Below are positions 1 through 64,000 of a stretch of 64,000 nucleotides of DNA, piece after piece. The stretch spans positions 41,580 to 105,579 of the forward strand of contig JARGNV010000004.1 in the NCBI GenBank assembly GCA_029212465.1, read 5' to 3'. Numbering within the stretch: the stretch's first letter is position 1; the number at the start of each line of letters is the position of its first letter. This DNA is from Legionellaceae bacterium. GTDB lineage: Bacteria > Pseudomonadota > Gammaproteobacteria > Legionellales > Legionellaceae. The notes under the pieces were generated by a model. It worked only from the letters and a program-made list of their open reading frames with translations, had not been told where the DNA came from and made no database searches. The position numbers and the translations under genes are program-made.

Positions 1-36
1 AAACTGACGGATTATTGCACAAATCAAACTAAAAAC

Positions 37-41
37 ACAAA
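37..41. repeat. ACAAA, candidate target-site duplication (left) of the composite unit 42-4353
   Basis: The same pentamer directly abuts the outer end of the IS remnant at 4354-4358. Five bp in AT-rich DNA is weak evidence. Confidence 0.3.
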
Positions 42-60
42 TAGAAGTTACGCATTGACA
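42..60. repeat. Terminal inverted repeat of the IS (transposase 3' side)
   Basis: Exact reverse complement of 1174-1192. A third copy with one deleted base lies at 4336-4353. Confidence 0.85.
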
Positions 61-1115
61 GCTCTCTGAAATTTCGGATTCAAATGCTCTTTAGTTTGGG
101 CAAACATTCCAATAAACGAAGCGATTACTTCATTGAATAATTCTCGGCGCAACCGATAACAATTACTGTTCATATCCATAGCTCTTAATTTCTGAAGCTC
201 CACATAACCACAAATTGAAGCAAACAAATGGTTTTTAACGGCAACTTTACTGCGAACTTGAAAGCTTTCAATATTACAGACTTGCTTGATTGCGCGGTGA
301 TATTGCTCGTTCTGCCAGTGTTGACCGTGTATTTGTTCAAAATTAGATTTGTTTAAAAGGCTAAATCTTGCTCCATCGTCGGGTGGACCTTCTTCGTTAG
401 GCAAGTGCATTGCGTAATGACGAACTTGGTCTTTTAAATTCGTCCGGAACAGCTTTACTTGCCCAAAATCACGTAACCAAACAACTAATCCATCGTCTGG
501 TATCTCCAGGGTTTGTACTTGTTGCCATGTGCCTTTTTCAATAGAAACCAGGCGATTACTTTCGAGTGCAAATAAAAATTCAAGGTGATGGTTTTTTATC
601 GCTTTTAAATTTTTTACGCAACTGTACCAACTATCGCCGGTGACACAAGCAGACTCTAGGCCCCAAGCCAATACCTCAGCCAACATTTCTAGAAAATAAT
701 CATTTTTTGTTTTGCCTTCCGCTTTGTCATAGACACGAAAATTCACGGGTTGATGTTGCCCATGAGGGTCAGTGTAATAAAGGGTTATTAGATTGATTCC
801 CTTGACCACTTTATGATGCTTTCCAGACCAATAATGGCCAACTAAGGCAATATAATGTGCATAAGGCTTATCAAGCACACTATCATCGACACTGAGCGTT
901 CCTCCTTGTAAATTCAAAGTCGGTTTTACTTCAATGAATAAATCATGTGCAGAATAAGATTCTCTGTTCAAAAACCGATTAACACTATCATGAGAAATAT
1001 CCATGACAGAAGCTAAGCGACTACAGCTGACACCTTTTGGCTCGCTTAATAGAAATTCAATATACATCGGTAATGCGCACCGTGCGGTTGATGGGCGGGT
1101 AAGCGTTCGTATCAA
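48..1115 (-). CDS. DDE transposase, IS4/IS701-like superfamily
   Basis: Candidate catalytic motifs are LSVDDSVLDK, VTGDSWYS and HWQNEQYHRAIKQ (a YREK-like signature). The track start is TTG. The frame is open to the IS end, and the first ATG is at 1067 (MYIEFLL...), so the true start is uncertain. Confidence 0.8.
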   Translation of the reverse strand: MIRTLTRPSTARCALPMYIEFLLSEPKGVSCSRLASVMDISHDSVNRFLNRESYSAHDLFIEVKPTLNLQGGTLSVDDSVLDKPYAHYIALVGHYWSGKHHKVVKGINLITLYYTDPHGQHQPVNFRVYDKAEGKTKNDYFLEMLAEVLAWGLESACVTGDSWYSCVKNLKAIKNHHLEFLFALESNRLVSIEKGTWQQVQTLEIPDDGLVVWLRDFGQVKLFRTNLKDQVRHYAMHLPNEEGPPDDGARFSLLNKSNFEQIHGQHWQNEQYHRAIKQVCNIESFQVRSKVAVKNHLFASICGYVELQKLRAMDMNSNCYRLRRELFNEVIASFIGMFAQTKEHLNPKFQRAVNA

Positions 1116-1173
1116 AATGTGCCTTCCGGTGGCGTATCTTCTTTTCTTCGAATTATCAGAAATTTTGAAGCTT

Positions 1174-1192
1174 TGTCAATGCGTAACTTCTA
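1174..1192. repeat. Terminal inverted repeat of the IS (transposase 5' side)
   Basis: TGTCAATGCGTAACTTCTA is the reverse complement of 42-60. Confidence 0.85.
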
Positions 1193-1316
1193 TAAGATCA
1201 CATTCTTGGATGAATTTAAAGTCACACGTGATCTCGCCCTGTGATTCCTGGTTGTTTTATATTTTGATTGTTGTGTATAGTGGGAGCACTAGAAAATTTG
1301 ATAAAAATATTAAGTA

Positions 1317-1487
1317 ATGTTTGATAAAGCAAAGCCAGCCAGTCATTATTCTGAACCTTCTGCATCTTTGCCTGAAAGAAAATCTAAAGTGTACCAAGCC
1401 CCTACTATAACCCCCCTTGACAACAGTGAGCCAGAGAGCGGGAGTTCAAATGTGCCCGAAACCAATGCCGGCGTATTAGAATCTTAG
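1317..1487 (+). CDS. Unannotated 56-codon ORF (MFDKAKPASHYSEPSASLPERKSKVYQAPTITPLDNSEPESGSSNVPETNAGVLES); hypothetical small peptide
   Basis: My own translation. The ORF is below the track's length cut-off. ATG is at 1317 and TAG at 1485-1487, 1 nt before the ATG of the downstream gene. There is no clear Shine-Dalgarno sequence, and a 48-codon ORF also exists on the opposite strand. Confidence 0.3.
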   Translation: MFDKAKPASHYSEPSASLPERKSKVYQAPTITPLDNSEPESGSSNVPETNAGVLES

Positions 1488-1488
1488 T

Positions 1489-3147
1489 ATGATGCCGCAA
1501 TATTCCATACGTCCCGCCGTGCTGAATGCCAGTGGTTTTTTTCAGACTAGGCTTAATTCGTCGTGCGTAATTTATAGCGCGTCACCCCATGAGTCTATAC
1601 CCATAACCTCGTTTGAAGATAGCTTAAACCCTCTGCATTACCGTACAGTATTTCATCCGTTTGCCCAAGTTATCGAAAATAAACGTACAGGTGAGCACCT
1701 TTTGGTCCGTGACCATATGGGCGTACGCCCGTTGTATTACTATCATCATTCAGACCAACTTATTTTTGGCGACACCATTCCCGACATCATTCGTCAGTTA
1801 CCCCAAGCACCAGCCTTTCTTGATTCAGAAGTAGCTCACTTATTTGGGGATGTCCAACATTATACCGACAACACGCTCTACACAGCTATTTATCGTGTTG
1901 ATCCGGGTACGATGGTTCACATTAAGCCGGATGGACACATTAAAAAATCAGTGTTTTGGCAACTAGAGCAAGAAGGTGAGACCTTACGCTACCGTGATGA
2001 GCGAAAATACCAGGAGCACTTTACTTCCCTTATGCAGGCGTCTGTCAAACATGCCGCGCAGGGCTCAGATGATTCCACCCTTGCAGCCGAGTTCAGTGCA
2101 GGCATGGATTCAACGGCTATTTATGGCACGTGTGCCGCGCTTGGGTTAAATCCAACACTGTTTATGCATGAGCCTTTATCCAACTCATCCAATGCGAAAA
2201 CCTACAACGATGTGTATGAACGTGCATTCATAGCGCAGTTTTCATCGGCCAAGATTCATCGTGTTCGGGCCGATAATTTTGACCCTCTACGTGTTTTTAA
2301 AGACTATGCCGGCTGGTTTGGGGGTCCCGCACCGTATATTTTTGAATTATTCGCGCATAATCTCCACCAAGCGGTCGGCAGAAAAGGGCATACACGATTA
2401 CTCTCGGGCTTAGGTGGCGACCAAGGGGTATCCAGTCACATTCCTGCACGCTTTATTTTACCCGAGTTGTTGCACAACAAACAATTGAACAAGGCATGGT
2501 GTGAGTCAGCGCAAACAAGCAAGCTTCGCCATATCGCGTTACTTCTTCAATGCGCTCACCCGTCTTTGCATGCCTTGATAAAGCATACTCAAGATTTAAA
2601 ACTAAACACCCGTAATCTATTCAAAAAGCCCGACCAAAGACAGGTTGCCAGCACCCATCCTTATCATCGCCACTATTTTAAAACCTTACGCGAAGTCGAA
2701 TGGTCTTTTCTTCAAGGCCCCAACAGTCATGCCATGCGTATGCGGATAGAGCACAGCAGTATTGTGGGGAAAAAAATGGGGTTTGATTACCGTTATCCGC
2801 TATTGTACCCACCTTTACTTGAGTTTTTCTTGAGCCTACCCCTCGATCAAAAACGTCATCAAGGGGTGGGTCGACACATGATGCGTCGTTATTTAGCTCA
2901 AATCATGCCATCCGTGCCGTTTCATATGTATCAAAAGAAAGAGGGCATCAATATTGTTCCCGCCACCATGGATACATTTAAGGCGCAATGGGATAGTGGT
3001 GCGTTTCAAATCGCATTTGAAAACCTGGCGTTTAAAAAACTTACCCAAGACAAATCATCTCACAAAGCCATGATAAAAACGATACAAGCGTTCATGCTCA
3101 ACGAGCGCTGCAAAATCACACACGGACATGACGGGAGAAAAGGATGA
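1489..3147 (+). CDS. Asparagine synthetase B-family (PP-loop, adenylating) protein lacking the N-terminal Cys nucleophile; lactam-synthetase/lasso-cyclase-like architecture
   Basis: It has RDHMGVRPLYYY (the AsnB-type RD..G.KPLYY motif) and FSAGMDST (a variant of the SGGxDS PP-loop). The N-terminus is MMPQYS, not MCG. The N-terminal domain is short. Length is 552 aa. Confidence 0.7.
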   Translation: MMPQYSIRPAVLNASGFFQTRLNSSCVIYSASPHESIPITSFEDSLNPLHYRTVFHPFAQVIENKRTGEHLLVRDHMGVRPLYYYHHSDQLIFGDTIPDIIRQLPQAPAFLDSEVAHLFGDVQHYTDNTLYTAIYRVDPGTMVHIKPDGHIKKSVFWQLEQEGETLRYRDERKYQEHFTSLMQASVKHAAQGSDDSTLAAEFSAGMDSTAIYGTCAALGLNPTLFMHEPLSNSSNAKTYNDVYERAFIAQFSSAKIHRVRADNFDPLRVFKDYAGWFGGPAPYIFELFAHNLHQAVGRKGHTRLLSGLGGDQGVSSHIPARFILPELLHNKQLNKAWCESAQTSKLRHIALLLQCAHPSLHALIKHTQDLKLNTRNLFKKPDQRQVASTHPYHRHYFKTLREVEWSFLQGPNSHAMRMRIEHSSIVGKKMGFDYRYPLLYPPLLEFFLSLPLDQKRHQGVGRHMMRRYLAQIMPSVPFHMYQKKEGINIVPATMDTFKAQWDSGAFQIAFENLAFKKLTQDKSSHKAMIKTIQAFMLNERCKITHGHDGRKG

Positions 3148-4148
3148 CACCAAGAGTTAAGCCCCAGCAAAACGTGCTGTTCATTGCACTTACAACCCTT
3201 GCGCTATTGCCGATGACGAGCTTTGCTCAATCAAAGCCCATCATGATCACGGATTTATTCACAAACATATCTCCAACGGAGCCTTGGCGCAAGGGACGAT
3301 TAACCGCGACAAAAACAGTCAATTTTCAGCAATCTTTGAGTGGTGGTACAGATGCTACAACGGTTGCTAAAGTACAGCTTGGTTATTTTACCTCAGCTGA
3401 TTGTACAGGGGCGTTAGCAGGCACGGGTTTTTACACAACCCCTAATGGAACATCATTTAACATCAGCGTAGGCAGCCCATTTGGGCTTGTAGCTGCGTCC
3501 ACCTGGAATGTAGGTGTTAATCAACTAGGCATAAGCACGGGGGATATGGCTAACATACAATCCGTTGCCGTGACGTTAAAAAGCACCAACAGCGATGTAC
3601 CACAGTCTAATTTTTCAAATAATAGCTTTGCTTGTGTCGCTGTGACATGTGCTACTAATGCCTGTACCTCAGCTGCTGGTACACAAATTTTTCAACTCAA
3701 AATAACAGCGGCAGTAGGTGACCCTGCAGATGGTGGGGTGATTGCAGATGTAGTAGGTCTCATTGCTACGGCGTCGGATGCTGGTAGCTATGAATGGGGT
3801 GGAAATGGCACAACAACTACCGCCCGAAGTTTTACAGATGGTGCTGAAAACACCTCAACCATCGTAACAACACTTGGTACAAGTTCAAATTACGCTGCTC
3901 TCGTTTGCAATGAGCTCTCTATCAGAGGCGGCTACACCACTGGCTGGTTTTTACCCGCCCTAGACCAGTTGTCTGCGCTGTATACGAATCAGGCGAATAT
4001 CGGTGGTTTTACCACTGGGAGGTACTGGAGCTCTACTGAGCAGAACAGCACTAAAGCGTATTTCCAGAGATTCAATAATGGCTCTCGGTTCAGTGATGAT
4101 AAGTACTTTGCCTTCCGTGTTCGGTGTGTTCGGGCTTTTACCCCTTAA
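3144..4148 (+). CDS. Secreted protein with C-terminal DUF1566 (Lcl C-terminal domain-like) module
   Basis: The signal peptide is ...LFIALTTLALLPMTSFA|QS. The C-terminus GWFLPALDQLSALY...RYWSSTEQ...FRVRCVRAF matches the DUF1566 pattern. The start overlaps the upstream stop (ATGA), and a GGAG-type SD is present. Confidence 0.75.
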   Translation: MTPRVKPQQNVLFIALTTLALLPMTSFAQSKPIMITDLFTNISPTEPWRKGRLTATKTVNFQQSLSGGTDATTVAKVQLGYFTSADCTGALAGTGFYTTPNGTSFNISVGSPFGLVAASTWNVGVNQLGISTGDMANIQSVAVTLKSTNSDVPQSNFSNNSFACVAVTCATNACTSAAGTQIFQLKITAAVGDPADGGVIADVVGLIATASDAGSYEWGGNGTTTTARSFTDGAENTSTIVTTLGTSSNYAALVCNELSIRGGYTTGWFLPALDQLSALYTNQANIGGFTTGRYWSSTEQNSTKAYFQRFNNGSRFSDDKYFAFRVRCVRAFTP

Positions 4149-4152
4149 TCCC

Positions 4153-4353
4153 TGCCGTTAAAAACCATTTGTTTGCTTCAATTTGTGGTTATGTGGAGCT
4201 TCAGAAATTAAGAGCTATGGATATGAACAGTAATTGTTATCGGTTGCGCCGAGAATTATTCAATGAAGTAATCGCTTCGTTTATTGGAATGTTTGCCCAA
4301 ACTAAAGAGCATTTGAATCCGAAATTTCAGAGCGCTGTCATGCGTAACTTCTA
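4153..4353 (+). mobile_element. 201-bp terminal remnant of the IS at 42-1192, in inverted orientation
   Basis: 4153-4353 equals the reverse complement of 42-243 apart from one substitution (GAGAGC>GAGCGC) and one single-base deletion inside the IR (TGTCAATGCG>TGTCATGCG). It begins 5 nt after the DUF1566 stop codon. Confidence 0.9.
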
Positions 4354-4358
4354 ACAAA
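4354..4358. repeat. ACAAA, candidate target-site duplication (right) of the composite unit 42-4353
   Basis: It immediately follows the last matching base of the IS remnant (..AACTTCTA|ACAAA) and mirrors 37-41. Confidence 0.3.
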
Positions 4359-4608
4359 TAAATCACTACAAAAAAAGTATATTGTAGTAGGTTATACTTC
4401 AATTCAAAAACCTATAGGCAATACAAAAAAATTGTGTTAGCATCTATCAATCTCAAAGATATTACGAATGCGCGTGGGGCGCCAAAGCCGCACAATACTA
4501 TATATGATTAAGCCATCGTTTCTGCCACGATGCTTTTCGTAACATAAATTCTGGATACCGATTGCATTTAACCAAAAATTTTTAATCAACAACCTCAAAG
4601 CGAGACCT

Positions 4609-5877
4609 ATGAACCTCAGTGAATTAAAGCGATTACCTATTGCTGAATTGGTAAACATCGCGCAAGAAGCAAAAATTGATAATACCTCTCGAATGCGAAA
4701 GCAAGACATCATTTTCTCCATTTTAAAAGCACATGCCGCCAAAGGTGCCGATATTTATGGTAATGGTGTCGTCGAAATTTTACCTGAAGGGGGCTTTGGC
4801 TTCTTACGCTCTCCAGATGGATCTTATCTAGCAGGGCCCGACGATATCTATGTATCTCCCAGTCAAATCAGACGCTTTGGCCTGCGTACGGGTGATACCA
4901 TTTCAGGGAAAATTCGTCCCCCAAAAGATAACGAGCGTTATTTTGCATTACTTAAAGTTGATAAAATCAATTATGACACCCCTGAAAATGCAAAACGTAA
5001 AATCCTTTTTGAAAACTTAACCCCACTGTTTGCCTCCGAGCGCTTAGTGATGGAGCAGGGTAATGGCAGTACCGAAGACTTAACAGCACGCGTTATTGAC
5101 CTTGCTGCACCTTTCGGACTCGGTCAGCGTGGATTGATTGTTGCACCGCCTAAAGCTGGTAAAACTATCATGCTGCAAAATATCGCACACTCCATTGCAA
5201 AAAATTATCCTGACTGTCATTTAATTGTTTTGCTTATCGATGAGCGCCCTGAGGAAGTCACTGAAATGCAACGCTCTGTTAAAGGAGAAGTGGTTGCTAG
5301 TACTTTTGATGAGCCTGCAACCCGTCACGTGCAAGTTGCCGAAATGGTTATTGAAAAGGCCAAACGCTTGGTTGAGCACAAAAAAGACGTTGTGATTTTA
5401 CTAGACTCTTTAACACGCCTTGCACGCGCTTACAACACCGTAGTACCATCTTCTGGCAAAGTACTCACCGGTGGTGTCGATGCCAATGCCCTACAACGAC
5501 CCAAGCGTTTGTATGGTGCTGCACGAAATATCGAGGAAGGGGGAAGTCTTACTATCCTTGCTACAGCAATGGTTGAAACTGGCTCTAAAATGGATGAAGT
5601 TATCTATGAGGAATTTAAAGGTACGGGTAATATGGAAATCCACCTGAGCCGTACTATTTCTGAGCGTCGCACATTCCCAGCCATTAATATTAACCGCTCA
5701 GGCACACGTCGCGAAGACTTACTGCTTTCCCCCGAAGAACTCCAACGCATGTGGATTTTGCGTAAAATTCTACAACCAATGGATGAATCAGATGCCATTG
5801 AGTTTTTACTTGAACGCATGAAAAGCCACAAAACAAATGCTGAGTTTTTCGCGGCTATGAAACGCCAAGAGAAATAA
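4609..5877 (+). CDS. rho: Transcription termination factor Rho
   Basis: Full-length Rho-like sequence ([15 protein letters not shown]..., Walker A APPKAGKT, ...[10 protein letters not shown]). Confidence 0.97.
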
Positions 5878-5896
5878 ATATATTGGGGACATTTTA

Positions 5897-7372
5897 ATGA
5901 AGTATGGTGACTTGCGTGATTTTATTGATTATCTAGAATCACGCCAGTTACTGACTCGCATTGATTACCCTGTCTCACCTTACCTTGAAATGACCGCAGT
6001 CAGTGACAAAGTCTTGCGAGATAAGGGACCAGCACTGCTTTTTACGCGCCCCTTGCATCATCAAACACCTGTTCTCACGAACCTATTTGGCACTGTTGAA
6101 CGCGTTGCTCTGGCCATGGGGCAAGAAGATATCAAGGCGCTTCGTGATATCGGACAGCTTCTTGCTGCATTGAAAGAGCCAGAGCCCCCCAAAAGCTTTA
6201 AAGGCGCCTTCCAACAACTCCCACTTTTAAAGCACGCACTCAACATGGCCCCTAAAAAAACCGAGCGGGCTGTCTGCCAAACTCACGTTTTAGAAGGAGA
6301 CGCGGTCGACCTCACAAAGCTCCCCATTCAAACTTGTTGGCCTGAAGATGTCGCACCACTGATAACCTGGGGGCTTGTCACTACAAAAGGGCCACATCAA
6401 ACACGCGAAAACATTGGTATTTATCGTCAGCAAGTGCTCAATAAAAACCAACTCATTATGCGCTGGCTTGCACACCGTGGTGGTGCCCTCGACTACTTAG
6501 CTTTTCAAAAAGAGCATCCAAAAGAGCGCTTTCCTATTGCCGTCACATTAGGCACCGACCCTGCAACTTTGCTCGCAGCCGTCACGCCAGTACCCGACAG
6601 CTTATCTGAATATGCTTTTGCAGGGCTTTTGCGCGGTAAACGTACGCATCTCACACGTTGTATAGGAAGCGACTTACATGTGCCTGCCAACGCAGAGTTT
6701 GTACTAGAAGGTTATCTTGAGCCAGGCCATGAGGCGCCTGAAGGCCCCTTTGGCGATCACACAGGTTATTATAATGAGGTTGAATCCTTCCCTATATTCA
6801 CCGTTGAGCGCATCACACACCGCCCCGACCCTATTTACCATAGCACCTATACCGGCCGCCCACCGGATGAACCTGCCATTTTAGGGCTTGCCTTAAACGA
6901 CGTGTTTATTCCGCTCTTGCAGAAGCAATTTCCTGAAATCACTGACTTTTATCTACCGCCTGAAGGCTGTTCGTATCGACTTGCCGTTGTCACCATTAAA
7001 AAACAATATCCAGGGCATGCAAAACGCGTCATGATGGCTGTTTGGTCTTTCTTAAAGCAGTTTATGTATACCAAATTTGTCATTGTATGTGACGATGATA
7101 TTGATGCGCGTAATTGGCAAGACGTTATTTGGGCCATGACAACGCGTATGGACCCTGCTCGTGATACCGTCATGATAGATAATACCCCAATGGATTATCT
7201 CGACTTTGCATCCCCGATATCAGGACTTGGCTCAAAAATTGGCATGGATGCAACCAATAAATGGACCGGAGAAACTACGCGGCCTTGGGGCAAACCTATG
7301 AGCATGGACCCCGATATTTTAACAAAAGTCAGCGACTATTGGCCTGAATTAGGACTTGAATCCGATGTCTAA
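5897..7372 (+). CDS. ubiD: 4-hydroxy-3-polyprenylbenzoate decarboxylase UbiD
   Basis: [14 protein letters not shown]...GPALLF is collinear with UbiD. Length is 491 aa, and fre follows as in E. coli. Confidence 0.95.
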
Positions 7373-8078
7373 AGCAATGACACAAGCAGAAGTCACCCAA
7401 GTAACCCCTCTCACTAACCGTTTGCTGCGTGTCACCTTAACCCCTGAGCAGTACGTCGATTATGAGGCTGGTCAATATTTAGAGATTGTGTCTCCCAACC
7501 CAAACGAAACGCCTTATTATTCTATTGCTAATGCCCCACTCGGCTCGAAAACTTATGAGTTGCACATTCGCCACCAACCCAACAACACCGAACAACAACA
7601 TGTGCTAGATGCCATTACAAAACAAGGTCGTGTTATTCTGAACTTGCCATTTGGCCACTGTACACTACACGCACTGAGCGCAACACAACCTATTTTATTC
7701 ATTGCCGCAGGCACAGGATTTGCACCAATTAAGGCAATGATTGAGCAGTTACTTACAGAGGGTCGCACGCAACCATTTGAACTATTCTGGAGCGCACGAA
7801 CAAAAGAAGAACTCTACTTGGATGAGAAAGTATTGGCCTGGGAGAAGCACGTGCCACACTTTAAATACATGCCTCATGCAACAAACGAACATAAAATGTC
7901 TTTCATTGAGCGTATCATGACAGCGCACCAAACGCTTCTCAAGCATCAAATTGTGCTAGCAGGCCCTTTTGATTTTGTATACAAATTACGCGATAAACTC
8001 ATTGAAAAAGGCATACCACAACAACAATTATTTTCTGACGCCTTTCATCTCGAATCCTCATCAGGAGAAGCATTATGA
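7365..8078 (+). CDS. fre: NAD(P)H-flavin reductase Fre (ferredoxin-NADP reductase fold)
   Basis: Motifs [19 protein letters not shown] and FSDAF are present. The track start at 7356 is TTG; the ATG at 7365 has AGGA about 10 nt upstream, and an ATG at 7377 is also possible. Confidence 0.85.
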
Positions 8079-8266
8079 GCACTTTATACCAAATACTCGC
8101 CCTCATTGGCGCAGCCCTTATCGTATGGCTTATCTATCGTGCTATCAAAGGAGACCCAGCGCAGTTCAGTCGTGAAAATTTAGCCAAAAGTTTCTCAAGC
8201 ATGGGCATACTCGCGCTCATTCTTATCGTGTTTGTTGCATTCCTCGTGCTAATGACACGACAATAA
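8075..8266 (+). CDS. Small two-TM membrane protein, hypothetical
   Basis: 63 aa with two hydrophobic helices. The start overlaps the fre stop (ATGA). Confidence 0.5.
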   Translation: MSTLYQILALIGAALIVWLIYRAIKGDPAQFSRENLAKSFSSMGILALILIVFVAFLVLMTRQ

Positions 8267-8306
8267 TGATTCATCCGATAATACTTAACCTCGGGGAGTC
8301 CATTAC

Positions 8307-9248
8307 ATGATCGAAAAAAATGCATTTTCCAATCCGCAACTTCAATGGAACTTCTCTTTTTTAATGTCCAAAGAGTTCTCCCATTTCTTACACCTAATCC
8401 CTGATGCCGCTATCCTCAGCACAGAATCAGGTCAAATTATATTAACCAACCAAACAGCACAAACACTCTTTGGATATACAGAAACAGAATTTCTTCAAGT
8501 CAATATTGAAGATTTAGTCCCAGAAAGCATCAGAGCTGTTCACCCAACCCTACGTGCTACATTTTTTGAAAACCCAGAGCCTAGGCTTTTGAAAAGTAGA
8601 AACTTAAAACTTACAGCCCAAAAGAAAGACAAATCACTATTCCCCATGGAATCAGCGCTATTTGCCATTCAAACCGATAAAGGACCGATTGCCGTTAATT
8701 TGCTACGAGACATCTCAATACAAAAAGCACACGAGGAAAAAATTACTCGGTATGCCTTTGTAGATACGTTAACAAACCTCCCCAACCGCCGCTATTTTGA
8801 CGACAATATCAAGCGTATTGCATCAAAAGTGCGACGAGATAACACGACGCTCGGTATTTTATATATTGATATTGATGCGTTTAAACCTATCAATGATACC
8901 TATGGGCATGAAGCTGGTGACCTTGTGCTACGCACAATAGCCGCCCGTCTCTCCAAGCTCTTACGTAAAGAAGATTTTTTATGCCGCATCGGTGGCGATG
9001 AGTTTATTCTCATCATTCACCCTATTCCTGAAACATATTATTTAGAAACAATAGCCGAACGTATCTTAACTGCATGTAACCAACTCATCCCCTTCAATGA
9101 GCACAGTTTTCATGTATCCGCGAGTATTGGCATTAGTTTCAATGATTCCTCTCAATTTGACGAACAAATACTCATTAAAAATGCCGATAAAGCGATGTAT
9201 CTTGCTAAAAAACAAGGCGGCAATTGCTTTAAACATGCCCCAAAATAA
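8307..9248 (+). CDS. PAS-GGDEF diguanylate cyclase
   Basis: PAS-like N-terminal half. Intact RIGGDEF active site with an RKED (RxxD) I-site five residues upstream. Confidence 0.9.
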   Translation: MIEKNAFSNPQLQWNFSFLMSKEFSHFLHLIPDAAILSTESGQIILTNQTAQTLFGYTETEFLQVNIEDLVPESIRAVHPTLRATFFENPEPRLLKSRNLKLTAQKKDKSLFPMESALFAIQTDKGPIAVNLLRDISIQKAHEEKITRYAFVDTLTNLPNRRYFDDNIKRIASKVRRDNTTLGILYIDIDAFKPINDTYGHEAGDLVLRTIAARLSKLLRKEDFLCRIGGDEFILIIHPIPETYYLETIAERILTACNQLIPFNEHSFHVSASIGISFNDSSQFDEQILIKNADKAMYLAKKQGGNCFKHAPK

Positions 9249-9383
9249 TCACTTCCTCGTGACCTGCACAAGTAGTGATACAGAATCGGACAACTTATTT
9301 GTTACCTGCAGGCTGCTTTATTTTTGTTTTAATTTAAATCTTTGTGTGTTAAAATTTTACCCAATAAAAATTAGGAGATCCTT

Positions 9384-10400
9384 ATGCCAGCATACACCGA
9401 TATAGAAAAAGCAATCCTGAAAGGTAGAATCCAATCCACCTTAAACGAGCACTTAACCCCCCTAACAAGCGTATCCCCAACAGGAGCGCAATTGAAAGAA
9501 ATTGCTGAAAAACAAAAAAAGTTATCGCGTGAATATCAAGAAAAGCAGACGTCCTCGTCTGGAATTCAATCCAACCGCTCACGTATATTACCACGCCACC
9601 GTGCAGCATCATCAATCCTTATGCCGAACCGTATTTCGTTAACCCCCTATGATGGCAATGACAGTGATGAAGATAATTTCCCACCTGCCCAACATGCAGC
9701 GTCCCACATGCTCCCTTCTAAACAAAATTATCGTACAGAAGCAAACGCTCAACCTTCAGAGGCAGAAAAATATCAGAAAGAAAGGACTATTTTAGCCGAA
9801 AAAAGCGCTCTGTTAAAACAGGCATCAATGGAGTGGAATAGAAGTAATCATAGTAGCGCTCGACTAAAAGCCGCTTCACAGCAACCTATGACACATTTTG
9901 GCACACGCTTGTCTCACAAAGAACGTCTTGATGCGATAGAAACAACAGCACTTAACAATATTGAGGGCCGTGTAGACCCACTTTATTTATTTGAACAAAG
10001 AATCAGCTTATCGATAGATAAGCTGCTTAATAGGGAAAAACGAGATACAGCACAGTTTGAAAAAGAGCTTAAAGCACATATCTCAGAGCTTGCACGTGGC
10101 TTTAGACAATATGGCCAAGCTAAAATTGCAGATTATGCTGTTGCGTTTGGTAAAGCATTGCTAGGTGTTTTAGTGTCTATTCTTACGTCACCGGCACTTG
10201 CGGTCTCTTCTGAATATCGCAGAAATATAAGAAATACTTTCTTTGCAGGCCCTGAGACAGATGAAAGTCGCAATGTGCAAGCAAAATTAGGCAACCAATT
10301 TGTAACCGCGTTGCTGTCTAAAGCAAAAGAAGAACCAAAAGACGCCTCTTGTGAGGACATGCACGACTTTTATGAACTAAGAGGTAATGGCTATTATTAA
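9384..10400 (+). CDS. Hypothetical protein, low-complexity/coiled-coil, effector-like orphan
   Basis: AGGAG SD 7 nt upstream. I recognise no family. The C-terminal 30 aa are acidic. Confidence 0.6.
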   Translation: MPAYTDIEKAILKGRIQSTLNEHLTPLTSVSPTGAQLKEIAEKQKKLSREYQEKQTSSSGIQSNRSRILPRHRAASSILMPNRISLTPYDGNDSDEDNFPPAQHAASHMLPSKQNYRTEANAQPSEAEKYQKERTILAEKSALLKQASMEWNRSNHSSARLKAASQQPMTHFGTRLSHKERLDAIETTALNNIEGRVDPLYLFEQRISLSIDKLLNREKRDTAQFEKELKAHISELARGFRQYGQAKIADYAVAFGKALLGVLVSILTSPALAVSSEYRRNIRNTFFAGPETDESRNVQAKLGNQFVTALLSKAKEEPKDASCEDMHDFYELRGNGYY

Positions 10401-10414
10401 ATAAAGAAAAAAGC

Positions 10415-10425
10415 CCCTACTTGGG
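10415..10425. repeat. 11-bp target-site duplication CCCTACTTGGG (left)
   Basis: Identical copy at 11851-11861, directly outside the IS4-like inverted repeats. Confidence 0.8.
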
Positions 10426-11850
10426 TAATGCCAGTCAGTTAAGCTGACTGGCATTTTTATTTTCTCTTTTAGTAGGATATTTTTGAGGCCTTCGCTTTAC
10501 AACCCTTGGATAATTCCTCTCTCGCTTATCAGGTAAAACAAAGGCTTTTGCCATGTTCACCATATCACTCAATACTTTGGGTATTTTTCCTGGCGAAACA
10601 CTTGGTAACACAGTTAGTTCCCTGATTATATATGCTGACGCTTGATTAAAACTAAGCTGATTAAGCTCTATTCCATCAATAGAATATGCCATTCTCGCCA
10701 TTTGGAAGCGAATGAGATTATATGCCAAAAGAACACCCCAAAGTTCTTGGCGTATCATATCAGGCTTTTTACTTCTTAAGGTTAAGCGGTTTTGTAATAA
10801 ATATTGCTTCATTTCTCTATATCCAAGCTCTATTTCCCATCGCTGGCTATACAAACTAACTATATCTGCTGCTGGAAAGCGCATTGGATCAACCATAGAG
10901 GTTAGCATTTGAATAGTTTTTCCATTGACAGATTTTGTTAGCAGTCGAGCCGTAATTGTATCTGGCAAATCTGGCCATTTTTTTCTTGCCTGTGGGCACG
11001 GAGTTAACTCAATAATTTCTTGGTCTTTACCAAGCCGCCGTATCACTTTGTACTGCCGGTTTTTCTTTAATGGGATCAGCCAGTGTCGCTGTGTTCCGGT
11101 GGTGTGCCATCGGTGAAGTAACCCGAGAGAGTAAAAGCCTTTATCAAACACTGTTAGCGAGTGATCTGGCGTTTTATCAATAAGGTTTGCAGCAAGTTGC
11201 ATTTCATTAACTTCCACACTTGCAAATGAAGAGCCTGTAAGTAAATGGCTTGTCAGCTCCATCTGACAGACCATACGTACCTGCGGATAATCTGACTCGC
11301 TTACTTTGTTGCGAGTTCTCGAAAATGCCTTTTGATTTTCAGGTGAATCAGGAGTACGCCAAACAACGCCATCAACACCTAGCAACTTTAGGCCGCACCA
11401 GTTTGGATGGGGAGTTTGGTTGTTCCACAGAGCTTGAGTCTGTTCAAACACCTCTTTAACTGGCTCTTCTCCAAGGCGCTGTCTAGCTTGAACAACAGCA
11501 CTTGGAGCAACAAAAGGCCGATTTCCCGGAAGAACAATATCCAATTGATTAACAATTTGATTCATTGGTATGTGACGAAAAAGGGCCATGCCTACTACAC
11601 TCCAAACCATCATTTCTAAGGGCAAACGCCTTTTTCTAATCGTGACTGTTCCACTTCGATTCAAACTGGATTTTATTAAATCAGGAGATAAGTATTCGGA
11701 TAAACTTTGAAACTACTCTGAAGAAAATGATTGAATGCTATCTAAAGCTTGACTTAAAAACATAAAAAAAATCCGGTGACCTTACGATCACCAGATTTTG
11801 ATCTGATTTGCCAATTTTGCAAGTAGTTTTTACTTAACTGACAGGCATTA
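10426..11850 (-). mobile_element. IS4-family insertion sequence (1,425 bp)
   Basis: The IRs are TAATGCCAGTCAGTTAAG (10426-10443) and the reverse complement of 11833-11850 (TAATGCCTGTCAGTTAAG), a 17/18 match. There is an 11-bp TSD. Size, IR length and TSD length match what I recall for E. coli IS4. Confidence 0.85.
10435..11763 (-). pseudogene. IS4 InsG-like DDE transposase with an in-frame TAG at codon 17. The track ORF 10435-11664 is the TTG-initiated remainder.
   Basis: It has [16 protein letters not shown] (YREK) and [18 protein letters not shown]. The ATG at 11763 is in frame with the track ORF: MFLSQALDSIQSFSSE-TAG(11713-11715)[26 protein letters not shown] to stop is 443 codons. Confidence 0.75.
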
Positions 11851-11861
11851 CCCTACTTGGG
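11851..11861. repeat. 11-bp target-site duplication CCCTACTTGGG (right)
   Basis: Identical to 10415-10425. Confidence 0.8.
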
Positions 11862-12860
11862 GCTTTTTTCATGTATCAACGCCATTACAACATCTGGTCT
11901 ATCGGTAATAATGCCTTCAACCTGCATGTTAAGCATCTCTTTTGTAAGCGGAACATCTATGTCCATGCCGGTGCGATTAGCATCGGACCATGTCGCAACT
12001 TTCAAACCAAGCGCATGCGCACTATCCAAGTAGGCTTGTGTCATTTCCGCATCTTCAGCGTCCCACCACGCCCCCCCCAATGCTTTGATCATTTCAGGAA
12101 CAGAATTATGATAGTCTTTAAGTAAATATCCCCCGGTCCACTGACCTGCAATAGCAGGTGCACTGTGCCTCAATGTTTTTTCGTGTGCCACATCCGTTAG
12201 ATAAGCTGTTTCTACTGTAGGATTCAATTGCTGTAACAATTGCAAACAACGCCAATCATACGCTTGCACCTTTGTTCTATCCGAAACCCCTTCTGCTCTA
12301 ATCACAGCATCTACTGCGTGCGCCATTGCCTCAGGAGAAGCACTCAAATGAGGCTTGGTTGGGTCGGTTTTCAACTCTATCTGAAAACCAACAGGATAAG
12401 GTGCCGCTGCCTTCATCTCTCGAATCACAGCCTGCAAACTAGGAATTCGAGTTCCATCAAGTGGTTTTTGAACTGCGTAAATGGCTGCGTAATCCGTCAA
12501 TGGCTTGATGCGGCCCACATCATACTGTTGTAACGCTTTAAATGTTAAATTCTTGACAGCTATATCCGCTGCTTCAACCCAGTTCCCTCTGACATCTCTC
12601 GCAATTTCTGGGTCTAAAGTTAAACCATGATGTGCAACTAAAACATTATCTTTGGTCAATACAACATCTACATCCACATAATCGACTCGATGTGCTATAG
12701 CAACATGGAATCCTGGTAATGTATTCTCAGGTGCAAGCCCCCGCGCACCGCGATGCCCATAAACCGTTACACTCTCAGCAGGCAAGGCCACTAAGCATAA
12801 ACCAGCACATAATAAGTGCCGAAAAAATGTTATGAAACAATGTTGCATGTTATTAATCAC
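11853..12860 (-). CDS. Glycerophosphodiester phosphodiesterase family protein, secreted
   Basis: GDPD motif VYGHRGARGLAPENTLPGF and an N-terminal hydrophobic signal. Confidence 0.85.
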   Translation of the reverse strand: MINNMQHCFITFFRHLLCAGLCLVALPAESVTVYGHRGARGLAPENTLPGFHVAIAHRVDYVDVDVVLTKDNVLVAHHGLTLDPEIARDVRGNWVEAADIAVKNLTFKALQQYDVGRIKPLTDYAAIYAVQKPLDGTRIPSLQAVIREMKAAAPYPVGFQIELKTDPTKPHLSASPEAMAHAVDAVIRAEGVSDRTKVQAYDWRCLQLLQQLNPTVETAYLTDVAHEKTLRHSAPAIAGQWTGGYLLKDYHNSVPEMIKALGGAWWDAEDAEMTQAYLDSAHALGLKVATWSDANRTGMDIDVPLTKEMLNMQVEGIITDRPDVVMALIHEKSPK

Positions 12861-12950
12861 TTTATGCTCTAAATGTAATAATTGAAAGCATTATAGCTTA
12901 TTGCTTACCTTATACTCAATGCAAGCCATCATATAATAATCAAGAGACCA

Positions 12951-14243
12951 TCAAGATTCAGGATTTTCAAGACTTAACATCCCAGCGTTAAAGTCATACG
13001 CAAAAAGCTCTGCATAACGCCCCCAGTCAATCATGGTGCGCAATACCCTCTCTGCCTCTTTATCGCTAAAATAATCTTCCAGCTTTGTCAAAAAACGCTC
13101 ATCCGAAACACGATGCTTTGGCTTTTCATCCAATACATGACAAATATGACGCGCTAAAGGAATTGTTGACAGTAATTGCTCTGCAAACAAATGCTTTCTT
13201 GCCTGTAAATCTGCTTCTGAAAACTGTAAGCCAAGCGGTGTTAAATGAATATCGCCCGCTGAAATTTGGGCAAATCCTAATACTTCAAGCGTTTCTAAGA
13301 TAGGGAATAAGTCATCTACATGCATCATGATTTCATCAGCGAGCTCAGGCAAATCAATTTTTGCCTCAAAGGTTTTCATGGTTTCTATCAACCCTGACAG
13401 TTCGGAAGGATCAACCTGTGGTAAGCGATATCCCAAACCAATCTGACGTTCGCGCGTTGCATGCTTCGCCCGGCCATCAACCCCTGTTGTCATCAACATA
13501 TAAATTCTGTCTACCAAGGCGCGGCACTCCGGACGCTCTAAATCACGTGACGGCAGGCCATCTAACTTTAAATCCGCTCGAACAAAACCCGGATCGCTAC
13601 CTAGAATAATAATTCTATCTGCCAACATAACCGCTTCTTCAATATTGTGCGTAACCAGCAACATGGCATTTGTATTCGTTTTTTTCTCACGCCATAGCTC
13701 TAATAAATCAGATTTTAAGTTTTCCGCCGTTAATACATCAAGCGCTGAAAAAGGTTCATCCATGAGTAACACATCCGGATTCACCACAAGCGCACGTGCA
13801 AATCCAACACGCTGGCACATTCCGCCAGATAACTCACGCGGATAGGCTGACTCAAATCCATCTAACCCAATAATATCAATTGCTTCAATCGCGCGTTTTC
13901 TTCGGAGATCGCGACTTATACCAATAGCCTCAAGACCAAGCTCTACATTTTCAAGCACCGTTAACCAAGGCATTAAGGCAAATGACTGAAACACCATCGC
14001 AACCCCTGATACAGGTCCACGAATCCAATCGCCCCGATATCGAACACGTCCCTTAGTTGGAGAAATAAGCCCCGCCATAATACGCAACAAAGTTGATTTC
14101 CCTGAGCCAGACTTGCCTAAAAGCGCAACAATTTCGCCCTTTTCTAATGAAAAGCTAATATCTTCAAGCACCAATAATTCTTGTCCTGCCGACTTTTTGT
14201 AGGCTTTACGCACATGATCAAGGGAAATAATGGTCTCTGACAT
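12951..14243 (-). CDS. ABC transporter ATP-binding protein (nitrate/sulfonate/taurine type) with a long C-terminal extension
   Basis: Walker A GKSGSGKST, signature LSGGMCQR and Walker B LLMDEP, followed by a C-terminal domain of about 170 aa. Confidence 0.9.
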   Translation of the reverse strand: MSETIISLDHVRKAYKKSAGQELLVLEDISFSLEKGEIVALLGKSGSGKSTLLRIMAGLISPTKGRVRYRGDWIRGPVSGVAMVFQSFALMPWLTVLENVELGLEAIGISRDLRRKRAIEAIDIIGLDGFESAYPRELSGGMCQRVGFARALVVNPDVLLMDEPFSALDVLTAENLKSDLLELWREKKTNTNAMLLVTHNIEEAVMLADRIIILGSDPGFVRADLKLDGLPSRDLERPECRALVDRIYMLMTTGVDGRAKHATRERQIGLGYRLPQVDPSELSGLIETMKTFEAKIDLPELADEIMMHVDDLFPILETLEVLGFAQISAGDIHLTPLGLQFSEADLQARKHLFAEQLLSTIPLARHICHVLDEKPKHRVSDERFLTKLEDYFSDKEAERVLRTMIDWGRYAELFAYDFNAGMLSLENPES

Positions 14244-14244
14244 A

Positions 14245-15993
14245 CTAGCCTCTATCTAATTGAAAGCGCGCCTCAGCAAGACGATACAAAGGGCGCCAAA
14301 GCATCTGGTTAAACAATAAAACATAGATACACATCATTGCGGTACCCAGTGCAATTTCGGGAAAATGGCCTGCAACCGTATTGGCTTGAATATATTCACC
14401 AAGCCCCGTTGCACGCAAAGTTGTCCCCCCCCAACTCACCCATTCAGCAACAATGCTCGCGTTCCAAGCGCCTCCTGCCGCAGTAATTGCACCGGTAATA
14501 TAGTAGGGGAAAATGGCAGGCAGGCCCAATCTTCGCCACCATTGAAAACCACGTACTCCAAAATTTGAGGCGGCTAGATTTAAGTCTCTTGGAATCATTG
14601 AAGCACCAGCAATGACATTAAACAAAATATACCATTGTGTCCCTAAAATCATGAGCGGCGTTACCCATACCTGAACGTTCAGATGAAAACGCACAATGGC
14701 AATCACAAACAAGGGATAAAATAAATTAGCTGGGAAAGCCGCCGCAAGTTGAATAAGGGGTTGTACTTTTTGCACCCACCGCGGCCTCAGCCCAACCCAA
14801 ACCCCAACAGGAATCCAAAGCAGTGAGCTTAGAATAATTAGAACAATAACACGAAGTGCTGTAATCAGGCCTAAAAATGCCACATGTTTCACATCATGTA
14901 ATGTGATAGCTGGTGAAATAAACGCAAACAACTGATACGCAGCCCCAAAAAACACACCCCAAACGGTCCCATGCCAAAGCAACGCCATCATCAAACGAGA
15001 CCTAGGCGCCTCATCTCTTGAAACAGCGAATAATGCCCGGCGCGAAAACCAAGGAATGTTTATCACACGATCTTTTAGCCACGCAATGCCATCACGCGCA
15101 TATTCAAATAAATGGCTTTTACGTAACCAATCGAGAAACCATGATGCGTAAGGCTCATCATCTGGTGCAGCATCTAACTTGAACTTTTCAGACCATGCAA
15201 TCAGTGGCCTAAATAACATTTGGTCATACAAAAAAATAACAATAACCATCGTCAAAATAGCGTAGCCAATCGCTTGTAGGTTACCCTGCTCAATTGCAAA
15301 TGCAATATATGACCCCACTCCCGGCAAACGAATATTTTGATGTGAAACGGCAATCGCTTCTGACAATACCACAAAAAACCAGCTGGCAGACATCGACATC
15401 ATCATATTCCACAAAAGCCCCGACAATGAGCAAGGCACTTCAACTTTCCAAAAGCGCTGCCATGGCGATAATTGGAACATAGATGCCACTTCATGAAAAT
15501 CAGGTGGAACCGTTTTAACGGATTGATAAAAACTGAGCGTAATATTCCACACTTGAGCAGTAAAAATCACAAAGATAGAAGCACACTCAGGTCCAAGCAA
15601 GCTTCCCGGAAATAAATGAATAAAGCCTGTTACTGTAATGGCTAAAAAACTCAACACAGGCACTGACTGTAACACATCAATCATTGGAATAATCAAGCGT
15701 TCTGCCCGCTTATTTTTAGCTGCTAGCGTACCAACTACAAAAGTAAAGAGCAGTGAAAAGCCAAGAGCTATGAACATGCGAAGCACTGTTCGCAACGCAT
15801 AAAAGGGCAATGCTTTCGGGTCGAGTGAAATAGGTAGCGGTTGGCCCAGAGCGTAAGGTGTCGCCATTTGCTGCCCTGCCCGCCCTAGAAAAAACAACCC
15901 AAAAATCACGAGCACAAGCAATAGCAAATCCCAGCCATTAAAAAACCGACTAATTAAATTGCGATTTGCGCTGTAAACGCGATTTTTTTCCAC
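14245..15993 (-). CDS. ABC transporter permease with duplicated (fused) transmembrane domains
   Basis: 582 aa and polytopic. Adjacent to the ATPase with a 1-nt gap. Confidence 0.85.
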   Translation of the reverse strand: MEKNRVYSANRNLISRFFNGWDLLLLVLVIFGLFFLGRAGQQMATPYALGQPLPISLDPKALPFYALRTVLRMFIALGFSLLFTFVVGTLAAKNKRAERLIIPMIDVLQSVPVLSFLAITVTGFIHLFPGSLLGPECASIFVIFTAQVWNITLSFYQSVKTVPPDFHEVASMFQLSPWQRFWKVEVPCSLSGLLWNMMMSMSASWFFVVLSEAIAVSHQNIRLPGVGSYIAFAIEQGNLQAIGYAILTMVIVIFLYDQMLFRPLIAWSEKFKLDAAPDDEPYASWFLDWLRKSHLFEYARDGIAWLKDRVINIPWFSRRALFAVSRDEAPRSRLMMALLWHGTVWGVFFGAAYQLFAFISPAITLHDVKHVAFLGLITALRVIVLIILSSLLWIPVGVWVGLRPRWVQKVQPLIQLAAAFPANLFYPLFVIAIVRFHLNVQVWVTPLMILGTQWYILFNVIAGASMIPRDLNLAASNFGVRGFQWWRRLGLPAIFPYYITGAITAAGGAWNASIVAEWVSWGGTTLRATGLGEYIQANTVAGHFPEIALGTAMMCIYVLLFNQMLWRPLYRLAEARFQLDRG

Positions 15994-16114
15994 GCCACAA
16001 CCCCTTTTGATTAAAAAATAAAATAACCGAGAGATTTTACCGCGCTTTCAATCTGGGATAAAGCAACTATACTTTTAAACTAAGATCTTTTTCTTTGTGT
16101 ACGGAGAAACGCTC

Positions 16115-16903
16115 ATGAGCATAAGGCCCTTGGGTGATTCAAAAACAGGCGTTGAAACCTATGGTGGGTTGGAAGGACTCGAAGAACGTCTAGCAAACAT
16201 GAGACTCTCAATTCCAGAAGTGTTTGAAATGGGGTCCAACGAATTTCAGGCGCTGTATGACAAGAAATTTGAAGAAACGCGTACTATGTCCGGAAATGAG
16301 ATGCTCGCTCGAAGTGCTGACCTCATGAATCTCCGTAATTTACGCTTCAATTTAGAACAACAATATAAATATGACCTCATTGAACTTGCCGTGTCTAAAC
16401 AAGGGGCAGAATCTGTTGATGTGAATGCGCTTCATGCCAAAGGTACAGCTGACCTTGCAAACGGGGTCAGTATGCAAGAAATGTTGAACCTCAGAAAACA
16501 GGTGCTCTCTCAATGTAACTCACCCGAAGCAAAAGCATGGAATGAAATGCATGTCCGAGAAGCCGAATCATTAATGAGAGGAAAACTCTACCACAAGACA
16601 GAAGAAGAAAAAGCTGTAGATAAGCTATTTACTGCTACTGATAATGACTTAAAGTCTTCAGGCTCTTTCTTACAACGTTTTTTTAATGCCATCAAAAAAT
16701 GGCTTTTTGGTGAAAAAAGCTTAAAAGATGAAGCCATACCCCCTACAAAAACTAATTCTGAGTTAAAAGGTCAAATCGACATTGATGCAACCAAACATGA
16801 GCTAGATAAACAAATAGCCGATGCTGAAAAATCTGAGAGCCATCCGTTTAAAGCACCGGAAGCCGAACAGCCACGTCCTGATGATACCATCAACCCAAAC
16901 TAA
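16115..16903 (+). CDS. Hypothetical coiled-coil protein, orphan/effector-like
   Basis: The track start at 16097 is GTG. The ATG at 16115 has GGAGAA 7 nt upstream. I recognise no family. Confidence 0.55.
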   Translation: MSIRPLGDSKTGVETYGGLEGLEERLANMRLSIPEVFEMGSNEFQALYDKKFEETRTMSGNEMLARSADLMNLRNLRFNLEQQYKYDLIELAVSKQGAESVDVNALHAKGTADLANGVSMQEMLNLRKQVLSQCNSPEAKAWNEMHVREAESLMRGKLYHKTEEEKAVDKLFTATDNDLKSSGSFLQRFFNAIKKWLFGEKSLKDEAIPPTKTNSELKGQIDIDATKHELDKQIADAEKSESHPFKAPEAEQPRPDDTINPN

Positions 16904-16966
16904 GCGTCTCTACCTTGTGTGCAACAAAAAAATCGATCGTGCATAAAGTCTTTCCCCATCAATATC

Positions 16967-16994
16967 TTGCTCACACAAACCATCTGGGTATAAT
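16967..16994 (+). promoter_or_regulatory. Candidate sigma70 promoter of the gcv operon
   Basis: TTGCTC (16967-16972), a 16-nt spacer, then TATAAT (16989-16994), 36 nt upstream of the gcvT ATG. Confidence 0.3.
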
Positions 16995-17030
16995 CGAAGG
17001 TCCTCTTAAACATAAATTTAATAGGTCCCC

Positions 17031-18104
17031 ATGCTTAAAAATACCCCCCTGCATGCTGCACATCTTGCTGCAAACGCCAAAATGGTCGACTTTCATGGTT
17101 GGAATATGCCACTCCATTACGGCTCACAACTTAAAGAACATGAAGCTGTGCGTACAGATGCGGGCATGTTTGATGTCTCGCACATGACAGTACTCGATAT
17201 TCTAGGCGCAGGCGGACGCCAATTTTTGCGAAAACTACTCACAAATGATATCGACAAGCTCGAACATGTCGGGCGCGCCCTCTATAGTTGTCTATGTAAC
17301 GAGCATGGTGGCATTCTTGATGATTTAATCGTTTATCAGCGAACGGCTGACAATTATCGCCTTGTCTTAAATGCGGCAACTCGCGAGCACGTACTGCCCT
17401 GGATTCACGATAAAAGTAGCGGCTTTGCGACAGGACTACAGGAGCGTACCGAACTTTCAATGCTTGCTGTACAGGGCCCTAATGCCATTCAAAAAACACT
17501 CAAAGCACTCAGCCCTGCTGAAGCCGATGCCGTATCTACCCTGGCACCTTTTGAATGTGTCGACGTAGGAGACTTCTTTTTTGCACGCACAGGTTACACC
17601 GGTGAAGACGGTCTCGAAATTATTCTGCCGCAAACCCATATTGAAGCACTCTGGAACCATTTACTTGCACAAGATATTACACCGTGTGGGCTTGCTGCCC
17701 GTGACACATTGCGTCTTGAAGCAGGGCTACTTCTTTACGGTCAAGATATGGATGAAACGACAACCCCACTGAACTCAGGACTTGCCTGGACCGTTCAATG
17801 GGAACCACAAGACCGTGACTTTATTGGTATGACAGCGTTACTGTCTCAAAAACAACAAGGGGCCAAACAAAAGCTTGTGGGGTTAACCCTCGAAACACCA
17901 GGTGTTATGCGGCCAGGTCAAACCGTGTTTCTTGACGATAAAGAAGTAGGCACTATCACCAGTGGAACATTTTCCCCAACCCTTAAACATTCGATTGCAA
18001 TTGCGCGTGTTTTGACAACCGTTGACACCGAAGCCACGATTGATATACGTGGCAAACGCTTGCCCGTTACTGTAGGGAAGCCGCGTTTTCTAAAACACGT
18101 ATAA
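17031..18104 (+). CDS. gcvT: Glycine cleavage system aminomethyltransferase (T protein)
   Basis: Full-length GcvT-like sequence (FHGWNMPLHYGS, FDVSHM, TGYTGEDG). Confidence 0.95.
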   Translation: MLKNTPLHAAHLAANAKMVDFHGWNMPLHYGSQLKEHEAVRTDAGMFDVSHMTVLDILGAGGRQFLRKLLTNDIDKLEHVGRALYSCLCNEHGGILDDLIVYQRTADNYRLVLNAATREHVLPWIHDKSSGFATGLQERTELSMLAVQGPNAIQKTLKALSPAEADAVSTLAPFECVDVGDFFFARTGYTGEDGLEIILPQTHIEALWNHLLAQDITPCGLAARDTLRLEAGLLLYGQDMDETTTPLNSGLAWTVQWEPQDRDFIGMTALLSQKQQGAKQKLVGLTLETPGVMRPGQTVFLDDKEVGTITSGTFSPTLKHSIAIARVLTTVDTEATIDIRGKRLPVTVGKPRFLKHV

Positions 18105-18118
18105 AAAAGGAGTGATAC

Positions 18119-18487
18119 ATGAAATTTACAGAAACCCATGAATGGATCAATACAGAAGAAACGCCTGTCATTGTTGGCATTACTGAGCATGCCCAATCCT
18201 TATTGGGCGATTTAGTCTTTATCGAATTACCAGAAGAGGGACAAACCGTTAAAGCAGGGGACGAAGTGGGTGTGGTTGAATCTGTAAAAGCTGCTTCTGA
18301 TTTTTATGCGCCTATTAGTGGCACTATTGTTGCAGTCAATCATCAAGTGAAAGAAGACCCAGCTATTGTTAATCGTGATGCAGAAGGTGAAGGCTGGCTT
18401 TTAAAGATACAAGCAAACAATACCAGCGAGCTCTCAGAACTACTTGATGAACTGCAATATAAAAATATTATCCATGAGGACAAATAG
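18119..18487 (+). CDS. gcvH: Glycine cleavage system H protein
   Basis: Lipoyl-lysine motif VESVKAASD. Length 122 aa. Confidence 0.95.
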   Translation: MKFTETHEWINTEETPVIVGITEHAQSLLGDLVFIELPEEGQTVKAGDEVGVVESVKAASDFYAPISGTIVAVNHQVKEDPAIVNRDAEGEGWLLKIQANNTSELSELLDELQYKNIIHEDK

Positions 18488-18490
18488 TAC

Positions 18491-19861
18491 ATGCCCTACA
18501 TCCCCCACACCCCTGAAGATATTCGCACCATGCTCAACCGGATTGGTGTATCAAGCATTGAAGCTTTATTTGATGAAATAGCGCCTGAACTCAGACAAAA
18601 AAACCTTAGCCACTTGCCTGATGGTCAAAATGAAATGGCGCTATTGCAACATGCTAAAAAGCTTGCCAATCAAAATAAAACACATACCTGTTTTATTGGT
18701 GCGGGCAGCTATGAGCACCATATTCCTGCGGCTGTTTGGGATATTGCCTCTCGTGGTGAATTTCTAACGGCCTATACCCCTTATCAAGCTGAGGCAAGTC
18801 AAGGGAACTTACAGCTGCTCTATGAGTTTCAGACCATGATAGCAGAGCTCACAGGTATGGAAGTAGCCAATGCCTCACTCTATGATGGCGCAACAGCACT
18901 TGCTGAAGCTGTCTTGATGGCACTACGTATGAACAAAAGAAAAAGTCCGCATCGTGTCCTCGTGCCAGAAACCTTACATCCACTCTACCGTGAAACCCTT
19001 GAAACAATTCTTCAGCATCAAGACGTCACCCTGACAACGCTTCCCATGCACAAAACGAGCGGTGTTACAGATCTTGAAGCACTCAAAGCGCATCAAGATG
19101 TCTCGGTTACAGCCCTCATCATCCCTCAACCTAATTTTTGGGGACAACTTGAGCCGGTCGATGCATTGAGCGATTGGGCAAACGCACATGAAATCACAAG
19201 CATTGCCTGCGTAAACCCCATCTCGCTTGGTCTCCTCAAGCCACCAGGTAGCTGGGGCGAGCACGGTGTTGATATTGTCTGCGGCGAGGGGCAACCGCTC
19301 GGTGCACCAATGGCTGCCGGAGGACCCTATGTGGGCTTTTTCAGCACCCGCTTAAAGCACGTTCGTCAAATGCCTGGCCGCCTGGTAGGCCGTACTACCG
19401 ATACCGATGGGCGCACAGGCTATACACTCACGCTTCAGGCACGCGAGCAACATATTCGTCGCGGAAAAGCAACTTCGAATATTTGCACCAATCAAGGCCT
19501 ACTGGTCACAACTGCTACACTTTATATGAGCCTTCTCGGGCCCCATGGCATTAAGCGCGTTGCTGAACAGTGCCATCATAATACGAACCTGCTTGTTAAT
19601 AAGCTTACTACTATTCCCGGTGTGTCACGTGTCTTCTCAACGCCTTACTTCCATGAAGCACTGATTCAACTGCCAGTACCTGTTACCCCTATTTTAAAAA
19701 CCCTACAAGCAAAAGGAATCCACGCAGGATACCCAGCAGAGTCTCACTATCCTCACTTTTCGAATACATTATTAGTCTGTGCAACCGAGTGTCGCACACA
19801 AACTGAGATAGAGCATTTTGCCAATACATTAAAAACTTCTCTCATGGAGATAACCGCATGA
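18491..19861 (+). CDS. gcvPA: Glycine dehydrogenase (decarboxylating) subunit 1
   Basis: Split P-protein N-terminal subunit ([13 protein letters not shown]). Confidence 0.93.
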
Positions 19862-21321
19862 GCGCAATTATTTTTGAACAGTCAACGCCTAACCGACAGG
19901 CGCATGCGCAAATACCCGATGATACAAAATTAACGTGTAATATTCCTGATAACTTGCGTCGACAAGTGCCTCCACGCTTACCTGAATGCTCGGAGCTCCA
20001 AGTTGTACGGCACTTTACGAAGCTCTCACAAAAAAATTTCGCCATTGACACACATTTCTATCCTCTCGGCTCTTGCACCATGAAATATAATCCACGTGGC
20101 GTACATCGCGCAGCATCAGAGCACGCTTTTCTTAATGTACATCCTTTAGCGCCACCTGCTACGTGCCAAGGCACACTGAATACGTTATATCTACTCCAAA
20201 CTTATCTTGCCGAAATAACAGGTATGAGCGCTGTATCTCTAACACCTATGGCAGGGGCACAAGGAGAGTTTGCAGGCGTTGCAATGATTAAAGCCTACCA
20301 CGAGTCTCGAGGCGACCATGAGCGCACAGAAATGCTTATCCCTGATGCTGCACACGGTACAAACCCTGCATCAGCCGCAACCTGTGGGTTTGATGTCATA
20401 GAAATACCAACCGCCGAAGATGGTGATATTCACCTCGATACACTGCGTAAGCATGTTGGCCCTAAAACTGCAGGTATCATGTTAACCAATCCGTCAACGC
20501 TTGGCCTCTTTATGAAAAATATTAAAGAAATAGCCACCATCGTACATGAGGCAGGGGGGTTATTGTACTATGACGGCGCAAATCTAAATGCTATTTTAGG
20601 GAAGGTAAGGCCTGGTGATATGGGATTTGATGTCATGCACTTAAACTTACACAAAACATTTGCAACGCCACATGGCGGTGGAGGGCCTGGCTCAGGACCC
20701 GTTGCCGTCAGTGAAAGACTGCGCGCATTTCTGCCACTGCCCTTTGTTTTGAAAAAAAACAATCAGTTCCATTTTGCTACACAATCCGATTGTCCTCAAA
20801 GTATTGGTCGCCTTTCAACATTTATGGGTAACACTGGCATTTTATTACGTGCTTATTTTTATATCGCAGCACTCGGCAAACAAGGCCTCTTGCGTGTATC
20901 CGAGCATGCAACCCTCAACGCAAACTACCTGCTAAAAGAGCTTACCCGTATTGGATTCACTGCAGCATACCCCAACAGACGGGCAACGCATGAGTTTATT
21001 CTCACACTCACACCAGAAAAAAAAGCTTATGGTATCTTAGCACTCGATCTCGCCAAGCGATTGCTCGACTACGGGTTTCATGCCCCAACTATTTATTTTC
21101 CGTTGCTCATTCCAGAATGCCTACTGATAGAGCCAACAGAAACTGAGTCAAAAGAAATGCTCGATACATTTGTAAAAGCCATGCAAGCCATTTTAGATGA
21201 GGCAAAGCGAACACCCGACATGCTAAAAACAGCGCCACATTCGCGCCCAATTAAGCGACTAGATGAGGTAAAAGCAGCAAAAGCAATGGACTTTAACTAT
21301 TTCAATACAATTTCAACATAG
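19858..21321 (+). CDS. gcvPB: Glycine dehydrogenase (decarboxylating) subunit 2
   Basis: PLP-lysine region [16 protein letters not shown]. 4-nt overlap with gcvPA. Confidence 0.93.
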
Positions 21322-21360
21322 CCATCGCTTAAAAAATAAGTTATAACAAGAGAGCTTTCG

Positions 21361-21388
21361 TTGTCATGGATTGACACTGTCATAATAT
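21361..21388 (+). promoter_or_regulatory. Candidate promoter with embedded TGTCA/TGACA inverted repeats upstream of the small HTH gene
   Basis: TTGTCA (21361-21366), a 16-nt spacer, then TAATAT (21383-21388). TGTCA-N5-TGACA-N1-TGTCA spans 21362-21382. Confidence 0.3.
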
Positions 21389-21412
21389 CTGAACAAAGCA
21401 AGGAGCATTCAG

Positions 21413-21676
21413 ATGAACAGTAAGGTGTTTGCGCAACGCTTTAATCGGGAGTTATCGATGTTGGGATTCCCAGATGACTTAAATGAAAAAACCAAAGCCG
21501 TTTCGAAAGTATTTGGCGTCACTCGGCATCTTGCAAATGCTATGATTTTCGGGCATAACTTACCTTCTGAAGAGCAATTGGATAAGATTGCCCAAGAGCT
21601 TGAGGTCTGCCCCCAGTGGTTAAGTGGCGCAACGAGTCGTCGCAAAGCATACCCAGAGCGCGAAACGACCAACTAA
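21413..21676 (+). CDS. Small putative helix-turn-helix DNA-binding protein
   Basis: 87 aa. The VSKVFGVTRHLANAMIFG segment resembles an HTH. AAGGAG SD upstream. Confidence 0.5.
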   Translation: MNSKVFAQRFNRELSMLGFPDDLNEKTKAVSKVFGVTRHLANAMIFGHNLPSEEQLDKIAQELEVCPQWLSGATSRRKAYPERETTN

Positions 21677-21695
21677 ATGAAGCGGATAGGATGTT

Positions 21696-22511
21696 ATGGA
21701 GTGTTTGAGTTTTTGTGTAGCCGACTGTATCGACCTCGCGGGTCTAGACCTCCATTACAAAGAAACCCTCAGTGATTACGCTGTCACACGCTCACGCGAT
21801 GTATTAAAAATATCACCGCTTGATGCCCCCCAACATCTCGTTTTTGTGTTTAAAAACGGGACCATTGTATCTTGGGGGCTCAAACGACATGAGGCCGACG
21901 CTTATCTCGATGAAGTCTCACGCTTTTCAGAAAAGCCGAATCACTTTCTTGTGCACGATGAGTTTACCTACCGTATTGGTGAAAAAACAACGATAGAACC
22001 GCATGAGTACTTTGATGTCGACTGCCTTTCCATCGACACCACACAGGCTAAAGATGATGAGCTAAAACTAAGCTTATCATATGGATTTTCACAATCTGTC
22101 AAATTACAGTACTTTGAAACCCTACTTGAAAATCTCATCGAAAAGCACACCCCCCTGATTAAAAACTTATCCAAGAAAAAAAGAAAATCAGTCACGCGAT
22201 CACGCATTCGTACGGTCATTGGCGAGCTAATTCTGGCTAAAAGTGAAATGAATCTCACGAGCAATTTTTTATATCATCCCAAATATTTTTGGCAGCACCC
22301 AACACTTGAAGAAGATTATATTATGCTTGAGCGCTACTTACACCTTCCCCGTCGTGTCAATGCCTTAAACCAACGCTTAGATACCCTAAACGATATATTT
22401 GATATGTTTAATAACTATCTCGAGAATCGGCATGCGCATATTCTCGAGGTTATCATTATCGTGCTCCTTTCAATGGAAATTATTTTTAGTCTCTTAAATT
22501 TTCATTTTTAA
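21696..22511 (+). CDS. RMD1/DUF155 family protein with a C-terminal TM helix
   Basis: LSLSYGFSQSVKLQYFE..., a central coiled region, and the C-terminal hydrophobic ILEVIIIVLLSMEIIFSL are typical of DUF155. Confidence 0.7.
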   Translation: MECLSFCVADCIDLAGLDLHYKETLSDYAVTRSRDVLKISPLDAPQHLVFVFKNGTIVSWGLKRHEADAYLDEVSRFSEKPNHFLVHDEFTYRIGEKTTIEPHEYFDVDCLSIDTTQAKDDELKLSLSYGFSQSVKLQYFETLLENLIEKHTPLIKNLSKKKRKSVTRSRIRTVIGELILAKSEMNLTSNFLYHPKYFWQHPTLEEDYIMLERYLHLPRRVNALNQRLDTLNDIFDMFNNYLENRHAHILEVIIIVLLSMEIIFSLLNFHF

Positions 22512-22535
22512 TACACGATTACCGCATACAAACTT

Positions 22536-23414
22536 ATGATAACGAATACGCATCAACTCTCTCAAACCACTTTAAGCGACTTACAAGCACTACTTGATAC
22601 TTGTCAAAAAACAGATGGCGCAAGTATTCCTATCTACGCCCATTTACTCGAAGCATACCGCCCTGGCCCTCCAAGTTTCCTTTGTTATAAAAATGATCAA
22701 CTCATTGCATTTCTTGCTGCATTTCATTTTTATCCTGATGCGGCTGAAATCTCTTTGTTGGTACATCCAAATCATCGTAGAAAGGGTATTGCTAAAGAAC
22801 TCTGGAACGAAATGTGCCAAGCAATACGAATTATTACGCCGCCTCTAACGCATCTCATCGTTTCAAGCCCTCATGCATCAAATAAAACATGGTTCAAGCA
22901 ATATGACTTCCAATTTGACCATACAGAATACGATATGAGCTGCACACCCTATATCTCAAACCTGCCGCCCCCCCCCAATTACACCATTCGAGAAGCGACC
23001 CCGCGAGATGTTAACTTATTGCACAATATAGACCGCGCTTGCTTTAATCCTAACAGACCAGAAGCGATTCAGCGCATCAAAAAATTATTAACCACCGCTA
23101 ATATTAAGGTTTTTTTAATGTTCCATAATACTGAATTGGTCGGGCAGGTTCATTTGGTATTTGAGACGGCACAGGTACGCTTAACCGACTTGGCAGTACT
23201 ACCTCATATGCAGCAACAAGGGTTCGGGCAAGCTTTACTCACATATTGTTTAAAGTACGCCTATGCAAAACAGCAACAAACACTTTCCTTAACGGTTGCC
23301 TCCAAGAATCAACACGCTCTGCGCCTCTATCAAAATGTGGGCTTTCAGATCTATAATGCGGTAGACTACCATAAATGGGGCTGTCGCTTGACAGATTTTG
23401 AACGAGCCCTTTAA
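22536..23414 (+). CDS. Tandem-GNAT N-acetyltransferase
   Basis: Two acetyl-CoA motif A-like segments: HPNHRRKGIAKEL and LPHMQQQGFGQALL. Confidence 0.75.
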   Translation: MITNTHQLSQTTLSDLQALLDTCQKTDGASIPIYAHLLEAYRPGPPSFLCYKNDQLIAFLAAFHFYPDAAEISLLVHPNHRRKGIAKELWNEMCQAIRIITPPLTHLIVSSPHASNKTWFKQYDFQFDHTEYDMSCTPYISNLPPPPNYTIREATPRDVNLLHNIDRACFNPNRPEAIQRIKKLLTTANIKVFLMFHNTELVGQVHLVFETAQVRLTDLAVLPHMQQQGFGQALLTYCLKYAYAKQQQTLSLTVASKNQHALRLYQNVGFQIYNAVDYHKWGCRLTDFERAL

Positions 23415-23465
23415 TATTGCGATCAGTACAAGTACGTTTTCGCCACCGAGACATGAGGACAAGGC

Positions 23466-24689
23466 ATGAAAAAAAGGGTTGTTATCACGGGTATGGACAT
23501 TGCCTCCTCCATTGGTAATGGGCTCGAAGCGTTTTGGGATGCTGCATCACAAGGAAAGTGTGGTATTGATCGCATTCAGTCGTACGATCCGTCAAACTAT
23601 ACCACGCAAATCGCAGGCGAAATTACAGATTTATGTCTCAACCATCTCCCTCAGTTCAACAAACAAAAACGCTTTCCACGTGTCGCACAATACGCGCTAT
23701 ACTGCGCGCATCATGCTATTGAGCGAGCAGGTTTAACCGCAAAAGAGTGCGAGAATGCCGGCACTTATATTGGCACAAGCCTTGGTGGTGGGCCTGAGCT
23801 CGAGGCCGCCTACAAAACCTTTTATACTGACAGTTGGCGTAAAATTCCTGCACTTACCGTTGTACGTGGCATGCCAAATTCTGTTGCGAATCATATTGCC
23901 ATCGCCTTTGGGCTGGGTGGTCCAAATTCAACCACATCAAACGCCTGTGTTTCTTCCGCCGAAGCTATTGGTAATGCATATCAGCAAATTGTAAACGGTC
24001 AGTTATCGGTTGCTCTCTGTGGCGGTACCGAATCTTTAGTATGGGAAACTATCATGGCCGCCTGGTGCAAATTGCGTGTCATGTCGACACACAATGAAAA
24101 CCCTGCAAAAGCCAGCCGTCCATTTGATAAAAACCGTACTGGTATGGTCATGGCTGATGGTGCTGGCATTTTAGTGCTGGAAGAGCTCGAGCATGCCAAA
24201 GCACGCGGTGCAAGAATTTATGCCGAAGTCATTGGGTTTGGTGCAAGTTGTGATGCATCCCACATTACAGCGCCCACAACTAAAGGACAAACACGTGCCA
24301 TTCATACCGCTTTAAATGATGCTCGCTTATCTCCCAGTGATATTCAGTACATCAATGCCCATGGTACAGGCACCATCTTAAATGATGCAACTGAAACAGA
24401 AACCATCAAAGCAGTGTTTGGTGAGCATGCTTTTGATATTCCTATTACAGCGCAAAAAGCAATGACCGGACACGCCATTGGAGCCGCAGGTGTCATGGAA
24501 ATTATCGCAACCGTTCTCAGTTTAGAAAACGACTTACTCTTACCGACTATTAATTTGGAAACACCTGATCCTGCATGCGATTTAAACTATATTCCGAATA
24601 CAGCGCAAAAAAAACGGGTTGATTTAGCACTTTCAAATCATTTTGCGTTTGGTGGCGCAAATGCTGCGCTCGTGCTGCGTCGATTCTAG
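23466..24689 (+). CDS. Beta-ketoacyl-ACP synthase, KAS I/II type (FabF-like paralog)
   Basis: Active-site Cys in SNACVSSAEA and the His-His pair (SHITAP, NAHGTGT). Not in a fab cluster. Confidence 0.9.
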   Translation: MKKRVVITGMDIASSIGNGLEAFWDAASQGKCGIDRIQSYDPSNYTTQIAGEITDLCLNHLPQFNKQKRFPRVAQYALYCAHHAIERAGLTAKECENAGTYIGTSLGGGPELEAAYKTFYTDSWRKIPALTVVRGMPNSVANHIAIAFGLGGPNSTTSNACVSSAEAIGNAYQQIVNGQLSVALCGGTESLVWETIMAAWCKLRVMSTHNENPAKASRPFDKNRTGMVMADGAGILVLEELEHAKARGARIYAEVIGFGASCDASHITAPTTKGQTRAIHTALNDARLSPSDIQYINAHGTGTILNDATETETIKAVFGEHAFDIPITAQKAMTGHAIGAAGVMEIIATVLSLENDLLLPTINLETPDPACDLNYIPNTAQKKRVDLALSNHFAFGGANAALVLRRF

Positions 24690-24700
24690 GTCGGTTTAAA

Positions 24701-26059
24701 CTAAATTATCTTATCGTTTGCGCATCCATAGCCAACCGCTAAGTCTTGATACAAGCTGACAATAGTCAATAGCTGATCGAGCTTATGCTCATTCACCTGT
24801 ACTTTTATTTTGTCAAATTCAATTTTTTCATCCAGTAATTTTGAATAACTAATGATACCTTCATGGTATAAAGCATTTTTCAGTTGATACGCCTTGCCTA
24901 AACTATTTTTAGCCTGCACTGTTTCCTCTAAACGCTCGGTATAGTATTCGTTTGCAGATAAACCATTATCAACATCTCGCAATACCTTACGCAAGGTATC
25001 TAAGTACTTATAATATGCCATTTTTCCAATTCCCTTTGCTTTATCCCATGCTCCAAAATTAGACAAAGGCATAATGGTTGAGTGAGACAGTGCTTGATTA
25101 AAGTAAACCGGCTGCCCAAGTGTCGTACCATTCGGTATAGTACCAATATCCCCTCGTGCAGCACTTAATTCCATCACAGGAAAGAAGTTACCTACTGTAG
25201 CCCCTATTCCTGCATTTGCAGCTTTTAATTCATTAAGAGCTTGTGTCATATCGGGTCTATTTTGAACCACAGCAAGCGGTAGTGCTCCCGTAATTAGTTG
25301 GCGACTCTCTAGTTGATTAAATCGGCGCGGAAATGAAAAGGGTTGAGGGTTTTCATTTAACAACACACGCAGCATATTCTGGCTTACAATTTTCTTTTGC
25401 TGTACAACGCGCTCCTCGGCCAAAATCAAATCTAATTTGCTTTTGGCATGTGACAGTCCAATATCAGTTGACAACCCATTATGATAAGTAGCCGTTGCGA
25501 TACGTATCTTTTTTCTTAAATCACGCTCTATTGCTTGTAATAACTGTAAACGCTCCGTCTGTGCCTGATAACTGAAATAGCTTCCTGCTATTTGTGCAAT
25601 TACTGCAAGCCTAACGGTATCCCGCATATTCTGTGTAATTTCAAGCTCATATTTCGCACGTTTTTGTTCCTTAATTTGTCTGAAAATATTAATCGTATAG
25701 GTAGGTAAGAGTGCAGCAATCACCCCCGGATATCCCAAATAGGGAAAAGATGAGTAACCTAGCAAACTACTCAAATTGGGCGCCCAATCCCACTGAACAC
25801 GCTTTAATTCCCCTTGCGCTGCTTCAATATTAGCAACAGCTATATGAATATCGTTATTTTCTGCCAAGCCTTTTTTAATCAGTCCGGTGAGCGCTGGATC
25901 TTTAAACTGTTGCCACCAAGGAATACAGGCAAGATTAGTATGACTTGTACGTAACTGCGTATCTTTTGCATGCCATTTAGCAGGAACCTCCGCAGAAGGA
26001 GTTGGTACATACTTGGGATCAAACGTGCATGATACGAGACTCACTCCCATCATAACCAT
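24701..26059 (-). CDS. Efflux outer-membrane factor lipoprotein (NodT family)
   Basis: Lipobox LVSC follows MVMMGVS. The start was moved to the ATG at 26059; the track start at 26128 overlaps the upstream gene. Confidence 0.85.
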   Translation of the reverse strand: MVMMGVSLVSCTFDPKYVPTPSAEVPAKWHAKDTQLRTSHTNLACIPWWQQFKDPALTGLIKKGLAENNDIHIAVANIEAAQGELKRVQWDWAPNLSSLLGYSSFPYLGYPGVIAALLPTYTINIFRQIKEQKRAKYELEITQNMRDTVRLAVIAQIAGSYFSYQAQTERLQLLQAIERDLRKKIRIATATYHNGLSTDIGLSHAKSKLDLILAEERVVQQKKIVSQNMLRVLLNENPQPFSFPRRFNQLESRQLITGALPLAVVQNRPDMTQALNELKAANAGIGATVGNFFPVMELSAARGDIGTIPNGTTLGQPVYFNQALSHSTIMPLSNFGAWDKAKGIGKMAYYKYLDTLRKVLRDVDNGLSANEYYTERLEETVQAKNSLGKAYQLKNALYHEGIISYSKLLDEKIEFDKIKVQVNEHKLDQLLTIVSLYQDLAVGYGCANDKII

Positions 26060-26087
26060 CAAAAAAGCACGCCTTATTTGTTGCAAA

Positions 26088-26942
26088 TCACTCTCCCTCA
26101 GACTGAACACCACCACGCACCATAACATCTAGCTGTTGAAGCATATCCTGTGTCTCTCTGCTTAACACATCCACTGGGGTATCCCTTAAAGCAAACAAGC
26201 GCCTTATATGCTGATAAATTGCGTCGACCTCTGCCTGAAATATTTCAAGCTTATCAAATACGTCTGCTCGTAAATGATAATCATGTGACGCCATCTTCAA
26301 AAAAGTCTGTAATTGCATGGCATTCTTATCCAATTGTGCACTCAACTTCAAATAATGGCTACGACGCAAGGGTCTTGCAGTCACCACATCAAATAATGCT
26401 TGCAACTCTAAAACCAATGCTTTTTGTAAATCAAAGTAAAACTTATGTGTTAAGTTCTTCTTTTTAAAAATAAAATACTCAAAAAAAACGCATATGCTTA
26501 ATGCAAGCACTGTCGCTTTTGTATAATCAAAGAAGAATTGATCAATTGCATATAAATTGCTTTGATAATAATCACTACCCAGTCCTGTAAGCGTCACAGT
26601 GAAAATTGTGGGTGCTACATAGTATTTACTGAGAGTAAAATAAGCCATAAATATAATGATTGGAATAACAACATAAATTAAATCATCATCAAACCGTATG
26701 AAAAAAAAGAGTATATACGTTAAAAATAAGCCAAGCATTGCCCCCCAAAAACGATGCATGGTTCGGTGCAAGCTGCTCCCTGAATCAAAGCCTGCGTAAA
26801 TCATCATCACAGCAAAACCAATCCAACCCGCATGTGAAAAGTTTAATAAGCGCTGAATCAAGAGCGTTGAAATAAATACAATACAAATTTGCAACGCACG
26901 GGTTGTACGATAATCTATTGTGCTTTGCATAAAGAATTCCAA
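26088..26942 (-). CDS. FUSC/AaeB-family efflux protein, C-terminal-half equivalent
   Basis: Membrane domain plus a cytoplasmic helical domain. It begins with a typical FUSC half-repeat (RALQICIVF...GWIGFAVMMIY...HRFWGAMLG). Confidence 0.7.
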   Translation of the reverse strand: MEFFMQSTIDYRTTRALQICIVFISTLLIQRLLNFSHAGWIGFAVMMIYAGFDSGSSLHRTMHRFWGAMLGLFLTYILFFFIRFDDDLIYVVIPIIIFMAYFTLSKYYVAPTIFTVTLTGLGSDYYQSNLYAIDQFFFDYTKATVLALSICVFFEYFIFKKKNLTHKFYFDLQKALVLELQALFDVVTARPLRRSHYLKLSAQLDKNAMQLQTFLKMASHDYHLRADVFDKLEIFQAEVDAIYQHIRRLFALRDTPVDVLSRETQDMLQQLDVMVRGGVQSEGE

Positions 26943-27820
26943 GCGTGAATAAGCTTTATAAAATGCGGCTCCTTGTCACAAATCAGATCACACGGCACTT
27001 CATTTTCTATCGATAGAATCAATAACTTCATGTTTTCTATAAGTAACTCCAGTGTTGCTTGTGGCATGCTCGTGAACTGATTTTCGGCCACATCAAGATG
27101 AACTCGCAATTCATGTGTCAACAAGTTAATTTTTAATATCGTATAAATTGGTAGTCTTCGGGGCAACATATTTGAAAAAATCACCATCCTCTTGATATTT
27201 TCCTGCAACAACGTGGCCTCTACTGCTTGGTGATTTAAAATAAGTAACAAGTCACTTAGCATGTCTTGACAAGACAGGAGCAATGCACGCAACCACAAAC
27301 GATAATAATAACTCAAAGGAAACAACACTAAGGATGATAAAATAATCAACATTGCAAACAATGTGGTCAACAAGTTTTCCATAACCATTCTAAAGTTATT
27401 ATCAAGTGTTGGATATAACAGCGAATAAGTCGCAAGGCTTAAAATAATAGGCACTAAAGGAAGCATCATAGTCACATGACGTAGCGCAATAAAATAAAGC
27501 ACTACGGTTGCTGCAAAAATAGCAACAGGGAAAAACAAAGGGTAGGACCTCAACATATTAAACAGCATAACCATCACACACGTCCCTAAGATGGTATATA
27601 CAAAACCCCAGTATTTATCTTTAACATTTTCCATCATTACTTCTGCTGCCATCGCGGTCAGAGGTAAGTAGAAGAAATAAAAATAGGGATGGGGTAAGTT
27701 AAAAAACATATTAAAAATAGACAAAATAAAAAACACATAAACAACTTTCGTTGCATTGAGGCGATGCATGCCATACGGATCATACGTTTCGATTGTGTGT
27801 ATGAGCTTTGATATAAACAT
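26915..27820 (-). CDS. FUSC/AaeB-family efflux protein, N-terminal-half equivalent
   Basis: Polytopic N-terminal domain plus a helical cytoplasmic tail. The track start at 27925 overlaps the upstream gene by 146 nt. ATGs at 27820 and 27769 are more plausible, so the start is uncertain. Confidence 0.65.
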   Translation of the reverse strand: MFISKLIHTIETYDPYGMHRLNATKVVYVFFILSIFNMFFNLPHPYFYFFYLPLTAMAAEVMMENVKDKYWGFVYTILGTCVMVMLFNMLRSYPLFFPVAIFAATVVLYFIALRHVTMMLPLVPIILSLATYSLLYPTLDNNFRMVMENLLTTLFAMLIILSSLVLFPLSYYYRLWLRALLLSCQDMLSDLLLILNHQAVEATLLQENIKRMVIFSNMLPRRLPIYTILKINLLTHELRVHLDVAENQFTSMPQATLELLIENMKLLILSIENEVPCDLICDKEPHFIKLIHAWNSLCKAQ

Positions 27821-28799
27821 AAGCACTTGCACCCGGCTGTAAAGGATAGTTAGGATCTGGGTCAAGAATTTGAATTTGTAGAGGTAGGCGCTGTGGAATA
27901 AGCAACCACTCATTCTCATTTGCAACCTTCTGCTGCTGTGTCCTTTGAACGGTGTGTTGCCTATCTGCAGCCCAAACAGTATTCACTACACGTCCATGAA
28001 ATATTTTTGTAAAATAATACATCCGAAGAATGATAATGGCTTCATCGCCCGGGCGGATACGGCGTAAATCTGTCTCATTAAAATTGGCCTGGACCCACCA
28101 ATTTGATGTGTCAATAAATGAAAATAACGGCGTCCTGATTTTTACCGGCGTCCCATTTGAAATATACATGTTATCAACAATGCCATTTGTTGGCGCCCTA
28201 ACGATTGTTAAATTAAAATTCACCAATGCATTATCCATTTCAGCCTTTAGCGCTTTAATTTTTTTCTGTTGTTCAACTATTTGTTGATCTTCAATGACAA
28301 TTTGTTTTTCTAGCGCATCCTTCTTCTTTTTCATGGCTTGCAAATTATAATTGAGTACTTTCACCTCAAGCACAGGCACCGCTTCACTCACGCTTGGATT
28401 ATTTTTTAACTTAAATTTAATTTTTGCCTTTTCATAGTCAAACGTTGCGGCATGCAATAAATCTCGAGTTTTCTCTGTTCGCCGCTCAATCACCGTAACA
28501 CGCTCCAGTGCTTCCTCATATTTGGCCTTCGCATATTCATAAGCCAAGCGATATGGCTCCTGATACACTTTAACCAAAGGCTCACCCTTCTTAACCGATT
28601 CACCATTTTTAACGTAAATATGCGTCACATACCCTGATACATCAGCAGCAACAGGTGTTACATTGGTTGCAACAAACGCATTATTTGTAAATGGGACTAA
28701 ATATGAAAAAATGTGATAAATAATCAATACAGCAGCAATACCCACAACAATAACAGGCAAGTTAATCTCATTCCTGGATACCTTGAATATTTTTATCAC
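27780..28799 (-). CDS. HlyD/AaeA-family membrane fusion protein
   Basis: Single N-terminal TM helix, a coiled-coil hairpin and a beta-barrel C-terminus. First gene of the efflux operon. Confidence 0.85.
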   Translation of the reverse strand: MIKIFKVSRNEINLPVIVVGIAAVLIIYHIFSYLVPFTNNAFVATNVTPVAADVSGYVTHIYVKNGESVKKGEPLVKVYQEPYRLAYEYAKAKYEEALERVTVIERRTEKTRDLLHAATFDYEKAKIKFKLKNNPSVSEAVPVLEVKVLNYNLQAMKKKKDALEKQIVIEDQQIVEQQKKIKALKAEMDNALVNFNLTIVRAPTNGIVDNMYISNGTPVKIRTPLFSFIDTSNWWVQANFNETDLRRIRPGDEAIIILRMYYFTKIFHGRVVNTVWAADRQHTVQRTQQQKVANENEWLLIPQRLPLQIQILDPDPNYPLQPGASAYVYIKAHTHNRNV

Positions 28800-28939
28800 C
28801 TTCAGTGTCAGCTTAGAAGGAAATGGGTACTTATCTCTTTATACCAGCTAACCCTCTAACAAACCACTTAATTTTTGGTCGAAAAGAACACCGTTTTCAG
28901 GTATACTGACGGCGTTCTTAAAAATCGGAAAAATATCAC

Positions 28940-29986
28940 ATGCATGCTTCTTTACATGATATTGCAGCCATTGTTAAAGGGACTGTTATTGGCGATGAAA
29001 CATTGGTTATCGATGGCTTATCTCCTATTGATGAAATCAAAGCTGGCTCACTCATTTTTGCGGATGGTACAGACCATCTAAAACAAGCGGAGGAATCAGA
29101 AGCTGCAGCTGTTCTTGTTTCAAAAAGTATCTCTAATCTCAATAAACCACTCATCCAAGTTGCTGAGCCATTCCAGGCATTTATTCAACTTCTAAAACAT
29201 TTTTATCCAACGCCCACGCCCGAGCCAGGTATTCATCCTACAGCGATTATTGCGCCCGGTGTAACCCTTGGTAAAAATATCTCTATTGGTCCATACGTAA
29301 CCATCGACGCTGAAAGTAGCATTGGAGATAATTGCGTTATTAAAAGTCACGTACATATAGGAAGCCATGTAACCCTTAGTGCTGATACAACCATTCATCC
29401 GCACGTCACCATTTATAATTACTCCAAAATTGGTGCACGCGTCACAATTCATGCCTCATCAGTCATTGGTTCAGATGGTTTTGGCTACACAGCAGAAAGT
29501 GGTAAACATGTGAAAATACCTCACGTTGGACGCGTTGTCATCGAAGATGATGTCGAAATTGGTGCAAGCACTATTATTGACCGAGCGACTATTGGAGAGA
29601 CAATCATTGGGGAGGGAACAAAAATAGACAATCTTGTTCAAATAGCGCACTCTGTCAAACTAGGTCAGCACAATATTTTATGTGCCTTCACAGGTATTGC
29701 TGGCAGCACACACAGTGGTAACCATGTTATTTTTGCGGCAGGTGTTGGTGTGAGTGATCATGTCCGCATTGATGATGAAGTTATCCTAGGTGCACGCGCA
29801 GGCGTTCCACCTAAAAAGCACTTAAAGAAAGGGCTCATTTACCTTGGTGCTCCCGCAAGACCTCGTGAAAAAGCCATTGAACACGAAATGTCTACGACAC
29901 GTATTCCGCTCATGCGAAAACAACTCAAACGACTCAGTGAGCAAGTGAACCTGCTAAAAGAAAAACAAACCGAGTCAATCGATTAA
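28940..29986 (+). CDS. lpxD: UDP-3-O-acylglucosamine N-acyltransferase (LpxD paralog)
   Basis: N-terminus [36 protein letters not shown] followed by left-handed beta-helix hexapeptide repeats. Confidence 0.9.
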
Positions 29987-29993
29987 GTGAGAT

Positions 29994-32705
29994 GTGCTTG
30001 TGACAAAACCACCCTTTGTACTTGTTGATGGCTCCTCTTATTTTTTTCGCGCCTTTCATGCGCTCCCCCCCCTCACTAATAGTGAGGGGCACCCAACTGG
30101 TGCAGTCTATGGCGTAGTCAATATGATTCGGCGCCTCTTAAAAGATACCTCACCCGAACAGTTTGCAGTTGTTTTCGATACCCCCGGTAAAAATTTTAGG
30201 CATGATTTATACCCTGAATATAAAGCCAATCGCCCACCAATGCCTGAAGACCTCAAGCGACAATTTGAACCCCTCATTAACACGTTAGAAGCACTTGGTT
30301 TTCCACTCTTAATGATTGAAGGCGTTGAAGCAGACGACGTTATTGGCACACTTGCAACCCAAGCTGAGCAAGCAGGCCTGTCTGTTCTCATCTCAACGGG
30401 TGATAAAGACATGGCACAACTTGTCAACCAGCAGATTACTCTCATCAACACGATGAGCCGGCAAGTCTTAGACCCGGCAGGAGTACTCGCCAAGTTTGGC
30501 GTTCAACCCAGTCAAATTATCGATTACCTGACACTTGTTGGCGACACCAGTGATAATGTCCCAGGCGTCCCCCAATGCGGCCCTAAAACAGCCGTTAAGT
30601 GGCTCACAGCGCATCATACACTAGACAACTTGATGGCGCATGCCGATACAATTGGAGGAAAAGTTGGAGAACGCCTAAGAGAAGCGCTCCCAACCCTTCC
30701 CCTCTCCAAGCAACTTATCACCATTAAAACAGATTTAGAATTACCTACAACACTTGATGCATTAAGGCCTAACCCACCTAATCGTGAACGCTTACTGTCT
30801 CTTGCTCGTAAACTTGAGGTCAACGTTTGGCTAAAGGAGTGGGGTAGTGACGCGGCGAAGCAAAGTCATGAGAACGCCCCGACACTACCCACTGAAGAAA
30901 AGCAAGCGCTTTCATTCGAAGTAATTCAGCACGAAACACAACTCGATGACTGGATAAAGCGTCTAGATAAAGCAACGCTTTGCTGTGTCGATACAGAGAC
31001 GACAAGCCTTGACCCTTTCTCAGCCTCGCTTGTCGGTATTGCACTTGCACTTGATACAGAGCACGCCGCATATATTCCGTTGACGCATAAAGATACATCA
31101 CCTCAGTTACCACTTACACATGTACTGAGTGCTTTGAAACCCTACTTAGAAAGCCCTCACTTAAAAAAAATAGGTCAAAACTTAAAGTATGACGCCGCTA
31201 TATTAAAGCAATACAATGTCCATTTAGCGCCTATCAGCTTTGACACGATGCTCGAGTCATATGTTTTAAATAGCACGGCAAGCCGCCATAATTTAGATGC
31301 CCTCGCCAAACATTATCTCAACCACGAAATGATTAAGTTTGAAGATGTCGTGGGGCGTGGTAAAAAAGCGATTTCTTTTGATGAAGTTAACATAAAAAAG
31401 GCAGCCGCCTACGCTGCCGAAGATGCACTCATTACCTTTCGGTTGCACGAGACACTGTATCCAACATTAAATGACTCTTTAAAGACCGTTTTAAAAGACA
31501 TTGAGATGCCGCTGGTGCCTGTTCTGGCGGACATCGAACACCACGGTGTATTAATCGATACAAAAGAGCTTGAGAGGCATGGACATACTTTACATACGCG
31601 TATTGAGTCTCTTGCAAATAAAGCCCATGCACTTGCAAATAAAGCCTTTAACTTAAACTCAACCAAGCAGCTTCAAACAATTCTTTATGATGAGCTAAAG
31701 TTACCTATACTTTCAAAAACACCAAAGGGTCAACCATCAACTGCTGAGTCAGTCCTACAGGAACTCGCCCTTGAATATCCACTTCCTGCCATTGTCCTTG
31801 AATATCGAAGCTTAACGAAGCTGCTGTCTACCTATGTAGAAGCATTACCCAAACGTATTCAAGCAAAAACTGGGCGCGTACATACCTCCTACAACCAAGC
31901 TGTTACGGCAACCGGTCGACTCTCATCTAGCGAGCCAAACTTACAAAATATTCCTATCCGCACTCAAGAGGGGCGACGTATCCGAAAAGCATTCATAGCT
32001 CCCGAAAATCATCTATTACTTGCTGCAGACTATTCTCAAATAGAACTCCGCATTATGGCACATCTCTCTGGTGACAAAGGCTTAAAGCATGCTTTCGATA
32101 ATGACTGGGATATACATGCAGCAACCGCTAGTGAAATCTTTTCCACACCACTTAAAAGCGTTACAACCGAACAAAGGAGGCATGCTAAAGCTATCAATTT
32201 TGGCCTCATTTATGGCATGTCTTCTTTTGGACTGAGTAAGCAACTAGGTGTCAGCAAAGAAGAGTCGAAAGCTTATATCAACCGTTACTTTGAACGCTAC
32301 CCGGGAGTATTACAATATATGGAAACAACTCGTGAGAAAGCTCACAAAAATGGTTATGTCGAAACTTTATTTGGACGGCGTCTTTATTTGCCTGAAATTA
32401 ATACTGCAAACAAAATACGTCAAAAAGCTGCAGAACGTACCGCTATCAATGCCCCCATGCAAGGCACTGCCGCTGATATTATCAAAAAAGCGATGATCAA
32501 TATTGCAGCCTGGCAACAAACACCTGACAGTCAATATACACGCATGATAATGCAGGTACATGATGAGCTAGTGTTTGAAGTTCCCAAAAACGTCCTCAAC
32601 ACAGTACAAGAAACCATAAAAAATCATATGGAGCAAGCCGCTCAACTGAGCGTGCCATTGCGTGTTTCAATTGGGGTAGGGCCCAACTGGGACGCAGCAC
32701 ACTAG
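29994..32705 (+). CDS. polA: DNA polymerase I
   Basis: 5'-3' exonuclease, 3'-5' exonuclease (DTETTSLD) and polymerase (QVHDELVFE) domains. GTG start; the GTG at 30000 is also possible. Confidence 0.97.
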   Translation: MLVTKPPFVLVDGSSYFFRAFHALPPLTNSEGHPTGAVYGVVNMIRRLLKDTSPEQFAVVFDTPGKNFRHDLYPEYKANRPPMPEDLKRQFEPLINTLEALGFPLLMIEGVEADDVIGTLATQAEQAGLSVLISTGDKDMAQLVNQQITLINTMSRQVLDPAGVLAKFGVQPSQIIDYLTLVGDTSDNVPGVPQCGPKTAVKWLTAHHTLDNLMAHADTIGGKVGERLREALPTLPLSKQLITIKTDLELPTTLDALRPNPPNRERLLSLARKLEVNVWLKEWGSDAAKQSHENAPTLPTEEKQALSFEVIQHETQLDDWIKRLDKATLCCVDTETTSLDPFSASLVGIALALDTEHAAYIPLTHKDTSPQLPLTHVLSALKPYLESPHLKKIGQNLKYDAAILKQYNVHLAPISFDTMLESYVLNSTASRHNLDALAKHYLNHEMIKFEDVVGRGKKAISFDEVNIKKAAAYAAEDALITFRLHETLYPTLNDSLKTVLKDIEMPLVPVLADIEHHGVLIDTKELERHGHTLHTRIESLANKAHALANKAFNLNSTKQLQTILYDELKLPILSKTPKGQPSTAESVLQELALEYPLPAIVLEYRSLTKLLSTYVEALPKRIQAKTGRVHTSYNQAVTATGRLSSSEPNLQNIPIRTQEGRRIRKAFIAPENHLLLAADYSQIELRIMAHLSGDKGLKHAFDNDWDIHAATASEIFSTPLKSVTTEQRRHAKAINFGLIYGMSSFGLSKQLGVSKEESKAYINRYFERYPGVLQYMETTREKAHKNGYVETLFGRRLYLPEINTANKIRQKAAERTAINAPMQGTAADIIKKAMINIAAWQQTPDSQYTRMIMQVHDELVFEVPKNVLNTVQETIKNHMEQAAQLSVPLRVSIGVGPNWDAAH

Positions 32706-32738
32706 CACCTATGCCCCCAGACAAATCCTAGGACCACT

Positions 32739-33389
32739 TTAAAATACATCAACACCTAACTTCCCACCCACCAGCACTTTATCCGCAGAACGCTTCGCAA
32801 AAATGCCATTTTCAACCACACCAGGTAACAACTTAATAGCACTTTCCATTTTCATCGGTTCGTCTAGGTTTAAATGAAAAACATCCAAGATACAGTTTCC
32901 ATTATCTGTTACGAATCCTTCGCGGTAAACAGGATCTCCGCCAAGCTTAACCAACTCACGAGCAACCATACTACGCGCTAAAGGCAGCACTTCAACTGCA
33001 ACCGGAAAGCTCCCGAGCCGTCGAACAACCTTTGACTCATCCACCAAACAAATAAATTGTTTCGCAGCATTTGCAATAATCTTCTCGCGCGTTAAAGCCC
33101 CACCTCCGCCTTTAATCATGCTTCTATGATGTGTCACTTCATCAGCACCATCCACATATAATAAAAGCGGTGTTGCAACAGCTAACTCTATTACGGGTAA
33201 ACCCACTTCTCTCAATGCCAAGGCTGTTTCTTCTGAGCTTGCAACACACCCTTCAATACGGTGCTTAATTGTCGCAAGTGCCTGAATAAAATAAGCAATG
33301 GTTGAGCCTGTCCCTATCCCCAGTACTGTAATGTCATTATCCAAATGTTCAAGTGCGGCTTCTGCAACTTTTTGTTTTAATGCTTGCAT
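32739..33389 (-). CDS. rpiA: Ribose-5-phosphate isomerase A
   Basis: GIGTGST, DGADE and KGGGGALTREK motifs. Confidence 0.95.
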   Translation of the reverse strand: MQALKQKVAEAALEHLDNDITVLGIGTGSTIAYFIQALATIKHRIEGCVASSEETALALREVGLPVIELAVATPLLLYVDGADEVTHHRSMIKGGGGALTREKIIANAAKQFICLVDESKVVRRLGSFPVAVEVLPLARSMVARELVKLGGDPVYREGFVTDNGNCILDVFHLNLDEPMKMESAIKLLPGVVENGIFAKRSADKVLVGGKLGVDVF

Positions 33390-33430
33390 TCTAAAATACC
33401 TTTAAGCACATACTTTTCTTACTAAACAAT

Positions 33431-33455
33431 AAAAAAGCCGCACAAAGTGCGGCTT
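33431..33455 (-). terminator. Intrinsic terminator downstream of the outer-membrane protein gene
   Basis: On the minus strand: AAGCCGCAC-UUU-GUGCGGCUU followed by UUUUUAUU. Confidence 0.65.
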
Positions 33456-33479
33456 CCAAAAGAACAAATGTTCTTCAAC

Positions 33480-34271
33480 TTAAGCAAAGCGATACTCTAC
33501 ACCAAACAACACTACATCCAGCGTTGACGCTTTGAGATTAGCATTAGCACCCCCAAGGCCCGCAGGGCTTGTTGACAATGAGTATAGATTAATATCCATA
33601 CTTGAACCAAATGCATGCATCCAGGACGCTGTTGCAAGCCAGTTCTTATTAACAAAATAATGACCACCCAACTTAATTTCAGGCAATGTGTTTGTTATCA
33701 TTGTAGAAAGGGTATAAGTCCCAGGGAGACGGCCACCCAGTGCTGAGGTTGGTGAAGCGCCAAGGGCTTGTGGGTTTGCAGAAATTTTCGCTCTAAAATT
33801 CTGCATTAACGCACCTGCTTTAAAGAACAAGTCATACTTGGGTTGCATGTAGAAAATCCCTGCCAACACATCAAAGCCATATTGGTCAACATTCACTTTA
33901 AAAGCATTCGTGTTAACATTAACGCTTACCGATGGGTTTTGCTGCACGCGTGGCTTCATATCAACAGACCCGTAATACCCCCAACCCATCTCGGCACTAC
34001 CACCCCAAGTTTCAGAAAATGGATGTATCGCACCTACCGCAATACGTCCACCCCACCCATCTTTATTTTTATTCGAAGTAAAAGTAGCCAGTGGCGTACT
34101 ATCTTGGACCACATTAACGTAAAAACCATCTATTTGAGGCCACGCGTATAATGCCTCACCAGAGACAAATGGTATTAATACAGGCATGGGCTCTGCTGCT
34201 CCCATTGTTCCTGCATATGCTGACGCCATGCCCAAGAACAAAGCACAAGCTGGAAAAATTTTATTTCTCAT
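33480..34271 (-). CDS. Outer-membrane beta-barrel protein, possibly of the Legionella major OMP family
   Basis: Signal peptide MRNKIFPACALFLGMASAYA|GT and C-terminal ...GVEYRFA. The start was moved to the ATG at 34271, which has a GGAG SD. Confidence 0.7.
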   Translation of the reverse strand: MRNKIFPACALFLGMASAYAGTMGAAEPMPVLIPFVSGEALYAWPQIDGFYVNVVQDSTPLATFTSNKNKDGWGGRIAVGAIHPFSETWGGSAEMGWGYYGSVDMKPRVQQNPSVSVNVNTNAFKVNVDQYGFDVLAGIFYMQPKYDLFFKAGALMQNFRAKISANPQALGASPTSALGGRLPGTYTLSTMITNTLPEIKLGGHYFVNKNWLATASWMHAFGSSMDINLYSLSTSPAGLGGANANLKASTLDVVLFGVEYRFA

Positions 34272-34518
34272 GATTATCTCCATTTTCTTTTCAATCACTT
34301 CCAAAATTATGATGCCCCGCCTTTCATAATTTACAGAAAAGAAAACCGAAGCAAAGAAAACCAACAAGTTACAGATTATTCTAAGTGCATTTGAAAATCA
34401 AACATTTAAAGCACGTTTTTAAATAAAAAAAAATTAAAGCTCAATTTCAAGAAGGTATTGCCTAAATTTGAGCAGAATGTTACCCTGTATAGCTTGCTGT
34501 TTTATCTTGGAGTGTTCA

Positions 34519-35796
34519 ATGGCTGTTTCTTTTATGGAGGATAAACAACTCTTTTTTTCATCCGCCCCCAATAAAAGACCCGATGCACACTCAAAATCAC
34601 TCGCATTCTTGAATACGAATCACGATAAGATTGAAAAAGAAAAAGCCACTCTAAAGGCAGCACTAGATGCACTTAAAATAGATACAGCCAGTGCAGTGAA
34701 AAACAATGAAAAGCGAGAACAGTATCGCCTGTGGTACCTCTATTGCTGTGACTTGCTAAAAACCTATCACAAAGCAAGAAACGAGCCCGCAGAATCACCC
34801 GAAAGTTGGGTCAACTATGTTCACGATAACATCGGCTATGTCCATGGATTTCGTATTTTATTAGCTTTTTCGCGTATCACTGATGAACTACTGATTCACA
34901 TGATGAACGATGCGAAGTGGTTTGATCAATTAAATCGGTCAATTGCGCCAATTTTTAACTTTGATCAATCCATCAACATATTGAATCTCCCCGTTCAAAC
35001 ATTTTATATTTTGAGTTTCTCCCTGCTAGGCCTTCGTCTTGTCATAGAATTGGCTCGCATTTTGAAACACACCTTTAAACCGACCGAACAAGAGCTGAAG
35101 GCACTCAGTGCTTGGGGCCGTTTCTGTCACGAAGCGCATAAGTATCGCTTCAACCTTGCAAACGATATTGTTTGGGGGGTACTCAATGCAATTAATAACG
35201 CTCCCTTAATGCTTGTCTGTGTTCTTTTTGACCTAAGCGTAACCCTATATCGCCAACGCGAAACACAGCTCGCCTACAAAGAGAAAAAAGCTGAATATGA
35301 GCTATTGCTGTCTCTCAACAAACACGATGAAGTCATTCAACAACAATTGAAGGCACTTCAATTAAGCCATACCGAAACCACTGCAACACTGAGGCTAATG
35401 TTGATTGCGACCAGTGAGATACTCATTGGATTATCGATGCTGCTAGCAGCCCCAATTCCCATCCTCGCGCCCATTGGATCTTTTTTATGTGTCATCGGAT
35501 TTGCTATCTGTCTTTCAGCAGATATTTATGGTGACTATGAGAAAAAAACTGAGCTTTTAAAACAACTCAAAGCTGATGGTAAAAGTCATGCAGAAATTGA
35601 AAAAGCAGAACAGGCGCAACTAGATGCTTGGAACAAGGGGTGGACTACCTTCACAAAGAATGCCATTCTTCCTACACTTTTCATCGGTATGTTTGCCATT
35701 TGTTGGCCTGCGACCGTTCTGCTCGTCGCAGGCTACGCAGCTTACGAAATGAGCCAACAGAAAGAAGAAAAAACACCTCACCTCGCACCGGCTTAA
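34519..35796 (+). CDS. Hypothetical polytopic membrane protein with coiled-coil segments
   Basis: Several long hydrophobic segments, including a bilobed stretch of about 45 aa. The ATG at 34519 has GGAG 6 nt upstream. I recognise no family. Confidence 0.55.
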   Translation: MAVSFMEDKQLFFSSAPNKRPDAHSKSLAFLNTNHDKIEKEKATLKAALDALKIDTASAVKNNEKREQYRLWYLYCCDLLKTYHKARNEPAESPESWVNYVHDNIGYVHGFRILLAFSRITDELLIHMMNDAKWFDQLNRSIAPIFNFDQSINILNLPVQTFYILSFSLLGLRLVIELARILKHTFKPTEQELKALSAWGRFCHEAHKYRFNLANDIVWGVLNAINNAPLMLVCVLFDLSVTLYRQRETQLAYKEKKAEYELLLSLNKHDEVIQQQLKALQLSHTETTATLRLMLIATSEILIGLSMLLAAPIPILAPIGSFLCVIGFAICLSADIYGDYEKKTELLKQLKADGKSHAEIEKAEQAQLDAWNKGWTTFTKNAILPTLFIGMFAICWPATVLLVAGYAAYEMSQQKEEKTPHLAPA

Positions 35797-35871
35797 AAAG
35801 AAGCTCGCGATTTCTCCAAGGATGGAGTATTGTTCTTAACATATGAGAGTTTGAATTTTAGGAGCTAAAGG

Positions 35872-37803
35872 ATGAGCACTGAAGAACTACTGAAAAATTA
35901 CGCTAGTCGCTATACTGCAGAGAAAGAAGAAGAAATGAGTTTGGGCGATTACTTAACTCTCTGTAAAGAAGATCCCGCCGCTTATGCAAACCCCGCTGAA
36001 CGCCTGCTTATGGCCATCGGTGAGCCTGAGCTTAGTGATACACGACACGACCCCGTCTTATCCAGACTTTTCTCAAATAAGGTCATTCCACTTTATTCTG
36101 TTTTTGATGAGTTTTATGGCTTAGAAGAGCCCATTGAGCGCATTGTTGGTTTTTTAAAACACGCAGCACAGGGGCTTGAAGAAACCAAGCAGGTGCTCTA
36201 CCTATTGGGTCCTGTGGGGGGCGGAAAGTCATCTATTGCTGAGAAACTCAAAGATCTCATGCAAAAAATACCCTTTTATGCCATCAAAGGTTCCCCAGTC
36301 TTTGACTCTCCCCTTTCTCTCTTCGATAAAGAAGAAGATGGCTCTTTACTACGTGAACAGTACAATATTCCAAGCCGTGCACTGCGCTATGTTATGTCAC
36401 CTTGGGCGGTGAAACGACTTCATGAGTTTAATGGTGATATCAACCAATTTAAAGTGGTTAAAATTCACCCTTCTCGTTTAAAACAAATTGCCATTGCTAA
36501 AACAGAGCCAGGTGATGAAAACAATCAAGATATCTCTTCTCTGGTTGGAAAAATTGACATTCGGAAGCTCGAAGAATTTTCACAAGATGATGCCGATGCT
36601 TACAGCTACTCCGGTGGCTTATGTCACGCAAACCGAGGGCTTCTCGAGTTTGTTGAAATGTTTAAAGCCCCTATTAAGGTATTACACCCGTTACTCACGG
36701 CAACGCAAGAAGGCAACTATAATGCGACGGAAGGGCTCTCCTCACTGCCATTTGAAGGCATCATTCTTGCGCATTCGAATGAGTCAGAGTGGAAAACTTT
36801 CCGTAATAATAAAAATAATGAGGCATTCATTGATAGAATTAATATCGTCAAAGTGCCCTACTGCCTGCGTGTATCAGAAGAAATACGTATTTATAAGAAA
36901 CTTATCGAGAATAGCTCTTTGAAAAACGCGCCTTGCGCACCCGGCACACTCGATATGCTGGCAAAATTTTCTGTGCTAACACGCTTAAAAGAGCCTGAAA
37001 ATTCAAGTATTTACTCTAAATTACGCGTCTACAACGGCGAGAGCTTAAAAGACACCGACCCTAAAGCAAAATCATACCAAGAATACCGAGACTTTGCCGG
37101 GGTTGATGAAGGTATGAATGGTATTTCAACCCGTTTTGCCTTTAAAATCCTCTCCAAGGTCTTCAATTTTGATCATACAGAAGTTGCAGCAAACCCTGTT
37201 CATTTACTCTACGTTTTAGAGCGACAAATTGAACAAGAGCAATTTCCAGAAGAAGTCAGTGAGCGCTACCTAAACTTTATTAAAGAATTTTTATCTCCCA
37301 AATATGTCGAATTTATTGGAAAAGAAATTCAAACGGCCTACCTCGAGTCTTACTCTGAGTATGGGCAAAATATTTTCGACCGCTATATCACCTACGCTGA
37401 CTTTTGGATTCAAGACCAAGATTATCGTGATCCTGATACCGGTGAGATTCTCGACCGAGCAGCCCTCAATACAGACTTAGAGAAAATTGAGAAACCCGCA
37501 GGTATTTCAAATCCCAAAGACTTTCGAAATGAAGTGGTCAACTTTGTATTACGCGCACGTGCAAATAATCAAGGGAAAAATCCACGCTGGAATAGCTACG
37601 AGAAACTAAAAACCGTCATTGAGAAGAAGATGTTTACCAATACGGAAGATTTGCTACCTGTTATTTCCTTTAATGCAAAAGCAACCGAGGAAGAAAAAAC
37701 CAAACACGCAGAGTTTATTGCACGCATGGAAGAAAAAGGATACACCGCAAAACAAGTGCGTCTCCTGTGTGAGTGGTATCTCCGTGTTCGAAAATCTCAG
37801 TAA
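35872..37803 (+). CDS. prkA: PrkA/YeaG family serine protein kinase
   Basis: Walker A GPVGGGKSS and full-length collinearity with YeaG/PrkA (643 aa). Confidence 0.93.
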   Translation: MSTEELLKNYASRYTAEKEEEMSLGDYLTLCKEDPAAYANPAERLLMAIGEPELSDTRHDPVLSRLFSNKVIPLYSVFDEFYGLEEPIERIVGFLKHAAQGLEETKQVLYLLGPVGGGKSSIAEKLKDLMQKIPFYAIKGSPVFDSPLSLFDKEEDGSLLREQYNIPSRALRYVMSPWAVKRLHEFNGDINQFKVVKIHPSRLKQIAIAKTEPGDENNQDISSLVGKIDIRKLEEFSQDDADAYSYSGGLCHANRGLLEFVEMFKAPIKVLHPLLTATQEGNYNATEGLSSLPFEGIILAHSNESEWKTFRNNKNNEAFIDRINIVKVPYCLRVSEEIRIYKKLIENSSLKNAPCAPGTLDMLAKFSVLTRLKEPENSSIYSKLRVYNGESLKDTDPKAKSYQEYRDFAGVDEGMNGISTRFAFKILSKVFNFDHTEVAANPVHLLYVLERQIEQEQFPEEVSERYLNFIKEFLSPKYVEFIGKEIQTAYLESYSEYGQNIFDRYITYADFWIQDQDYRDPDTGEILDRAALNTDLEKIEKPAGISNPKDFRNEVVNFVLRARANNQGKNPRWNSYEKLKTVIEKKMFTNTEDLLPVISFNAKATEEEKTKHAEFIARMEEKGYTAKQVRLLCEWYLRVRKSQ

Positions 37804-37819
37804 AAGGTGACTTTTAGTT

Positions 37820-39091
37820 ATGAGTCAATTGATTGATCGACGATTAAACGCCGGAAAAAAAAGCACTGTCAATCGACAGCGCTTTTTACGGCGTTACAAG
37901 CGCCAAATCAAAGAGGCTGTCTCAAAAGCCATTGGCAAACGCAGTATTACAGGTATTGACTGCGAGGAACAAATCACAATTCCTGCCAGAGACATTGCCG
38001 AACCTCGCTTTGCACAAGGCCCAGGCGGACATGTCGAGCGCATTTTGCCTGGCAACGATCGCTTTCTTGAAGGCGATAAAATCAAACGTCCCCCACAAAA
38101 TGGCCAAGGCAGCGGGGGGGGCGGACAAGCCAGTAATGAAGGAGAGGGAAGTGACGATTTTGTCTTTGAACTCTCACGAGATGAGTTTCTTGAGCTCTAT
38201 TTCGAAGATTTAGCACTACCTGATTTAATCAAGAAAGAGCTCGCCAAAATGGATACCCCCAAAACGGTACGAGCAGGGCTCACAACCAGCGGGGTTCCAA
38301 CAAACCTAAATATCGTACGTTCAATGCGACAAGCAACCGGGCGCCGCCTTGCGCTCGCAGCCCCCTATAAACGAGAACTACGTGAAATAAAACAAACGCT
38401 CAAAGCCTTAAAAAAAGAAGTCGTGCCAGACGAAGAAAAACAAGCAGCACTCAAAGAGCGCATGGAATATCTCAAGCGAAAAATTAAGAGTATTCCTTTT
38501 TTAGATACACTCGACCTACGTTATAACAATCGCATTAAAATTCCAGCGCCCACCACACAAGCTGTTATGTTTTGTATTATGGATGTATCAGGCTCTATGG
38601 ATGAGGCTAAAAAAGATATTGCCAAACGCTTTTTCATTTTATTGTATCTTTTTCTCACTAAAAACTATCAAAAAATAGAACTTGTATTTATTCGACATCA
38701 TACCTCCGCTAAAGAGGTCTCTGAAGAAGAATTCTTCTACTCAAGAGAAACAGGTGGTACTGTGGTCTCTAGTGCTCTTGAGCTACTTGATGAAATCATT
38801 ACAAGTCGTTTCCCTCCCAATGCATGGAACATTTACGTCGCTCAAGCATCAGACGGAGACAACTGGAACGCAGACTCCCCAAGATGCCAGGAGTTATTGC
38901 GTGACCGCATTATTCCTCTTTTGCAGTATTTTGCCTACGTCGAAATCATGCCTCGCCACCATCAAAGTTTATGGGAGGTATATGAAACGCTAGCACATGC
39001 CCATCCCAACTTTTGTATGGAGAGCATTGATAAAGTCAGCGATATTTATCCTGTATTCCGCGAACTCTTCAAAAGGAAGACGACCGCATGA
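37820..39091 (+). CDS. yeaH: YeaH/DUF444 family protein
   Basis: Gly-rich NGQGSGGGGQASNEGEGS linker and a vWA-like C-terminal half (FCIMDVSGSM). Canonical position after prkA. Confidence 0.9.
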   Translation: MSQLIDRRLNAGKKSTVNRQRFLRRYKRQIKEAVSKAIGKRSITGIDCEEQITIPARDIAEPRFAQGPGGHVERILPGNDRFLEGDKIKRPPQNGQGSGGGGQASNEGEGSDDFVFELSRDEFLELYFEDLALPDLIKKELAKMDTPKTVRAGLTTSGVPTNLNIVRSMRQATGRRLALAAPYKRELREIKQTLKALKKEVVPDEEKQAALKERMEYLKRKIKSIPFLDTLDLRYNNRIKIPAPTTQAVMFCIMDVSGSMDEAKKDIAKRFFILLYLFLTKNYQKIELVFIRHHTSAKEVSEEEFFYSRETGGTVVSSALELLDEIITSRFPPNAWNIYVAQASDGDNWNADSPRCQELLRDRIIPLLQYFAYVEIMPRHHQSLWEVYETLAHAHPNFCMESIDKVSDIYPVFRELFKRKTTA

Positions 39092-40635
39092 AAAGAAAAA
39101 AGCCCATTTCAACCACCTCTGAGTGGACCCCCGAACTCTTACAGGCCTACGACCGTGAAATTGGCCGTATTGCGCGCGACTTCAAACTAGACACCTATCC
39201 CAACCAAATTGAAATCATTACAGCTGAGCAAATGATGGATTGCTATGCATCGGTTGGCATGCCCATTGGCTACCATCACTGGTCTTTTGGAAAACATTTT
39301 GTCAATGTCGAGAAGCGCTATAAGCGCGGCGAAATGGGGCTTGCGTACGAACTTGTCATTAACTCAAACCCCTGTATTTCCTATCTTATGGAAGAAAATA
39401 CGATGGCAATGCAAGCACTCGTTATCGCACATGCCTGCTACGGCCATAATTCATTTTTCAAAAACAACTACCTCTTTAAAATGTGGACCGATTCTGAGGG
39501 TATCATCGACTATCTCGTTTTTGCACGAAATTATGTGAGCCAGTGTGAAGAAAAATACGGGATTGACGAGGTAGAAGCTATCCTCGACGCATGTCATGCG
39601 CTAATGAATTATGGTGTGGACAGGTATAAGCACCCGCCTCCTATTTCACTACAAGAAGAAAAAATTCGTCAACAAAATCGCGAGGCATATTTGCAGTCAC
39701 AAGTGAACGAGCTATGGCGCACATTGCCCCCTGAAAAAAACAAAGAAGAGCAAGCAACCAAAAAACGTTTTCCTGAAGACTCACAAGAAAACATTCTTTA
39801 TTTTCTCGAAAAAAATGCACCGCTACTCAAACCATGGCAACGAGAATTGATTCGTATCGTGCGAAAAGTAGCACAGTACTTCTATCCCCAGGGTCAAACA
39901 AAAGTGATGAACGAAGGTTGGGCAAGCTTTTGGCATTATACGCTCATGCATGCACTCTATGATGAAGGCCTTGTTACTGATGAATTTATGATTGAAATTT
40001 TACAAAATCATACTAATGTCGTCGCACAGCCCTCCTACGACAGCCCTTATTTTAGCGGTATTAACCCTTACTGCTTAGGCTACAACATGTATCAGGATAT
40101 CCGGCGCATTTGCGAAAATCCAAGTGAAGATGAGAAAAAAAGGTTTCCTCTTATTGCAAATACAGACTGGATCAGTACTTTAGACAACGCGATGCGGAAC
40201 TATAAAGATGAAAGTTTTGTCTCACAGTTTTTATCTCCTAAGTTAATACGCGACTTAAGGCTTTTCATGCTCATAGACAACGACCAAGAGCCTGAAATGC
40301 TCATTAACGCCATTCATAATGAAACAGGTTATGACACTGTACGTGAATCTTTATCTAAACAATATAACCTGGGAAGTATCGACCCAGATATCCAGGTCTT
40401 CTCAGTCGATTTAGAAGGTGATCGCTCACTGACCCTACATTATACACAGCATAACCGTGTGCCACTTGCAAAAGATGCAGAAGAAGTGCTCAAGCACTTA
40501 TACACACTTTGGAAATTTCCCGTTATTCTGAAAACGGTGTCCGTTGATGGAGAACCACTCAAAAGCTTTCGGTGTCCTCTTGAAAGCACACCTGCAACCG
40601 CTGCAAGTGTCCCCATTACAGATTCTGATTCGTAA
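39088..40635 (+). CDS. ycgB: SpoVR/YcgB family protein
   Basis: HHWSFGK and HACYGHNSFFKNN motifs. 4-nt overlap with yeaH. Confidence 0.9.
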   Translation: MKRKKPISTTSEWTPELLQAYDREIGRIARDFKLDTYPNQIEIITAEQMMDCYASVGMPIGYHHWSFGKHFVNVEKRYKRGEMGLAYELVINSNPCISYLMEENTMAMQALVIAHACYGHNSFFKNNYLFKMWTDSEGIIDYLVFARNYVSQCEEKYGIDEVEAILDACHALMNYGVDRYKHPPPISLQEEKIRQQNREAYLQSQVNELWRTLPPEKNKEEQATKKRFPEDSQENILYFLEKNAPLLKPWQRELIRIVRKVAQYFYPQGQTKVMNEGWASFWHYTLMHALYDEGLVTDEFMIEILQNHTNVVAQPSYDSPYFSGINPYCLGYNMYQDIRRICENPSEDEKKRFPLIANTDWISTLDNAMRNYKDESFVSQFLSPKLIRDLRLFMLIDNDQEPEMLINAIHNETGYDTVRESLSKQYNLGSIDPDIQVFSVDLEGDRSLTLHYTQHNRVPLAKDAEEVLKHLYTLWKFPVILKTVSVDGEPLKSFRCPLESTPATAASVPITDSDS

Positions 40636-40660
40636 TTCACGAAGCCTGAAATCCGCGGTA

Positions 40661-41827
40661 TTAAGCGTAATTAGGCAGCTTCCAATCTATTTCATCTATC
40701 TCCTGCGCATTAGCTGAAGCATCAGAAGCGGCTTCACACTTCACGCTCGTATTTGCACTAAATAAACCATACCGACTACCAGAAACCGATGGTTTACAGG
40801 TCTCTTTAGATGTTTGTGTATGACTCGCACCTTTCTTAATCCAAAAATCCATCCCCAATATCAGAGACGCACTTCCTGCAAAAAAAGCCGATACAGCAAA
40901 AAGTGTGGTCATCACGGCAGCTGGGGGCAGCACTACATGAGCAGCAACCAACAAAGTTGTAAAAAGTCCATGCGCAGAATAAGTCAGTGCAGCATTCACA
41001 AACGCATTGGTAAATACACATAAAATCCCAATCATAGCATTGGGAGCTGCCATCATTTCTTGCCATTTATCTCCAAAATTTTTACAAAATTCAGATAAAT
41101 AAAAGTTGTAAAAATAATACTCTGTAAATGCCCCAAAACTAAAAGCAACCAAAAAGCCAGTTATCAGTGCCGGTAAGGCTGCTACTTGAAGCAGCATAAG
41201 CCCTTCTGCCAAGCTGAGTGTAAACAATAAACTCAGTGCGACTACATTTCCCATTGCAATGAGGTGCCCACACCATTTCCCAGCTTGTTGAAGTAGCGTC
41301 AATGTCTCTTTTTCTTTCTTCTCTGTTTCATCATAACTGCTCAACCAAGTCTCTATTTCTTGAATTGTCATAATTGCTGCAACAAATATACCCGCAGCAA
41401 CTGAAAGCATTGCAAGTGGACCTGTCATTGCAAATGTAAAAGCCGTTAATCCAAACAAAACACCCGTCACGGAAAATATGAATATACCACCAAAGTACTG
41501 CACTTTTTCCCAAGGTTTTAGTTGCTTATATCGACAAGACTTATCAGACTTCATTCGTTTGAAGAAATCTTCTAACAAATCCATATTCATCCAAAAATTA
41601 ACCATACCACTACAAAGCCCGCCTGCACCCAATGCAATTGCTTGTGTGAGGGTATAAGACCACTGACTAAGAGGTATGACACCTTTCGCAAACAACTCCA
41701 CCGCTTGATAATTTTGTAATGCAACTCCTGCAGCACCTAATGCCGATAGCAAGTAAGAATAACCTTGTTCTGCATGCCCTTCATTTTTTTTAGTTGTTTC
41801 TTTTATCTCTGAAATTGTATGACTCAT
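40661..41827 (-). CDS. Hypothetical polytopic membrane protein
   Basis: About 8-10 hydrophobic segments and an AAGGG SD. I recognise no family. Acidic C-terminal tail (EIDEIDW). Confidence 0.6.
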   Translation of the reverse strand: MSHTISEIKETTKKNEGHAEQGYSYLLSALGAAGVALQNYQAVELFAKGVIPLSQWSYTLTQAIALGAGGLCSGMVNFWMNMDLLEDFFKRMKSDKSCRYKQLKPWEKVQYFGGIFIFSVTGVLFGLTAFTFAMTGPLAMLSVAAGIFVAAIMTIQEIETWLSSYDETEKKEKETLTLLQQAGKWCGHLIAMGNVVALSLLFTLSLAEGLMLLQVAALPALITGFLVAFSFGAFTEYYFYNFYLSEFCKNFGDKWQEMMAAPNAMIGILCVFTNAFVNAALTYSAHGLFTTLLVAAHVVLPPAAVMTTLFAVSAFFAGSASLILGMDFWIKKGASHTQTSKETCKPSVSGSRYGLFSANTSVKCEAASDASANAQEIDEIDWKLPNYA

Positions 41828-41839
41828 GACGCACCCTTA

Positions 41840-41878
41840 AATAAATAATTATTCATTATAATAATATATTTATTCAAT
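41840..41878. promoter_or_regulatory. Tandem ARG-box-like operators (candidate ArgR binding site)
   Basis: aaTAAATaattATTCAtt (41840-41857), a 3-bp spacer, then atAATATatttATTCAat (41861-41878), compared with the E. coli consensus wnTGAATwwwwATTCAnw. The spacing is canonical and both right halves are perfect. The left halves match 4/5 and 2/5. The region is AT-rich. Confidence 0.4.
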
Positions 41879-41909
41879 CTTTGCAATTGTAATAATGCTA
41901 TTTTAAAAT
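41858..41909. promoter_or_regulatory. Candidate back-to-back divergent promoters sharing the palindromic -35 hexamer TTGCAA
   Basis: Plus strand: TTGCAA (41881-41886), 17 nt, TAAAAT (41904-41909), leading to argR. Minus strand: the same TTGCAA, 17 nt, TATTAT (41863-41858), leading to the membrane protein gene. Confidence 0.3.
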
Positions 41910-41938
41910 GCCCACTTCAATGACATCCGGACTACCTA

Positions 41939-42400
41939 ATGACATCTGCCACCGATTTACTCCGAAAAATACTACTAGAGGGCAATGCGCGCACACAGTC
42001 AGACATTCAGCGCGCGCTACAACAACAGGGTGTTTCAAGCAGTCAGCCTAAAGTGTCGCGCCTACTCCATCAAATAGGCGCAGTTAAAATCATTGACGAA
42101 CAAGGCAAAACGCAATACCGACTCCCGCATGAAACAGGCCTCATTCATGAGCTCACGTCCCCCCAAGAAAAAATGGTTATTCGCCAGTGGGTGCTCAGCA
42201 TCGTGGCAAATGAAACCGCTATTATTATTCACACAACACCTGCTGCTGCAATGCTTGTAGCAAGAAGTATTGACCAAAACAGACAAGCACTCGATGTGCT
42301 CGGTACTATTGCAGGTGATGACACTATTTTAATTATTCCTAAAGAAATGAAGAAAATCACCCAAACACTCAACACCATTTCTCAGTTTTTAGATTTATAA
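41939..42400 (+). CDS. argR: Arginine repressor
   Basis: Winged-helix N-terminus (QSDIQRALQQQGVSSSQPKVSRLLHQIG) and a C-terminal oligomerisation domain (GTIAGDDTILII). Confidence 0.9.
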   Translation: MTSATDLLRKILLEGNARTQSDIQRALQQQGVSSSQPKVSRLLHQIGAVKIIDEQGKTQYRLPHETGLIHELTSPQEKMVIRQWVLSIVANETAIIIHTTPAAAMLVARSIDQNRQALDVLGTIAGDDTILIIPKEMKKITQTLNTISQFLDL

Positions 42401-42515
42401 CCCTCTCTGCTGACGATATTAACTAACCATTGAGACAACTAAGCATCGCACAAGGCTGCCAAAAACCCAGAAATAGTCTAAAATTAAAACATAATGGTTT
42501 AGTTAAGAGAAAAAT

Positions 42516-43424
42516 ATGGCGCCACTGACATCAACAAACGAGCTAATTAAAGAGTATGGCAAAGCGCTCATCGACGGTACGATAAATGATGAAGAGCTCA
42601 GCGCATTAATGAATGATGAGCGTTTTAGTAGAAGTAGTACCTATGACGCCTTTAGCCCTGTAACCGATAGCAATCACTCAGTACTCGACTCACTTCGAGA
42701 TTTTGTTGCAACCATTGGCCCTCAAATTCCACTTGCCACATTTCATCAGCTCACCATACAACTCATAGCACCTGCCGTTAAAGCGCTTGAAGGAGTAACG
42801 CAGGCACGTAGAGATACGCTGATGCGAGACTCAACCCTCGATAGAATCTTCCTAAGCTACGAGTTCGCGCATGCTAAAGATGCCGCTGAAACACATTTTC
42901 AAAAAGGTGGCATACTCTATCAATTTCAACTTCCTAAAAATGAAGAAAGCCTGAAAAATGTGTTGCTAAAAGAAAATATTCGGTTTTTTAAAACGGTTAG
43001 AGATCAAGCCAAAGCTGCGGAAAAAGAGGAGCGAGAAGCGATTTGGGGAGAAATTATTACAACAGCCACCAACGCCCCCGAAATAGACATACAGTTAAGA
43101 ACTCAAGTTATTAATCTTGCTTCAAAATTACTAGATAAGCCGAGCCAAGCATTAATACAACAATTCCAGGAGCTAACAGTACTAGTAAAAGAAACAGAAG
43201 CAGCCCTTAGTGAAGAATTGACACCCTCAAAAACTAAAGGCTTTTTAAGCTCACTGATGGAGGGGTTTACTCAATTATGCTGTCGCTTGCTTTCCCCCTT
43301 TATGAGCATAATAGGTAAAAAAGAAACGATTTCGAAAGAAGTACTCTCAGACATTATGGAGAAATATGTGCCCAAACTAGAAGGTGGGCGTGATGGAACC
43401 CCTGCAGACAGCGCGCATATTTAA
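42516..43424 (+). CDS. Hypothetical protein, helical, orphan/effector-like
   Basis: I recognise no family. The ORF is 302 aa. Confidence 0.5.
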   Translation: MAPLTSTNELIKEYGKALIDGTINDEELSALMNDERFSRSSTYDAFSPVTDSNHSVLDSLRDFVATIGPQIPLATFHQLTIQLIAPAVKALEGVTQARRDTLMRDSTLDRIFLSYEFAHAKDAAETHFQKGGILYQFQLPKNEESLKNVLLKENIRFFKTVRDQAKAAEKEEREAIWGEIITTATNAPEIDIQLRTQVINLASKLLDKPSQALIQQFQELTVLVKETEAALSEELTPSKTKGFLSSLMEGFTQLCCRLLSPFMSIIGKKETISKEVLSDIMEKYVPKLEGGRDGTPADSAHI

Positions 43425-44602
43425 GCTTCAAGCTGCTTTAAGCCAAGCACAGGGAATACAATTATCGATAACACACCTGCACCAACGAGTGCAACCGCAT
43501 TAGCTGGTAATAGTTTGCCTGTCATTACCCCAAGGTGGGTTATTACAACAATTAAAGGCAATGTTGTTGCGGAAAAACATGTCAAGGCCTCACGCTCTTT
43601 AAAGCTCAACTCCCCTCGCAACAATACAAAGATAGGTAAAATGCGTACTAAGAGTAAGCACACAAAGAAAAACAACATCCGCCCGACGGTACTGAATGTT
43701 GCAAACGCTTGAATATCAACATGCATCCCGCTCACTATAAAAAATAGCGGTATCATAAAACTGTATCCAAGCGCTTTTAACTTGCCATCAATCAGCATTC
43801 TATCTTGTGCTGCTGTAAATCGTCGCAATACCATTCCCGCAGCAAAAGCGCCCAGCAATACGTTAAGTTTGAATTGTATCGCCAAAACCACCAACAAAAA
43901 AATTAAAAACACCGAAACTCGTACAGGCAGTTGGCTACTTAAATGAAAATGATCGCGCACAAACTGAAACGTTTTCAGTTGATACAAGGTTGCAAATGAC
44001 CATGCAACAACCATTGCAATCACAATAAATGCAACCAATAACAGGCTTGTCGTCGCCAATGAGGCGGTTGTAAATAAAAGCGACATCAACAAAATAGGCG
44101 CAAACTGCCCCACCGACCCCACTGCGAGCACGAGTGTTTTAAACTTTGAACGAGTCACATGAGTATCTTGCAGCATTGGTAATAAAGCACCGAGTGCAGT
44201 TGTACTCAATGCAAGTGCAACAAGCGTGACTTCGGTGACCAATCCCACCTCCAGCATACCCTGAGTCAGTACAAATGCCGTTAGCAAAGCAGTAAGCCAA
44301 CACACCGTTGCAAGCAAAAGCATACGCCCCCTCATATGCTGCACATCGATTTCAAAGCCAACCAGAAAAATAAGTAGTGTTAACCCAATCATCGCAAGCG
44401 CATCAATTTGAGGGAGTGGCTGCACCCAGTTTAATACGTGTGGCCCTATAATGACTCCGCACACTAGTTCAAATACAATGGAGGGGATAAAAACCCATTT
44501 TATTTTTTCTGAAAAAATGGGCGCAAGCACAGAGGCTGCGCTGATAATTAAAAGCTTTATCGCCAAGAGCTGTCGCAAGTCAGTCATCAAATGAGATGCC
44601 AT
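43421..44602 (-). CDS. Cation:proton antiporter (CPA2-like)
   Basis: 393 aa with about 11-12 TM segments and the typical Na_H_exchanger N-terminus (LLIISAASVLAPIFSEKIK.P.IV.ELVCGVIIGP). Confidence 0.75.
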   Translation of the reverse strand: MASHLMTDLRQLLAIKLLIISAASVLAPIFSEKIKWVFIPSIVFELVCGVIIGPHVLNWVQPLPQIDALAMIGLTLLIFLVGFEIDVQHMRGRMLLLATVCWLTALLTAFVLTQGMLEVGLVTEVTLVALALSTTALGALLPMLQDTHVTRSKFKTLVLAVGSVGQFAPILLMSLLFTTASLATTSLLLVAFIVIAMVVAWSFATLYQLKTFQFVRDHFHLSSQLPVRVSVFLIFLLVVLAIQFKLNVLLGAFAAGMVLRRFTAAQDRMLIDGKLKALGYSFMIPLFFIVSGMHVDIQAFATFSTVGRMLFFFVCLLLVRILPIFVLLRGELSFKEREALTCFSATTLPLIVVITHLGVMTGKLLPANAVALVGAGVLSIIVFPVLGLKQLEA

Positions 44603-44645
44603 AAGCGCGCCTTAATAAGAGATGCTTATTTTATATAAAGGATTT

Positions 44646-45521
44646 TCAAGCGGATTCTAAAAAGTCGCGCACTTTTTTCATCGCGCTTTTTTCAAGCTGA
44701 CGCACTCTTTCTGCCGAAATATCATATTTTTCAGCTAACGCATGTAGCGTCATTCCTTTTTCATCTTGGAGCCAGCGCTGCTTTAAAATATCTTGACTGC
44801 GAGTATCAAGCCGCGTTATTGCAAGGTGTAATTTCTCTCCATCTTGCAGCTCATCGTCTTCTTGCTCAATAATACGGGCAGGATCAGCATTTGCATCGCC
44901 CAAGTAGCGCGCAGGTGTAAATTGATAGCCGGCAGAAAATTCATCGTCTGAATCATCACCATCCCAAGCTGCATCCATTGCATTAAGGCGCATTTCCATC
45001 ACTTGCACATCCTTAGGTGTTACCCCTAAGTCTTCTGCAACCGCGTGGATTTCTTCCTGACTACACCACCCAAGCCTTTTTTTCATTTGACGCAAGTTAA
45101 AAAATAATTTGCGCTGTGCTTTAGTTGTTGCAATTTTCACAATACGCCAGTTTTTAATGACAAATTCATGAATTTCAGATTTAATCCAATGCACAGCAAA
45201 AGACACAAGCCGTACACCGAGACTTGGATCAAACCGTTTTACGGCCTTCATAAGGCCAACATTGCCTTCTTGAATTAAATCGTTTAAAGGAAGGCCATAC
45301 CCAAGATACCCACGTGCAACTCGAACCACATAGCGCAAATGCGCAAGCACCAGTTGACGCGCACTATCAATATCACCTTCCTCATGAAAACGCCTCGCAT
45401 ATTCATGCTCTTCTTCGGGTGTTAATAATGGAAGTTGGTTTGCTTGGTGAATATAAGCGTCCACCCCCCCAATCGGAAGATGGGCCGACTCCAACTGCAT
45501 AGGTAGATTCATAATGGACAA
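44646..45521 (-). CDS. rpoH: RNA polymerase sigma-32 factor RpoH
   Basis: RpoH box QRKLFFNLRQMKKRL and sigma70 regions 2-4. The ATG at 45512 is an alternative start. Confidence 0.95.
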   Translation of the reverse strand: MSIMNLPMQLESAHLPIGGVDAYIHQANQLPLLTPEEEHEYARRFHEEGDIDSARQLVLAHLRYVVRVARGYLGYGLPLNDLIQEGNVGLMKAVKRFDPSLGVRLVSFAVHWIKSEIHEFVIKNWRIVKIATTKAQRKLFFNLRQMKKRLGWCSQEEIHAVAEDLGVTPKDVQVMEMRLNAMDAAWDGDDSDDEFSAGYQFTPARYLGDANADPARIIEQEDDELQDGEKLHLAITRLDTRSQDILKQRWLQDEKGMTLHALAEKYDISAERVRQLEKSAMKKVRDFLESA

Positions 45522-45577
45522 TCCCTCCTAAAATAAAACACAGGCATGCCGTATTTTGTGATGGATTGTAGCATAGC

Positions 45578-46507
45578 TCAATGGCAAGGCTCAATATGTG
45601 ACAGCTGGCGTTTTAAAGGAAGATAGGCACCAATCCACCCAAGCAAAAGCCCAAGTAACACACAAAGCACAACTTGATGTGCCGAAAACCCAACTGAAAA
45701 AGATATGCCAAATTCTGGAGCAACCCATGCACGCAGTGCATGGCCAAGACTTAGCAAAATGACATATCCCCCTAAAAAAGCACCCAGCACCCCCAACATA
45801 CCAAGGCACGCACCTGTATACAAAAAAGGTCTCAAAATAAAGGCATCTGTCGCGCCAATCAGTTTAAGTAGTTGAATTTCATCATGATGCTCTTCCGCTG
45901 CAAGTCTTAACAAATTGCGAATGATAAAAACAACCATTAACCCAAAAAGTGCACCCAACACCCAAGTCAGGTGAACCATAAAGTCAAGCAATCCATGTAG
46001 CCTGCCCACCCAATCTCGATTTAATTTTGCTTGCTCAACATGTGGATACTGCTGCAATACCCGAAAAAGCACTTCTACTTGCTCTGGGGTGCTTATCGTA
46101 GCAGCAGGCATCACCTCAATCATTGCAGGCAAAGGATTTTCTGGTAAATATTTTCTAATATCTTTCATGCCTTCTTGCTTTTCAAGCTCAGCTAAGCTGT
46201 CATCCGCACTCACAAAAAGAGCGCTAGCAACGCCATTCGTTTCAACAATACGCTGCATTAAAGCAGCTTCATCGGCCGACTCAAACGACGCATCAAGATA
46301 CAGTGCGATTTCCTTCCCTTGCTGCCACTCATTTACAACCGGCTTTAGTTGCTCCATGAGCACCCAAAATAGAAGTGGTAAAACCAAAGTAATCGCAATC
46401 ACCACAACCGTCATCATCATTGTCCACGGCGCACGCTTAAACGCTGCGGCGCTCTGTCCCATGGCCTGCATCTGTCGAAGTATCAATTGACGACTTTTTT
46501 TTAGCAC
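45578..46507 (-). CDS. ftsX: Cell division ABC transporter permease FtsX
   Basis: Four-TM FtsX topology, downstream of ftsE. Confidence 0.9.
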   Translation of the reverse strand: MLKKSRQLILRQMQAMGQSAAAFKRAPWTMMMTVVVIAITLVLPLLFWVLMEQLKPVVNEWQQGKEIALYLDASFESADEAALMQRIVETNGVASALFVSADDSLAELEKQEGMKDIRKYLPENPLPAMIEVMPAATISTPEQVEVLFRVLQQYPHVEQAKLNRDWVGRLHGLLDFMVHLTWVLGALFGLMVVFIIRNLLRLAAEEHHDEIQLLKLIGATDAFILRPFLYTGACLGMLGVLGAFLGGYVILLSLGHALRAWVAPEFGISFSVGFSAHQVVLCVLLGLLLGWIGAYLPLKRQLSHIEPCH

Positions 46508-47151
46508 AGCTTTCCCTCTTTAAGCCATAAAATACGGTGTTTCATATGCGCAATAAGCGATAATTCATGCGTTGCGATTAAAACACCTACACCGGCTTGG
46601 TTAAACTGTTCAAACAACGCCATGATATCCATCGATAAAGCAGGGTCTAAATTGCCTGTTGGCTCATCCGCAAGCAACCAATCTGGCTTATGTACAATGG
46701 CGCGCGCAAGTCCAACACGCTGTTGCTCTCCACCGGACAGATGCACCGGCAAAACCTTTTCTTTTGAGAGCAATCCCACTTTATCGAGTGCGCCCTGAAC
46801 ACGTTTAATCATTTGTGGGTGAGGTAAACCTTCGATATGCAGAGGTAGGGCGACGTTATCAAACACCGTTCTGTCATATAGCAAATGAGGGGATTGGAGC
46901 GTTATCCCAAAACGTGCACGGTATGCGGCAATATCATTTCTTTTAAATGTCCGCAGTGACTTTCCATGCATCAAAATATCGCCCGACGACGGGCGCTCAA
47001 GGAGTGCTGCCAACTTCAAGAGCGTACTCTTCCCAGCGCCTGAGCGGCCTGTCAAAAATGCCATCTCTCCTTTTTCCAGAGAAAAATCCACGTAACTTAA
47101 CGCTTCATGCCCCCCGGGATATCGTTTACTGACTTGTTTGAACTGAATCAT
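46501..47151 (-). CDS. ftsE: Cell division ATP-binding protein FtsE
   Basis: MIQFKQVSKRYPGG..., GRSGAGKST and LSGGEQQR. The start was moved to the ATG at 47151; the track's upstream extension is not FtsE-like. Confidence 0.93.
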   Translation of the reverse strand: MIQFKQVSKRYPGGHEALSYVDFSLEKGEMAFLTGRSGAGKSTLLKLAALLERPSSGDILMHGKSLRTFKRNDIAAYRARFGITLQSPHLLYDRTVFDNVALPLHIEGLPHPQMIKRVQGALDKVGLLSKEKVLPVHLSGGEQQRVGLARAIVHKPDWLLADEPTGNLDPALSMDIMALFEQFNQAGVGVLIATHELSLIAHMKHRILWLKEGKLC

Positions 47152-48100
47152 TCTCAAAAATGGCCTGAACAAATTGTTGCGCGTCGAATGCTCGCAAGTC
47201 TTCCATCCCTTCTCCAACACCAATATAACGAAAAGGAAGGCCCAATTCATCGGCTATTGCGAATAAAATACCCCCTTTAGCCGTTCCATCTAACTTGGTA
47301 ATAGTAATGCCTGTCACGCCAACGGCCTCATTAAATTGCCGCGCCTGACTTAATGCATTTTGACCAATACTCGCATCCAATACAAGCATCACTTCGTGTG
47401 GTGCATTCTCATCTATTTTTTGTAAAACACGTTTTACCTTCTTAAGCTCATCCATCAAATTGCCTTGTGTATGCAGCCGCCCTGCTGTATCGGCAATCAG
47501 TATATCAGCACCTCGTGCTTTTGCGGCTTGAAAGGCATCAAACACAACAGAGGCACTATCAGCACCAGTATGTTGCGCAATAACCGGAATGTCACTACGT
47601 GCTCCCCATGCCTGCAACTGCTCAACAGCTGCCGCTCGAAATGTATCTCCCGCCGCCAACATAACGCGCTTTCCCATACTTTGATACAACTTTGCAAGCT
47701 TTCCCATACTGGTTGTTTTACCTGCACCATTAATTCCTACCATTAGGATCACAAAAGGCGTTTTATCAGGTGTTTCAAGTGTAAGGGTTGACGGGTTCTC
47801 TACTAAAAGGCGCGTCATCAGCTCCTGAAGTGCCTGAAAAACCGCTTCTCCGTCTGCAAGCTCTTTCCGCGCTAAACGTTCTGTTAACTGTGCTAATATT
47901 TTCTGTGTTGTTTTAATACCTAAATCGGCGCTCACCAAAAGCGTTTCGAGCGATTCAAGCAATGCTGCATCAACTTCTTTTTTTCCAAGTAGTAAACGCC
48001 CAAGTCTTTGCCCAAGCCCTTCTTGCAAGCGCGACCACATGCCTTTTTTTTCTGTAACAGAGGCCGTTTCTTCTGATTGATTTTTTTTAAACCACTTCAT
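47126..48100 (-). CDS. ftsY: Signal recognition particle receptor FtsY (short A domain)
   Basis: GINGAGKTT, DTAGR and TKLDGTAKGG motifs. Confidence 0.95.
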   Translation of the reverse strand: MKWFKKNQSEETASVTEKKGMWSRLQEGLGQRLGRLLLGKKEVDAALLESLETLLVSADLGIKTTQKILAQLTERLARKELADGEAVFQALQELMTRLLVENPSTLTLETPDKTPFVILMVGINGAGKTTSMGKLAKLYQSMGKRVMLAAGDTFRAAAVEQLQAWGARSDIPVIAQHTGADSASVVFDAFQAAKARGADILIADTAGRLHTQGNLMDELKKVKRVLQKIDENAPHEVMLVLDASIGQNALSQARQFNEAVGVTGITITKLDGTAKGGILFAIADELGLPFRYIGVGEGMEDLRAFDAQQFVQAIFENDSVQTSQ

Positions 48101-48157
48101 TTGCTATACAAATCCTGTTAAATGTGAAATTCTATCATTTTTTTCCTGGAGTGAACC

Positions 48158-49483
48158 ATGCGCACCGCTTTTCTTTTGCTTCTCTCACTCGTCACACATG
48201 CCGCCTTTGGTAACGTCCAATCATTCAAGCTCGACAATGGCCTTACCTTACTTGTTAAAGAAGACCACCGAGCGCCCGTTGCTGTTGCCATGGTTTGGTA
48301 TAAAGTAGGCTCTGCCGATGAGCCAGGAGGCTTAACTGGCATCTCACACGCACTCGAACATCTCATGTTCAAAGGCACTCCCAAATATCCGTTGGGCGTT
48401 TTCTCAAAAACAATTGCAAGCCTCGGCGGACAAGAAAATGCTTTTACGAGCACCGACTATACCGCATACTTTGAAAAAATAGCCGCCGAACATTTACCCA
48501 CAAGCTTAGCCTTAGAGGCTGATCGCATGCAACACCTGCTACTCGATGAAACTGAATTTAAAAAAGAAATGAAAGTGATTCGAGAAGAGCGCCGCTTACG
48601 CACCGATGACAACCCACAGGCGCTTACGTTTGAACGCTTCCTTGCGGCGGCACATTTAAGCTCGCCCTACCATCACCCTGTGATTGGTTGGATGAATGAC
48701 ATCAAACACTTAACCGTTCCAGACGTGCGCCACTGGTATGAAGCATTTTATGCCCCTAATAACGCAACCATTGTAGTTGTCGGTGATGTCAACCCGGATG
48801 CTGTCTTCGAGCTGGTCAAAAAAGAGTTTGGCGCTATCAAAAAAGAATCGCCTGTTGAACGCAAACAGCAACAAGAGCCTCCAGCACTTGGAAAAAAAAT
48901 CCTTAACGTACGCGCACCTGCAAACGTTCCCATTTTGCTTCAAGGTTACACCGTTCCAAGTGTTAAAACAGCCTCCCTAAAACACACAAACGTTCCCTAC
49001 ACGCTTGAGGTTATCGCAGCCCTCTTAGATGCTGGTGAGAGCGGGCGCTTCAGTCAGCATCTCATTCGCGGAAAAGAGCAGGCAAGCAGCGTTGGGGTTG
49101 AATACAACCTATATACACGCTATCAAACACAGTTTGTCATTTATGGCGCGCCTAGTGCATCCAACACCTTAGAGGGACTTTCCCAGCAAATCAGTGCCGA
49201 ACTCGAAGCGCTCAAAACAACCCCTATTTCACTCGATGAATTAAAACGTGTTAAAACACAGCTGATTGCACAAAAAACCTTTGAGCGCGACTCTGTGTTT
49301 GGCCAAGCTATGGAGCTTGGCATGCTTGAGACAATTGGCCTCGGTTGGCAAGCAGCAGAACAATATGAGGCGCGTATTCGCGCCGTCACCGCTGAAGATA
49401 TTCAATCTGTCGCAATGCATTACTTTAAAGAAGCAAGCATGACAGAAGCCCATCTTTTACCTAAGACAGGAGCAACCCAATGA
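48158..49483 (+). CDS. M16 family zinc peptidase (active subunit)
   Basis: Inverted zinc motif HALEHLMFKG and a signal peptide. Confidence 0.9.
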   Translation: MRTAFLLLLSLVTHAAFGNVQSFKLDNGLTLLVKEDHRAPVAVAMVWYKVGSADEPGGLTGISHALEHLMFKGTPKYPLGVFSKTIASLGGQENAFTSTDYTAYFEKIAAEHLPTSLALEADRMQHLLLDETEFKKEMKVIREERRLRTDDNPQALTFERFLAAAHLSSPYHHPVIGWMNDIKHLTVPDVRHWYEAFYAPNNATIVVVGDVNPDAVFELVKKEFGAIKKESPVERKQQQEPPALGKKILNVRAPANVPILLQGYTVPSVKTASLKHTNVPYTLEVIAALLDAGESGRFSQHLIRGKEQASSVGVEYNLYTRYQTQFVIYGAPSASNTLEGLSQQISAELEALKTTPISLDELKRVKTQLIAQKTFERDSVFGQAMELGMLETIGLGWQAAEQYEARIRAVTAEDIQSVAMHYFKEASMTEAHLLPKTGATQ

Positions 49484-50784
49484 AATACCTGCTGATTTGT
49501 TTAAGTCTTTGGTTCACAGGCCTAAGTACCGTCAACGCAGCAAAAGTTGGCCCCATTGCCCGCTGGCAAACCAAGCAAGGCGTTCCTGTTGTATTTTATG
49601 AGGCCCCTGATATTCCAATGCTTAATGTCAGCCTCGCTTTTCGTGCGGGGGCTGCATACGACGGCCAACAGTTCGGTTTAAGTACACTCACAACACGCCT
49701 CTTAAATCAAGGCAATGATGGCCTAGATGCAGATACACTTGCAAACCAACTGGCTGAGACCGGAGCACAGTTTTCAAGCGAAAACAATCGTGACATGGTT
49801 GTCCTACACCTCAAAACACTCACAGAAAAAGACGCACTGAGCCATGCAACCGCTCTATTTGCGCGCATCATCAAACAACCTGACTTCCCTGAAAAGGCGT
49901 TTAATCGTGAAAAAAACCAGCAAAAAATGGCGATAAAACACGCTTTAGAGTCACCTGATGAGGTCGCGAGTCAAACCTTTTTCCGCGCACTGTATCAAGC
50001 ACATCCTTACGCGCACCCGATTAACGGCGACTTAAAAACGGTGGATGCCATCACCCTCAAAGACGTGCGCCACTTCCACCAAACGTTGTTTGTTAGCAAC
50101 AATGCAACCCTTGTACTTGTTGGAGCTATTAGTCGTCGCGATGCTGAGGGACTGGCTAACCAGCTAACACAAAATATTCCAAAAGGTAAAAAAGCACCAT
50201 CAATTCCTCATGCAAAACCACTGCCTGATGCAATGGATGTAAATGTACCGTTTCCCTCCTCTCAAACCGTCCTTAGACTCGGTCAACTAGGTATTAATCA
50301 CCACAACCCTCATTATTTCCCATTATTAGTTGGTAATTATACGCTTGGGGGTGGCGCACTTGTTTCACGACTTGCAAGTGAGTTGCGTGAAAAACGAGGC
50401 CTAACCTATGGTGTACACAGTCAGTTTGTACCAATGCCAGAACTTGGGCCCTTTGTGATTGGTTTTTCAACCAAAGCCGAACAAGCCGAAGCAGCCGAAA
50501 CACTCACTCGAGATACGCTACAAGCATTTGTCAAAGCCGGTCCGAGTGAGGCAGAACTTAAAGCGGCCAAGCAGTACTTAACTGGAAGTTTTCCGCTCTC
50601 AATTGCAAGCAATCAAAATATGGCAGGTATTCTTTTAAAAATGGCATTCTATGAGTTACCCGATAATTATTTAGATAACTATACGGATAACATCAACGCT
50701 GTCAGTGTTGCACAAATTCAGTCAGCGTTTCAAAAAAGTATTCACCCAAATCACCTGCTTCAAGTTATGGTTGGGAAGATATGA
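49480..50784 (+). CDS. M16 family peptidase-like protein (no HxxEH; probable non-catalytic partner)
   Basis: M16 fold-like sequence without a zinc motif. 4-nt overlap with the upstream gene. Confidence 0.85.
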   Translation: MKYLLICLSLWFTGLSTVNAAKVGPIARWQTKQGVPVVFYEAPDIPMLNVSLAFRAGAAYDGQQFGLSTLTTRLLNQGNDGLDADTLANQLAETGAQFSSENNRDMVVLHLKTLTEKDALSHATALFARIIKQPDFPEKAFNREKNQQKMAIKHALESPDEVASQTFFRALYQAHPYAHPINGDLKTVDAITLKDVRHFHQTLFVSNNATLVLVGAISRRDAEGLANQLTQNIPKGKKAPSIPHAKPLPDAMDVNVPFPSSQTVLRLGQLGINHHNPHYFPLLVGNYTLGGGALVSRLASELREKRGLTYGVHSQFVPMPELGPFVIGFSTKAEQAEAAETLTRDTLQAFVKAGPSEAELKAAKQYLTGSFPLSIASNQNMAGILLKMAFYELPDNYLDNYTDNINAVSVAQIQSAFQKSIHPNHLLQVMVGKI

Positions 50785-51335
50785 AGCAAACCGTCCGTAT
50801 TATTGGTGGTAAACACCGAGGAAAAAAAGTGAGTTTCCCCGATACAAGTGGCCTAAGGCCTACACCAAGCCGTGTTCGAGAAACACTTTTTAACTGGTTA
50901 ATGCACCATGTACAAGGCGCTGACTGCCTAGACGCATTTGCAGGCAGCGGTGCCCTTGGCTTTGAAGCATACTCTCGCGGCGCACATGAGGTAACCTTGC
51001 TTGAAAAAACACAATCTATCTTTTCGCACCTGAAGCACCAAATAAGCACCTTTAAAACAGAGTCGGTACACCCTATAAAAATAGATACACTCAGTTATTT
51101 ACAGCACTCTCACAAGTCATTCGACATTATTTTCCTTGATCCACCGTTTAATGGCCTAAACTTACTAGACCATTGCATTCGCGCTATTGAAGAAAGAGAA
51201 ATCCTTAAACCACGTGGTTTACTTTATATCGAATCAGCACATCCTATTATACTCAATGACGCTTACTGGGAAACTCTCAAGGCAAAAAAAGCAGGTCTTG
51301 TTCATTATGCACTACATCAAAAACGAGATGCTTGA
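50781..51335 (+). CDS. rsmD: 16S rRNA (guanine966-N2)-methyltransferase RsmD
   Basis: LRPTPSRVRETLFNWL, DAFAGSGALGFEA and the DPPF motif. Confidence 0.92.
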   Translation: MKQTVRIIGGKHRGKKVSFPDTSGLRPTPSRVRETLFNWLMHHVQGADCLDAFAGSGALGFEAYSRGAHEVTLLEKTQSIFSHLKHQISTFKTESVHPIKIDTLSYLQHSHKSFDIIFLDPPFNGLNLLDHCIRAIEEREILKPRGLLYIESAHPIILNDAYWETLKAKKAGLVHYALHQKRDA

Positions 51336-52192
51336 GCATGCAGTTTAATCTTATAGGCCCGGGTCGCGTTGGATATGCCTTGGCGCATGCGCTTATCAAT
51401 ACAGCAAACGACACACTGCTTGGTGTATTCCACCCAGAACTTGTAAGCGCAAAAAAAGCAACCCAAAAACTTGGGCAAGGTGATGCCTTCAACCACTTAA
51501 AAGATCTCCCCAAAGCAGATATCACGTTCATTGCAACCAAGGATGAGCATATTGAACCAACGGCCTTGGCACTTGCACGCGCGCAACGTTTTAAGCCCAA
51601 GCACCTCATTATTCACATGAGCGGTATACTAAGCATTGATGTCTTAACACCACTCAAAGAGCAAGGCGCGTCTGTTGGTGGTTTGCATCCCCTAAAAGCC
51701 TTTTGCCAAAAAGCGCCGCCTAAAGAGAATGTCTTTAAGGGTGTTGACTGCGCCATTGAGGGTTGTCCATTAGCGCTTGAAAAGCTCACACATATTGCGC
51801 ATACCCTCGATGCCACCGTATTTACGCTCAACCCAGAAAAAAAAGCAACGTATCATACCGCGGCTATTATGGCCTCCAACTACTTAGTGACACTTTCATC
51901 CGTTGCCACAACGCTCTTTGAGCAAGCAGGTATTCCAGCCACTGAAGCACACGCATTATGTACGCGCCTCATGCAGACAAGTCTCAATAACTTACAACAA
52001 ACAGGTGCCGCAAACAAAGCCCTCACAGGACCCCTTATGCGGGGAGATTTCAGCACTATTCAAAAACACCTCAAATCTATCGACTCAAAAACCATTAAAA
52101 CACTCTACCAAACAGCAGGTCTTGCTACGCTGCCACTTGTAAACTTAGATACAACGTCTATACAGTTAATTAAACAGCTCTTTAAAACTTAA
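51332..52192 (+). CDS. Rossmann-fold/DUF2520 protein (PanG-type ketopantoate reductase candidate)
   Basis: N-terminal IGPGRVG dinucleotide-binding motif. The C-terminal half resembles DUF2520. Confidence 0.6.
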   Translation: MSMQFNLIGPGRVGYALAHALINTANDTLLGVFHPELVSAKKATQKLGQGDAFNHLKDLPKADITFIATKDEHIEPTALALARAQRFKPKHLIIHMSGILSIDVLTPLKEQGASVGGLHPLKAFCQKAPPKENVFKGVDCAIEGCPLALEKLTHIAHTLDATVFTLNPEKKATYHTAAIMASNYLVTLSSVATTLFEQAGIPATEAHALCTRLMQTSLNNLQQTGAANKALTGPLMRGDFSTIQKHLKSIDSKTIKTLYQTAGLATLPLVNLDTTSIQLIKQLFKT

Positions 52193-52201
52193 AGCACCTG
52201 T

Positions 52202-53467
52202 ATGAATCCTAAAATAGCAGCCTTTACTGAAGCCATGCTCCAAAATGGCCAAAATGCCATAGCACTACTTGCGGAAGCTGATAGTGAGCCCGACGAACCA
52301 TTGCTACAGTGCTATGCTGCAAGCCTTCATTTATATGCACAAACTGATGACGCCACACAAAAGGCAATGGCTTTATTGGAGCGTGCGAAGCATCACACAC
52401 AAAAGCTGTCACCCACTGAAATGCTCATATTTGAAGCCATGCAAGCTTGGAGCTTGAAAAGTTACTATCATGCGCTCGCAAGGTTTGAGGTGATACTGCA
52501 AAAAGCACCCGAAGACTTGCTCACACTCAAATACGCCGAATGGCTTTTTTATATTTTAGGGCAAGCCTTCAACGCCAATCATTTTTTAAAAATCTGTGAA
52601 CAATTAAAACCTTATCACCAACAAAATGCTTACTTTTTATCAATTTATGCCTTTGCACTTGAACTCGCCGGCAAACAATATGAGGCTTTAAAAGTCGCCA
52701 ATCATGCACTGCTCTTAAACCCAACGCTTGCCTGGGCTCAGCATGCCTTTGCACATATACAACTCTTGCAGGGCAATATACAGGCAGGCGTCGAAGCGCT
52801 TGAAACCACCCAGGGTGACTGGAGTACGCTCACTCCAACCCTACAGTCACATATGCATTGGCATTTATCTCTACTGCATATTGCTAAGCAACATGAATCA
52901 AGTGCTGTGAACTTATTTCACCAGCATATTTGGACAGATAATGACGCAAAAAATACAGTGCTGGCACAACAAGATACGCTCTCTTTTTTATGCCGTATGG
53001 AGCTTGCAGGAATGCCACAAAACGATTTATGGCGAGAAGTAATGCCCCAAATAACACCCGCTTGCACAAGCCCCTATATGGTATTTAATAGCATGCTCTA
53101 CCTCTATGCATGCGGAAAAAATCAACACGATGATATGGCACATCATATTCTCAAAAACGCGAAATTATATGCCACAGAGCAAAAAGGACCCGCACATACA
53201 GCATGGCTTGATGTTGGTCTACCGGCACTAGATGGTATCTATGCATATTCTAAAGCCAACTATCACGCCTGTATTGACGCATTCACCCCCATTCTGCCGC
53301 AAATAGGGTGCGTGGGTGGCAGTGATGCAGAAATTGAGCTCTTTCATATGATATACTGCGTGGCACTCTTAAAATGCAATAAAAAAAACCAAGCAAAAAC
53401 ACATTTTGGCAAGCATTTAATGCACTATACCAACACGCCATTACAAAATGTTTGGTTTTCAAACTAA
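52202..53467 (+). CDS. Tetratricopeptide-repeat protein (TTC38-like)
   Basis: All-helical repeats over 421 aa. Confidence 0.6.
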   Translation: MNPKIAAFTEAMLQNGQNAIALLAEADSEPDEPLLQCYAASLHLYAQTDDATQKAMALLERAKHHTQKLSPTEMLIFEAMQAWSLKSYYHALARFEVILQKAPEDLLTLKYAEWLFYILGQAFNANHFLKICEQLKPYHQQNAYFLSIYAFALELAGKQYEALKVANHALLLNPTLAWAQHAFAHIQLLQGNIQAGVEALETTQGDWSTLTPTLQSHMHWHLSLLHIAKQHESSAVNLFHQHIWTDNDAKNTVLAQQDTLSFLCRMELAGMPQNDLWREVMPQITPACTSPYMVFNSMLYLYACGKNQHDDMAHHILKNAKLYATEQKGPAHTAWLDVGLPALDGIYAYSKANYHACIDAFTPILPQIGCVGGSDAEIELFHMIYCVALLKCNKKNQAKTHFGKHLMHYTNTPLQNVWFSN

Positions 53468-53477
53468 CTAAGCCTGT

Positions 53478-55325
53478 ATGCACTTACTATCACTCAATAA
53501 CGTATCACTAACGATTGCAAACAATCACTTGCTTAACCAAGTCAACTGGCAAATTCACCCTAAGGAGCACATTGCGCTCGTTGGACGAAATGGCGCCGGC
53601 AAGTCAACACTCCTCAAACTCTTGCAAGGGTATATCACGCCAGACAGCGGCACCCGTCAACTCCAAACAAATTTACGTATTGCAAGCCTCATGCAAGATG
53701 TCCCTGAGAGCGAACATGAAACTGTTTATCATTTTTTAGTCAAACAGCTTGGCGCCCTTGGTGAAACACTCGCCCAATACCATGATGCGTCACGCGCTCA
53801 TGACACAACCCAAATGGCAGCACTTCAAACACAAATTGATGTTCAGAATGCATGGAACATGCTGCCACAAATTGATGCCATGGCAAGTCATTTAAGTTTA
53901 TCGCTTGATACCCCCATTAAAAATCTCTCAGGTGGCATGAAGCGACGCGCGCTCCTTGGTGCCGCTCTGCTTGCAAACGCTGACTTACTTTTACTTGATG
54001 AACCAACCAATCACTTAGATATCCGTACCATTGAATGGCTTGAAAGTCATTTAAAACAATACCCAGGAACGCTTGTCGTTGTCACTCACGATCGCGCCTT
54101 TTTAAGCCGCGTATCAAATACTATTATTGAAGTTGATAGAGGCAAACTGCATCGCTACGCCTGCAATTATGATACCTATCTCGACCGTAAAGAGGCTATG
54201 CTTGAAGCGGAAAACACACAAAACCAGTTGTTTGATAAGCGCCTAAAAGAAGAAGAAGTTTGGCTGCGCAAAGGTATTAAAGCACGGCGCACACGTAATG
54301 AGGGGCGTGTCCGCAAACTAAAGGCCATGCGAGAGGCTTATCACGCAAGACGAAATTCACCTGGACAAGTGAAATCACTACAACTTGACGTGAAAGCTTC
54401 TGGAAAACTCGTTCTTGAAGCAAAAAATTTGCACTACCAAGTAGGCACACGCCAACTCATCCGAGACTTCTCATGCACCTTCATGCGCGGCGATAAAATC
54501 GGCATTATTGGTCCAAACGGCTGCGGCAAGACAACCCTCGTTCGCATACTACTCGGTGAGCTTACACCCAATGCAGGTCAAGTTCGACATGGCACGCATC
54601 TCAGCATTGCCTATTTCGACCAACTGCGCGCAGAGTTAGACGAACAGCAAACCGTCATGCAAAACGTGGCCGATGGCGCAGACTTCGTCACCATTAACGG
54701 ACAAAGCACACATGTTGCATCCTACCTACGTGATTTTCTATTCTCGCCCGAGCGCTTCAACCAACCTGTGTTTGCATTATCAGGCGGCGAACGTAATCGC
54801 CTCTTACTTGCCAAGCTTTTTGCAAAACCCGTCAACCTGCTGGTAATGGATGAGCCTACCAACGATTTAGACATTGAAACGCTTGAGTTACTCGAAACCA
54901 TGTTAAGTGACTACGCGGGCACATTGCTCTTAATTAGTCACGACAGAGCCTTCCTCAATCAGGTGGTCAGTAGCATTTTAGTCTATGAAGACAATGGACA
55001 CATCCATGAACACGTAGGGGGTTATGATGACTATGCCGCCTATAAAGCGCTTACACCCCAGAAATCCCATGCAACGCCCTCTAAAGCGCCATCAAAACAT
55101 CAACTGAACACCCCCGAGCAACGAGAATTAAAGCAGCTTCCCAAAAAAATTGAGCGCTTAGAAAAAGATATCGAGATGCTGCACGAGGCAATGGCTGCGC
55201 CTGACTTTTATCAGCAAGACAATACTCATGTCTCAGCACTCAATGAAAAACTCCACTCTCTCGAAAGTCAACTAGAAACAGCATATGCGCGTTGGGAAGC
55301 GCTAGAGTCTGGGCGTAGCACCTAA
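53478..55325 (+). CDS. uup: ABC-F family ATPase Uup
   Basis: Two ABC cassettes (GRNGAGKST/LSGGMKRR and GPNGCGKTT/LSGGERNR) and a C-terminal coiled coil. Confidence 0.9.
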   Translation: MHLLSLNNVSLTIANNHLLNQVNWQIHPKEHIALVGRNGAGKSTLLKLLQGYITPDSGTRQLQTNLRIASLMQDVPESEHETVYHFLVKQLGALGETLAQYHDASRAHDTTQMAALQTQIDVQNAWNMLPQIDAMASHLSLSLDTPIKNLSGGMKRRALLGAALLANADLLLLDEPTNHLDIRTIEWLESHLKQYPGTLVVVTHDRAFLSRVSNTIIEVDRGKLHRYACNYDTYLDRKEAMLEAENTQNQLFDKRLKEEEVWLRKGIKARRTRNEGRVRKLKAMREAYHARRNSPGQVKSLQLDVKASGKLVLEAKNLHYQVGTRQLIRDFSCTFMRGDKIGIIGPNGCGKTTLVRILLGELTPNAGQVRHGTHLSIAYFDQLRAELDEQQTVMQNVADGADFVTINGQSTHVASYLRDFLFSPERFNQPVFALSGGERNRLLLAKLFAKPVNLLVMDEPTNDLDIETLELLETMLSDYAGTLLLISHDRAFLNQVVSSILVYEDNGHIHEHVGGYDDYAAYKALTPQKSHATPSKAPSKHQLNTPEQRELKQLPKKIERLEKDIEMLHEAMAAPDFYQQDNTHVSALNEKLHSLESQLETAYARWEALESGRST

Positions 55326-55369
55326 TTTTCGGTAATATATATACTCTTTTTAACAAGCGATTTTGAATC

Positions 55370-55807
55370 ATGCGTTTATTAGTACTGTGCTTTATACTCT
55401 CTATAACCCCCCTTCATGCTCGCACTCCCACACTCCAAAGCATTGATGGTGATGAGTTTACCCTTAAATCACTCAAAGGAAAGTGGGTATATATCAACTA
55501 CTGGGCAAGCTGGTGCGCACCATGTCTACACGAAATTCCTGAAATTAATCGCTTTTATGAGCAAAACAAGCATAAAAATATTGCCGTCTTTGGTGTTAAC
55601 TATGATGGCCTTTCTTCAGATGAGCAACGCTCTCTCATTCAAAAGTATCAACTCGCCTATCCAAGTCTTGGACTTGACCCCGCAGACGCCCTAAAGCTTG
55701 GAGACATAAAAGGCGTTCCCGTCACTTTTATATTTAGCCCAAGCGGTAAACTATTCGACGTTAAGTATGGCGAACAAACCATCAAAAGTTTAAGTGCATA
55801 CCTTTAG
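55370..55807 (+). CDS. Periplasmic thiol:disulfide oxidoreductase (TlpA/ResA-like thioredoxin fold)
   Basis: Signal peptide and a WASWCAPC active site. Confidence 0.88.
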   Translation: MRLLVLCFILSITPLHARTPTLQSIDGDEFTLKSLKGKWVYINYWASWCAPCLHEIPEINRFYEQNKHKNIAVFGVNYDGLSSDEQRSLIQKYQLAYPSLGLDPADALKLGDIKGVPVTFIFSPSGKLFDVKYGEQTIKSLSAYL

Positions 55808-55822
55808 TTGTATGAACGTGCC

Positions 55823-56029
55823 TCAATCTTGCCGCGCTGGCACAACGGTTGAAATAGCATGTTTATACACCATTTGTGTGACACCATTTTTTAAAGTGAT
55901 CACACGTTCATCCACATGCTCAATACTGCCATGCAGCTTAATACCACTGACAAGAAAAATAGAAACCGGCACTTTTTTATCGTGCAAGCGCTGTAAAAAT
56001 GCCATTTCTAATGCATGTGCGTCAGACAT
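55823..56029 (-). CDS. hfq: RNA chaperone Hfq
   Basis: [45 protein letters not shown] contains the Sm1/Sm2 motifs. AAGGAGAAGG SD. Confidence 0.95.
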
Positions 56030-56381
56030 TGCCTTCTCCTTATTATTCTTTTGGCATGTAATTTACCCCGTCTATGTTTACATATGTCGGCACACTGAAA
56101 GAGAGCTTTAGCTTTTTGTAAATCTTTTATCCACCAGCTTGAAAACAAGCATAAATGATTGAATGTCGCCCTTATTTCCTTTATGCTGAGTTTAATTGTC
56201 ACAGGGATAGGTGATTTTTAGTGAAAGCCATGCGTGTCTTTTTCAACCCTTTTGTCTGGCCACACCTCTGCTCACGCACACCTCACAGCATAAAAACGCT
56301 TTATTCCTTGAAATCAGCCTATGTGCCATCAACCACAGAGGCACTTAATCGAAACATACTTTTATCATATAGGAACCAGGC

Positions 56382-57155
56382 ATGACACTATATAAAAAAT
56401 CTTTATTCAGCGTAGCACTGTTGGGGCTTAGCATGGGCACTTATGCAGGTACAGCCAGTGAAAAATTAAGTGCTGCTTTTGACTTTGAAAGTCTCAGCTT
56501 AAAGCGACTTCAAAAAGATACTGCGTGGCAACTTCATATTGGTGGTTTTGTTTCATCTCAGGGTATCAATCAGCATGTCAATATCACAGGCCTTGTTGGA
56601 AACGAGTATAGTCCAAGCAAAAAAAACGGGGGTAATGTTATTGTTGGCGCTGGATTTTTACGACCTGCCGGCACCTATGAAACGTTTGATGTAGAATACG
56701 GCGTACAAATTTATTACTTGCCGAGTGTCACAGCAGGAGGAAACATTGCAATAGAAAACGTACTCCCAAATCTTGCTTACAAATACTCAATGAGTTTCTT
56801 GCCGTTGTATGCAAACTTAAAGCTGAACATCAATACAGAGTTTGAAAAAACCAAGGTAACGCTTGATTTTGGAATTGGACCAGACTTTATGAGGCTCAAC
56901 AGCTACAGAGAGATAGCCTTAACTAACGCAACCATTCCTAACGATTTTTATTCAAGCCAGTCACAAACGCAATTTGCAACATTGTTTGGCGTTGGCCTTA
57001 AATCGGATAAGTTTAACAATGCAACACTTGAATTGGCTTATCGCTTTTTCTACCTGGGAAATGGTCACTTCTCGCCTAATAATAACTTAGTGCTAACACG
57101 TTTCAAAACAGGGCCTATCTACGCAAACGCAGTCACCCTTTCTGCACGCGTTTAG
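56382..57155 (+). CDS. Putative outer-membrane beta-barrel protein
   Basis: Signal peptide ...GLSMGTYA|GT and an alternating amphipathic beta-strand pattern. Confidence 0.55.
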   Translation: MTLYKKSLFSVALLGLSMGTYAGTASEKLSAAFDFESLSLKRLQKDTAWQLHIGGFVSSQGINQHVNITGLVGNEYSPSKKNGGNVIVGAGFLRPAGTYETFDVEYGVQIYYLPSVTAGGNIAIENVLPNLAYKYSMSFLPLYANLKLNINTEFEKTKVTLDFGIGPDFMRLNSYREIALTNATIPNDFYSSQSQTQFATLFGVGLKSDKFNNATLELAYRFFYLGNGHFSPNNNLVLTRFKTGPIYANAVTLSARV

Positions 57156-57203
57156 TATTTATGGCGACGAACGAGTATCATTCGATAAATAGTTGAGAGA
57201 AAC

Positions 57204-57689
57204 ATGTATCGGTATATATTTAGTGTCATATTGCTATTGTCGACATTGGGCGCCGCAGCGGCGCCCATTACTATAAAAATATACGGTACAGACGACAAGC
57301 ATGAACCCCACGGAACCATCACTTTTAAAAATAGTCCTGGCGGACTTTTGATTAACCCAAAGCTCCATGGCCTTCCTCCTGGTCCACATGGATTTCATAT
57401 TCATCAAAATCCGAGCTGCCAAAGTCATGGTGCAGCTGCCGGCGGGCATTTAGACCCAAAACAAACAAACACGCACCTTGGCCCCTATGAAGAAGGGCAC
57501 TTAGGCGATTTGCCCATCCTCTATGTGAATGCTGATGGAGAAGCACGTTCTTCTCTAATTGCACCGCATTTGGATATCGAAAATATTGAAGGGCGCAGCG
57601 TTGTGATTCATGCCGGCGGGGATAACTATACAGACACACCACCTTTAGGGGGGGGCGGCCCACGCATTGCCTGCGGTATTATTCGGTGA
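57204..57689 (+). CDS. sodC: Periplasmic Cu,Zn superoxide dismutase
   Basis: HGFHIHQNPSC, GGHLDP and GGGGPRIACG motifs plus a signal peptide. Confidence 0.95.
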   Translation: MYRYIFSVILLLSTLGAAAAPITIKIYGTDDKHEPHGTITFKNSPGGLLINPKLHGLPPGPHGFHIHQNPSCQSHGAAAGGHLDPKQTNTHLGPYEEGHLGDLPILYVNADGEARSSLIAPHLDIENIEGRSVVIHAGGDNYTDTPPLGGGGPRIACGIIR

Positions 57690-58486
57690 CAAGGCAACAT
57701 TCCTGGGTTTGGGCCATTGTTGCATTCATCATACTCGGACCTTTATTACTTTATCTGCTACAACGGGCTTTGATTTACGCGCCTTCAAAAATAACACCCT
57801 CACGTCAAGCATTTAAAGCTGAAGACATGCAGCACATCCGCCTTATTACACAAGACAGCATACCCCTCAACGCATGGTACAAACCCTCATCCGCACAACA
57901 ACCAACCTTTATTATCTTTCATGGCAATGCAGGGCACATAGGAGGACGGATGTCACTTGCACGCCAACTCCTAGCACAAGGTTTTGGTGTATTACTGCTC
58001 GAGTATCGCGGATATGGCGGCAACCCTGGCAGACCAACAGAACAAGGCCTTTACCAAGACGCACGTGCTGGCATGGATTTTTTAAAGCAGCAGGATATCC
58101 CAACGCAACAAATCGTTTTATATGGCGAATCGCTCGGCACAGGTGTCGCAACAAAAATGGCCTCTGAGCACCCCAAATCTTGTGCGCTCATTTTGCAGTC
58201 TCCATATACAACCCTTAATGCCCTACGAAAACATCATTACGCCTGGCTTCCAATTGAGCCCTGGGATAAATTTAACTCTCTAGAGCGCATTACAAGCATC
58301 CGTATGCCGCTTTTAGTGCTACATGGCACTGAGGATAAGGTTGTTCCATACGAAGAGGGAGAGGTGTTATTTTCAGCTGCTAATATGCCAAAGCAGTGGG
58401 TTGCACTAAAGGGTAAAGGACACAGTAATTTATGGACGCCTCAATTTGTGGATATAGTTACCCAATTTATCCACCGGCACTGTTAG
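57686..58486 (+). CDS. Alpha/beta hydrolase (BEM46/S33-like) with an N-terminal TM anchor
   Basis: Nucleophile elbow GESLGTG and an HG oxyanion motif (FHGNAG). The GTG start overlaps the sodC stop. Confidence 0.8.
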   Translation: MTRQHSWVWAIVAFIILGPLLLYLLQRALIYAPSKITPSRQAFKAEDMQHIRLITQDSIPLNAWYKPSSAQQPTFIIFHGNAGHIGGRMSLARQLLAQGFGVLLLEYRGYGGNPGRPTEQGLYQDARAGMDFLKQQDIPTQQIVLYGESLGTGVATKMASEHPKSCALILQSPYTTLNALRKHHYAWLPIEPWDKFNSLERITSIRMPLLVLHGTEDKVVPYEEGEVLFSAANMPKQWVALKGKGHSNLWTPQFVDIVTQFIHRHC

Positions 58487-58507
58487 GACTGTCATCATCA
58501 AACTACG

Positions 58508-58525
58508 TGTAAGCTATGGCTTACA
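58508..58525. promoter_or_regulatory. GacA/UvrY/LetA-type upstream activating box TGTAAG-N6-CTTACA
   Basis: TGTAAGCTATGGCTTACA matches all 12 specified consensus positions. It sits inside a 10-bp perfect palindrome at 58505-58528. Confidence 0.65.
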
Positions 58526-58546
58526 CGTTAACCCGAATTTCACGTC

Positions 58547-58574
58547 GTGACAGATTCAAAGAAAACGGTATACT
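58547..58574 (+). promoter_or_regulatory. Sigma70-like promoter downstream of the LetA-type box
   Basis: GTGACA (58547-58552), a 16-nt spacer, then TATACT (58569-58574). This places the box at about -73 to -56 relative to a predicted start near 58581. Confidence 0.5.
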
Positions 58575-58580
58575 TGTTCT

Positions 58581-61064
<2,484 letters not shown>

Positions 61065-61151
61065 TCATACCAAAAAGAAGTTTAAAGTAAGCTGACAGTG
61101 TAACACGAACCAACGACAATTTATACGAGCCTTATCCCAACCTAGGGCTTG

Positions 61152-62246
61152 TCATTGATTAAATACTGAGTGCATATCCTCTAATGTTTCACGTGAAACA
61201 TTGCCTGCATTCAACTGAAAAAAAGTAATATTGTTTCCCTCAAATAGCTCTATAAACAAATTAGGCTCAATCACTGTGAAAAAAAACTGTCCTTCAATTG
61301 TTTCAAGCACTTTAAAAAAACGACCGGCATGCGCCCTATCAAGCTCTGCAGTTATATCATCAAACAAATAAGTGCAAATACCGGGTAATAACTTAGCCTG
61401 AGCAAGCTTTAATGCAATTAATATAATTTTTTGTTGACCTCTAGATAATGTTTTCTTAGCTTTGTGGCCAGTGGTTTCAAATAAGATGTCCGCTTGATGT
61501 GCTCCTGAGTGTGTGTACTGCCTTTGTATATCTAACTCAAACTGTTCATCTAATATTTGCTGTAGTGTGATACCTTTATTTTTTTTATCCCAGCCTTTAT
61601 CATAAATAATACGGCACGATAATGATGTAAGCTTTGACAGTATTACTTCAAATGCATCCGCCCAAATAGTGAAATAAGCAGCTCTAAACTCATCTAACAT
61701 TTCAGACAAACTAACCAACTGCTCATCCCATGGTGCACACTGTCGTCTAGTGACGCGCTCACGGAGTAACGCATTTCGCTGCTTTAAAACCCTCTTATAA
61801 TCTTTCCAAATTGTGTGATAATCAGGTTCCATATGAAATAGCCCCCAATCAAGCAAGCTACGTCTAACAGCGGGTCCTGCATCCATGATTTCAAAAATAT
61901 CTTGGTAAAATACCTGGCACGGCAAATATCTTGCTAAGTCACTGCTGCGTTGGCAGGTTGCCTTATTTAATCGAACAACCGTCCCCTGCTTGTTTTTTTG
62001 AATACTAACCGAGTCGCCCGTATCCATTTCACCAAAAACAGTCAAATTGGGGGCATCATATGAAACCAAAGTAAGTAACTCTCGTGAACGAAAAGAGTGT
62101 CCCGAGCCCAGTAGGTAAATCGACTCTAGTAAAGATGTCTTTCCACTACCATTAGGACCAAAGAACACATTAAACCGTTGACTCAAATCCAGGCGTGCCG
62201 CCGCAATATTTCGAACTTGATGAATATCTAAACGCGCAAGACTCAT
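61152..62246 (-). CDS. recF: DNA replication and repair protein RecF
   Basis: Walker A GPNGSGKTS and the signature LSRGQQK. dnaN-recF-gyrB order. Confidence 0.95.
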   Translation of the reverse strand: MSLARLDIHQVRNIAAARLDLSQRFNVFFGPNGSGKTSLLESIYLLGSGHSFRSRELLTLVSYDAPNLTVFGEMDTGDSVSIQKNKQGTVVRLNKATCQRSSDLARYLPCQVFYQDIFEIMDAGPAVRRSLLDWGLFHMEPDYHTIWKDYKRVLKQRNALLRERVTRRQCAPWDEQLVSLSEMLDEFRAAYFTIWADAFEVILSKLTSLSCRIIYDKGWDKKNKGITLQQILDEQFELDIQRQYTHSGAHQADILFETTGHKAKKTLSRGQQKIILIALKLAQAKLLPGICTYLFDDITAELDRAHAGRFFKVLETIEGQFFFTVIEPNLFIELFEGNNITFFQLNAGNVSRETLEDMHSVFNQ

Positions 62247-63349
62247 ATTTTCATTGGCATAATGATGTATTGGTAATTTTCATCTGCCGGAGACTCAACC
62301 AAAATACTACTATCAGTTGTTGAAAAAGAAAGTTGCACTTCTCCTTCAGGCAAAACATTCAAAACATCCAATACATAGCCTGCATTTACACCAATTTTAA
62401 GCGCCTCCCCTTCTGTTTTTGCTTCTAGCGATTCTATTGCTTCTTCTTTTTCTTGGTTATTGGCAATCAACGTTAATAAATTTGGTTGTAGATGTAAAAG
62501 TATCGCCTTTGATTTTTCGTGCGCTAAAATAACAATACGAGACAAAGCACGCTTTAATATATCTCTATCAAGACAAACAGATTTGTTTTGGCCTTGTGGA
62601 ATTGCCTTTGTGTAAGGCGGGAAGCGTGCTTCGAGCAGCTTGGATGAAAATGTATATTGCTTCGTAACCAATTTAACATGCCTTTCACCTGCAGAAAAAA
62701 CCACCGTTTCATCTGTCACTGTTTGAAGTAAACGCAGCATATCTTGAACAGCTTTTCGAGGAATCAACAAGCGATGACGTGCATTTTCCATCGTTACCGA
62801 AAAACGGTCAATTGCCATTCGGTGTCCATCTGTTGCAACAGCAGTCAGCGCTTCATCATCAAACGCTAAAAATAGCCCGTTTAAAAAAACACGTACATCT
62901 TGTTGCGACATAGCAAAGTGCGTTCGTTGAAGTACTTTTGCTAAAAGTGAGGTGGGTAAAATCAGCTCCAACTTACTGACTTCATCTTGCATATAAGGAT
63001 AATCCGCAGCTGGAAGTGTTGCCAACTTAAATGAGCTGCGCCTCTCTTGAATGGATACCACATCATCTTGATAAACAACGCGCGGAGTAGCCTTATCATC
63101 TAAAGAACGAATGATATCTAAAAATTTCTTGGCCGATACTGTAATAGCACCTTCATCAACATTTGCTTGGCATGGAATACGTGCAGTTATTTCAATTTCA
63201 AGATCAGTCGCCGTAATTGTTAAGTGCCCTTGACTCAAAGAAAATAAAAGGTGCGATAAAATAGGTAACGGTTGCTTTCTATCAAGCGCACCAGAAACCA
63301 TCAGAAGTGGATTTAATAAATCACTTTTAGCAATTGTTAATTCAAACAT
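62243..63349 (-). CDS. dnaN: DNA polymerase III beta sliding clamp
   Basis: 368 aa with a three-domain clamp-like sequence ending ...YIIMPMKI. Confidence 0.95.
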   Translation of the reverse strand: MFELTIAKSDLLNPLLMVSGALDRKQPLPILSHLLFSLSQGHLTITATDLEIEITARIPCQANVDEGAITVSAKKFLDIIRSLDDKATPRVVYQDDVVSIQERRSSFKLATLPAADYPYMQDEVSKLELILPTSLLAKVLQRTHFAMSQQDVRVFLNGLFLAFDDEALTAVATDGHRMAIDRFSVTMENARHRLLIPRKAVQDMLRLLQTVTDETVVFSAGERHVKLVTKQYTFSSKLLEARFPPYTKAIPQGQNKSVCLDRDILKRALSRIVILAHEKSKAILLHLQPNLLTLIANNQEKEEAIESLEAKTEGEALKIGVNAGYVLDVLNVLPEGEVQLSFSTTDSSILVESPADENYQYIIMPMKI

Positions 63350-63361
63350 AATATGACACCA

Positions 63362-64000
63362 CTAAGATGAAAGTATACGCATTAAATATTTATAGTCTTC
63401 TGAAAAATCCCCCCCCTCTTGAATCAGCTCTTTGATCTTTCGGCAAGCATGAATCACTGTCGTATGATCACGTCCTCCAAAGTGATCACCAATCTCAGGT
63501 AGGCTATGGTTTGTTAACTCTTTGGCAAGTGTCATCGCCATTTGACGAGGTCTTGCAATTGACCGACTACGCCTCTTAGATAATAAATCAGCCACTTTGA
63601 CCTTATAGTACTCAGCAGTGGTTTTGGTAATATTCTCAAGCGTTACTAGCTTATCCTGAAGTGCAAGTAAATCACGCAATGCTTCACTAACAAACTCTAT
63701 GGTGATCGCTTTACCTGTAAAGTGGGCATTTGCAATCACACGACGTAAAGCCCCTTCTAATTCTCGCACATTAGAGCGAATCCGTTTGGCAATGAAAAAA
63801 GCAACCTCATAAGGGAGTTCAATATTTGATCTTTCAGCTTTACTCATTAAAATAGCAACCCGCGTTTCCAATTCCGGTGGCTCAACTGCAACCGTTAACC
63901 CCCATCCGAATCGAGATTTTAATCGCTCTTCAACGCCATCAATTTCTTTAGGGTAACGATCACTGGTTAATATAATTTGCTGTTGCCCTTCAAGTAATGC
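63362..64000 (-). CDS. dnaA: Chromosomal replication initiator DnaA, truncated at its 5' end by the window edge
   Basis: The frame stays open to position 64000 (..[50 protein letters not shown]..). Domain IV is [17 protein letters not shown]. Confidence 0.95.

Follow-up and report, generated by a model that had tools for sequence, protein, structure and literature searches.

Tn10 and Tn5 are compound transposons with inverted IS copies. Resistance modules with one full and one partial IS have also been described, for example, blaOXA-58 between a partial and a full ISAba3 (PMC7885321). The IS701 family is classically defined by 4-bp duplications, and its classical elements measure 1.4 to 1.55 kb (PMC2266710); for ISAba11, a "characteristic 5-bp direct repeat" has been reported (PMC7885321). 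Among the targets of diversity-generating retroelements (DGRs), DUF1566 proteins form category "d" (Wu et al. 2018, PMC5758913), to which belong Legionella-type DGRs with DUF1566/CLec2 variable proteins such as LdtA.

In a 64,000-nucleotide stretch of the genome of a Legionellaceae bacterium (GCA_029212465.1, contig JARGNV010000004.1; here called the window), we observed three cargo genes bracketed by a complete IS and the inverted remnant of a second copy in the spacer between yhbY and rho (Table 1). This unit (42-4353) is very probably a compound (composite) transposon whose IS belongs to the ISAba11/ISPna6-like branch of the IS701 family; it would have captured a piece of a DGR cassette, jumped into the yhbY-rho spacer, and, whether before or after insertion, undergone a deletion into its right-hand IS. 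As in Tn10/Tn5-type and full-plus-partial-IS modules, outward-facing IS ends bracket the cargo, a duplication surrounds the whole unit, and the transposase is supplied by one copy. In contrast to Tn10/Tn5-type and blaOXA-58/ISAba3 modules, the second copy has been cut to 201 bp by a deletion reaching the cargo, and in contrast to resistance modules, the cargo is half of a DGR with no resistance gene. No second insertion of the unit, nor an intact IS-cargo-IS ancestor, was found in its own genome, 40 relatives, 5.8 billion proteins, or JGI metagenome contigs, so that the case for its moving as a unit depends on a single insertion; exact-pattern scans of metagenome contigs for the IRL/cargo junction and the IRR tip likewise gave 0 matches.

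Table 1. Features of the composite unit and its surroundings (window positions)
Feature	Position	Strand	Basis or remark
Left target-site duplication ACAAA	37-41		Sequence; single copy at the empty sites of G008 (ACAAT) and G001 (ACAAA)
Complete IS, 1151 bp, IS701 family (ISAba11/ISPna6-like short subgroup)	42-1192	-	IRR tip 42, IRL tip 1192
DDE transposase gene, 355 aa, apparently intact	48-1115	-	Stop codon within IRR; alignment to relatives full-length
Predicted transposase promoter-like site	1152-1179	-	TTGACA, 16-nt spacer, GATAAT; 11/12 consensus matches; consensus match alone
Cargo 5' leader	1193-1316	+	Initial TAAGA (5 bp) is the inner flank of the IS
Small peptide gene, 56-codon ORF, lasso-leader-like, conserved	1317-1487	+	8 loci with motif YQ[AP]PxLxxL[ED]..PE[TS]G..NVPE..G[LV]L
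AsnB-like/lasso-cyclase-like enzyme gene, 552 aa	1489-3147	+	Pfam Asn_synthase; without the N-terminal Cys of glutaminases
Secreted DUF1566/Lcl_C protein gene	3144-4148	+	Start overlaps AsnB-like stop (ATGA); homologue of DGR variable proteins
Region homologous to relatives' VR	4002-4140	+	Comparison with relatives' VRs
Native cargo 3' flank, final 4 bp	4149-4152		Deletion junction between 4152 and 4153
Remnant of second, inverted IS copy, 201 bp	4153-4353	+	IRR end and last 62 transposase codons; outer tip 4353
Right target-site duplication ACAAA	4354-4358		Sequence
Conserved rho leader (from about 4400) and rho (4609-5877)	4359-5877	+	Genomic context

The complete IS is delimited at 42 and 1192 on the basis of terminal inverted repeats that match perfectly over 19 bp (TAGAAGTTACGCATTGACA; 82% identity over 39 nt) and whose core recurs in >60 related copies; relatives of 1092 to 1162 bp share the common ends TAG[GA]A[CG]TTACGCATTGAC. 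The transposase scored 378.8 bits against NCBIfam NF049921 (IS701_2; cutoff, 250), matched Pfam DDE_5 and DDE_Tnp_1, and has D77/D78, D161, and E270, which are invariant in an alignment with seven relatives. The predicted -35 element of its gene (TTGACA) lies within IRL. The best named relative of the transposase is ISPna6 (59% amino acid identity), and identity to ISAba11 and ISPna6 is just 50 to 59%; therefore, the window IS is considered an unnamed IS. It shares with ISAba11 (Acinetobacter) and ISPna6 (Polaromonas) a length of ~1.1 kb, terminal inverted repeats, one DDE transposase, and target duplications of 5 bp, and it differs from classical IS701 elements in both length and duplication. 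The source genome contains a single full copy plus the remnant and no more.

Duplications of 5 bp flank 47 of 48 copies in one Endozoicomonas chromosome and 10 of 14 diverse relatives, one of them 81% identical, and the one copy of a related IS in G002 has the 5-bp duplication AGGAT. This 5-bp habit is limited to the short ISAba11-like subgroup of the IS701 family, and it agrees with the duplication length on which the reading of the first-pass annotation depends.

The structural observations of that annotation are all confirmed here. The remnant is an inverted near-copy of 42-243, and our alignment gives the same two differences, a substitution 22 positions in from the IS tip (63 versus 4333) and the loss of a single base at IS position 15 (55/56 versus the point between 4339 and 4340), leaving 188 nt identical and inverted (56-243 and 4153-4340). 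Homology between the two IS ends has sharp limits, inner at 243/4153 and outer at 42/4353, and the IRR tips of both ends point outward around the cargo. An inverted repeat of 201 nt with 99% identity is far beyond chance. ACAAA stands on both outer flanks, and the complete IS taken alone lacks a duplication, its left neighbor being ACAAA and its right neighbor TAAGA (1193-1197); the 5-bp repeat encloses the composite unit, not a single IS. The proposal that a second IS copy was mostly deleted is borne out by the inner edge of the remnant: homology to G004 (locus L110) continues through ...CCCCTT[A/G]ATCCC and diverges at the start of IS-internal sequence, and native sequence ends 4 bp past the DUF1566 stop codon, where it is joined to an internal IS position. 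This is a deletion junction, with the cargo 3' flank fused to IS-internal sequence and not to an IS end. The further claim of a recent event is at most suggested, as the 188 identical nt speak for it and the two changes already present in the remnant inverted repeat speak against it. GC content (IS, 39.6%; cargo, 45.6%; genome, 43.0%) was uninformative.

Between the end of the unit and the rho ATG lie 255 bp. The yhbY-rho spacer is uninterrupted in two congeners and contains neither IS nor cargo: in G008 it aligns at 82% straight over the junction (...AAAAATACAATTAAA...), and in G001 it reads ...ACACACAAATATA... These empty sites belong to congeners of other species (82% nucleotide identity), not to a sister strain. 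Among the relatives compared, none has the cargo at the rho locus, and every relative having the cargo carries it elsewhere. The empty site with a single ACAAA that the first-pass annotation had envisaged was found in G001 and, as ACAAT, in G008, and no relative carries the AsnB-like/DUF1566 genes at this locus. Its reading of a composite-transposon-like delivery is upheld by the 5-bp clade habit, the empty sites, and the lack of cargo at the relatives' locus.

The nearest relatives of the AsnB-like protein are ≤72% identical in a search of 5.8 billion proteins, and the donor lineage is therefore unsampled; a search of the same protein against genome contigs for related loci returned no relative. 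Its score against the NCBIfam lasso cyclase model NF033535 (136.7 bits) is below the cutoff of 525. In the DUF1566 protein, the Lcl_C domain scored 31.7 bits, below the Pfam cutoff of 34.9 (E value, 2e-7), and the sequence reads as an ordinary Sec-type signal with no lipobox Cys. The small peptide keeps the YxxPxL leader motif in eight loci, and its T/S-G spacing and Glu position are an ambiguous fit to the usual T(-2)/ring 7-9 rule. Of the other parts of a lasso peptide gene cluster, with which the first two cargo genes were compared, the unit lacks the leader peptidase (B2, Transglut_core3) and the RRE/PqqD protein (B1), whose sole genomic copies belong to another, canonical cluster on contig C58. 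The leader has no detectable homology to the sequence upstream of the trio in relatives; thus, the donor-side insertion site (TAAGA) could not be located by this comparison.

The cargo is the front (target-gene) half of a DGR cassette, which is new here. In relatives, (Avd)-TR-RT comes after the trio of small peptide, AsnB-like enzyme, and DUF1566 protein; bAvd and/or RVT_1 stand 3' of the trio in G004:C61, G016:C7, and G016:C116. The VR/TR pairs of the G004 and G016 loci span 131 to 148 nt, and 18 of 26, 15 of 17, and 12 of 13 mismatches fall at TR adenines. From 4116 to 4140 (CGTGTTCGGTGTGTTCGGGCTTTTA), the window matches the VR-type 3' end of G004 without a difference; this end is IMH-like with GGGC (TR, GGGG). 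Like Legionella-type DGRs, the window gene encodes a C-terminal DUF1566 domain ending in a conserved motif, ...RVRCVR..., and has a VR-type 3' end, and its relatives also share TR, RT, often bAvd, and adenine-specific mutagenesis. In contrast, neither a TR (as a second copy of the DUF1566-gene 3' end) nor a DGR Avd or RT (the latter by tblastn with two relatives' RTs) was found in the whole source assembly, which is 97% complete, making an unassembled RT conceivable. Inspection by eye assigns the sole RVT_1 match (C29:61206-61853), a fragment with a YADD motif, to the group II intron RT/maturase type. A further difference from Legionella-type DGRs lies in the neighbors of the target gene, which has translational coupling to the gene of an AsnB-like enzyme and a lasso-leader-like peptide gene upstream; these partners are unmentioned in the DGR survey ("asparagine," 0 occurrences; PMC5758913). 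The variable region of the DUF1566 gene would now be frozen in the window. The first-pass annotation had not recognized in the cargo a truncated target module of a DGR.

The proposed origin would begin with two inverted IS copies enclosing part of a DGR cassette. Working on the two outward-facing IRR tips, the transposase would have moved the whole segment to an AT-rich site in the yhbY-rho spacer, duplicating 5 bp (ACAAA). A deletion, either before or after the jump, would have joined the position 4 bp past the DUF1566 stop codon to position 202 of the right-hand IS, taking about 950 bp of that IS and, by analogy with the closest relatives, probably also the DGR half with (Avd)-TR-RT; the sequence of these two events and the exact extent deleted are what we infer. 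Left over would be an autonomous-looking IS, a three-gene operon, and a solo IS end with a later-damaged inverted repeat. The composite is probably now immobile, because both remnant differences fall in the terminal inverted repeat, the 1-bp deletion lying within the clade-invariant GCATTGAC core.

Two rival explanations question the unit itself. The source genome is a 61-contig draft, and short-read assemblers can resolve a perfect inverted repeat of 188 bp in more than one way, such that a mis-join there might have brought together IS, cargo, and remnant that are not contiguous or placed 244-4152 in the wrong orientation. We consider such an artifact very unlikely, as a chimeric join would not give two outer flanks that fit one continuous spacer, as in the two congeners, with an exact 5-bp duplication; the outer tips differ and are therefore distinct loci, and a flipped 244-4152 merely swaps the side of the full IS and keeps the composite structure. 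Slightly less probable still is that two separate events were involved, with the cargo native to or recombined into the spacer, a full IS on one side, an IS fragment on the other, and a coincidental ACAAA. ACAAA is indeed a frequent AT-rich word (frequency, 0.002), and a full IS without its own duplication is also possible after rearrangement, but a random pair of 5-mers in this genome is equal with P = 0.0013, the congener spacers run on without a break and have one ACAA[A/T] just where the junction lies, the cargo is located elsewhere in its relatives, and inverted, outward-facing IRR tips are what the transposase requires. Two rearrangements were also rejected: if an IS-bearing circle had integrated by homologous recombination, the IS copies would be direct rather than inverted, and if distant inverted IS copies had mediated an inversion, yhbY and rho would not be found 4.3 kb apart with a matching 5-mer.

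A third explanation accepts the composite transposon and concerns only its donor, which may never have had TR-RT 3' of the DUF1566 gene; the right-hand IS would then have stood beside an RT-less trio, and the deletion would have removed IS sequence and little spacer. This is possible but unlikely. An RT-less native trio does occur in G001, between GGDEF/EAL and usp-ribF-ileS, and the P0027 locus has a native, RT-less pair without the DUF1566 gene, but the G001 trio is more distant (53 to 55% identity), whereas complete DGRs are present in three of four contexts among the closest (about 70% identical) relatives, and the window keeps a VR-type 3' end identical to that of G004. An older IS-cargo association, raised by an lclC fragment near the related IS in G002, was not adopted, as AGGAT duplicates flank that IS by itself and there is no other cargo homology.

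Under the preferred reading, a composite transposon that lost the rear half of a captured DGR cassette, the transposon type is ordinary, the cargo is unusual, and current knowledge of transposons stands. The function that we infer for the cargo is tentative: it might be an undescribed DGR-coupled peptide system, in which a secreted DUF1566 protein, its ligand-binding end diversified by the resident DGR in relatives, is cotranscribed and translationally coupled with two partners, a B-protein-less AsnB/lasso-cyclase-like enzyme and a lasso-leader-like precursor. If so, the composite would show such a module spreading and being retained without a reverse transcriptase, with one variant frozen.

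Overall, the locus offers an internally tested example, from a Legionellales-type genome, of an ISAba11-like IS701-family element that mobilizes neighboring genes by forming a compound transposon, and the 5-bp duplication habit is established for this little-studied clade. IS capture followed by TR-RT deletion would be one route to orphan DGR variable-protein genes, which affects how RT-less DGR target genes in genome surveys are read. The tie between the AsnB-like/DUF1566 pair and DGRs provides a testable handle on the function of these genes.

Reverse-complement alignment reproduced the inverted repeat described in the first-pass annotation, as window positions 42 to 243, which belong to the complete insertion sequence (IS), recur inverted at 4153 to 4353 and differ there by one substitution and the deletion of one base. 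The homology stops sharply at both edges of the alignment, and the identical stretch within the repeat (pair I1) is 188 nt long. ACAAA is present on both outer flanks (37 to 41 and 4354 to 4358), and the full IS indeed has no direct repeat of its own, its inner flank reading TAAGA. The probability that two random 5-mers coincide in this genome (1.98 Mb in 61 contigs) is 0.0013. The genome holds one full IS copy plus the remnant and none further, and neither the unit nor its junctions were found a second time there, in 40 relatives, or in metagenome contigs. A flip of 244 to 4152 at the perfect 188-bp inverted repeat would only swap the side bearing the full IS.

Features of the unit, of related cassettes, and of a lasso-peptide cluster elsewhere in the genome (C58, a contig outside the window)
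Feature	Location	Size	Remarks
Full IS	42-1192 (minus strand)	1151 bp	Perfect 19-bp terminal inverted repeats TAGAAGTTACGCATTGACA
Small ORF	1317-1487	56 codons	Lasso-leader-like small peptide
AsnB-like enzyme	1489-3147		Asn_synthase match
DUF1566/Lcl_C protein	3144-4148		Secreted; start overlaps AsnB-like stop
Three-gene cargo	1317-4148		Window
Cargo/retroelement locus L110	G004:C61, 5693-10086		
Cargo/retroelement locus L111	G016:C7, 5796-10690		
Cargo/retroelement locus L112/L117	G016:C116		
PqqD/RRE	C58:8509-8703		Lasso cluster
Transglut_core3 protease	C58:10862-11107		Lasso cluster
Asn_synthase-type cyclase	C58:11473-12765	637 aa	Lasso cluster

The transposase (355 aa, minus strand) scored 378.8 bits (cut-off, 250) with NCBIfam model NF049921 (IS701 family, model 2) and also matched Pfam DDE_5 and DDE_Tnp_1; its best named relative was ISPna6 (59% amino acid identity). 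Matches of ~50% on Acinetobacter plasmids, annotated just as "transposase," are probably ISAba11, and the IS itself, which has no name, belongs to the ISAba11/ISPna6-like group. The gene looks intact, because alignment with six relatives (49 to 88% identity) revealed no truncation; D77/D78, D161, and E270 are invariant in this alignment and, following the usual DDE pattern, would be the catalytic residues. The terminal inverted repeats are 82% complementary across 39 nt, and the transposase gene has a strong promoter-like site, recognized by consensus match only, whose -35 element (TTGACA) lies inside the left inverted repeat (IRL).

The usual target duplication of this IS clade is 5 bp, as the composite reading presupposed. 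AGGAT flanks both sides of an 82%-identical copy in the congener G002, and in a complete Endozoicomonas chromosome a 1116-bp relative (56% amino acid identity) has 48 distinct copies, 47 of which are surrounded by perfect 5-bp duplications, AT rich but lacking a strict consensus. Ten of 14 additional relatives (Legionellales, methanotrophs, cyanobacteria, and other groups) also showed 5-bp duplications, among them an 81%-identical relative flanked by ATTAG, and ISAba11 is described as having a "characteristic 5-bp direct repeat" (PMC7885321). In this respect, the clade of the 1151-bp IS is unlike the IS701 family sensu De Palmenaer et al., which comprises elements of 1.4 to 1.55 kb that duplicate exactly 4 bp (PMC2266710). 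Therefore, a 5-bp duplication around 42 to 4353 is the expected product of this transposase.

The window spans C21:41580-105579, and yhbY (C21:41285-41578, minus strand) and rplM-rpsI are located upstream of it. Both flanks of the unit were joined with a single ACAAA, and this empty-site query was searched across the genus. In the congener G008, which has the gene order rplM-yhbY-rho, an 82% alignment continues uninterrupted through the junction and reads ...CTAAAAATACAATTAAA..., compared with ...CTAAAAACACAAA directly followed by TAAATC... in the joined sequence; in G001, another relative, yhbY adjoins rho and the site reads ...ACACACAAATATA.... Each holds a single ACAA[A/T] with neither IS nor cargo, and an empty allele of the species itself would read ...AAAAACACAAATAAATCAC.... 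No relative carries the cargo between yhbY and rho, the cargo-bearing relatives having these genes at other loci. A different duplication length, IS-free cargo at this locus, and an unsuitable empty site had been named beforehand as findings that would speak against the composite reading; all three were tested for, and none was observed.

The unit is inserted where the yhbY-rho spacer is least conserved. The distance is 255 bp to the rho ATG and, on the other side, 42 bp to the longest start of yhbY or 63 bp to its conserved Met; the insertion point falls outside both a conserved yhbY-adjacent 20-nt block (4 to 23) and the conserved rho leader (from ~4400). The yhbY-side block, CTGACGGATTATTGCACAAA, is identical in G008, and its minus strand resembles an extended -10 element (TGCAATAAT); the rho leader, which delimits the transposon on the other side (4400 to 4608), holds a conserved hairpin and then a T-run at 4514 to 4541.

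The nearest relatives of the cargo are only ~70% identical. The AsnB-like enzyme scored 136.7 bits with the lasso-cyclase model, which requires 525. Homologues of the small ORF (47 to 67 aa) were present at extracted loci L014, L016, L017, L020, L111, L117, and L119, sharing with it the motif [VL]YQ[AP]PxLxxL[ED]xxxPE[TS]G[SGD]xNVPExxxG[LV]L, that is, a lasso-leader-like YxxPxL followed by a short acidic core; B1/B2 genes were absent beside the small ORF in the window and at every one of these loci. Elsewhere in the genome, a canonical lasso-peptide cluster (C58:8509-12765) might supply B functions in trans to the AsnB-like enzyme.

The trio of small-peptide ORF, AsnB-like enzyme, and DUF1566 protein gene also occurs in G001, in G004 (a "Legionella sp." MAG), and twice in G016. 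Directly downstream of the trio, G004 and G016 carry bAvd (G016 only), a 131- to 148-nt repeat of the DUF1566 3' end, and a reverse transcriptase (RT) gene. In three repeat pairs from these genomes, 15 of 17, 12 of 13, and 18 of 26 mismatches between variable repeat (VR) and template repeat (TR) fall at adenines of the downstream copy, and this adenine bias is the signature of a diversity-generating retroelement (DGR). The trio is thus the target-side operon of complete DGRs at at least three loci in two other genomes. DUF1566 proteins are a recognized class of DGR variable proteins, as in a Legionella DGR (PMC5758913), and the same survey does not mention DGR linkage for an AsnB-like enzyme or a lasso-leader-like peptide. 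The 3' end of the DUF1566 gene in the window, CGTGTTCGGTGTGTTCGGGCTTTTA (4116 to 4140), is identical to the VR end in G004, with the VR-type GGGC versus the GGGG of the TR.

Neither a second copy of the VR region nor a homologue of the relatives' DGR RT or Avd was found in the genome carrying the unit; therefore, its DUF1566 gene is an orphan, frozen variable gene. RVT_1 matched this genome only once, outside the window and directly 3' of a clpA-like gene (C29:61206-61853), in an N-terminally truncated, 215-aa RT fragment that carries a YADD motif and resembles the group II intron RT/maturase type. The two G016 cassettes share 83 to 87% nucleotide identity, and each is directly followed by a DUF772 (IS5-type) transposase gene (L111, 10703 to 12172; L112/L116, 6046 to 7506), with a ParE toxin gene preceding one of them; given the 8% contamination of G016, they may come from two strains.

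The window stays homologous to G004 beyond the DUF1566 stop codon, through CCCCTT[A/G]ATCCC and up to 4152, after which the window jumps to IS position 202 and G004 goes on toward its TR and RT. No IS end is present at this inner boundary of the remnant, so the second IS copy lost the rest of its sequence to a deletion that reached into the cargo as well. The fusion of native cargo flank to an IS-internal position at 4152/4153 bears out the earlier suggestion that a second copy had been mostly deleted. By analogy with the closest relatives, this deletion would also have removed the TR and RT. A donor cassette that already lacked them, so that none were lost in the deletion, is in our view rather improbable given that arrangement in the closest relatives, even though an RT-less trio exists in G001 and the peptide-enzyme pair also occurs without the DUF1566 gene.

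The two sites at which remnant and full copy differ (55 to 63 versus 4333 to 4340) both lie inside the terminal 22 bp. One is a 1-bp deletion (IS position 15) in a GCATTGAC core that almost all of the relatives examined retain, the other a substitution at position 22; the remaining 180 bp are identical. Such clustering has a post hoc probability of ~0.01 under uniformity, and possible causes are decay through disuse, processing of the end, or origin from a variant copy. Judged against relatives, the 1-bp deletion is derived in the remnant. The composite can presumably no longer use the remnant end, and the full IS keeps two intact ends.

A fragment of a DUF1566-gene homologue also lies near a related IS in G002 (locus L123, contig C47). 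This N-terminal piece (aa 5 to 80; 6162 to 6390) is 79% identical at the nucleotide level to window positions 3252 to 3384, and 2.5 kb separate it from the IRL end of the IS (8857 to 9978; 82% related), the relative orientation of the two matching that in the window. The interval contains an IS5-like fragment plus an antitoxin gene, and the IS has its own AGGAT duplication.

In Tn10 and Tn5, the IS copies are inverted and their outer ends are identical. The unit at 42 to 4353 resembles them as a compound transposon and differs in that one IS copy is reduced to an end. A layout with one reduced copy is found around many resistance genes, for example, partial and full ISAba3 flanking blaOXA-58 (PMC7885321). 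Mechanistically, the unit is a compound transposon; its unusual part is the cargo, which amounts to half a DGR in which the target gene and a lasso-like peptide/enzyme pair are coupled, and this merits separate study.

Follow-up and report, generated by a model that had tools for sequence, protein, structure and literature searches.

An IS701-bracketed gene trio that probably belongs to a Legionellales-specific lasso-peptide system

The segment 1194–4152 of the window (the whole 64-kb stretch of DNA analysed in this study) is, with a probability of roughly 0.78, a three-gene accessory module of a lasso-peptide system specific to Legionellales. It consists of three intact, tightly packed open reading frames on the + strand, designated A, C and V, which code for a predicted lasso-peptide precursor of 56 aa, a cyclase-like enzyme of 552 aa and a secreted, lectin-like protein of 334 aa, respectively (Table 1).

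Organisation of the locus

The three genes exactly occupy the space left between a complete copy of IS701 and an inverted partial one. The accessory, IS-borne context that had been proposed from the sequence alone is real. The partial copy corresponds to the terminal ~200 nt of the element, i.e. the C-terminal codons of the transposase and the IS terminus. It is 99% identical to the full copy both in a repeat search (188 nt) and in blastn (42–243 against 4353–4153). The full copy carries a promoter-like element (TTGACA-16-GATAAT) at 1179–1152 on the - strand. IS sequence lies 123 nt upstream of A and the fragment starts 5 nt past the stop codon of V, and the homology of the window to its relatives starts only within the coding region of A and ends exactly at the V stop codon. 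A further IS copy was suspected at 11501–12000, as the base counts there equal those of 1–500, and was ruled out by the absence of sequence similarity and by differing dinucleotide counts. Within the module, the stop codon of A is 1 nt ahead of the ATG of C, and the reported overlap between the C stop and the V start (ATGA) was found at 3144–3147, with a Shine-Dalgarno-like site (GGGAGA) 7 nt upstream.

Table 1 Features of the module and of the flanking IS701 copies (positions in the window)
Feature	Position	Strand	Basis or remark
Complete IS701-family insertion sequence	41..1193	-	NCBIfam NF049921, 378.8 bits
IS701 transposase ORF	48-1115	-	NF049921
IS701 terminal inverted repeats, imperfect, 39 nt	41-79 and 1155-1193		blastn and exact-match search
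A, predicted lasso-peptide precursor, 56 aa	1317..1487	+	Motifs and synteny
A leader motif YQAPTI	1392-1409	+	YxxPx[LIV] type
A predicted core GSSNVPETNAGVLES, 15 residues	1440-1484	+	Core Glu7 at 1458-1460; C-terminal Ser
C, short-N-terminus lasso-cyclase-like macrolactam synthetase, 552 aa	1489..3147	+	NF033535, cluster context, fold
C reduced Cys-less Ntn-type domain	about residues 1-165		
PP-loop SAGMDS of the C ATP-pyrophosphatase domain	2095-2112	+	
V, secreted two-domain protein, 334 aa	3144..4148	+	Pfam, AlphaFold, Foldseek
V signal peptide, MTPRVKPQQNVLFIALTTLALLPMTSFA then QS after cleavage	3144-3227	+	Judged by eye only
V domains: pilin/fimbrial-like beta-sandwich, then C-terminal C-type-lectin-like DUF1566 domain			
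V last ~45 residues, homologous to DGR-target variable region	about 4011-4145	+	
Partial IS701 copy, inverted relative to the full copy	4153..4353	+	Repeat search, blastn, direct reading

The cyclase-like enzyme and its predicted precursor

C had been described as a Cys-less, AsnB-type amide-bond former with a short N-terminal domain, and both parts of this description hold. The protein begins with MMPQYS directly after an in-frame stop, so that no Met-Cys start can be restored, and such a start occurs in none of the 30 aligned homologues (515–555 aa). The family columns that hold the AsnB hallmarks pointed out earlier, RDHMGVRPLYYY and SAGMDS of the PP-loop, are invariant or nearly so; the family is conserved along its full length, the PP-loop being invariant, and C retains all of its invariant residues. 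Among the profile searches that had been suggested, Pfam Asn_synthase matches C above its cutoff (E 2.6e-11, 44.2 bits; cutoff 21), and the GATase_7 match is restricted to residues 58–97. In the lasso-cyclase profile and the AsnB profile, the alignment sets in at position ~123, opposite residue 58 of C, so that the N-terminus of C is about 65 residues shorter than theirs. The best NCBIfam match is the lasso-cyclase model NF033535 (136.7 bits, E 1e-39), which scores higher than the AsnB model TIGR01536 (82.6 bits, cutoff 267.1) and stays below its own curated cutoff of 525; a further AsnB model, NF006949, reaches 22.8 bits against a cutoff of 499. C orthologues embedded in canonical lasso clusters likewise score 130–155 bits on NF033535, which indicates that its cutoff does not capture the clade of C.

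The AlphaFold model of C (pLDDT 91.3) has the two-domain fold of AsnB and beta-lactam synthetase, and over the full length Foldseek returned TsnB9, beta-lactam synthetase and carbapenam synthetase as top matches, together with AsnB. The three top matches, which are Cys-less or otherwise specialised AsnB paralogues, also have in common with C a non-glutaminase N-terminal domain and ATP-dependent activation of a carboxylate. They differ from it in sequence (11–16% identity) and in acting on small molecules, and the genes of their pathways are absent here; unlike for these enzymes, the substrate suggested by the context of C is a ribosomal peptide. C lacks a signal peptide, is a member of a family of cytoplasmic enzymes and falls within a clade confined to Legionellales. 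The best match in the genome collection scan was 71% identical. Among the candidates listed in the sequence-only reading, that of a lasso cyclase (McjC type) with the small upstream ORF as substrate is thus the one favoured, and C is most likely the ring-forming enzyme of a lasso peptide encoded by A.

Motifs and synteny suggest that A is the lasso precursor. Its family has the motif Y-x-x-P-x-[LIV]...G-x4-P-E...G-[LV]-L-(E)-S-stop and is found directly 5' of a cyclase or DUF1566 gene in at least 14 distinct loci. Conserved residues show synonymous codon variation only (7 synonymous and 0 nonsynonymous differences between the A genes of loci L003 and L004), and a degenerate 39-nt pattern matches the window once, against 0 matches expected. 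Judging from the alignments and codons, A is a translated and selected precursor, conserved at the protein level with features of lasso precursors. Lasso cores were taken to begin with Gly, Ala, Ser or Cys and to carry Asp or Glu at position 7–9; the predicted core of A has Gly1 and Glu7, both of which are conserved positions in at least 14 homologous peptides.

The B1/RRE leader motif YxxPxL is represented in the window by YQAPTI; leader motifs of the type YxxPx[LIV] are what PqqD-like B1 proteins bind. The family peptides picked up by the scan, those of A-V pairs included, have Y/W-x-x-P-x-[LIVM], and the peptide of L015 (YLPPLT) is the sole one to depart from the leader motif, at its last position. 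The Thr that is usual at the penultimate leader position (-2) is absent in A, where the window reads ...P-E-S before Gly1. Several relatives have Thr at -1 (ETG, ATG), and non-Thr exceptions at -2 are reported in the literature (PMC10368454). The predicted ring, Gly1-Glu7, is assigned from this Glu being the one universally conserved acidic residue; the spacing in L001 would give a 6-residue ring, and the register or ring size may therefore differ. The C-terminal Ser is invariant across the family, which matches, in sequence, the kinase-tailored lasso class (paeninodin, pseudomycoidin, SyanA); in kinase-bearing lasso clusters, the C-terminal Ser of the precursor is "extremely conserved" (PMC9266682).

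A word-index search with all 56 aa of A gave zero candidates, a full-library phmmer search gave four genuine A-like peptides, and a peptide-pattern scan of metagenome contigs gave 7 matches. The phmmer matches P0241 (1052 aa, 12 repeats) and P0245 are low-complexity repeat proteins and were discarded as spurious, as were the pattern matches L088 and L092, which arise by chance within unrelated reading frames. In the pattern match L094, the core-like tail is present and the leader motif is absent.

Related loci, the secreted protein and diversity-generating retroelements

Orthologues of C with 45–58% identity sit in full lasso clusters, and the canonical clusters around members of its clade comprise a PqqD-like B1, a transglutaminase-like B2, an ABC exporter and an HPr-kinase-like kinase. 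The L001/L005 cluster has Transglut_core3, PqqD, an HPr-kinase-like gene, a sulfotransferase and an ABC transporter, and the L002/L009 cluster PqqD, Transglut_core3, NTP_transf_5, an ABC transporter and a kinase; in L003, B1, kinase and B2 lie about 6 kb off. Both B1 and B2 adjoin the orthologues at these three places. L015 has the order A-PqqD-C plus a kinase, and no B2 was detected there. More distant clade members (39–44% identity; L007, L010, L012, L014, L099, L101) have no A, B or V nearby, so that not every member of the clade is demonstrably part of a lasso system.

The closest known systems are the kinase-tailored class II lasso clusters (paeninodin, pseudomycoidin, Sphingobium SyanA/SyanK), which share with the module an AsnB-like cyclase, a small precursor and an invariant final Ser, and with the orthologous loci the split B1 (PqqD) and B2 (transglutaminase-like), the HPr-kinase-like kinase, NTP_transf_5 and the ABC exporter (PMC9266682). 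In contrast to them, the C clade has the shortened N-terminus and the low score (~130–155 bits) on the NCBI model described above, A has no Thr at -2 and an unusually conserved core (G-x3-V-P-E...G-L-L-E-S), and the precursor genes, which are dispersed, have a secreted protein of lectin-like type as their partner. A further difference is that B1, B2, kinase and exporter are missing from the window. Neither tblastn nor custom HMMs built from three orthologous clusters detected homologues of B1, B2, the kinase, the sulfotransferase or NTP_transf_5 within its 64 kb. The ABC hits at 13.6–14.2, 46.5–47.1 and 53.5–54.9 kb were rejected as lasso exporters, as they reflect the generic nucleotide-binding domain (~30% identity). 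Given that B1, B2 and kinase are absent from the window, maturation must take place in trans, or the module is stranded. The absence of the leader-processing B1 and B2 had gone unnoticed in the sequence-only reading.

V had been presented as a secreted protein with a DUF1566 C-terminus. A signal peptide is indeed present, as judged by eye, and the Pfam model Lcl_C scores just under its threshold (31.7 bits vs 34.9), the fold agreeing with that of 8q4e, the C-terminal domain of the Legionella collagen-like adhesin Lcl. Foldseek with the AlphaFold model (pLDDT 89.4) returned 8q4e, C-type-lectin-like domains and 4eps, and the modelled C-terminal domain superimposes on the solved 8q4e with a TM of 0.75 (normalised to the target) at 24% identity. 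V differs from Lcl in having no collagen repeats, another N-terminal beta-sandwich and a hypervariable C-terminal segment; the Lcl model NF046116, with a cutoff of 500 bits, gives 31.1, and its match is confined to the C-terminal 70 residues. In the alignment of the V family, the C-terminus is a fixed scaffold (YWSSTE..AW..F..G.Q....K....RVRC.RAF) with interleaved hypervariable positions. No member of the family was found in viral contigs.

The gene order A-C-V occurs in the window, L089, L003, L004, L001/L005 and L006, and A-V without C in L084/L085, L086/L087/L091, L093/L095/L096 and L097/L098. All readable related DUF1566-gene loci have a precursor-like gene on the same strand, the cyclase being absent at several, and in L002 a cluster-embedded C is found without a DUF1566 gene. 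As read from gene order, the conserved unit is the pair A + V, with C in between at a subset of loci. On the basis of synteny, this pairing suggests that peptide and lectin-like protein are functionally linked, in a relation that may be that of a binding partner, cofactor, regulator or carrier. The A-V pair of L097/L098 and the complete cluster of L002/L009 belong to the same MAG, which shows that one genome can hold both a complete lasso cluster and a dispersed pair. Neighbourhood analysis thus places C beside both a DUF1566 gene and a small ORF in other genomes as well. Two findings had been named beforehand as fatal to the sequence-only reading, a mis-called start and a linkage seen in no other genome; neither was made, since the start is not mis-called and the linkage is conserved elsewhere.

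In the closest relatives from the genome collection, L003 and L004, the V orthologues are variable proteins of diversity-generating retroelements (DGRs), with the order target - bAvd - TR - RT. bAvd (PF22296, E 5e-21) and RVT_1 lie 3' of the target gene, and a GC hairpin follows the VR at both loci. The VR/TR pairs are 88–90% identical, and 15/17 (L003) and 12/13 (L004) of the differences are at TR adenines (binomial P 3.5e-7 and 3.4e-6). DUF1566 and Fib_succ_major are a known category of DGR targets, with Legionella as an example (PMC5758913). V itself has the C-terminal C-type-lectin-like fold that bears the VR, according to Foldseek and the family alignment, and belongs to the CLec2/DUF1566-type family of DGR variable proteins. 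This membership is absent from the sequence-only reading.

The Legionella-type DGR of L. pneumophila (LdtA) likewise has a C-terminal C-type-lectin-like domain of the DUF1566/Fib_succ_major type with a VR (PMC5758913), and shares with L003 and L004 the order of the cassette, the adenine-specific changes and the GC hairpin after the VR. It differs from V in its signal peptide, that of V being Sec type-I-like and not of the lipoprotein or TAT type, and in that V has a lasso-precursor gene 5' of it, whether a cyclase is present or not; such a gene has not been described as an accessory of DGRs. No cognate TR, Avd or RT was found in the 64-kb window. The IS701 fragment stands where L003 and L004 carry the hairpin, bAvd, TR and RT, and for this reason V is probably frozen in the window.

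Proposed function and competing explanations

In the proposed maturation route, a PqqD-like B1 would bind the leader motif of A, and removal of the leader would need B1 and B2 acting in trans from another locus. The PP-loop domain of C would adenylate the side-chain carboxylate of core Glu7, following the chemistry of the AsnB/beta-lactam-synthetase/lasso-cyclase family. The free alpha-amine of Gly1 would then be captured, which would close an isopeptide ring of 7 residues and leave a tail of 8. The shortened, Cys-less N-terminal domain of C would be incapable of hydrolysing glutamine. V would be exported through its predicted Sec signal peptide, and in L003 and L004 its C-terminus would be rewritten by the bAvd, TR and RT encoded 3' of it.

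A tentative extension, which we consider possible and would not favour at even odds, is a two-component system outside the cell, made up of the lasso peptide and the lectin-like protein. The peptide, which is acidic, tightly conserved and probably phosphorylated, would serve as fixed ligand, cofactor, cap or anchor of the adhesin-like protein, the other face of which would be open to DGR diversification. If true, a RiPP and a DGR variable protein would here be functionally coupled for the first time, and the scattering of precursor genes over Legionellales genomes, with a separate V paralogue next to each, would be accounted for.

The main competitor of a working module is that A-C-V was cut out of a lasso cluster and a DGR cassette by IS701-mediated rearrangement and gives no mature product. 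This is rather unlikely, though the IS sequence at either end, the limits of homology at A and at the V stop codon, and the lack of B1, B2, kinase, Avd, RT and TR in 64 kb all speak for it. Against it, the three ORFs are intact and C has every family-invariant residue, and several other genomes have A-V and A-C-V modules that are under purifying selection in spite of their distance from B genes. In the MAG mentioned above, the complete cluster and the dispersed A-V pair are on different contigs, which argues that processing in trans is a normal state of the system. It is improbable that the module is instead a minimal system, with C cyclising A without dedicated B1/B2 and a housekeeping protease removing the leader. 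The precedent is pseudomycoidin, of a cluster of the kinase/nucleotidyltransferase type with a C-terminal Ser, where the macrolactam synthetase alone makes the product in vivo from a core supplied without leader (PMC6993621); A-C modules without nearby B genes also recur (window, L006, L004). However, A retains the leader motif, also in the A-V pairs, which suggests that a B1 protein still recognises it, and B1 and B2 accompany the orthologues wherever a larger cluster is visible.

The sequence-only reading had also entertained that C acts on the co-encoded DUF1566 protein; it might amidate or cross-link it, for example, and the upstream ORF would then be incidental. The translational coupling through ATGA and the C-V adjacency kept in six loci would agree with this, but four or more distinct loci have V with A and lack C (L084, L086, L093/L095, L097), and the cyclase of L002 has no V. 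Moreover, V has a Sec signal peptide, whereas C is from a cytoplasmic enzyme family and has none, and the conservation of A extends to the protein level and to features of lasso precursors. This part of the earlier proposal is very improbable and is not supported. The chance that the start of C is mis-called and that the enzyme is an ordinary asparagine synthetase B dependent on glutamine is negligible: the Asn_synthase and partial GATase_7 matches are what such an enzyme would show, but the upstream in-frame stop, the length (515–555 aa) and missing Met-Cys start of all 31 family members, the scores on TIGR01536 and NF006949 and the orthologues in lasso clusters refute it.

The lasso module favoured here is of a known kind, and its conserved peptide-lectin partnership appears to be undescribed; the literature search retrieved no paper mentioning lasso peptides together with diversity-generating retroelements. 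What most lasso peptides do physiologically is, to our knowledge, unknown, and the same holds for most DGR variable proteins encoded on chromosomes, LdtA of Legionella included. The gene pairing offers both fields a concrete partner to test, and raises the questions of whether the peptide is bound by the secreted lectin-like protein and whether it alters the binding of the latter. The analysis also defines a Legionellales-specific clade of lasso cyclases, shortened in the N-terminal domain and missed by the current curated models. For genome mining, it matters that precursors can lie scattered at a distance from their processing genes. An exact-sequence match of V was found in a 2.4-kb Logan contig, which is broken at the IS copies.

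The shortened enzyme and the peptide gene upstream of it

The 552-aa enzyme (C) matches Asn_synthase in Pfam (44.2 bits, cutoff 21), with only a fragment of the glutaminase domain (GATase_7, residues 58–97). Among NCBIfam models it scores highest on the lasso-peptide cyclase NF033535 (136.7 bits, E 1e-39), followed by asparagine synthase TIGR01536 (82.6 bits), both scores being far under cutoff. The two profiles align to C from about position 123 at residue 58, which makes its N-terminal domain some 65 residues shorter than usual, in agreement with the sequence-only reading. The start without Met-Cys proposed there is also genuine: an in-frame stop lies upstream and none of 31 aligned members begins with Met-Cys, which excludes a mis-called start. 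In this alignment the RDH.G..PLYY block and the PP-loop S-x-G-x-D-S vary little or not at all. The AlphaFold model of C (pLDDT 91.3) matches TsnB9, beta-lactam synthetase, carbapenam synthetase and AsnB along its whole length, and on this model C is a two-domain AsnB fold whose reduced N-terminal domain is predicted to be non-catalytic. A database search returned 197 homologues, and those with a source name come from Legionella, Legionellaceae, Legionellales or gammaproteobacterial MAGs. Only 14 loci of the GTDB-representative genome collection belong to the clade, all of them Legionella-like, and the next matches fall to 27% identity.

In the window, the 56-aa predicted lasso precursor (A), C and the 334-aa secreted DUF1566 protein (V) lie head to tail on one strand. 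A single nucleotide separates the A stop codon from the C start, and the C stop and V start overlap as ATGA, with a Shine-Dalgarno-like GGGAGA 7 nt upstream. The trio has IS sequence on both sides, the partial IS701 copy beginning 5 nt past the V stop codon. ORFs, overlap, Cys-less start and IS context were all confirmed as first described from the sequence.

Coordinates of features in the window and in related loci (L-numbers)
Feature	Locus	Position	Strand	Remarks
Complete IS701-family element	window	41-1193		39-nt imperfect terminal inverted repeats
IS701 transposase	window	48-1115	-	NF049921, 378.8 bits
A, 56 aa	window	1317-1487	+	ORF call
C, 552 aa	window	1489-3147	+	ORF call
V, 334 aa	window	3144-4148	+	ORF call
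Partial inverted IS701 copy	window	4153-4353		terminal ~200 nt, 99% identical to full element
rho	window	4609		among the housekeeping genes after the IS fragment
GGDEF ORF	window	8307-9248		…RIGGDEF… behind sensor-like N-terminal region
Second AsnB-like gene	L003	3231-5129		632 aa, start MSGICGLY
DUF772 transposase gene and second reverse transcriptase	L003	10703-13414	- (transcriptase)	RVT_1, 372 aa
84-aa + 88-aa pair	L004	275-779		toxin-antitoxin-like
PhdYeFM/ParE	L099	19034-19628		toxin-antitoxin-like
Small peptides, two in tandem	L051 (Emticicia sp.)	6202-6469	-	beside distant AsnB-like gene
Small peptide	L058 (Pelobacter MAG)	11816-11908	+	beside distant AsnB-like gene
ORF ending QNVPENPTGLLES-stop	L094	4228-4266	-	matches core pattern

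The GGDEF ORF is probably a diguanylate cyclase with no relation to the A-C-V trio. Identical base counts in 1-500 and 11501-12000 (A155 T152 C106 G87) were rejected as a repeat: sequence similarity is absent and dinucleotide counts differ, so this is coincidence.

A belongs to a family found upstream of a cyclase or DUF1566 gene in at least 14 distinct loci, with C-terminal parts such as KVYQAPTITPLDNSEPES-GSSNVPETNAGVLES (window), LVYQPPTLTRLEDCDIAT-GDSNVPENNNGLLES (L003 and L004, the closest genome-collection relatives) and KTYHPPMLVPLLSSEPEG-GGVNVPEASTGVLES (L086). The family shares a Y/W-x-x-P-x-[LIVM] leader motif, a Gly with Pro-Glu six and seven residues on, and a terminal Ser. The conserved residues are encoded by synonymous codons that vary by locus, with 7 synonymous and no nonsynonymous differences in 33 codons between L003 and L004, which shows that A is translated and under selection. 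From the sequence pattern we infer a core GSSNVPETNAGVLES with a Gly1-Glu7 isopeptide, since no acidic residue other than Glu7 is conserved throughout the family. The leader departs from the textbook pattern in having no Thr at position -2, and the spacing in L001 is one residue shorter, which leaves the exact core register uncertain.

A regular expression of the motif, run on about 100 fetched loci, matched once in the window and otherwise only in family loci and in L051 and L058. The peptides of these two (W-x-x-P-E leader, Gly, [P/D]-E, C-terminal Ser) are likely lasso precursors from other phyla, and the signature may be general to Ser-terminated precursors across phyla. The L094 ORF lacks both the YxxP leader motif and the expected Gly, and neither a cyclase nor V lies close by; it may have arisen as a degenerate copy or fit the pattern by chance. 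The top phmmer matches to A in the searched protein library, P0241 (1052 aa, 12 perfect tandem repeats) and P0245 (a 213-aa repeat protein), were discarded as compositional artefacts.

Cluster context and maturation

Four C orthologues sit among genes of the set known from kinase-tailored class II lasso clusters. Around the L001/L005 cyclase (58% identical to C) are Transglut_core3 (leader peptidase B2), an HPr-kinase-like gene, a sulfotransferase, PqqD (leader-binding protein B1) and an ABC transporter, with a 45-aa ORF immediately 5' of the cyclase. L002/L009 (45%) has PqqD, Transglut_core3, NTP_transf_5, an ABC transporter, the kinase and two 53-aa ORFs 5' of the cyclase; L015 (44%) has the order A-PqqD-C and the kinase; in L003 (71%), B1, kinase and B2 follow about 6 kb downstream. 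The C-terminal Ser of the precursor is "extremely conserved" in such clusters (PMC9266682). The cluster-embedded orthologues score the same on NF033535 (130–155 bits), so the sub-threshold score is more likely a trait of the clade than evidence against the assignment. The more distant cyclases (39–44% identity) have no A or V beside them and are surrounded by housekeeping genes. Altogether, we consider A and C to be a lasso precursor and its cyclase with a probability of about 0.8, and the earlier suggestion that C lacks the Cys and forms amide bonds, probably on the small upstream peptide, was right.

A tblastn search of the 64-kb window (part of a 107-kb source contig) with every accessory protein from L001 and L002 gave no match beyond generic ABC nucleotide-binding domains, and HMMs for B1, B2 and the kinase (three sequences each) found none there. 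Maturation of A therefore either depends on genes elsewhere or does not occur. Processing in trans is plausible because the leader motif persists in precursor genes that are dispersed, because MAG GCA_021156105.1 carries a full cluster (L002/L009) and a precursor-V pair on another contig (L097), and because the related pseudomycoidin cyclase works without leader peptidase if the core is given leader-free (PMC6993621).

Just 5' of its A-C-V module, L003 has a second AsnB-like gene of canonical length, whose product aligns to NF033535 from profile position 1 with 412 bits; the locus thus holds two different lasso-cyclase types. The DUF772 transposase gene and second reverse transcriptase of L003 are located between the diversity-generating retroelement (DGR) and B1-kinase-B2, and this transcriptase is possibly of group II intron or retron type. 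Toxin-antitoxin-like small gene pairs lie close to lasso/V modules in several relatives (also PIN/MazE in L095 and HigB/HTH in L097), as do phage-type integrases in L084 and L097, which fits a mobile, island-like setting.

The secreted protein and its pairing with the peptide

V falls just under the Pfam cutoff for Lcl_C (31.7 bits, cutoff 34.9), with a weak Fib_succ_major match. Its AlphaFold model (pLDDT 89.4) has two domains, an N-terminal beta-sandwich resembling fimbrial/pilin proteins and a C-terminal domain matching that of Lcl (8q4e, TM 0.75 normalised to target) and C-type-lectin-like domains. In L003 and L004, both in one MAG and with cyclases 71% and 69% identical to C, the V orthologue is followed by bAvd (PF22296, E 5e-21), a 131–140-nt repeat of its own 3' end and a reverse transcriptase. 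Repeat and gene copy differ at 17 and 13 positions, with template adenines at 15/17 and 12/13 (binomial P 3.5e-7 and 3.4e-6), a G-to-C switch marks the 3' boundary, as is usual, and a GC hairpin lies downstream; judged from these signatures, the DGRs appear to be working or recently working. DUF1566 with Fib_succ_major is a recognised category of DGR target, with Legionella as the type example (PMC5758913). Across 36 members, the last ~45 residues of V combine a fixed scaffold (YWSSTE..AW..F..G.Q....K....RVRC.RAF) with interspersed hypervariable positions, and V very probably belongs to a DGR variable-protein family. In the 64-kb window no Avd, reverse transcriptase or template repeat was found, and the IS fragment occupies the place of hairpin and cassette, so the window V is probably no longer diversified. 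The sequence-only reading had mentioned neither the DGR nature of V nor the absence of B1 and B2.

The pairing of C with a DUF1566 protein is real and accessory. A cyclase followed by V is found at six separate loci whose flanks differ (window, L089, L003, L004, L001/L005, L006). That C acts on the secreted protein, also proposed, is unsupported, so the original interpretation stands only in part. Searches from the closest V homologues and a metagenome scan with a peptide-derived DNA pattern found the precursor directly upstream of V without a cyclase (L084/L085, L086/L087/L091, L093/L095/L096, L097/L098), with no DGR cassette near these pairs, and L002 has a cluster-embedded cyclase without V. 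Wherever the DNA of a distinct V locus could be read, an A-like gene adjoins V on the same strand. The conserved unit is therefore A with V, sometimes with C between, which counts against modification of V by C and for a functional link between peptide and lectin-like protein. We lean towards A and V being functionally coupled, in a relation that may be that of binding partner, cofactor, regulator or carrier. The kinase and sulfotransferase of the clusters would give the peptide a strong negative charge, and Lcl has a C-terminal domain that binds sulfated glycans; this is no more than a lead.

Enzyme and peptide are of the lasso-peptide kind and form a new clade, in which the cyclase is shortened and the core conserved to an unusual degree, and V is a CLec2-type DGR target; the conserved A-V pairing appears undescribed. 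The searched literature contained no paper treating lasso peptides together with DGRs and no described lasso cluster in Legionella, the single Legionella entry in PMC9576775 being a graspetide.

In L090, a 2681-bp human oral metagenome contig and an odd source for Legionella-like sequence, the order is reversed, V preceding the A-like gene (peptide …YESPTLTILDTLDIETGSMNVPENSNGLLES), and no gene can be recognised in the ~1 kb downstream.
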